Positions 1 to 29,632 of a stretch of DNA of 29,632 bases are shown in pieces. Made by a program: the position numbers and the translations under genes. The notes under the pieces were generated by a model, which did no database searches, had not been told where the DNA came from, and saw nothing but the letters and a program-made list of their open reading frames with translations. This DNA comes from a virus (Duplodnaviria > Caudoviricetes). Within the stretch, counting starts at the first letter, position 1, and each line of letters opens with the position of its first letter. The DNA lies in the IMG/VR virus record IMGVR_UViG_3300049444_000032, positions 1 through 29,632 of that record; one strand, written 5' to 3'.

Positions 1-610
1 AAACGATCAGAGAGTTAAGATTGGGGTTTTGGGTCAGCGTGAATACCGTCCCTGTCCCGCCGCTCGGTGTCTCGGTGACAAACGTCCCGATATTCGCCAC
101 CGATGATGGCAAGTCCGGTATCGCCTGCGGCGGCACATCGAGCAGCGCGGCCTGAATCGTATTGATCTCCGAATTGGCCAGCACCACGTTGGCCTTGCAA
201 ATATGGCTGATGTGGATGCCGCTCCGATGGCCGACCCAACTGCCGCCCGAATTAAACGGATTACTTTGCGTCGGCGTCGACATAGGCGAACGGTCCTCGA
301 ACCAGATCAGTGTGTTGGCGTTGTTGAGCACATTTTCGACCCCGAAGGTTAGTTCATCGGTCGCCCCCATCGATAGCCCGAGAGGGACTTCAAAGGTAAT
401 CGGCGAGTATTGAAAGCGTGGCACGTTGACGCCTATGTCATGAATGTAACCGTCCCGGCGCTGCGCGGTACTGGTTGATGGTCGGGTAAATGTCACCGGG
501 TCAATTCCAAGGAAGTCGAGATTATCTGTCAACGGCGCATAAAAAGTTATCTTGTTGCGCAGCGTGTAAGGGAGCTTCAAAATATTGGCTATGGTCCAAA
601 ATTGCAGCAT
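1..610 (-). CDS. Tail fibre/spike-like virion protein, N-terminal part (runs off left edge; not in ORF track)
   Basis: Manual translation from ATG at 610 is open to the edge: MLQFWTIANILKLPYTLRNKITFYAPLT...VTFTRPSTSTAQRRDGYIHDIGVNVPRFQY...ETPSGGTGTVFTLTQNP. TFTRxS...NVPRF is typical of phage fibre/spike proteins; follows the J gene. Confidence 0.7.
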   Translation of the reverse strand, partial: MLQFWTIANILKLPYTLRNKITFYAPLTDNLDFLGIDPVTFTRPSTSTAQRRDGYIHDIGVNVPRFQYSPITFEVPLGLSMGATDELTFGVENVLNNANTLIWFEDRSPMSTPTQSNPFNSGGSWVGHRSGIHISHICKANVVLANSEINTIQAALLDVPPQAIPDLPSSVANIGTFVTETPSGGTGTVFTLTQNPNLNSLIV

Positions 611-616
611 CTCAAT

Positions 617-693
617 AATTGATAATGGAAAATTGAAAATTGATAATTATTCGGATCAGATAATTCTCAATTATCCATTCTCCATTTTCCATT
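617..693. repeat. Imperfect palindrome built from AATKGAN heptamers (copy 1)
   Basis: AATTGAT AATGGAA AATTGAA AATTGAT AATTAT, 9-nt loop, ATAATT CTCAATT ATCCATT CTCCATT TTCCATT. Confidence 0.85.
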
Positions 694-3600
694 AGACAAT
701 GTCCGCATCCGTAATCTTTTGCAGTTGAAAATCGTTGGACTGCACCCAGCCGCTGATGTTGCCGCTGAAATCAATCGAGCGCACTCGCGTATAAAGATTG
801 ACCCCGTATGGCGGCGGGTTGTTCGACATATCGAAAACCATGCGCACGTTGCTCGTCTGCCCTACCAGACCGGCGCTCGTTCCTGCTCTGGCGTTGGCGT
901 AGCCCACTAAATTCCCCCTATAGGGGTTGCCTGACGCATCGAGTAGGAAATCGAATTTCCAAACCTCCGCCTCTATTGCCGCAAGGTCCAATGAAGTCGG
1001 CAGAGCAAACGTCGCCTGAATCGTGACGCTCTTTAAAACCCCCCAGCTCTCCACAAAAGCCGGAGGGTTGGGCGGTACGGTGTCGCCGCTCAATGTAACG
1101 GGGTCTCTGACTAGCGGGGAGATGTTATTGAAAACTCCGCTTTGATTGTACGGGGTGAATCTATGATAATAAGTCCCGCCCTGATCACCGCCGTCGCGCT
1201 CGTAATGCGTGCCGACGGGCCGCGCCACTTCTAGCCAATGCTGTCGATCCGTAGACTGCTCAATCTTGAATCCATACGTCTCTGAAAACTGAGTCCAGCG
1301 AATCCGGTACATCGTGCCAGCGGTCGGCAGGCCGGGAAACTCCACGCACGCCGCCGAGCGCGTAAGCGCGTCGTAAAATACAATCTGCCTTTCGATGTCG
1401 TGAAACGGCCCATCGGCGATCATTAAGAAAGCGCCCATGTAATAATTGGTTTGTTCGGGCTGGCGTGGTTCATCGATAGCTAAAATAATGACGGTCGTGG
1501 GACCGCCGGTCACACCGGGGATAGGCGGTTGAGTATGCGCATTGTCCGACATGCGGCCACCGTGAACGGCCAGGCCGCGCGTAACGTCGAAAAGGATCAC
1601 CGACCCCCATGAGCCGTCCTTTCTTTGAACCAATTGATTTTGGACGGTGGCGTCGCGGATCGGAATTGGCGGCACGAGACTCAAGGGAAATCGCTTGCGG
1701 TCTATGCCCGGCGGCAACGGATCGGGATCATAAACCGCTTCTATATATTCCGTACGTATTTGCGTGATATGCCCCTGGTCATCGATTTGAAAATCCCTCG
1801 CGCGCGTGACGATATGATCGATAGACTGCTCGCCGATGGCAAAGATCGCCCCCTCTTCCGGTAGATTGTCGAATACCGTAGCCACTCCGACCTGACTCCA
1901 ACGCCCCGCGCCGGTGGCGAGCAAGCGCGTTTCGCATAGGCTCATTCCCTTGTGTTGAATAATGGCGAGATAATTTTTCCCTACGTCGAGATCGATGGCA
2001 TAGGGCAGATTGAGCGTCCCGAGCGTACATCCCGCCGGCAGCACTCCGGTATATGCGCCGATGTCGCCGATGGTGCGCTCACTGAGCCAATCCAAATCGA
2101 ACGGCTCGCCTATCAACTGGCTGGATGGCGAAACGAAACTGAACCTGCGCCTTTCTAAATCCTGGCGTTTCATTTGGATCATGTTTTCGCGGATTACTTC
2201 ACTTTCGCGGGTAAGGGTCTCGTACGCGACGATCTTTTGATTGATCGAAGTCCTCGGCATGATTGAATCTACCGGTTGGGAAAGCTCGCTGGTGTAGTCG
2301 GATGTCAAATCTCTAAACTGCCCGACGATCTGATTGAACGGATCTTCAGGCGGTGAAATCTCCATCGAGATCGACCCTTCGAGGATATTGCCCGGCTCGG
2401 CGAGCAACAGATTCGGCGTGCCCGGCTTATCGACGACATATTTCCACTTAAGCCCCGATGGGATCACGCAGGCGCGTCCCTCGCTGGCCACGCGCTTGAT
2501 CCAGTCCCAATCCCAACGCCGCTCGGTTATACCGACGTCGCAAACGTCGCGTTGTTCGGTCCCGCCACCCTGCGCCGGGACGGCTTGGTCATAGTAATCG
2601 AGCGCCTCATAATGCCATTGAGGATCGTCGATCTCCGCCTCGGCGAACTCGTATCCCATGCCGCAAGTCGGATGCGTCATCATGTCGCGCACAATTAACG
2701 TCCGCGCGCGCGTATAGCCCAGGCCGCCGCCCAGCATGGGGTTCTTACATTTTTTCCCCTTGACCCACGCGCTCACCTCGACGGCCTGAAGATTTCTGAC
2801 TTGATTGCCCTGAAGGCCGGTAATGCCGAGCAGCACATAGCCGGGATAATTCGTTGTCGTAAAAATTAACTCTTCGACGTTAAATAACGCGACCGTCGTG
2901 GAGTGACTATCGCTGGGCAACCCGGTGTGAGCACTGGCTACCGTGAGGCGCACAGTCCACTGACCAGGAGTGCCGAGTTCGCTATGCCAGATAGAGCCTT
3001 CATTTCGTCCGGCCTGCTGCCAGTGCTGAAATGCGCCGTAGGGATGAGCGCCGTGATAGGGATCGGCGGCAACGTCAGGACGGTCGAGCCAATATTGCTG
3101 CGCTGCCGCTAGAGAAAATATCGAGGTGTCTATCCAAATGTCAGAGAAGAACGGTGTCCGGCGGGCGTCCTCGATGTGCCAAGTGGACGACTCATATGAG
3201 GGATATGGAATAAAGGCTTCGGGAGGATCGGAAGCTTTTTTTAATTCAACGAGCAGCGTTACAAAATCGGCCCGAAATTTTCCAGAATCGGGGATGCGAA
3301 AAAGACCGCCGGGAAATTGCAAAATCAACTTGATCGTATTGACGTCATTTCCAAGCGTAGTGTAAACAATCGGCGTGCCCGTCTCGGTCGTGTCATCGTA
3401 GGGCAGCGTTCTGCCATCGGCGAATAGATTAGAAGTCCGTTCAAATTCGGGAATAACCGTTTGATCGAGACTGCCGAGCCGGGTATGAACCGTGACGCCC
3501 TGATATTGATTGACCGGAATCCGGTCTATCTTAACGTCATAGATCGCCTCGTATTCATCGCCTCCGCTATCGCCCATGCAATAAAGTATGTGCGCCTCCA

Positions 3601-4102
3601 TGACACTATAATCGGCGGACAAGTTCGCGCCCGACGCGATGACGTGGCCCCAGACCCTTTGCTCGCCGTACCAGACCGGGATCGGCACTCCTTGTCCTGT
3701 CGTATTTGTAAAGCCGGTGACACCAAAGGCCTGGCCGCCGCCGTCAAGTTTCGGCGCTTTGGGGTTGGGCGTAAGTGCGCGCACGGCCATCGATATCGAC
3801 AATGCAATCGCCGTATTGATAACCGTAGCAATGACCGTCGACACTAGCCCTGCATAGGCGCCGGCCCATGCTAAATAAGGCACAAAGAATAATAAGGGAA
3901 CTCCTGTTTTTACGCTTAACCGGATGCGGTCGCCGTTTTGCGGGACATGATTCTGCCAATCAGAGACTAGCCGTCCGTTAATCAAGCACGACTCGATGGC
4001 CGGCTCGTATTGCTTGAGCAATGTGGCGAGGTTGGCCCCATGCGCATCAATCGCAGCGCTCTCTTCGTGACCTGCCGGGCCGTCTGAAACCGTTAAGAGC
4101 AT
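692..4102 (-). CDS. Tail tip / host-specificity protein (lambda J-like), with N-terminal tail assembly I-like region
   Basis: 1136 aa; NTTGQGVPIPVWYGEQRVWGHVI motif, VKGKK, DMMTHPTCGMG, C-terminal FN3-like segments (DTVPPNPP...VRSIDFSGNISGW); last of the tail tip genes. Confidence 0.9.
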   Translation of the reverse strand: MLLTVSDGPAGHEESAAIDAHGANLATLLKQYEPAIESCLINGRLVSDWQNHVPQNGDRIRLSVKTGVPLLFFVPYLAWAGAYAGLVSTVIATVINTAIALSISMAVRALTPNPKAPKLDGGGQAFGVTGFTNTTGQGVPIPVWYGEQRVWGHVIASGANLSADYSVMEAHILYCMGDSGGDEYEAIYDVKIDRIPVNQYQGVTVHTRLGSLDQTVIPEFERTSNLFADGRTLPYDDTTETGTPIVYTTLGNDVNTIKLILQFPGGLFRIPDSGKFRADFVTLLVELKKASDPPEAFIPYPSYESSTWHIEDARRTPFFSDIWIDTSIFSLAAAQQYWLDRPDVAADPYHGAHPYGAFQHWQQAGRNEGSIWHSELGTPGQWTVRLTVASAHTGLPSDSHSTTVALFNVEELIFTTTNYPGYVLLGITGLQGNQVRNLQAVEVSAWVKGKKCKNPMLGGGLGYTRARTLIVRDMMTHPTCGMGYEFAEAEIDDPQWHYEALDYYDQAVPAQGGGTEQRDVCDVGITERRWDWDWIKRVASEGRACVIPSGLKWKYVVDKPGTPNLLLAEPGNILEGSISMEISPPEDPFNQIVGQFRDLTSDYTSELSQPVDSIMPRTSINQKIVAYETLTRESEVIRENMIQMKRQDLERRRFSFVSPSSQLIGEPFDLDWLSERTIGDIGAYTGVLPAGCTLGTLNLPYAIDLDVGKNYLAIIQHKGMSLCETRLLATGAGRWSQVGVATVFDNLPEEGAIFAIGEQSIDHIVTRARDFQIDDQGHITQIRTEYIEAVYDPDPLPPGIDRKRFPLSLVPPIPIRDATVQNQLVQRKDGSWGSVILFDVTRGLAVHGGRMSDNAHTQPPIPGVTGGPTTVIILAIDEPRQPEQTNYYMGAFLMIADGPFHDIERQIVFYDALTRSAACVEFPGLPTAGTMYRIRWTQFSETYGFKIEQSTDRQHWLEVARPVGTHYERDGGDQGGTYYHRFTPYNQSGVFNNISPLVRDPVTLSGDTVPPNPPAFVESWGVLKSVTIQATFALPTSLDLAAIEAEVWKFDFLLDASGNPYRGNLVGYANARAGTSAGLVGQTSNVRMVFDMSNNPPPYGVNLYTRVRSIDFSGNISGWVQSNDFQLQKITDADIV

Positions 4103-4482
4103 AAATCCTTGTGTCTATAAAATCCTTTAACCGATGACTCCCAAGTCGGATGACTTATATCGATCTTGCCGACTCCGTTTGTCTGCGGGAGGCATTGAAT
4201 ACTTTTCCGATAATCGAGCATCACGCCGATATGGAAACCGCCGCCGACAAATTGAACGCCGTGAAAAACCACGATGTCACCGAACTGCGGCGTGTCTACC
4301 TTCACAAAATTGCGCGCTTCCTTCATAGCCTCTTTAGTAGTTTCAATTCCCATCTCGGCGTAAAATTTCATGCAGAATTTAAGACACCCCTCATCTTCGT
4401 AGGGCAAGCCGAGCCAGCCGCCGAGCGCCATCGGCTTGTTGCAAAGGACGTAAATTCTTTTTTTTGTTTCGTCGTCAATCAT
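4093..4482 (-). CDS. NlpC/P60-like tail tip protein (lambda K-like)
   Basis: WLGLPY...GCLKF, PQFGDIVVF, HIGVML motifs; lies just upstream of J. Confidence 0.8.
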   Translation of the reverse strand: MIDDETKKRIYVLCNKPMALGGWLGLPYEDEGCLKFCMKFYAEMGIETTKEAMKEARNFVKVDTPQFGDIVVFHGVQFVGGGFHIGVMLDYRKSIQCLPQTNGVGKIDISHPTWESSVKGFYRHKDLCS

Positions 4483-4979
4483 GCGATGCGCGGGACTTCA
4501 GGGTTCAGCCCTGGAAATTCTTCTTGCGTATAAACTTTCCTCGGCAATACGCCACGCCCAAGCCAGCGCCCAACAGTGAAAATCACCATCGATTGATCCG
4601 CTTTGACCGCCTTTATTTTAACTATCCTTTCCCAATGTCCGGTTAGTTGATTGAGCAAGTCGGCATGAAGCAGCCGCAGCGTGACCACGTTTCCCGTCAC
4701 GTCGATCTGTTTGACGTATTTTCCGGCAAGTCCCGCCAAGTTGCTGACCGTAATCGTCGCCGCATCGATCGACATACCTTGACTCGTTTTCATGTTATCC
4801 CACATCATCACAATCGGCTGCCAAGTATGTCCGTTCCATGTAATAGCCTCAGGATTGTGTGCCCAATAAGAGATCACCGGCCCGACCGGATTTTCGACTA
4901 ACTCGACCGTCTTGATGAATCGCCCGCCTTCGTAGTTCGCCGTGAGCTTGCGGATATAACCATCGTCGAGAATTAACAT
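4479..4979 (-). CDS. Tail tip / hub protein (lambda L- or DUF1833-like)
   Basis: ITWNGHTWQP, ATITVSNL, LPRKVY..FPG motifs; position between distal tail gene and NlpC. Confidence 0.7.
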   Translation of the reverse strand: MLILDDGYIRKLTANYEGGRFIKTVELVENPVGPVISYWAHNPEAITWNGHTWQPIVMMWDNMKTSQGMSIDAATITVSNLAGLAGKYVKQIDVTGNVVTLRLLHADLLNQLTGHWERIVKIKAVKADQSMVIFTVGRWLGRGVLPRKVYTQEEFPGLNPEVPRIA

Positions 4980-4991
4980 TCATCGCCACCC

Positions 4992-5567
4992 CTAAGTTGC
5001 AACTTCTTCGATAACCAGCTTCAGCCGATGGATATTTTCGGCTGTCACCTGCGAGCGAAAGCTCCGCGCCATCGATGTTTTTTCCTCCGTCCGCAGCACG
5101 CATTTAATCCGTCGCCTGTACTTCGCCGTGATCGGATAGTTGGAATTGATGACGCCGGTAAACCGGATCGCATCGCAGGTAATCCCATCGCCGCCGAGCG
5201 GCGTCCACGCTTGATAAAAAGTCCCGTTGATGTAGATCACCAGCGACGAAACAAACACGAAACGATGCGGTAGATCGTAGTCGGTTGCGCTAAAATTTCC
5301 CATGCTGACCAATATCGGCGCGACTACCTCACCGAAGCCCGCGCCGTCAAACCAGAAAGGCGTGTCGCCCTGGACGTGCTCCAGTAGCCCCAGCAACGGC
5401 CCGAGCAATTCCTGACGGCCCGGTACGACTAGCTCCCAGCTCGATAGCGGGCGTTTCTGCAAGCGCCGAAACATCATGGTGCCGTTGCCAACCGGGTCTT
5501 TCATCGTCGGCATGGAAATGGTTTGCGGCATGACGTGCTCTGGAGCGCAACAAATTGTGTACGCCAT
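4992..5567 (-). CDS. Distal tail protein (DUF2460-like)
   Basis: Follows tape measure; QGDTPFWFD motif and a beta-rich insert. Confidence 0.6.
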   Translation of the reverse strand: MAYTICCAPEHVMPQTISMPTMKDPVGNGTMMFRRLQKRPLSSWELVVPGRQELLGPLLGLLEHVQGDTPFWFDGAGFGEVVAPILVSMGNFSATDYDLPHRFVFVSSLVIYINGTFYQAWTPLGGDGITCDAIRFTGVINSNYPITAKYRRRIKCVLRTEEKTSMARSFRSQVTAENIHRLKLVIEEVAT

Positions 5568-5692
5568 TATTCCGCTCGCTCACATTTTTCTATAGTCAGT
5601 AATAATTCCGTCATCCTTCGCAGAATAATTACTGCTAACCAATGCGGACAAAAGCGAGATTCAAATATACGCCGGTAAGTACTTAGCCTCAT
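5567..5692 (-). CDS. Small hypothetical protein, 41 aa (not in ORF track)
   Basis: MRLSTYRRIFESRFCPHWLAVIILRRMTELLLTIEKCERAE; ATGA overlap with the tape measure stop and TAATG overlap with the next start fill the gap exactly. Confidence 0.5.
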   Translation of the reverse strand: MRLSTYRRIFESRFCPHWLAVIILRRMTELLLTIEKCERAE

Positions 5693-7968
5693 TTGCCCCT
5701 CAATCGTAGTCTCTGTTCAATCGCGCTCATCACCATTCCATCATTGGTGATATTTCCCGCCGTGACTTTCACAACCTGGTCCGGCGTCATGTTCGGCTGC
5801 CGTGGCGTGATGTCGCCGTTGATTTCCACATTGACGACGCTGCCGCCGCTGCCCGGTACCTTGCCCGTCTTATTCATCATTCCAAGCGTATCCGCGCCGA
5901 TGTTATCGACGGCTTTTTTTTGCATGACGAATTCGCCGCCGTGGCCGATGAAAAGCCCTCCGCTGGCGAAAGACGGGATCATCCCGCCGCGAGCGAAGCC
6001 GGGACCGGCCAATAATTCGGGACCGGCGGCACCGGCGCTGCCGAAGGAGAGACCCGAACCGAAAATGCTGCTTAGACCGGAACCGAGCCATGACGAGACT
6101 TGCTTGCCGAGGTCTTTCGCCCAATCTTTTAATTGAGTATTTGCGGCGTCGTCCAAGGCACCGACTAGCCCAGAGATAAAACCCGCGGCGATGGCCTTTA
6201 ATGGTTCGAGGATTGTTTTGTCGAATATCGCGCCTTCGAGTTCTATCATCATGTTGCGGACCAGATTTTTCATTCCCTCGCCGAGGCTTTGCTGGCCGGT
6301 CTCGATGCCGAGTAGAGTGTTGCGCATACCCGATGTTAAAGAATCGGCGAGGTCCGCGCCCAATTTATCGGCCCGCGCTTTTGCTTCTTCTTCGGCGTCA
6401 ACGCCTTCACCTGTAAAGCCGACTCTTGCGCGTACTTGTTCCAGCGCCTTATCGATCAATAATCGGCGCGTGACCGATTCTATTTCGTCTGGCAAAGCAC
6501 CCGCCGCGGCCGCGGCCGCTTGGGCGTCGGCGACCAGCTTGATATATTTTCGGCTGATCTGATCGAGCGTCTTTGAAAGATCGTCTAGGCCCAGGCTCTC
6601 CGCGTCCATCTTGATCGCGGCCCATTTCTCCTCGGCATCGGTCAACGCGTCTATATCTTTGATCCATGCCTTAGAAATAGCTTGAATATCTTCAATCGCT
6701 TGAAGTTCTAACCGTAATTGATCGGTCAATTCACGGCGACGGTCTTGCTCCTTTTTCAACGCATCCGAAATACCCTTCGAATTTTCCTCCATCTCTTGCT
6801 GTGCGAGTATATAATTCTGGGCGTATTCCTTGCCGTAGTTCAATTCGATTATTTGCGCTTGAAGCGCAACGTTGGCTTTTTGGATAGCCTCGATCATCCG
6901 CTTCATGTCATCAGCTGCTTTTTGATCGAATGGCGGTTTAAATGCCGCCGTTCCACCTTCACCGACTGCCTCATGCGAGGATGGCGATTCAAGCTCGGCT
7001 CGAAAATCTTGAATCTGCTTAATCATGTCGGTCCACATCTGGGAATTGAAATCGAGTTTATTAAAACTCAAAAACTCCAAAGCGAGTGGAGCGACACGAA
7101 TTATTTTTAGAAATGCTTCGTAAAGGCGGAGAACTTCCAACTGCGTATTACGCAAACCTTGAGCGAATGAGGTTAGAGAACTCGTCGCGGCAGTACCAAC
7201 CAAATCCTTAAAAAAATCCAGCCCGGCATTAAGCGCCGCCCAATCATTGCTTAATTGTCGAATAACGTCAGCTATCTCTGTCGCCGCGAATAATTTCGCC
7301 GCATTGGACGCCCGGACCCAACCATCTGCGAAGTCGTCCAGCACTTGTACATCAGCCGGCGTTAATCCTGATCGTTTGAGTTCATCGAGTTTTCCCGCCA
7401 TCTCCAATAAGGCAGGAACGAGTTCTCGCGCCTGTTTACCCATCGCTTGAAAAGCGAGTGCGTTGCGGTTGATAGGATTTTCTTGCTTGGAAAGTGCGGT
7501 GCTAATTAAATCTAAGAATTTATCGGTATCGGCATTTTGCAATTCCCTAAGATTTAAGCCGAGTTCTTTGAATGCTTGCGCGGTTGGATCGGCGTCGTTT
7601 TTGATCGTGCCGAGTTCTTTCTGCAGTCGAAAAATACCTGTAGAAAATGCCTCTAAGTTCGTGCCGTTTTCTTCGAGTACGCTTTTGATGCCGCTCAATG
7701 TCTGGACGGAAATTCCAGTCTGAACGCTCAAATCTTTGAGACGGGAACCTAATTGAATGACTGAATTAGCGAAGGCCGTAACCGCGCCGATGCTAAATCC
7801 TACGCCGAGTGAGGATGCTAGGGTTTTCCCGAAGCTGAGTGCTTGCGCTTCGATGTTGGTGAAGCTCGATTTAAATATTCCTTCCATCTGACGCACGTCG
7901 AGACGGAGCTGGCCGAGCTCGGCGCGCATCGACACCAAGAGCTCTCCGACTTGGCCTTTTGCAGCCAT
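5689..7968 (-). CDS. Tape measure protein
   Basis: 759 aa, helical and Ala/Leu-rich; VGELLVSMRAE N-terminus; FARGG..FASGG..GEFV C-terminal motifs. Confidence 0.93.
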   Translation of the reverse strand: MAAKGQVGELLVSMRAELGQLRLDVRQMEGIFKSSFTNIEAQALSFGKTLASSLGVGFSIGAVTAFANSVIQLGSRLKDLSVQTGISVQTLSGIKSVLEENGTNLEAFSTGIFRLQKELGTIKNDADPTAQAFKELGLNLRELQNADTDKFLDLISTALSKQENPINRNALAFQAMGKQARELVPALLEMAGKLDELKRSGLTPADVQVLDDFADGWVRASNAAKLFAATEIADVIRQLSNDWAALNAGLDFFKDLVGTAATSSLTSFAQGLRNTQLEVLRLYEAFLKIIRVAPLALEFLSFNKLDFNSQMWTDMIKQIQDFRAELESPSSHEAVGEGGTAAFKPPFDQKAADDMKRMIEAIQKANVALQAQIIELNYGKEYAQNYILAQQEMEENSKGISDALKKEQDRRRELTDQLRLELQAIEDIQAISKAWIKDIDALTDAEEKWAAIKMDAESLGLDDLSKTLDQISRKYIKLVADAQAAAAAAGALPDEIESVTRRLLIDKALEQVRARVGFTGEGVDAEEEAKARADKLGADLADSLTSGMRNTLLGIETGQQSLGEGMKNLVRNMMIELEGAIFDKTILEPLKAIAAGFISGLVGALDDAANTQLKDWAKDLGKQVSSWLGSGLSSIFGSGLSFGSAGAAGPELLAGPGFARGGMIPSFASGGLFIGHGGEFVMQKKAVDNIGADTLGMMNKTGKVPGSGGSVVNVEINGDITPRQPNMTPDQVVKVTAGNITNDGMVMSAIEQRLRLRGK

Positions 7969-8705
7969 TATACAAGCCTCAACTGTGCAGCTATGCGCCC
8001 TGCACCACGTTTGAGATTACAAATCAGATGAGCAACAGCGACGTTTTGTTTTGTGTGTGATCCGCCTCTTGAGAGCGGGATAAGATGATCGAAGGAAAGA
8101 TTTTTTTTAGCAACGCGCTTACCGCAAATATGACATTTGTATCCATCGCGTTTTAAAATTTCTTTCAATGAAAATTTTTCAAAACCATTTCCAAGCTTCC
8201 ACGCTTTTCTTCGACCATAATATTGTTGCTTTAAAATTTTCACTTTATCAGGATTGTTGAGTCGCCATTTGCGGTCATTCTCTTTATCTCTTTCTAAATT
8301 TCTTAATCTCCAGTGCTTTGCATATTCTCGCCGCGGTATTGGATTGCGTTGATATGATTTTCTAACAGCTTCACGCGCTGCTTCGGGATTCATCCAATAA
8401 TATTTGCGACTATATTGTCTCATCTTGCCGGTATTGGCGTCATAATATTTCTTCCGGCTCTCCGCGCATTTTTCAGGATTCGCCGCATAGTATTTACGCA
8501 TGTGAATCCGCTGCGCTTCTCTTGCGTGCTCACGATTATCTGCTCGCCATTTTACCTGGCGCTTCGCTTTGCACGTTTTACATTCTCGCGTCCAATAGCC
8601 TCTGCCGTTTTTGTAAAATTCCGAACTGTCCTGTGCAGCTTCGCATTTTTTGCAAATAATAGTCATGAGCGCAGACTTTAGCACACTTGCCGTATTACTG
8701 CGCAT
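7968..8705 (-). CDS. Free-standing HNH endonuclease (start probably ATG 8705 or 8666)
   Basis: CKKC...CKTC zinc knuckle, repeated basic helices (NPEK..E..KKYY type), C-terminal RDGYKCHICG...DHLIPLSRGGSH...NVAVAHLICNLKRG; AT-richer than neighbours. Confidence 0.88.
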   Translation of the reverse strand: MRSNTASVLKSALMTIICKKCEAAQDSSEFYKNGRGYWTRECKTCKAKRQVKWRADNREHAREAQRIHMRKYYAANPEKCAESRKKYYDANTGKMRQYSRKYYWMNPEAAREAVRKSYQRNPIPRREYAKHWRLRNLERDKENDRKWRLNNPDKVKILKQQYYGRRKAWKLGNGFEKFSLKEILKRDGYKCHICGKRVAKKNLSFDHLIPLSRGGSHTKQNVAVAHLICNLKRGAGRIAAQLRLV

Positions 8706-9022
8706 TTTTCTCGACCTTCGCGAAAAATTTATCCAAGAAAAATTCCGATTCCTCCTCTGAAAGATATTTCGGTGATGGTGGAAAAGGCAGCAGATCGGCA
8801 AACTCGATCGGCTGGCCGCGGCCGCCGAACATATTGGCGACCGTGGCAGTTAGGAGCGCGACGGGACGCGCCTGGCGGTTCTCTCTTTCAATCCACTGCT
8901 CTGATAATAAACGGAGTTCGAACGGTGTGAGCGCCCAGAATTCCTGCGAGGAAAGTCCTAAGTCTATTCGAGCGAAGGACCAGAGATCGCTGTCCCATTG
9001 AGTTTCATCAAATTTTTTTTTT
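8695..9022 (-). CDS. Tail assembly chaperone C-terminal extension (gpGT-like), reached by -1 frameshift
   Basis: The -1 frame from the A-run reads KKFDETQWDSDLWSFARIDLGLSSQEFWALTPFELRLL...KVEKNAQ, stop at 8695-8697; LGLS..EFW.LTP.E is the gpT-type motif. Confidence 0.85.
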
Positions 9023-9389
9023 CCGCTGATTCAATGGGCGTCTCGTCTGTCTTGGGCTCGATCTTTAAATAGGTTTCGGTGATAACTCTCAAGGTCAACT
9101 GCATCACGTCGCGCAGGTCGAAGGGCATCTGGCCGACCGCGTCGATCGACAGATCGGGATCTTCATGGAGCATCGAGGCCCATAAAATCGCCTCGCAGAA
9201 GTCCATGCCAACGTCGCCCTGCTCGACCTGCGGCAACTCTTCCATCATGATCCGGAAAATCGCTTTGCGCGGTTGCAGCCCTCGCGACTTGTTGAGTTCG
9301 CGCTCTGCCGCCTTGAGCCCGCCGACGGTCAATAACAGCCGGCGCGGTTTGTCGAGGTCGATTTCAATAGGTTGTACGCCTGCTCTCAT
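8964..9389 (-). CDS. Tail assembly chaperone (gpG-like)
   Basis: IEIDLDKPRRLLLT, LWASMLHEDPDLS; sits between tail tube and tape measure. Confidence 0.85.
   Translation of the reverse strand: MRAGVQPIEIDLDKPRRLLLTVGGLKAAERELNKSRGLQPRKAIFRIMMEELPQVEQGDVGMDFCEAILWASMLHEDPDLSIDAVGQMPFDLRDVMQLTLRVITETYLKIEPKTDETPIESAEKKNLMKLNGTAISGPSLE
9010..9024 (-). other. Programmed -1 ribosomal frameshift slippery site
   Basis: GCG GAA AAA AAA AAT TTG near the end of the chaperone gene, with an open -1 frame. Confidence 0.85.
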
Positions 9390-9390
9390 T

Positions 9391-9840
9391 TTATGGTAAT
9401 CCGGCCGTGCCCGTAGTAACCCGCACCGGCGCGCCGCTGATCCGGACCGTCGCGCCCATACGTATAGCCTTGGTAAAATCCAGATTTGGCGCCGGCGAGG
9501 TCAAGAAGCCGGGAAATCCCCAGCCATGCAGGCCGCCCGGTAAAATGATGCCCCACAATCTGACTGGCAATGGCTCGGCGACCGCGTCGTCATACAGCAC
9601 TACATGGATCGGGATATTGATGATGTCCCAGAGAACTTCTAACGGCAGCTCGCCGCCATCCCTAAGCGTCGCGGCGTATTCTTTATACCCGCCCGGCGAT
9701 GAGTGATTGGTTATCTCGTCAAAGTCCTGCCGAATCTGCGGCCCGGTTAAAACGGTGCATTGCGGGATCTCTTCGTAAGTCGATGATGTCGGATTTTTTC
9801 TATAGAGCTTGCTGCCCTTGGCCAGCATGTAAGTTGACAT
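9391..9840 (-). CDS. Major tail tube protein
   Basis: DEITNHSSPGGYKEY...LRDGGE...ATVRISGAP motifs of lambda V-like tail tubes; GGAG SD upstream. Confidence 0.88.
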   Translation of the reverse strand: MSTYMLAKGSKLYRKNPTSSTYEEIPQCTVLTGPQIRQDFDEITNHSSPGGYKEYAATLRDGGELPLEVLWDIINIPIHVVLYDDAVAEPLPVRLWGIILPGGLHGWGFPGFLTSPAPNLDFTKAIRMGATVRISGAPVRVTTGTAGLP

Positions 9841-9850
9841 GGTTTACTCC

Positions 9851-10234
9851 TTAAAGCTGGCTCGGCGCTCGATTGACGGCAACCTTGACCGATAGATCAT
9901 TCATCACGATATTGACGTTGCCATTGGCGTCGGTAAAACCCGAGCCGTTGATCAAGATCGTCGATGCATCGCCCGCCGCCAGTGAATAGGGCCCGACATC
10001 GCCGACCCTATTGAGCGAATCGGCAACGCTTTTGAGCGTCCAGGTCCAGGCGCTCGACGCATGAGTGTTGCGTATCGTGACTATCTCGCGGCCCGTCGCC
10101 TTGAAAGATACGCCGTCCGTGGTGACAGTGGGCGCGATGAAGATATCGTCGATCGAGTCGGCGGTCGGTGCCAGCGCCATGATCTTCTGCAGATTGCGGA
10201 TCTCGGTTACTTCGTTAAAAACTCTGACTGCCAT
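9851..10234 (-). CDS. Putative beta-rich virion structural protein
   Basis: DGVSFKATGREIVTIRN...FTDANGNVNI; located between tail terminator and tail tube; likely start ATG 10234. Confidence 0.55.
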   Translation of the reverse strand: MAVRVFNEVTEIRNLQKIMALAPTADSIDDIFIAPTVTTDGVSFKATGREIVTIRNTHASSAWTWTLKSVADSLNRVGDVGPYSLAAGDASTILINGSGFTDANGNVNIVMNDLSVKVAVNRAPSQL

Positions 10235-10235
10235 A

Positions 10236-10646
10236 TCAATTCCCCCATAAGAAACGGTAGTCACCTAGAATATGGTGCGTCGATTGGCTCTCGACATCGG
10301 CGGGCGCGTAGATCGGGAGCTCGTCTTCCATGAAGACGCCGCCGATCGTGATTCCGCTCTGAACCGCGGGATGATCTTCCCACGGCTTTAATGCGCCACG
10401 GATCGCATCCGCGGTCTGACGCGCAACCGAATAGCTCGACGCAACCGATGAGATTTGAAAGCGCGATTCTTCGGCGCCGCAGGCACCGTCATGCGAGTAT
10501 TCGGGCAGGCGCGAGGTCTGTTGATAAATCACCACGGGAAGGGTCGCGTTCTGTGGATAAGTCGACGGGTAAATGCGGTTATCCACAAGCGCCGTGAGCT
10601 GTGGATAACCGCGCAATTGATTGACGATGACTTCTTCCAGCGTCAT
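10236..10646 (-). CDS. Tail terminator / completion protein (DUF3168-like)
   Basis: LTALVDNRIYP...PQ...P..IYQQ, RFQIS, ADAIRGAL. Confidence 0.85.
   Translation of the reverse strand: MTLEEVIVNQLRGYPQLTALVDNRIYPSTYPQNATLPVVIYQQTSRLPEYSHDGACGAEESRFQISSVASSYSVARQTADAIRGALKPWEDHPAVQSGITIGGVFMEDELPIYAPADVESQSTHHILGDYRFLWGN
10519..10608. promoter_or_regulatory. Cluster of DnaA-box matches inside the tail terminator gene
   Basis: TGTGGATAA 10552-10560, TTATCCACA 10579-10587, TGTGGATAA 10600-10608 (perfect) and TGTTGATAA 10519-10527 (8/9). Function unproven. Confidence 0.4.
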
Positions 10647-11107
10647 ACTTCCTGCTCTAAATTTTCACGCATGACCTGTGTGAAGGCATCCAAGGCCGGC
10701 CCCTTCTGGGATTCAAAGGCCGGGGTCATCGATGGCCGGGCCCCGAAATGCTGGATCACCGGCCCGCCCTTCTTCGACGCGTACGGCGGCCCGAGCAGCT
10801 TGAAGCCGAACTCCCACCAGTAGGCGACATTAGCCATTGTCACCGAGCGCCCGTTTCTGTCGGTGTCGAATATTTCGGTGGATGGGCCGATCTTTACAGT
10901 GCCCGCAGCACCGCGCAGCTTGGTATTGGTCACGACTTTGATGCGTGGCGATATGTTTGTCCTAGCCAGCCGCTCGCCGTGCGCCTGGATGGGTTGTGCG
11001 AAGGCTATGAGGGCTTTTCTAAGGACTGACTGCTCAAGTCGGCGGATGCGTCCTTCGAGTTTGCGATTCAAGTCCTGCAAGCCTTTGAGTTCGACCTTGA
11101 AGTCCAT
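10643..11107 (-). CDS. HK97 gp10-like neck/tail component
   Basis: VELKGLQDL, YWWEFG, ARPSMTPAFES motifs. Confidence 0.85.
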   Translation of the reverse strand: MDFKVELKGLQDLNRKLEGRIRRLEQSVLRKALIAFAQPIQAHGERLARTNISPRIKVVTNTKLRGAAGTVKIGPSTEIFDTDRNGRSVTMANVAYWWEFGFKLLGPPYASKKGGPVIQHFGARPSMTPAFESQKGPALDAFTQVMRENLEQEV

Positions 11108-11421
11108 TAAGCGGTCTCTTTGCAAAGTATTTCTAACGTAGTGCGCAACCGATCCGGTATCACCGATTCGATATCGAGCACCTCATCCCGAAACAGGATG
11201 CGCTGATCGGCCTCGATCCCGGCGCAGTAGCGCGTATTTACCCGCGTCGTGATATCGGCCCCGACCGCCTTGGCCGCGAACAACTCGCGCCCCGATAGCT
11301 TGATCACGTCGGCGCGGAGTGTCTGAAAGTCGGTCCAGACATCGATAGGCTCGCCAAAGTCGTCCTGCGTCTGGGTGCGCTTCTGGATCGTGACCACTTC
11401 CCTATTTCGGCCGGCGTTCAT
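11107..11421 (-). CDS. Head closure protein (SPP1 gp16-like)
   Basis: MNAGRNREVVTIQ...DDFGEP...W...SGRELFAA...RY. Confidence 0.9.
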   Translation of the reverse strand: MNAGRNREVVTIQKRTQTQDDFGEPIDVWTDFQTLRADVIKLSGRELFAAKAVGADITTRVNTRYCAGIEADQRILFRDEVLDIESVIPDRLRTTLEILCKETA

Positions 11422-12011
11422 AAAGCAAAAAGCCTCTCGTTCGAAATAAGCTGATCGACAAAATCGAGCCCCTGGATTTTTGCCTCGATATAAGATTCCC
11501 TGTTTTCGTAATAGTCCGCGGTCTTGATCAGCAGATAGCTGATCAGATGCGGCGGGACGTTTTCGCGCTTGTCGCCGTATCCCGCGACAAATTCCACGGC
11601 CACCGCCGAGGGTCTAGGCTGAACATATGGCCAATTAGTGGATTGACCCCTTACGATGCGCGGTGGCCGTGCATTTAAATCGACCCAGTAAAGGGCCGGA
11701 TCAACGGTCTGTAATACGCCCGCCGGATCGAGGTATTTGATGCTTGTCACCGACTGCACCGGCCGCTTGAATATCTCGATACAATCCGGAAACCAGTCCA
11801 AATACATCGTCCATGTCTGCGTGATCATGGCGAGGTCGTAGATCATCTCGACCATCGTGCGCACCGCCAATATCTTGTCTTGGATCAGCAGGTCGTCGTT
11901 GTCGAGATCGATCCGGCTGTGCGCCTTGACCTCGTCGAGGCCGATCGGTTCCAAGACCGGCGGCGTCTTTAACACAAATGTCGGAATCGGCTTGCGGTTA
12001 AGATCGAACAT
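11418..12011 (-). CDS. Head-tail connector (HK97 gp6 / phiE125 gp8-like)
   Basis: EPIGLDEVKAHSRID, ITQTW, PVQSVTSIKY, FVAGYG, YYENRE. Confidence 0.9.
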   Translation of the reverse strand: MFDLNRKPIPTFVLKTPPVLEPIGLDEVKAHSRIDLDNDDLLIQDKILAVRTMVEMIYDLAMITQTWTMYLDWFPDCIEIFKRPVQSVTSIKYLDPAGVLQTVDPALYWVDLNARPPRIVRGQSTNWPYVQPRPSAVAVEFVAGYGDKRENVPPHLISYLLIKTADYYENRESYIEAKIQGLDFVDQLISNERLFAL

Positions 12012-12257
12012 TTTTCCGGCGTTTTACTGTTGCGGTTTCATGCCCGCCGAGATTGTCTTCCGGCGTTTCGATCAGGGGCGATTCATGAATCGCCCCTACG
12101 GACTTTTTTTTTCCGCCATCATCGCTCTGCCATCGGCGATCCACATCTCGGCGACCGCGGCGCGTACTTCATATTCCCTGTGCGCGCCGATCCAGCCGTA
12201 TTCCTCGCTGAAAAAATCCTGCACGGTCGAAACGGTCACGGTGTCTTCTTCTGCCAT
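11998..12257 (-). CDS. Small capsid-adjacent protein: 53 aa to TAG 12096, extendable to 11998 by -1 frameshift
   Basis: GAGGA SD, then MAEEDTVTVSTVQDFFSEEYGWIGAHREYEVRAAVAEMWIADGRAMMAEKKSP; the -1 frame continues KSVGAIHESPLIETPEDNLGGHETATVKRRKNVRS. Confidence 0.65.
12074..12099 (-). repeat. GTAG-type REP-like palindrome
   Basis: GTAGGGGCGATTCATGAATCGCCCCT; perfect 24-bp palindrome 12074-12097 with a GTAG foot. Confidence 0.7.
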
Positions 12258-12323
12258 GAATCCTCAATTAGCTGTACGGGTTCGCCAATTAGGGTTACGG
12301 GTTAGTCACCCATAAGTCCTTGA

Positions 12324-13703
12324 TTATGCTAGAGCCAACCACTTCACCGGCCGGGTGCCGGCGTCCAAAAGATTGCCGTCCGACCGCATAAACGCGATAA
12401 AAGCGATCTGATCCAAATCGGCATACCTTTCCTCGAGCCGCACGAGGCGGATAGACGAAACGTCGCGAATCAGATATTTGCTCAAGTCGCCGAAAAGGAT
12501 GAGCTTTTGCCCTGTCGTGAATGTCGCCGACATCGACTGATTGATGGTATAGCGATAGCCGAGCAGCCGATCCGGCACGCCGCTTTGCAATCCCGGCTGC
12601 CAAATATAGGCGTTAGTTGTCGATTCTTTTAGTTTGCGAATCGTCGCCAAAATCGTGTCGTGAAACATAAAACTTGCGCCCTGCCGGTAAGCCGGATCAA
12701 CGCTATGGATCAAGTCGATGACTTCATCCGAGGTGAAGGTCGTCATGGACGCTGCGGCTTTGCCGACCACTGCGGCGACCGTCAGCCCCTTGGGCAACGT
12801 AGTCCCGGCGCCGGTGGTGAAATGGTCGTTCTGGATGCGCGCGATTCTTGTTCCGAGCCAGTCGCCGACGAGGGCGCCGAGGTCGAAGGCGCTGTCCTGC
12901 GTCAACTCGTAACTCATCAAGATCGGCTTGGAGCTGTATTTGAAAGCGTTCAAGACGAGCTGCGCGAAGGCCGGATCGACCGATGCGCCGATGGTAGTTG
13001 CCTCCGCCAAAATCGCACCTTTGTTGGTCGTGTCATTCATGGTCGGATACGGCAGCGCGTTGCCCGCGTCCGTGCGGATAACCGTGGCGTTTAGCCTGAC
13101 GCCGCCATAGGCGAGCAGCGCCTGCTCGAGTGCGTACACGAACCCCTGAGGGATCGTCTCTTTGCCTTCTGTTGACGTGATCGTGTCCAGACCGACGCGA
13201 AACTCTCGCTGGAAACTTCGATAATGCTTGATGATCGGCAAATCGATCTGATTTACCCGCAAGTCAGGAATCCCGAGCTGCGCCGCGGCGTTGATATGGC
13301 GCTGTTCCAAGACCGCGCCGGGCTTGCCCATGCGCAGAAAACCCTGGACCGAGAGCGAGACGGCTTCTTCGTATTCATGGCGGGACATGGCGCGATTGGC
13401 CACGGTGCCATAGCGGAGCGTGTCAAACGACACATTTCCGTTGAAAGATCCCTCGCCGTTGCCGGTCCCGTTGCCATTGCCGTTTTTATTGACACTGCGG
13501 GCGAGCTCGGCCTCTTTCGTTGCTAAAAAATCCTCGTTCTTGATGCGCTTTTCCAGCCCGTTGATAGCCGCTTCCATCTTGTCGAACTTTTCGCGGTCCT
13601 CCGGCGTCTCGCCGCCGCGCTTGTCGCAATCGTCCTGCAAATCGCGCAATTCCTTGACCGCCGCGCCGAGTTGCTGCCTGAGTTCGTTAATATCTAACGA
13701 CAT
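12324..13703 (-). CDS. Major capsid protein, HK97 fold
   Basis: 459 aa; coiled-coil delta domain, ELTQDSAFDL, PKGL, YIWQPG...PDRLLGY, FGDLSKY..RD. Confidence 0.96.
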   Translation of the reverse strand: MSLDINELRQQLGAAVKELRDLQDDCDKRGGETPEDREKFDKMEAAINGLEKRIKNEDFLATKEAELARSVNKNGNGNGTGNGEGSFNGNVSFDTLRYGTVANRAMSRHEYEEAVSLSVQGFLRMGKPGAVLEQRHINAAAQLGIPDLRVNQIDLPIIKHYRSFQREFRVGLDTITSTEGKETIPQGFVYALEQALLAYGGVRLNATVIRTDAGNALPYPTMNDTTNKGAILAEATTIGASVDPAFAQLVLNAFKYSSKPILMSYELTQDSAFDLGALVGDWLGTRIARIQNDHFTTGAGTTLPKGLTVAAVVGKAAASMTTFTSDEVIDLIHSVDPAYRQGASFMFHDTILATIRKLKESTTNAYIWQPGLQSGVPDRLLGYRYTINQSMSATFTTGQKLILFGDLSKYLIRDVSSIRLVRLEERYADLDQIAFIAFMRSDGNLLDAGTRPVKWLALA

Positions 13704-14331
13704 AATTGATTCTCCTTTGGCTCAAGTAGTTTTGAGCGCGGTTGATAATTTCTTTGCGCATCTGGGCGCGGTCGAGGGATTCGGCTTTTAATTTTTCGGG
13801 GTCAAATGGATCTTCGGCGGCAAACCGGCCACGCAGGCCGACATCCGTCGTCGGATAGGCGGGTTGCGTGACCGGTGACACGTCGTAGAGGTTTTGAATC
13901 GTCTTGATGGCGCGCAACTTACCGGCGCGGTCGATCTCTTCGCCGTCCTCGGCGACGCGAAAACCAAAGGACATCTGCGAGATGTATTTGCCGCGGATCA
14001 GGGTCAATAAATCGCGCGCGTCGCTGGTATCGGGCGGAAAAATCCGCACTTTTAGCCCGATCTCATCCTCTTCGAGCATCAAACTTCGGTTCGAAACGCG
14101 GCCTATAAGCCGATCGTCGTTGTGATTGATGAGCGCACGCACGTCGTCGGTCTTGATCGCCGCGGTGAAGGCGCCGGGCCGGATCACCTCGCGCCAGCCA
14201 GGCGCAAAAGGGAAGATTTCGAGCGATGGTTGATTAAAAACGGCGGCGTGGCCCTCGATAAACGGCTTGTGCTCGCCTTCCATCGAAGCTCTGAGCTCGG
14301 CAACATTGAAAAAGCGGCGTTCGATTTCCAT
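13687..14331 (-). CDS. HK97-family prohead protease
   Basis: GHAAVFN, EVIRPGAF, ALINH, MSFGF, DVSPVTQPAYPTT; likely start MEIERR at 14331. Confidence 0.94.
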   Translation of the reverse strand: MEIERRFFNVAELRASMEGEHKPFIEGHAAVFNQPSLEIFPFAPGWREVIRPGAFTAAIKTDDVRALINHNDDRLIGRVSNRSLMLEEDEIGLKVRIFPPDTSDARDLLTLIRGKYISQMSFGFRVAEDGEEIDRAGKLRAIKTIQNLYDVSPVTQPAYPTTDVGLRGRFAAEDPFDPEKLKAESLDRAQMRKEIINRAQNYLSQRRINYVVRY

Positions 14332-14376
14332 AAAAAAAGGGCGAGTTTCCGGCTGGTGCACCAGAAACCCGCCCTT
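14332..14376 (-). terminator. Terminator/attenuator-like hairpin abutting the protease start
   Basis: AAGGGCGGGUUUC ... GAAACUCGCCCUU, ending in a 7-U run directly before AUG; the G-U pair is valid only on the minus strand. Confidence 0.6.
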
Positions 14377-14409
14377 CAATGGCAGCTAAAAAACCCGCGC
14401 TAACGTGCT

Positions 14410-14492
14410 AAAAATGACGGAAAAATGACGGAAAGAAAAGGATTTTTAAGAGATGAATCGGCTATTTTGTCGGTAATTGTCGGTAATTGTCG
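14410..14492 (-). repeat. Phased direct repeats with CCG(A/T)CA core
   Basis: Plus strand: TTGTCGGTAA x2.6 (14467-14492, 10-bp period) and AAAAATGACGG x2 (14410-14431, 11-bp period). Confidence 0.7.
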
Positions 14493-14665
14493 TTCTTTTT
14501 TTTGGCTTCGGCGATTGTCTCGCTCATTATCCGGCGCGTGTGGCCGATCCTGACCGCATCGAGCTCGCCCGACGCGATCCACCGCTCGACCGTGCGCGAC
14601 GATACGTCAAACTCTTTGGCGACCTCGTCTATGCGATAGGATTTCTTATCGCTCATTTCGTCCAC
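14462..14665 (-). CDS. Xis/MerR-like (HTH_17) DNA-binding protein
   Basis: YRIDEVAKEFDVSSRTVERWIASGELDAVRIGHTRRI. Confidence 0.9.
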   Translation of the reverse strand: MDEMSDKKSYRIDEVAKEFDVSSRTVERWIASGELDAVRIGHTRRIMSETIAEAKKKNDNYRQLPTK

Positions 14666-14669
14666 TTGC

Positions 14670-14936
14670 TCATTTGTTATCCTGCGTTCTTACGCTATAT
14701 CCATGACGGTGATCTTCTTTAAAATGATATTGTTTCTCTAAATATCGCTTGAAGATTTCAAATCGCTGATCGTTTCTACTTTGCAAAAATACTTTATGCG
14801 GACCGGGTAATCGCACAAATCGACGCGCGGCTCGACAAACTTCCAATGACTTCGCTTCCTGCGGTATGACGACATCGGCCCAACCATAGGTATTAAAATC
14901 ACTCGGATAAGGCACGAATACGCAACGGTCGCTCAT
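14670..14936 (-). CDS. Hypothetical protein
   Basis: MSDRCVFVPYPSDF...; start just after the heptamer palindrome; the upstream ORF-track extension is repeat-derived. Confidence 0.55.
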   Translation of the reverse strand: MSDRCVFVPYPSDFNTYGWADVVIPQEAKSLEVCRAARRFVRLPGPHKVFLQSRNDQRFEIFKRYLEKQYHFKEDHRHGYSVRTQDNK

Positions 14937-14940
14937 AATA

Positions 14941-15011
14941 AATTGATAATGGATAATTGAGAATTGAAAATTATCCGGACATTTTCCATTCTCAATTTTC
15001 CATTCTCCATT
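14941..15011. repeat. Imperfect heptamer palindrome (copy 2)
   Basis: AATTGAT AATGGAT AATTGAG AATTGAA AATTATCCGGACATT TTCCATT CTCAATT TTCCATT CTCCATT. Confidence 0.85.
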
Positions 15012-15219
15012 ATTTCGCCTGCCATCCATGGCCGTCGCCTTCATCCCAGCAGGTAGCAACCACCCGCGTATCATCGGGATGAAATGCGAGCTTGCGACCT
15101 TCGCGCAGCACGCGGATCGATATTCCGATCGGGCGCGGGTGCGGGTATAAAAGATATCCGGCTGCTTCGATCTGGTTCATGGCATCGGCGAGAATCTTGG
15201 CGGCGTCATGGGGTGTCAT
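15010..15219 (-). CDS. Hypothetical protein
   Basis: 69 aa ORF in the operon direction. Confidence 0.55.
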   Translation of the reverse strand: MTPHDAAKILADAMNQIEAAGYLLYPHPRPIGISIRVLREGRKLAFHPDDTRVVATCWDEGDGHGWQAK

Positions 15220-15355
15220 TCATTTTTTTTGCTTCTAGAATAACTTCATCAGACAAAGTTAAATATCTTTTTTTTAATTCAGGGTTTGTCTGTTCCCAAT
15301 CGCCCATATTCAAGCGTTCAAAAATCAATCGTGCTATTTTTTCGTTTAATTCCAT
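15206..15355 (-). CDS. Small hypothetical protein, 49 aa (not in ORF track)
   Basis: MELNEKIARLIFERLNMGDWEQTNPELKKRYLTLSDEVILEAKKMNDTP, AAGGA SD upstream. Confidence 0.5.
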   Translation of the reverse strand: MELNEKIARLIFERLNMGDWEQTNPELKKRYLTLSDEVILEAKKMNDTP

Positions 15356-15369
15356 TGATTCCGTTCCTT

Positions 15370-16659
15370 TCAATGCGCCGCTCCGTTCAATGCGCCATTG
15401 GGCTTGGCCGGCACGGGCAAATTCGCCGGTTCAGGCGGCGCGATCTTGCCCCTTAAAATCTCGTCAAGCAGATCGATCGGCGCGAGATTCTGTTGCAGAT
15501 AATGCCGGTCGCCGTCTGGGCCGATGCCGTTCATATTTTCCAGCCCACGGATCTCGTTGATCGTTATCGCGCCCATGTTAAACAACGCCTGGTAGAATTT
15601 CGCCCGCGAGTCGCTATCACCGCGCAGTAAAGCGTCGACTAAAAACTCGGCATACAAATTCTTGCGCTCCGCTTGCGTCAAAAGAGCGAGCGTTGCGCGC
15701 TGCTCCCAGCACACCAGCCACGGCCGGATGCAATCGACCACGAAGTCGATCGCCTGCTGCTCGACGCTGGCATAACTCATCGTTCCCGGCTTCAAAAGGC
15801 CAATTTTATAGCTCGGCACGCGATAAAGCGCGGCGATATCCGATTTTCCGAACTCCTGGCCCTGGATAAACTGCGCGTCGTCGGGAGGGATGCCTACGTC
15901 TTGCCACTTCATCCCCTCCTCTAAAATCGCCACGCGCGAGCGATTGGATAGCCCCTGGTGGCTCTCGTCCCAGCGTTTGCGCAATTGCTGAAAAGCCTGA
16001 TCGCCAAGGACACCGGGGTGCATCAAAACGCCGCCGGGGCGCGCATCGTTGGAAAAAAACCGCGCGCGGTACTCCTCGGACGCCTTTTGCAGGCCCAAAG
16101 TCTCGCGCGCGAGGGCGATCGGCGAGTAACCTATGAGCCCGTCGGACGACAAGCCGCGCAAGTGCATCACGTCGGTCAATTGGCGCTCGCCGCCGTCCGG
16201 CGTGATGTAATAGTAAAAAATCCGCTCCTGAAATACCTGTAATCGCATGCGATCGGGCCGCAAGGGCCACAGATTTTGCACCCGGCCGGCGCCGTCGCGC
16301 TCGATCTCGGCATAGGCGTTGCCCCATAGGCAGAGATGGCCCTGAAGTGTCTGTTTAAACTCAAACGGCGACATAAACGGGTTAGGTTGGTCGTGTAAAA
16401 CCCGATAAACGTCGTGATCCAGCGCCCGTTTCTTGCCCGCCGGCGTGCGCTGATAGAGAAAAACGGGAAGCGAGGCGACCGTGTCGGCGATAACTCTGAC
16501 GCATTGATAAACCGTGGAGATCAGCAGGGCATTGCCCTCGGTGACTCGTACGCCCGCGGCCGTCGTCGTGCCGCCGCCAAAGGCGAAATATTCGGTGAAC
16601 CCGGGCGTGTTGATGCCGATATTGCGCAAAGTGCGCTTAAACCATGTGAGAAATTTCAT
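15370..16659 (-). CDS. Portal protein, HK97 family
   Basis: VYQCVRVIADTVASLP, PNPFMS, LWGNAYA, LWPLRPD, MHLRG..DGLIGYSP, NEIRGLEN. Confidence 0.96.
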   Translation of the reverse strand: MKFLTWFKRTLRNIGINTPGFTEYFAFGGGTTTAAGVRVTEGNALLISTVYQCVRVIADTVASLPVFLYQRTPAGKKRALDHDVYRVLHDQPNPFMSPFEFKQTLQGHLCLWGNAYAEIERDGAGRVQNLWPLRPDRMRLQVFQERIFYYYITPDGGERQLTDVMHLRGLSSDGLIGYSPIALARETLGLQKASEEYRARFFSNDARPGGVLMHPGVLGDQAFQQLRKRWDESHQGLSNRSRVAILEEGMKWQDVGIPPDDAQFIQGQEFGKSDIAALYRVPSYKIGLLKPGTMSYASVEQQAIDFVVDCIRPWLVCWEQRATLALLTQAERKNLYAEFLVDALLRGDSDSRAKFYQALFNMGAITINEIRGLENMNGIGPDGDRHYLQQNLAPIDLLDEILRGKIAPPEPANLPVPAKPNGALNGAAH

Positions 16660-16805
16660 AGACTTCTTCGCTTTTCTCTTTCGTCCAGTGCCCGCTGTTC
16701 TCTTGGACTCAAAATTTTACCGGCTCGTTTTTTTTTAATAGCCACCGCTTCAATTTGCCGTTGTCGCTCAATCAATGGATCAAATTTTTTCCTTATTGGC
16801 GTCAT
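16656..16805 (-). CDS. Small basic hypothetical protein, 49 aa (not in ORF track)
   Basis: MTPIRKKFDPLIERQRQIEAVAIKKKRAGKILSPREQRALDEREKRRSL; ATGA overlaps with both the terL stop and the portal start. Confidence 0.6.
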   Translation of the reverse strand: MTPIRKKFDPLIERQRQIEAVAIKKKRAGKILSPREQRALDEREKRRSL

Positions 16806-18451
16806 AGAAACCGCATTTCCCGCTCGCCGTATATGCTGCCCTTCTCGTTGCCGTGACGGATGGCGAGTTCGAGGGCCATGATCGTGGCGACGATGCCGTC
16901 GATCTTTTCAATGCTCTTGCCCTTGTCCGGTTTTATATTTCCCGCCGGATCTTGTTTGACGACGACGTTGTTGGCCATCCAACGAAGGACCGGGTTGCCG
17001 CCGTGGGTGATCTTACGCGCCAAAATATAATTCAACAACTCTTTTGTCGGCCCGGTCATCGACGAAAACCCCTGGCCGAATTGCCATAGCATGGGCTTGT
17101 GAAAGTTGGCCGCCTCTTTTTCATCCGATGTAAATCCGTACTCGTCGCATAACGTCGTCGTGATCTGCGTCGATCCCCATCGGTCAAACGCCAGCGCCTT
17201 GAAGTCGAAATCGACGCGACAGCGGCCGAGGCGGAGCATGATCCATCGATAATCGATAGAATTGCCCGGCGTCGTCTCGACAAATCCCTCGCGTTGCCAA
17301 ACATCGTAAGGCACGCGGTCTCGCCTGACGCGGTCGTGCATCGACTCCTCAGGTATCCAGAAAAACGGCATAACGGTGAATAACTCTTCGCCCATCATCG
17401 GCGGAAAAATCAGCGCCAAGGCTGCAATATCGGTCGTCGACGCGAGATCGAGCCCGCCGAAACAGCGCCGGCCGCGGAGCGCATCGTAATTGACCGGCGG
17501 CACGGCGCAGGCGTCCCACTCGGTCATTTGCAGCCACCGAACGTCCTGCTGCGTCCACATATTCAGGTGAAGTCGTTTGAAAGTATTCTCGTAAGCCGGC
17601 GTGACCTTCGCCTTTTCGCATTCGGCGGCGATATAATCTTCTTTGATCGATACACCTAAATTCGGGTTCGCCTTCTTCCAAATCTTTGGGCTCGTCCAAT
17701 CGTCCGTGTCGCCTGCAGAAAAAATGATTGGCAAAAAAGCCGGGTCGTTGACGGTGCCGTCGATCACTTTCATCGCGTATTCGTGAACTTCCCAGCAGAT
17801 CGAGTGACGATCATAACCAGCTGTCGTGAAATTGATATGCAGCGGTTGGCGCCGCGATCCGGTAGAAGTTTTGAGCACGTCATAAAGTAAGCGATTGAGC
17901 TGGGCGTGAAGCTCGTCGAATAAAATGGCGTGGGAGTTTTTGCCATGCTTGGTCGGCGCGTCAGCGGATAGGACGTGATATGCGTTGGATTTGTAGACGA
18001 TCGAGCGGCGAAACGATTCGGAGACCGAATCCAAATCCGGATCTTGCTCGACCATTCCCTTGGCCACGTCGAACACGACCGCCGCCTGGTCGGTATCGGC
18101 CGCGGCCGAATAGATCTCCGCGCCCGGCTCGCCGTCGGCGAATAACAAATAGAGCCCCAGCGCCGCGCCGAGCGATGATTTGCCGTTTTTGCGCGGGACC
18201 TCGATCAAAACCTCGCGATAGAGCCTCGTGCCGTTGGGGCGTATCCAGCCAAAGATCCCGCGCACGATCTCGCGCTGCCAGCCCTCGATTTTAAATAATT
18301 GCCCAGCGAGCTCGCCTTTGACGTGGCGACAACATGTCTCGATAAAATCGACGGCGCGATCGGCCTTGGTTTGATCGAAATGCGCGCCATGCCGCTTCCA
18401 ATTGGCGGCATTCTTCACACTGCCGTTTTTGTTTTTCCAAAATGGAATCAC
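16802..18451 (-). CDS. terL: Terminase large subunit
   Basis: Walker A VPRKNGKS, Walker B ILFDELH, TTAG coupling motif, GGLDLASTTD nuclease, KIDGIVA. Confidence 0.97.
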   Translation of the reverse strand: MIPFWKNKNGSVKNAANWKRHGAHFDQTKADRAVDFIETCCRHVKGELAGQLFKIEGWQREIVRGIFGWIRPNGTRLYREVLIEVPRKNGKSSLGAALGLYLLFADGEPGAEIYSAAADTDQAAVVFDVAKGMVEQDPDLDSVSESFRRSIVYKSNAYHVLSADAPTKHGKNSHAILFDELHAQLNRLLYDVLKTSTGSRRQPLHINFTTAGYDRHSICWEVHEYAMKVIDGTVNDPAFLPIIFSAGDTDDWTSPKIWKKANPNLGVSIKEDYIAAECEKAKVTPAYENTFKRLHLNMWTQQDVRWLQMTEWDACAVPPVNYDALRGRRCFGGLDLASTTDIAALALIFPPMMGEELFTVMPFFWIPEESMHDRVRRDRVPYDVWQREGFVETTPGNSIDYRWIMLRLGRCRVDFDFKALAFDRWGSTQITTTLCDEYGFTSDEKEAANFHKPMLWQFGQGFSSMTGPTKELLNYILARKITHGGNPVLRWMANNVVVKQDPAGNIKPDKGKSIEKIDGIVATIMALELAIRHGNEKGSIYGEREMRFL

Positions 18452-18900
18452 GCTAGAAATCTTTTAGCGCCCGCTGGTTTTTCTTTTGGTGTTGCTTTAA
18501 TTCCAGCGCGATCCGAAGGCGACAATCCGAACTTAGCACTCCATCGGTCGCATCTTACATCGGTAGCAAGAAATGCTTTCATGTAGCCTTTAGCAATCGC
18601 GAGCTCTTCACCTGCGTCGTGAATTTTTTGCCAGAGTCGATCCCGAATCGCGCAGAGCAAACAGTAAGTTGAGAAAGCTGTAGAGTCTTGAAATGTGAGC
18701 AAACCTAATTCAATTAATTCTGGTGATTTCTCTTTCCACATTTTCAAGGCATCTGGATCTGCTAAAACTTTTTCGCTCGGTAACGGTTCTCCATCAAATT
18801 TTGGCTCCTCTTTGTTGATTGGACGTGTATGACCGGGTTTTCCTCGTAGCTTTACGACGTTGTTTGGTAATCTTGCCGGCCCACGTTTACCCATTTTCAA
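18448..18900 (-). CDS. terS: Terminase small subunit (P27-like)
   Basis: MGKRGPARLP...LRGKPG, FGLSPSDRAGI. Confidence 0.9.
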   Translation of the reverse strand: MKMGKRGPARLPNNVVKLRGKPGHTRPINKEEPKFDGEPLPSEKVLADPDALKMWKEKSPELIELGLLTFQDSTAFSTYCLLCAIRDRLWQKIHDAGEELAIAKGYMKAFLATDVRCDRWSAKFGLSPSDRAGIKATPKEKPAGAKRFLA

Positions 18901-18934
18901 ATAATCCCCCTATGGCAAAACCTCGGACTGTGTG

Positions 18935-19000
18935 AATTTGGGCACGGTGCGCTCAACAAAGGGCAGAATTTTGAAGATTTTGACCCCCCTCCCCTACCCT
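18935..19000 (-). other. Candidate cos/packaging region
   Basis: G-run GGGGAGGGGGGTCAAAATC then GCACCGTGCCC just upstream of terS, where cos sites usually lie in HNH/P27-terS phages; exact site inferred. Confidence 0.35.
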
Positions 19001-19174
19001 GATCACAGGGCCGATGGCGCCTAGCATCTGCAACAACCACAACAAGACAAATAACACAACGACCACATAACATATTCTTTTGATGGTGGCGTCGATCGGC
19101 AGTAGCTGGATGATGTAGAGGATGGCGCCAATGATGATCAGCGTGATTAATATACCTACTAAAGAGATCGTCAT
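18953..19174 (-). CDS. Small two-TM membrane protein
   Basis: MTISLVGILITLIIIGAILYIIQLLPIDATIKRICYVVVVLFVLLWLL. Confidence 0.7.
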   Translation of the reverse strand: MTISLVGILITLIIIGAILYIIQLLPIDATIKRICYVVVVLFVLLWLLQMLGAIGPVIRVGEGGQNLQNSALC

Positions 19175-19440
19175 GGATGCTGCTCCTTCCACGTCTTAGC
19201 TGAATGACAACTACGGCAAAGCCCTTGCACGTTGTTGATATCGAATGGTGCGCCGCCTTTGCTGATTGGTATAATATGATCGAGGTCAACGCTGCGCGCT
19301 TGATGGCAGGATTGGCAGATCGGATGCCGTATCAGTACGTACCTTCTCCACTGCCTATGCCTATACCCATAGTTGATCTTAGTGCTTGGTCTTTCTGTCT
19401 TTGGTATCCGAGAAGGTAAGGGTTTGACTGATTGCGGCAT
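19171..19440 (-). CDS. Terminase-associated HNH endonuclease (HK97 gp74-like)
   Basis: YGYRHRQWR...HPICQSC...DHIIPISKGG...NVQGLCRSCHSAKT, upstream of terS. Confidence 0.92.
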   Translation of the reverse strand: MPQSVKPLPSRIPKTERPSTKINYGYRHRQWRRYVLIRHPICQSCHQARSVDLDHIIPISKGGAPFDINNVQGLCRSCHSAKTWKEQHP

Positions 19441-19496
19441 GGGGAAACCCCTAGTTCGCTAACAAGGGTTCATGGTAATATCACCATTAGGCGCTT

Positions 19497-19545
19497 GGCC
19501 CCGGCACACCGCCATAACTGCGATGGGTACGTGGTGACCGGGGCC
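19497..19545. other. GC-rich extended stem-loop
   Basis: GGCCCCGG...CCGGGGCC closing stem with further internal pairing; followed by TTTTGTTT on the plus strand. Confidence 0.45.
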
Positions 19546-19551
19546 TTTTGT

Positions 19552-19788
19552 TTATGTGGTAGCAGGCGGTTCAGTGCCTGCCGCTTCTTCCTCACCAGCT
19601 GGCACAACCTTGTATTTGGTTTTAAGTCTTTCCAATCCATCGCGCATCGCTCTTGCCGTCTGTTCCGCGTCGTTTACTTCTTCCGGCGTTGATTCCGGAT
19701 CGTCGATTATCTCCTGGGCGCTGGCCAGGATTTCCTTGAAATGTTCCGCTTGTTTTGTTCGAATCGATTCTTTATCGGATTTTGCCAT
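19552..19788 (-). CDS. Hypothetical helical protein
   Basis: 78 aa, AAGGA SD. Confidence 0.7.
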   Translation of the reverse strand: MAKSDKESIRTKQAEHFKEILASAQEIIDDPESTPEEVNDAEQTARAMRDGLERLKTKYKVVPAGEEEAAGTEPPATT

Positions 19789-19800
19789 GATCAGTTTCCT

Positions 19801-20118
19801 TTACGGTATTGGATTTGTTGGGTCAACGCCCCAGCCTGAGAGTTTCTGCGATTCGGCATCGATGCGCGCAGTGATCGCGTCGACCTCTTCCTGCGTCATC
19901 CCCGCATGAATTCCGTTGACTATTTCTTTGAGTCGCGCGGCAGCTTCATCCGTCTTTGCATTTAAATCGTCGAGACTCGCGTTGATTTGTTCCGCTTGAG
20001 CCATATTTGCCTCCATCATTCTTGTGATTTTATTTTCGATACGATCCAATTGTTGCGATAAGGCATCCGTTATGTCATCGAGTTGCGTGTATAATTTATC
20101 CCACTCAAACCAGCCCAT
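19801..20118 (-). CDS. Hypothetical coiled-coil protein
   Basis: 105 aa, AAGGA SD, heptad pattern. Confidence 0.7.
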   Translation of the reverse strand: MGWFEWDKLYTQLDDITDALSQQLDRIENKITRMMEANMAQAEQINASLDDLNAKTDEAAARLKEIVNGIHAGMTQEEVDAITARIDAESQKLSGWGVDPTNPIP

Positions 20119-20155
20119 CTGATTTTCCTTTGTGCGGAGTCCGATGATGAGTTAA

Positions 20156-20341
20156 TCAACACCGATAGTCAAATCCGATTTTCCCCGCGATCATCCTCGA
20201 CATAGCAATCATCACGATCCCGCAGATGCACGCCCAGCCAGCCATGTAAAATTCCCCGTCCGATAACATGCAAACCATCTCCCCGCCAAGAAACCCGCTC
20301 ATAAATGCCAGGCCGAGCGCTAACCGAAAGAAGTCAATCAT
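20156..20341 (-). CDS. Small membrane protein
   Basis: MIDFFRLALGLAFMSGFLGG...; two hydrophobic segments. Confidence 0.5.
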   Translation of the reverse strand: MIDFFRLALGLAFMSGFLGGEMVCMLSDGEFYMAGWACICGIVMIAMSRMIAGKIGFDYRC

Positions 20342-20426
20342 CGGTGCCAATCCCAAGTAGTGCGAGCACCACCACGCCAATGAATACCGCTATAAGAAAT
20401 ATCAATGCGTACTGCTCCGTGTACAT
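20334..20426 (-). CDS. Small single-TM peptide
   Basis: MYTEQYALIFLIAVFIGVVVLALLGIGTDD. Confidence 0.45.
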   Translation of the reverse strand: MYTEQYALIFLIAVFIGVVVLALLGIGTDD

Positions 20427-20854
20427 AACCCCAACATCCCGCAAATGGCAGAAAAAAGTCCTAAGCCAAGCCAGTCGAAGGACTGCAAAAACTTCACCGC
20501 CAATAGTGCATTGTGATAGACGAGAGTCGCCTGGTGACGAGCATACGCCACGCTCTCGAACGGAGACCAATAGTTGTACGGCAAATTCGTCGGGTCTTCG
20601 GCTACCGTGATCCGCCCGGGCTCGGGCTTGAAGAAATGGAAGTGGTCGGGGTGATCGCGAGGCATGTCGGGCGGCCCCATGATCGCGTGCTGTATTGGCC
20701 CGATCGTGGAGAATGTGGGGCGACCGTAATGGTAGGAGAGAAGGCCAATCCATGGCCCTGCCACCAGTAGAACACCGAGAGCAACCTGAAACGGCTTACG
20801 CCACATTGATACACTTGCCCATTTCACCGGGTAAATCTTGTATTTCGCCATCAT
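20402..20854 (-). CDS. Hypothetical membrane protein
   Basis: 150 aa with two hydrophobic segments. Confidence 0.55.
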   Translation of the reverse strand: MMAKYKIYPVKWASVSMWRKPFQVALGVLLVAGPWIGLLSYHYGRPTFSTIGPIQHAIMGPPDMPRDHPDHFHFFKPEPGRITVAEDPTNLPYNYWSPFESVAYARHQATLVYHNALLAVKFLQSFDWLGLGLFSAICGMLGLCTRSSTH

Positions 20855-20999
20855 CGAGAATAATAGTTAAAGCCCTGATCCACGCAATTACATTGTCGTG
20901 CGTTATCGGAATCACAATGACCGGGTCGCCCTCTTTACAATCCTCATCGCCAATCAAAATATTATCCCCTGTTTCGTCGCCCCAAATTGCTAAACTCAT
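20796..20999 (-). CDS. Hypothetical acidic protein
   Basis: 67 aa, AAGGA SD. Confidence 0.55.
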   Translation of the reverse strand: MSLAIWGDETGDNILIGDEDCKEGDPVIVIPITHDNVIAWIRALTIILDDGEIQDLPGEMGKCINVA

Positions 21000-21035
21000 C
21001 GTGATTTGATTCCTTTCCTTTTGGGCGCAATATCT

Positions 21036-21404
21036 TCATTTGCCCGCCTTGGCCTTGTCTATTTCGACTCGGATAGCCGCTTTTGCCGTTAAAACCCATT
21101 GATACGGTCTTAGACAATCAAGAATCTCAATTGCCCTATATAACCCCTTGCCAAACTCAGCGTCACGCTCCCGCTGTGCTTCTAAAATTCGCGCTTCGAC
21201 TTGGCTTTGGATATCGACTTTTTCTTCCCATACTCGCTTTAACTCGGCCTTGAGCCGGCTATTCTCGGCGCGGAGTTCTCTATGATAATTACACTCAGTA
21301 ATCGGGTCGCTATCACCCACGCCAGTATCAAACACACAGGCGCACCGTTGCGGGTCGTACCCGGCTTGTTTGTGCAATAACCGTTTTTGTTCCAATTCCA
21401 TCAT
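21036..21404 (-). CDS. Hypothetical protein (Cys motifs plus coiled coil)
   Basis: CAC...CNYH followed by a coiled coil; ATGA coupling. Confidence 0.65.
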   Translation of the reverse strand: MMELEQKRLLHKQAGYDPQRCACVFDTGVGDSDPITECNYHRELRAENSRLKAELKRVWEEKVDIQSQVEARILEAQRERDAEFGKGLYRAIEILDCLRPYQWVLTAKAAIRVEIDKAKAGK

Positions 21405-21604
21405 CGCTTCACCTCGCGCAGTTTCTCGGGAACTTCGCCTTGAAACGTAACTTGATCCTTAAACAACAAGTTCTCCGCATCGGCGCGACAAGTTTTATGG
21501 ACATTAATCGGGGAGTCGTTGAACCAAATCGTAGAGTAAGTGGGACGATTGACATCTTTTGGGACAGCGAGTTTTTTGCCGCACTGCCAACACAGTTTAA
21601 TCAT
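21401..21604 (-). CDS. Small zinc-finger-like protein
   Basis: MIKLCWQCGKKL...VHKTC. Confidence 0.6.
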   Translation of the reverse strand: MIKLCWQCGKKLAVPKDVNRPTYSTIWFNDSPINVHKTCRADAENLLFKDQVTFQGEVPEKLREVKR

Positions 21605-21642
21605 TTTCTTAGTTTCTCGTCGGCCTCTGTTCCTCTGTCGGT

Positions 21643-22200
21643 TTAAGCATCGCTTTGCCTTTCTGTAATCACCGCCAGCGCCACGATCACCATCACGGAC
21701 ACCGGCAGCGCGACAGGCTTTGCCAGGTAAGCCGCGCCGAAAATCATGCCAGTACGGAGCCCACCCAGGGGCGTCATGCTTGCAAATAGGCGGCTTACTC
21801 CCCAACAAAAGATGCCACTCATGAGCAAATCAGGGCTGATCACAATCGTGGTCCACGCTGCACTCAAAAAAGCCGTTATCCACGTGCCGATAATAACCGC
21901 AGAGTCGGGGATCTTCATTGCCCGCAGGAGCTTATAAGTGCCAAACAGAAACACCACCGCGGAGCAAGCCATGGCGCCGTGCGCAGCGAGCAGCGTATCA
22001 TCGAACACCAGGAGCCAGGGGATCATCAGCCAACTGAGCAGCGGGCCCCAAACACCCGACACCATCAGGTCTGGTTGCCAGTGCATGTAGTAGCCGGCGA
22101 TCCGCAGGTAACTAATCGCGTCAGGATTGATTGCCTCGCGGTACAACCATGTCGCTTTGACCAAGAGAATTGCTTGAACGATGAAAGCGGCGGCAATCAT
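21643..22200 (-). CDS. GT-C (ArnT/PMT-like) membrane glycosyltransferase N-terminal fragment
   Basis: First TM, then INPDAISYLRIA...WGPLLSWL, SPDLL, GAAYLAK; only 185 aa. Confidence 0.6.
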   Translation of the reverse strand: MIAAAFIVQAILLVKATWLYREAINPDAISYLRIAGYYMHWQPDLMVSGVWGPLLSWLMIPWLLVFDDTLLAAHGAMACSAVVFLFGTYKLLRAMKIPDSAVIIGTWITAFLSAAWTTIVISPDLLMSGIFCWGVSRLFASMTPLGGLRTGMIFGAAYLAKPVALPVSVMVIVALAVITERQSDA

Positions 22201-22201
22201 T

Positions 22202-22555
22202 TTAGCAATCGCAGGGATTCAATATGAATCGTTTTATCCATGCGAAAGACGACGCTAGAAGCCCGCCGTCCAGTCGTAGGAGCCAGCCAATTACCACTAG
22301 CCAGAACAAAGCCATCATTGCCGTAATGAAGATCAGGATCGTTTTGTCAGTCATAGCCCAACCATGTGAGAACGACGGGAGTCAGCAGCATCAGCACCAG
22401 AAACATAGCGACCAGCAGCAGTTGCCATGAGTTCTCATTCACCGCCATGACCATATTTGCATCAACACCATCACTAGACCGCCAACGGCCAAGGTAAACC
22501 CCGCGAACAGCACCACCGCTATGGCGACTATTTTTAACCAATCGTAAAATGGCAT
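22202..22555 (-). CDS. Three tandem small single-TM ORFs (22439-22555, 22347-22442, 22202-22354)
   Basis: MPFYDWLKIVAIAVVLFAGFTLAVGGLVMVLMQIWSWR; (M/V)NENSWQLLLVAMFLVLMLLTPVVLTWLGYD; MTDKTILIFITAMMALFWLVVIGWLL...; overlapping stop/start junctions. Confidence 0.5.
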
Positions 22556-22896
22556 CACTCGATCTGCCAAAGTTCTATCACCGTTTCTTCGTTCCGCCTT
22601 TGCTCGAACGTTTCCCTGATTTCCGCGAGATAGACGGGCGAATCATCCGGTAATAATCCGCCTCTAACGAGGCCGTCCACGGCAAATTTATGCGCGCGCC
22701 CGGTGGCGTCTGCGAGCCGCCGGCTTCGATGATGGACGACGATATTAAATCTCTGATAAACCTTTTCAGCCGCATCCGCTGGCGCAGGTCCATCGCCAGG
22801 ATTCGGTTCCACGTTGGCAGCGGGAACGGCAGGACGATTGAAGCGCGCAAGATAGGTGGCGAGTTCGGCTTCGGTCCAGGCATTTGTTCTGCTCAT
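22555..22896 (-). CDS. RusA-like Holliday junction resolvase
   Basis: RLADATGRAHKFAVDGLVRGGLLPDDS resembles the RusA D...K...D.L...G..DD pattern; downstream of the replication gene. Confidence 0.65.
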   Translation of the reverse strand: MSRTNAWTEAELATYLARFNRPAVPAANVEPNPGDGPAPADAAEKVYQRFNIVVHHRSRRLADATGRAHKFAVDGLVRGGLLPDDSPVYLAEIRETFEQRRNEETVIELWQIE

Positions 22897-23132
22897 CGCG
22901 TCTTGATCCCCTCGCGAAATATCCGCATCGCGCCCATTACAGGGGTATGTATCCCCGGCGGCCGGCCGTGCGTGTTGCCCGCCTTGCGATGATAGACGGG
23001 CGGCTGATGGTGCGATTGTTTATGAGCGAGCAACGCCGCCTCGGGATAGATTATCGTTCGCAGCACGCAATCCGGACATACCACGCCGACGATCGTTTTA
23101 TGGCCGATCCGGATGATGCGCCGTTCCATCAC
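22893..23132 (-). CDS. Hypothetical zinc-finger-like protein
   Basis: CPDC...H..SH; translationally coupled to neighbours. Confidence 0.55.
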   Translation of the reverse strand: MMERRIIRIGHKTIVGVVCPDCVLRTIIYPEAALLAHKQSHHQPPVYHRKAGNTHGRPPGIHTPVMGAMRIFREGIKTR

Positions 23133-24001
23133 GGTCCGCCCTCCATTGCGATTCCATTCGCCGCGATCTTTTGCAGTATTTGACCAAATTGGCCGAGCGG
23201 CGCGTTTTTATATGCCCGGTTTTCCGGCCCCTGAATATACTTGGTTCGCTCTTTCTCGAAGATAACCGTCAACAGCCCCCAAAGCGATTTTATCTCATAG
23301 CCCGCATCGATCTTGGCCCGAACGATTTCCAGCGATGACCTGGTGACGGCCAAGACCCGGTCCTGCGGTTCGCCTCTTAGCGCCGTCAACATGCTGACGG
23401 TCCACTGAACCAGTTTTTTTGCCGTCTCATTGCGGTTGTCGATATGGTCTTTGCCGGCTATCTCTGCCGCCAATCTCAATAATGGCTCGTATGGATTCCC
23501 CTCCGTGGCTTTCTTGCTCGTTGAGTTATCAACAGCCCCGGCGCTTTTTGACGGGCTCTTAAGATATAAAGATAAAGAAGAAGAAGAAGAGGCGCCCTTT
23601 GGCGCCCAAAAGGGCGCGGAAGGGCGCGAACCTGTGGATATCGGCAGCGGCAAGGCCAGTTGTGCCCGCCCCGGTTTCGGCGTAAGTACGCGCCGCTCAA
23701 GCGGAATCTTGCTCTGATATTTATAAAAATTGGCCGACGGCAGGAAATAATGACCTATCTCGTCCTGGCCGATCAGCTCGGCTGTGAATAACTCATCGAG
23801 CGCGGCCGTCACTTCGGCGTCGGTCTTGCGCCGATTCGGCACGACCAGCAGATTGATCTCCTCGGCGTCCTTAGCGACCAACCGGCAGTCATCATCGGCG
23901 TGCGGAATCATCCAGGTATAAAGCAGTGCGGCAAAATCGGACAATCTTTTCAATTTCTTGTCGACCGAGATATCCGTGCTCAAATTTCGCCGCCTGCTCA
24001 T
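23129..24001 (-). CDS. Phage replication initiator / replisome organiser
   Basis: N-terminal RNLSTDISVDKKLKRLSDFAALLYTWMIPHADDDCRL...NFYKYQ wHTH typical of phage initiators; low-complexity central linker. Confidence 0.75.
   Translation of the reverse strand: MSRRRNLSTDISVDKKLKRLSDFAALLYTWMIPHADDDCRLVAKDAEEINLLVVPNRRKTDAEVTAALDELFTAELIGQDEIGHYFLPSANFYKYQSKIPLERRVLTPKPGRAQLALPLPISTGSRPSAPFWAPKGASSSSSLSLYLKSPSKSAGAVDNSTSKKATEGNPYEPLLRLAAEIAGKDHIDNRNETAKKLVQWTVSMLTALRGEPQDRVLAVTRSSLEIVRAKIDAGYEIKSLWGLLTVIFEKERTKYIQGPENRAYKNAPLGQFGQILQKIAANGIAMEGGP
23526..23641. other. Candidate replication origin inside the initiator gene
   Basis: GGCGCCC/GGGCGC repeats forming an inverted pair (23591-23628), an A-rich purine tract (23561-23590) and two 8/9 DnaA-box matches (23526, 23633). 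Confidence 0.4.
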
Positions 24002-24198
24002 TTCGGCGCACCCCCGTTGTTCAGTGGCAACTCGGCGTCAAAAACCTGCCCGTTGTTCTCGTGAAACTTGAGCCGCTTGCGCAGGACCGATTCGATCGCC
24101 GTCGGCTGAAAGGGCCAGGTGCGGGCGAGCTCGGCGATCGTCGCGCCGTTTATAAACTGCTTGACCATGACCGTGCGTACGTTGGCGGTGAGTTTCAT
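23998..24198 (-). CDS. Small HTH-like protein
   Basis: FINGATIAELARTW....IESVLR (DUF433-like). Confidence 0.6.
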   Translation of the reverse strand: MKLTANVRTVMVKQFINGATIAELARTWPFQPTAIESVLRKRLKFHENNGQVFDAELPLNNGGAPK

Positions 24199-24209
24199 TT
24201 TTTACTTTA

Positions 24210-24356
24210 GCGCCATTGGCGCCCTTGCCTTGCCCAACCCAGCCTTGCCTTGCCATGCCGTACCCGACCGGACCATGCCGTACCCGACCGTGCCTTGCCA
24301 TGCCAGGCCCGACCGCACCAAACCTCACCTCGCCCCGCCAGACCCTACCTAGCCTC
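24210..24356 (-). ncRNA. GGY-NN pentamer array D with conserved 3' hairpin motif (putative guide RNA)
   Basis: 27 in-phase pentamers at 24222-24356; starts at the upstream TGA and ends in GGCAAGGGCGCCAATGGCGC. Confidence 0.8.
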
Positions 24357-24846
24357 ATCCATTTTTTATGAGCTTCGGTTTAGGCAAAGATTTCACCGGC
24401 GCAATATCTGCGGGTAATTGCTTTTTAACGTCATCAATAGCTGCCTGTATTCGTCCAGTGAGTAACATGACGTGATCGTATCGCTGCTGGCCTTCAGCGT
24501 TCAGCCGTTCGCGAGGCGTTGAGGCATATCTTTGGCGCTCTAATCTTACTTGCCGCGATTTCCGCAAGATTCCTTTTTCGCGGAGTGCTGCCCTATCCGC
24601 CGGCTCAAGTATTTTGATACCGATGCCCGCCAACGCTTCGGTGTCGATATTGCGCGATCTCCAGAGCGAACGGCGCCAAGAATAGAGCACCGTCTTAAAT
24701 CTGCTTTCCGTGCGTCCGTGGTGTAAAACTTCTTCGATCTGCTCGTATCGCAACACTTCGCCTTCCTGAGGTAATGGAAAAGCCTCATCGAGCCGCCGCA
24801 GCTCGGGCCCATACGGTAGCCCTCTTTTATAAATTCGTATTCCCAT
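24355..24846 (-). CDS. Hypothetical partner protein of the RAMP/array locus
   Basis: 163 aa, basic; AAGGAG SD; sits between arrays C and D. Confidence 0.75.
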   Translation of the reverse strand: MGIRIYKRGLPYGPELRRLDEAFPLPQEGEVLRYEQIEEVLHHGRTESRFKTVLYSWRRSLWRSRNIDTEALAGIGIKILEPADRAALREKGILRKSRQVRLERQRYASTPRERLNAEGQQRYDHVMLLTGRIQAAIDDVKKQLPADIAPVKSLPKPKLIKNG

Positions 24847-24862
24847 TAACAGACTCCTTTCA

Positions 24863-25004
24863 GCGCCATTGGCGCCCTTGCCTTGCCGCGCCTCGCCTTA
24901 CAATGCCCTACCTTGCCTCGCCTCACCCAACCTTACCTCACCCGGCCATGCCAAACCCCGCACAGCCGCACCTTGCCCGACCCAACCACGCCGCGCCGCA
25001 CCAC
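24863..25004 (-). ncRNA. GGY-NN pentamer array C with conserved 3' hairpin motif
   Basis: 26 in-phase pentamers at 24875-25004 (two TGY variants); same terminal 20-mer. Confidence 0.8.
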
Positions 25005-25020
25005 ATCGAATTTTGATTGT

Positions 25021-25138
25021 GCGCCATTGGCGCCCTTGCCTTGCCGGACCTGACCACGCCGTAGCCTGCCGGACCTGACCATGGCACGCCATACCGCGCC
25101 TTGCCGGACCATACCGGACCCCCGCCTTGCCTCACCTC
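25021..25138 (-). ncRNA. GGY-NN pentamer array B with conserved 3' hairpin motif
   Basis: About 21 units starting at the RAMP gene TGA; one 6-nt unit and two degenerate triplets; same terminal 20-mer. Confidence 0.78.
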
Positions 25139-25835
25139 AACTCTTTATTTCCTTAATCTCCGCTGTAAATGTCCCGAACGGCCCCGGCGTCTTACAACCG
25201 GGCCGCCAATCGCCGAGACCTTTGAATCGCCCCGCCATGTCAAAAATCGATTGCAGTACTTTCAAGTTGATTTCATCGTTAGTCGCAATGATCCTGCCTT
25301 CCGAGGTCCAATTATCGAATCGTGGCCTGACTCTGATATGCTTTGATGTTCCGATCTTTGCTCGCTTGACGAATAGGGAAAAATGCAGATCGCGCACGCG
25401 CGTATGATGTTCGGCGAAAGATTCAAGCTCGCGCATTTTGTTAATCTCTTTAATCGAAATCGTTGTACCTTCGACTTTGAGCGGCCAGTGAAAATCTTGA
25501 CAGACTAGCCCGCTTTGACTGAGCGATTTATAAGTGCCTTTGCCTTTGCCGGTCATGACCATCGCGCCGCCTTCCATCAAACAGCGCATGAAATACTCCG
25601 ACGGGATGATCACAATATTTCCATCAGTATTGAGGCAACCGATCCAACGCCACGGAGGCGTGCGATCATCGCCCGCTTTTGATTTTGGTTTATTGGCTGG
25701 CTCATTTTTCCACGCGTCCATTTGATCCGACCAGTCAATATTGTCCGCGTGCATCAACAGCGGCATCGTGCCGGTGATATTTATTTGAAATGTTTTCATT
25801 TTTGCTTTTGCTGCCTTTCTTGTTTGCTGCGCCAT
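25137..25835 (-). CDS. Solo RAMP / Cas7-like RNA-binding protein (Vipr-like)
   Basis: First strand INITGTMPLLMH, IIPSEYFMRCLMEGG (equivalent to RAMP IPGSSLKG), IRVRPRFDNW, C-terminal Gly-rich loop GLGDWRPG...GPFGTF. Confidence 0.75.
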   Translation of the reverse strand: MAQQTRKAAKAKMKTFQINITGTMPLLMHADNIDWSDQMDAWKNEPANKPKSKAGDDRTPPWRWIGCLNTDGNIVIIPSEYFMRCLMEGGAMVMTGKGKGTYKSLSQSGLVCQDFHWPLKVEGTTISIKEINKMRELESFAEHHTRVRDLHFSLFVKRAKIGTSKHIRVRPRFDNWTSEGRIIATNDEINLKVLQSIFDMAGRFKGLGDWRPGCKTPGPFGTFTAEIKEIKS

Positions 25836-25932
25836 TGGCGCCCTTGCCGCGCCTTGCCGTGCCCCGCCTTACCAAACCGCGCCAAACCGTACCGCGCCAA
25901 CGCCTCGCCCTCGCCGAACCCTGCCGTGCCCG
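25829..25932 (-). ncRNA. GGY-NN pentamer array A with conserved 3' hairpin motif
   Basis: About 18-19 units (two are 6 nt) starting right after the immunity-gene TAA; the terminal 20-mer contains the in-frame ATG at 25835. Confidence 0.78.
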
Positions 25933-25933
25933 G

Positions 25934-26143
25934 TTATTTGCTTTCGATCAACTCCGGTTTTTCCACCACGGCCCAAATCAGCGCGGCGACCCAGCCTAAA
26001 ATCGTCCAGCCGAAAAGCATGTTGATAAAAAAGATCGCACCTTGATGGCCAGTCTTGCGAGTCGATGCGATGACGCAAGGCAGTAGATAAAAGACTACGA
26101 TCAAAAACAAAATCGCAAACGTCATAAACATATGTGCTTCCAT
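25934..26143 (-). CDS. Superinfection immunity protein (T4 Imm-like)
   Basis: FYLLPCVIA..RK...AIFFINMLFGWTILGWVAALIWAV; likely start ATG 26143. Confidence 0.88.
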   Translation of the reverse strand: MEAHMFMTFAILFLIVVFYLLPCVIASTRKTGHQGAIFFINMLFGWTILGWVAALIWAVVEKPELIESK

Positions 26144-26144
26144 G

Positions 26145-26249
26145 TTATTTGTCCTTCCTGCTATGCCACCAGACATAGAGTACGCCACCGAAAATAAAGC
26201 CCGCCGTCAGAATCGCTATTGAAATCATTTCATTGATAGTCATAGTCAT
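26145..26249 (-). CDS. Small single-TM peptide, 34 aa (not in ORF track)
   Basis: GGGGGAG SD, then MTMTINEMISIAILTAGFIFGGVLYVWWHSRKDK. Confidence 0.5.
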   Translation of the reverse strand: MTMTINEMISIAILTAGFIFGGVLYVWWHSRKDK

Positions 26250-26259
26250 CTCCCCCTTG

Positions 26260-27030
26260 TCACCAGGCAGCCAGTATCCGCGCTAGTTCGATAGCGTCCC
26301 ACGAAATAGAGTTCACCAGATCACCCTCCCAATTAAATCCCAGACTCCACAAATCATTGCGTATCCCCGGCAATATCCGATTTCCCATTTCATGTTCGAG
26401 GTCGATCATATTTTGCATACCCCACCAAAGCCGCTCTAGCTGCCACTCGGAGCAATGAATCCTATTGTTACCAGATTCGAGCAATAAGCAGGTAGCCGCA
26501 CGATCAGCCGTAATGCGAACCATGTCGGCCCATGCGTAAAACGATATGGTGTTGCTGACCAGCCAGTTAGAGTATGGCGCCGTAGGATCGCTCTCTGGCA
26601 TGTACCATAAGCCCAACTGAGAAGCCTCCAGATATACTGGATAAGCCGGATCGCCATAGCGCGGATCAATGGGATCTCTTTGAATGAGTCTGTTGGCTTG
26701 CGCATAGACCCTACTACTCGCTGCGACATGCGCCATATAGCCGCAAACGAGAAAACTTGGGAACGAAAAGAAGTCTGCCGACGGGCTGCACCAATAACCA
26801 GCGGCATTGTCGGCCCCCGCCGCCGCTCGGTCATAATCGTTCGCAGCAACTTCCGCTGCACTTTTCTTTTCATTGTTTATGACCTGAGGCAGCATCAACC
26901 CCGTCAGCCCAGGCACCGAGAACTGCTGCGGGATTATGAATATCGGAGGGGGAAGATTGAAATCGTTCCCCTGCGCCCAGACATCCGGTGCGTAGATAAG
27001 AAATACCATCAGAAAAACAAACCTTTTCAT
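26260..27030 (-). CDS. Secreted/periplasmic hypothetical protein
   Basis: GGAGG SD; signal peptide MKRFVFLMVFLIYAPDVWA; four Cys. Confidence 0.7.
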   Translation of the reverse strand: MKRFVFLMVFLIYAPDVWAQGNDFNLPPPIFIIPQQFSVPGLTGLMLPQVINNEKKSAAEVAANDYDRAAAGADNAAGYWCSPSADFFSFPSFLVCGYMAHVAASSRVYAQANRLIQRDPIDPRYGDPAYPVYLEASQLGLWYMPESDPTAPYSNWLVSNTISFYAWADMVRITADRAATCLLLESGNNRIHCSEWQLERLWWGMQNMIDLEHEMGNRILPGIRNDLWSLGFNWEGDLVNSISWDAIELARILAAW

Positions 27031-27083
27031 TCGGACCTCCCTCTTGACGTTGGAGGCCCGTTTTTGGCAAACTTGATTTGCGT

Positions 27084-27302
27084 TTATCTAGCTCGCCTCA
27101 CACGGGCCGGGTTGATATTAAGAGGGGTTGAAGTTCGCGCTTCAGCCCCTCGCGCTTTTTGCCTTTTCTTTCGCACTCCGTTTAACTCCATGATGGTGGG
27201 AGCCCGCCGCCGACCAGCTCCGGCGGCGGGCCTGTCTAGGCAGGGCGATTCCTTGTCCAGTTGATCGAGCGTGTAGTCGATCATGTCGTCGAGATCGTCC
27301 AT
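27084..27302 (-). CDS. Hypothetical protein
   Basis: Acidic N-terminus, basic C-terminus. Confidence 0.45.
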   Translation of the reverse strand: MDDLDDMIDYTLDQLDKESPCLDRPAAGAGRRRAPTIMELNGVRKKRQKARGAEARTSTPLNINPARVRRAR

Positions 27303-27475
27303 GAGTTCCACCCGTTCGGCGCCTTGCGTTGTTCTTGCGGGATGTAGTGCGCGCCGTCATTGCTGAAGGCGAAGCTCTCCCAGAGCCATTTTTCAAATTT
27401 CAAATTCTTGAACTTTGGCCCGGTGCGTCGCGCATTGACCAAAGACCGTAAAAACTCCGCGTGCGTGATCTTCAT
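27281..27475 (-). CDS. Hypothetical protein
   Basis: MKITHAEFLRSLVNARR...; ATGA-coupled. Confidence 0.55.
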   Translation of the reverse strand: MKITHAEFLRSLVNARRTGPKFKNLKFEKWLWESFAFSNDGAHYIPQEQRKAPNGWNSWTISTT

Positions 27476-27606
27476 CTCACGACCGCCCCTATGTACTCGG
27501 CGGCTTTGTCGTCCGCGCTCGTCATCCAACCGGCGAAGCCGATCAGAGCGACGAATACGAGCACGATCGCGATAGCCATTAGCTGATCCAGGATTTCGTC
27601 AATCAT
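27472..27606 (-). CDS. Small single-TM protein
   Basis: MIDEILDQLMAIAIVLVFVALIGFAGWM...; ATGA-coupled to the cro-like gene. Confidence 0.55.
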   Translation of the reverse strand: MIDEILDQLMAIAIVLVFVALIGFAGWMTSADDKAAEYIGAVVR

Positions 27607-27806
27607 GCCGCCTTCCCTTCTTCGTTGCGTAGTTCTGCCACGGTTAAGCCGAGCTCGGTCGCGAGCCGCTTCTCTAAGCGCCGGCTGGTAAATTCCTGAT
27701 TTAAAAACTTGTGAACCGTCGACGGCCTGAGCCGCCACTTCTTAGCCAGGTCAATCTGGCGCAGCCCCTTTTCGCGCAGCTTGCGCTTGACGTCTTTCAC
27801 GGTCAT
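27603..27806 (-). CDS. Cro/Ner-like HTH regulator
   Basis: VKRKLREKGLRQIDLAKKWRLRPSTVHKFL; AAGGAG SD; divergent from the repressor. Confidence 0.85.
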   Translation of the reverse strand: MTVKDVKRKLREKGLRQIDLAKKWRLRPSTVHKFLNQEFTSRRLEKRLATELGLTVAELRNEEGKAA

Positions 27807-27855
27807 GTGCTTAAACTCCTTGTCGATTGATTGACTGAGTTGATTGAGTGAAACG

Positions 27856-27889
27856 TTACTTTACCGGAAATAAATTACAGGTCAAGTAA
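27856..27889. promoter_or_regulatory. Operator-like inverted repeat overlapping a putative leftward sigma70 promoter
   Basis: TTACTTTACC-N14-GGTCAAGTAA; minus strand TTGACC-N16-TAAAGT. Confidence 0.55.
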
Positions 27890-27892
27890 AAA

Positions 27893-28366
27893 ATGTCTGT
27901 AGCAGTAAAAAAGGAGCCAGCGTCGATCCGCGAGATAGGTGCCAAGCTCGCGAACTTTCGTAAAAAATTGGCTATTGCCATCGGCCAGAAAAAAATTACG
28001 CAAGGCGAGTTCGGCGAGATGTTCGCGTGCGGCGCGTCGGGCCGCGTCATCGCTTCCTATGAGCTGGGCGATGTCGATCCGCCCGCTTCCCTGCTCTATA
28101 GGATTTGGAAGAGCGGCAATTCGATTGACCAGATTTTCAACGAGGGCGGGATAGCCGAGTCGGGCCGCGCGGCGGCTTTACAGCTTTACCAAAACTCGAT
28201 CAGTGCGAACCTTAAAACGATGGATCAGAGCGAGCGTCAACGGTTACTGAAGGAGATTGAGAATGACAAAAGGGCCAAGAATATCCCAACTCAAGAAACT
28301 ACTTCTCGCCCTATCGGTAAGCGAAAGGCAAGTCATGGTGCGTCGGGCAAAACTAAGAAGCGTTAG
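27893..28366 (+). CDS. CI-like XRE-family repressor
   Basis: IGAKLANFRKK...ITQGEFGEMF...VIASYELGDVDPPASLL; divergent from cro; no obvious SD; no recognisable S24 peptidase domain. Confidence 0.85.
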   Translation: MSVAVKKEPASIREIGAKLANFRKKLAIAIGQKKITQGEFGEMFACGASGRVIASYELGDVDPPASLLYRIWKSGNSIDQIFNEGGIAESGRAAALQLYQNSISANLKTMDQSERQRLLKEIENDKRAKNIPTQETTSRPIGKRKASHGASGKTKKR

Positions 28367-28892
28367 CGGACAAGAACGGCCAAAAGATGAAAAACATCAA
28401 CAAATTCAACAAGATATGTTACTCCGAAACGATATATTATGTAAACTTTCCGACCCAAATTCGACCATAAGTAACCCGTCAAGTAAAACTTTACGGCACG
28501 GGGATTGCGCTACTCCCCCGACCGTGGCACCGCCCAAACCAAATACGCCCGCAAGTCCGGTCAATAACTTTCCCGCGTACTCGGGCGACGAGGGCGGCGT
28601 ACCGGATGCGCTCACCTTGGAGGTATTTGCACTGCGGCGGCGAAATGCAGAGCTTGTGGCCAAGGTCGAATCGTTGAATAACAAACTGACCCGGGTATTG
28701 GAGTGTCTGCAATCGCTTCGGCGTTTTTTCCGCTTGTGGATATATGAGGGCCAAGGCGAGAGTTACGACGCCATTACAGGACGTATGAGCAAGATCGACG
28801 TCATGATCGATCTTATCGAGGATCGCATGGTCGGCGACGCCCCGCCGCTTCATGTATCGAAACGCTGGCGTACATCAATGGATAATGGATAA
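28257..28892 (+). CDS. Hypothetical coiled-coil protein downstream of the repressor (true start probably later)
   Basis: ALRRRNAELVAKVESLNNKLTRVLECLQSL heptads. Confidence 0.55.
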   Translation: MRMTKGPRISQLKKLLLALSVSERQVMVRRAKLRSVSGQERPKDEKHQQIQQDMLLRNDILCKLSDPNSTISNPSSKTLRHGDCATPPTVAPPKPNTPASPVNNFPAYSGDEGGVPDALTLEVFALRRRNAELVAKVESLNNKLTRVLECLQSLRRFFRLWIYEGQGESYDAITGRMSKIDVMIDLIEDRMVGDAPPLHVSKRWRTSMDNG

Positions 28893-28908
28893 TTGAGAAT
28901 TGAAAATT
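28877..28908. repeat. Heptamer repeat arm (copy 3) at a convergent gene junction
   Basis: AATGGAT AATGGAT AATTGAG AATTGAA AATT; short inverted remnant AATTATCCATT at 29105-29115. Confidence 0.75.
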
Positions 28909-29114
28909 TATTCGGTCTCTTTTGGCATCATGAGCGATTCGTATTTGGTGAGCGCCTCAAAAAGCAATTTACTTGAATAATCGATAGCCGGGTCGTCGAT
29001 ATTGTGCGAGTCGCGAAAGGCAAGCCACGCGCCGAGCAGATAACCGAGCGCCAGATGCCCCTCGGGTGTGAGCAAAGGACGCATATAAAATTCCCCCTCC
29101 AATAAATTATCCAT
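28908..29114 (-). CDS. Hypothetical protein (start possibly ATG 29084)
   Basis: GGAGGGG SD precedes MRPLLTPEG. Confidence 0.55.
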   Translation of the reverse strand: MDNLLEGEFYMRPLLTPEGHLALGYLLGAWLAFRDSHNIDDPAIDYSSKLLFEALTKYESLMMPKETE

Positions 29115-29121
29115 TACGCCC

Positions 29122-29427
29122 CTACAAATTGCGTAATACCGGAAACTTGGCTATTTCCGTGCGCAGGTCAGAGGTCGGGAAGCTTAACTCGGCCTGGACC
29201 TCGAATACGCCGTATGGCATAAGATCGCCGTCGATGGTCGTGACCACTAGCTTGCCGTCGTTTCCCGGCGGATTGGAAAAGTTGGCCGGTTTTTCCAAAC
29301 GCACGCCGTTCGGTTTTTTGAACAGCAGTTTTTTGGTCGTCGCGCTCGATATGTCCCGCACGCTGCCGTCGCTATTGAGCACGCCGTATTCGATCGGTAT
29401 TCCTATCGCGTTTTCTTGAGCTGGCAT
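29122..29427 (-). CDS. BppU-N-like virion/baseplate-associated protein
   Basis: DGSVRDISSAT..LLFKKPNG...DGKL...GDL...G...QAEL...FPV.RNL pattern; GGAGG SD. Confidence 0.65.
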   Translation of the reverse strand: MPAQENAIGIPIEYGVLNSDGSVRDISSATTKKLLFKKPNGVRLEKPANFSNPPGNDGKLVVTTIDGDLMPYGVFEVQAELSFPTSDLRTEIAKFPVLRNL

Positions 29428-29429
29428 TT

Positions 29430-29632
29430 TTATGCGTCCTCCTGTTTATGGCATTCGCAATCGCAATAGACGTGAAACTGTTGGCCGATCATAATGACGC
29501 CATCGCAGGTATGATGATTGCCCCAGCGATGGCAGCGCTCCGATTTATCGAACACGATAAAGGGCGCGAACTCATTCATCGGGTCGAGCTTTAATTTTTC
29601 CCAATCTTCCGCTTGTACTTTTGTACTCTTTA
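29430..29632 (-). CDS. Partial Cys/His-rich protein (enters from right edge)
   Basis: ...ERCHRWGNHHTCDGVIMIGQQFHVYCDCECHKQEDA, stop at 29430-29432. Confidence 0.5.
   Translation of the reverse strand, partial: KSTKVQAEDWEKLKLDPMNEFAPFIVFDKSERCHRWGNHHTCDGVIMIGQQFHVYCDCECHKQEDA

Follow-up and report, generated by a model that had tools for sequence, protein, structure and literature searches.

A short hairpin that probably forms the vrRNA 3′ tail closes four GGYNN arrays in a tailed-phage VIPR locus

A 20-base motif that occurs four times in the genome of a tailed phage is probably the conserved end of four GGYNN arrays, where it would form the 3′ tail of the vrRNA from two elements, a GG-purine break of the repeat rule and a capping hairpin. 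The window, i.e., the whole stretch of DNA analysed here (29,632 nucleotides), is an entire 29.6-kb contig in which terminase, portal, protease, capsid and tail genes are encoded on the minus strand. On sequence evidence, the segment 24210–25930 is a phage VIPR locus. VIPR was described in 2026 as a CRISPR-related system, and its vrRNAs carry a repeat tract that precedes an invariable structured 3′ tail, likened to the crRNA handle (10.64898/2026.04.26.720920). The system and its structured tail are therefore already published. Because published vrRNAs end in such a tail, the element found here is most simply read as a very short form of this known part.

The VIPR locus, its arrays and its neighbours

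The locus comprised vipr, a vap-like gene and four minus-strand GGYNN arrays, each closed by one copy of the motif (Table 1). Vipr matched the structure of SUSP1 Vipr (PDB 36pp) with an E value of 4.1e-10, and hhalign aligned the two proteins over 188 columns (probability 99.0, E 2.7e-18). A tblastn search with Vipr also recovered the SUSP1 gene at ca. 23% identity, and the long form of the vipr ORF matched phrog_4652 from residue 12 (E 8.9e-20). The thumb and G-loop expected of a Vipr RAMP were covered by the 36pp and hhalign matches, in which the key residues were aligned: H17, R158, D197, W198 and R199 corresponded to H17, R138, D177, W178 and R179 of SUSP1. As described in the cryo-EM report, these SUSP1 residues bind the GGY bases of the RNA (10.64898/2026.04.26.720927). 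Among 121 homologous sequences, R158, W198 and R199 were invariant and H17 nearly so, while D197 was conserved in < 90%.

Table 1. Features of the VIPR locus and the adjoining immunity gene (positions refer to the window).
Feature	Coordinates	Strand	Description
imm-like gene	25934..26188	-	Superinfection-immunity family; PF14373 E 9.6e-17; context, outside VIPR
Array A	25844..25930	-	17 GGYNN units (4+2+11, two 1-nt slips); 3 nt after imm-like stop
Tail A	25829..25843	-	GG + 5-bp stem, AAU loop (hairpin 25829-25841); 29 nt before vipr start
vipr	25137..25799	-	220-aa RAMP; start Met at 25799, as in homologues
Array B	25036..25136	-	20 units (3+17, one slip); directly after vipr stop
Tail B	25021..25035	-	GG + identical hairpin; then 18-nt A/U-rich linker to array C
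Array C	24878..25002	-	25 units, single phase
Tail C	24863..24877	-	GG + hairpin; then Shine-Dalgarno-like AAGGAG; vap start 16 nt on
vap-like gene	24355..24846	-	Accessory gene, 163 aa, predicted winged-helix-like
Array D	24225..24354	-	26 units; directly after vap stop
Tail D	24210..24224	-	GG + hairpin; 11 nt before 66-aa ORF (24198-23998)

GGY opened 84 of the 88 units in the four arrays. The sequence-only reading had three arrays beginning at or next to an upstream stop codon, and the stop coordinates bear this out: array B adjoins the vipr TGA (25137–25139), array D the vap TGA (24355–24357), and array A begins just past the TAA of the imm-like gene (25934–25936). In 72 of 144 loci, an array started ≤ 15 nt from the end of vipr (one artefactual value, −588, left out); thus, this layout is clade-wide. 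Arrays C and D, with 25 and 26 in-phase units, exceed the published range of 9–16 units, and > 16 units preceded 75 of the 297 tails called among relatives. Array D also holds an internal duplication.

A homologue of the vap-like gene was found in 100 of the 122 loci whose sequence continued for ≥ 900 nt past vipr. In type II VIPR (SUSP1 / P. fulva), vap1 is a predicted DNA-binding accessory gene. In profile comparisons, the vap-like gene weakly matched the SUSP1 gene behind vipr (probability 24, E 8e-4) and did not match the accessory gene of LESphi2; a structure-based comparison gave weak HTH rows. A weak Rfam match inside vap was below threshold and was rejected. The 66-aa ORF after tail D (23998–24198, minus strand) had neither a family match nor a Shine-Dalgarno-like site, and its stop overlaps the start of a 290-aa ORF at 24001. 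A 106-aa ORF (24038–24358) that spans array D had no family match and was taken as a shadow of the repeats.

No repeat-spacer (CRISPR) array was present among the repeats listed for the window, and no cas genes among the window ORFs scanned. A tRNA scan found none, and no promoter-like site lay close to the locus. Elsewhere in the window, A/T-rich heptamers (AATTGA[T/A] and CATTCTC) at 614–694, 14940–15014 and 28877–28915 form inverted arms common to these three distant places.

Anatomy and conservation of the hairpin

An exact search of the window recovered all four copies of the 20-mer at the positions previously claimed (24210–24229, 24863–24882, 25021–25040 and 25829–25848) and zero copies on the opposite strand; the chance expectation from base composition is ca. 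1.3e-7 copies per window. The motif had been described as a 20-nt handle. Its four copies stand, but its length does not, as the first 5 nt are the last repeat unit, GGCAA. The tail proper is GG plus 13 nt, in which a purine after GG breaks the GGY rule and a 5-bp stem carries an AAU loop. Sequence identity among the four copies ends at the 3′ end of the hairpin, and on the 5′ side only the repeat pattern is common to them. In RNA folding, the isolated 20-mer formed the 5-bp stem with its AAU loop at −7.1 kcal/mol, and an extra G-U pair lengthened the stem to 6 bp in copies C and D. In minimum-energy folds of 61-nt segments as naked RNA, the hairpin was present in C and D and absent in A and B, where a hairpin of this weak stability (−7.1 kcal/mol) was outcompeted by pairing of the repeats. 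None of the folding z-scores of the 61-nt segments around the four copies was notable.

For comparison, 186 related loci were fetched, the viral scan being represented by the best 80 of 103 and the metagenome scan by the best 80 of 141. Among the 187 loci including the window, 185 had a vipr match, 183 of them on the plus strand; arrays lay on the plus strand in 176 of the 185. Removal of identical gene cores left 157 loci, and 297 tails were called in 114 of these (window included), while no tail was detected in 43. Following four strict GGY units, 268 of 433 GG-purine units had a hairpin starting 2 nt in, versus 80 of 3504 GG-pyrimidine units, and shuffles placed one 2 nt into the GG-purine unit in 19.9 of 433. 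The hairpin is thus held in a fixed register with the repeat.

Covariation was assessed on copies chosen by repeat context and the CAATG loop alone, avoiding circularity. The window aside, 80 such copies gave 320 stem cells, of which 312 were Watson–Crick pairs, seven were G-U pairs and one was a mismatch. Reduced to 28 distinct arm combinations, Watson–Crick pairs still filled 106 of 112 cells, against a mean of 42.9 and a maximum of 59 after shuffling. Alignment A2 had 27 rows, as one combination ran into a contig end and was left out; 134 of its 135 cells paired and four of the five pairs changed on both sides, whereas slid controls paired in 29%–38%. On the array strand, G-U exceeded A-C by 8 to 1 (384 cells). 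Eleven tails carried a C-UUCG-G loop, which is an extra-stable RNA loop. The covariation, the excess of G-U over A-C and the C-UUCG-G loops together imply that the hairpin is selected as RNA of the array strand. Covariation across homologous loci was one of the checks proposed with the sequence-only reading; it revealed a conserved hairpin with compensatory stem changes. The proposal of a structured 3′ handle closing each array is likewise upheld by the covarying stem, the fixed register and the structured 3′ tail of published vrRNAs. We consider the hairpin a real feature, well supported by these comparisons as a structured RNA.

The same data bear on whether the motif is instead a DNA palindrome, a terminator or the trace of a recent cassette duplication. 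The four identical copies do likely reflect recent copying, and the 13-mer is a near-palindrome. However, all tails were identical in only 21 of the 89 loci with at least two tails, and pairing was kept in the others; thus, the four copies need not be identical. The stems also tolerate G-U but not A-C. As an intrinsic terminator the motif was rejected, since a T run lay behind only 9 of 297 tails and a terminator scan listed none of the four copies. These readings are largely refuted by the covariation, and we regard them as highly improbable.

On the 3′ side of the hairpin, conservation ended ca. 1 base (one purine) past the 13 nt. On the 5′ side, the last repeat unit read AA or GA in 71% of tails and carried 2.27 bits, compared with 3.84–3.93 for units −3 to −10, and the penultimate unit was partly fixed. 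Given these three observations, the last repeat units are likely scaffold rather than guide. A pseudoknot through the AAU loop was considered and rejected, as a downstream loop partner occurred in 53 of 94 cases versus 47.3 in shuffles. The tails of the window are thus not of the SUSP1 type, which is ca. 40 nt long and contains a pseudoknot.

The AAU loop: clade distribution and the AUG codon

The type of loop followed the Vipr tree (153 proteins). In a 35-locus clade around the Vipr of the window (FastTree support 0.94), 65 of 82 tails had a 5-bp stem with C-AAU-G on 21 different 5′ arms (one overlapping call in L096 was removed), compared with 17 of 214 tails outside it. In a sister clade (L059, L061, L062, L065, L067, L071, L135 and L161), most tracts ended in a GGAAC-like unit plus 2 nt; no hairpin was detected at these tract ends, and the arrays were staggered. 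Some Vipr proteins therefore do not need the hairpin. Since the tails of SUSP1 and LESphi2 begin with GG-G and the sister-clade tracts end in GGAAC-like units, the feature common to all of them is the GG-purine break.

A loop that stays fixed while its stem turns over could mean that the hairpin is a sequence-specific handle, its C-AAU-G loop being recognised by Vipr (or Vap), which would cleave or retain the RNA there, so that guides self-mature in a Cas6-like manner. The tracking of loop type along the Vipr tree fits this idea, as does the persistence of tails where the repeats have decayed: at L008:3257, L095:3260 and L106:2474-3379, GG plus 5-bp C-AAU-G tails are intact, although the preceding GGY units are strongly degenerate. 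H154 of Vipr, which all 121 close homologues share and SUSP1 lacks, is a further point in its favour, and Vipr is a RAMP like Cas6 (10.64898/2026.04.26.720920). However, common ancestry can be enough for loop types to track the tree, and AAU was mixed with UUCG, UAU or AAC loops within single loci. Moreover, the VIPR papers, in their accessible parts, report no nuclease activity of Vipr, and hammerhead ribozymes lie between the guides in some VIPR types (10.64898/2026.04.26.720920). We therefore regard a specific handle, although it is the leading alternative to our own reading, as unlikely. The same low likelihood applies to the broader proposal that C-AAU-G is a clade code read, and perhaps cut, by Vipr as an ancestral Cas6-like RAMP, with loop types marking exclusive VIPR clades; were this so, the guides of AAU, GUAU, UAU and loopless clades could be neither swapped nor hijacked.

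The AAU loop closed by C-G also creates an AUG, which had been noted to open reading frames, and the handle had been suggested to let the protein autoregulate its translation. The frames themselves were read correctly: the AUG of copy A (25835) is in frame with vipr, with 233 codons to the stop, and those of copies D and C open the mini-ORFs MALK* and MALKGVC*. The mini-ORF of copy C overlaps the vap start as TAATG, and that of copy D stops 3 nt before the 66-aa ORF, so that all three gene-leading copies in the window (A, C and D) are linked to the next gene. A working start, with array-bound Vipr governing how vipr, vap and the next gene are translated, would fit this arrangement. It would also fit the position of the Shine-Dalgarno-like core of vipr, 14 nt from the start, which makes vipr one of 8 among 59 cases lacking a core 3–11 nt before the start; the 66-aa ORF shows none. 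In addition, 185 of the 297 tails hold an AUG, and a close homologue, P0002, shares the in-frame N-terminal extension.

Across the relatives, however, these links were not maintained. Of the 297 tails, 112 had no AUG, and tails with and without it occurred together in 37 of 114 loci. Among the 59 tails upstream of vipr, 40 had an AUG; it lay in the vipr frame in 6 and read on into vipr in 3, the window included. The 6 in frame are fewer than the expected third (p 0.012, with relatives that are not independent). Upstream of vap, 35 of 46 tails had an AUG and 10 of these were in frame. Fusion or stop–start coupling equalled that of control frames both for vipr (19/40 vs. 31/80) and for vap (14/35 vs. 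35/71; p ca. 0.4). AAGG or GAGG before the stem was equally common in tails without (83/112) and with (128/185) an AUG (p 0.43), and in 4 of 47 GUAU loops closure by U-A abolished the AUG. In 51 of 59 and 41 of 47 cases, the hairpin ended before the ribosome site of the downstream gene began. Of 120 homologues, 116 began no earlier than around the second Met, with no upstream extension, and 4 were called with a long one. The relatives thus do not share what a leader peptide or uORF would show, a start codon kept together with its frame or its coupling, and the loop AUG looks incidental. It probably arises simply because the loop ends in AU and is closed by C-G, and autoregulation through it seems very improbable, although some local use of the AUG in this phage is conceivable.

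Guide maturation, targets and known VIPR systems

Our preferred reading, a vrRNA 3′ tail made of a GG-purine break and a capping hairpin, suggests a route by which guides might be made. The minus-strand locus would be transcribed as a single message, and Vipr would coat the repeats with one subunit per pentamer, as in SUSP1. A purine after GG would misfit the pyrimidine pocket and might thereby set the 3′ border and register of the filament. The guides could then be freed by host nucleases, which would cleave the uncoated A-rich linkers and trim the RNA as far as the hairpin, and the 13-nt hairpin would cap the RNA and protect its 3′ end. The resulting Vipr–guide complex may bind DNA by the 1-nt-skip code and silence a rival element. 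Several of these steps have counterparts in the VIPR reports: SUSP1 places one Vipr on each repeat, its Y3 pocket excludes purines and the 3′ end of its filament is capped by a pseudoknot (10.64898/2026.04.26.720927), and Vipr silences DNA by the 1-nt-skip code (10.64898/2026.04.26.720920; 10.64898/2026.04.26.720927). Against this reading we count the lack of an above-chance target, the hairpin-less sister clade, the 43 of 157 loci in which no tail was detected, the weakness of the hairpin in naked-RNA folds of A and B, and the length of arrays C and D beyond 9–16 units.

With regard to targets, the four arrays had no 1-nt-skip match above shuffled controls within the window. When 203 guides of the clade were run against the window and 1.4 Mb from related loci, skips of 0–3 and shuffles gave an equal spread of scores. 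Exact 8-unit scans of IMG/VR returned 104 (C), 32 (B), 26 (A) and 12 (D) matches, and for arrays B, C and D the extension of matches past the seed was at chance level. With a 1-nt skip, the 3′ block of array A matched one of 14 match clusters (L328/L330/L337) at 20 of 20 positions over its first ten units; as this is a ca. 5% chance event, it is not claimed as a target. The cluster shows stops in both expected frames. Alongside these loci (and L341 and L347), many other seed matches read as an LA[FL]NGT[NK]A-like peptide. The best match of the 3′ block of array B, 16 of 20 at 25986–26015 on the plus strand, lies in the imm-like gene of the phage itself, immediately upstream of array A, and was equalled by 3 of 30 shuffles.

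The closest described counterpart is Escherichia phage SUSP1 (type II VIPR). Its Vipr is a homologue of that in the window, and both loci have GGY/NN arrays ahead of vipr and behind the genes, an accessory gene that follows vipr and a conserved structured 3′ tail starting with GG-G. In contrast, the SUSP1 tail spans ca. 40 nt with a pseudoknot, whereas that of the window is GG plus a 13-nt hairpin. The window further differs from SUSP1 in the placement of arrays B and C between vipr and vap, in the 25–26 units of arrays C and D and in a Vipr identity of only ca. 23%. Pseudomonas phage vB_Pae_LESphi2 (OQ594955.1) is similar in another respect: its tails follow directly on a GGCAA or GGCGA unit, as in the window, and begin with GG-G, where GG is followed by a GC-rich stem of 4–6 bp with a 4-nt loop, and two of its three tails fold a short hairpin at the GG-G point. 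It departs from the window in carrying a further, longer hairpin behind the first and a loop other than AAU. Moreover, the three arrays found in the stretch fetched were all upstream of vipr, and the accessory gene did not match the vap of the window.

A broader parallel is the crRNA of type I CRISPR, in which the 3′ repeat handle is cut by Cas6 and a short stem-loop caps the RAMP-coated guide. The window departs from it in having no repeat-spacer array or cas genes among the ORFs scanned and a non-contiguous guide, and cutting by its RAMP is only putative.

In their accessible parts, the VIPR papers (10.64898/2026.04.26.720920, 10.64898/2026.04.26.720927, 10.64898/2026.10.15.759431 and 10.64898/2026.10.21.760802) describe neither a 13-nt triloop tail nor the processing of type II guides, and the VIPR texts, to the same extent, give no account of vrRNA release or of what a tail requires. 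The string CAAT does not occur in the supplement text of the first of these (10.64898/2026.04.26.720920), while its figures and data S1–S4 may show tails of this kind, e.g., for P. fulva or in fig. S17. A literature search for the C-AAU-G triloop returned unrelated matches only. The tail of the window is close to the smallest possible and comes with many natural compensatory variants, which could make the stem, the loop and the GG-purine break separable; at 15 nt, it would also offer a more compact programmable guide than one ending in a 40-nt pseudoknot. Among the related loci, that of Gordonia phage Trine (L325) has a 12-unit GGYNN array at 2128–2237, inside an annotated hypothetical gene just after the vipr homologue.
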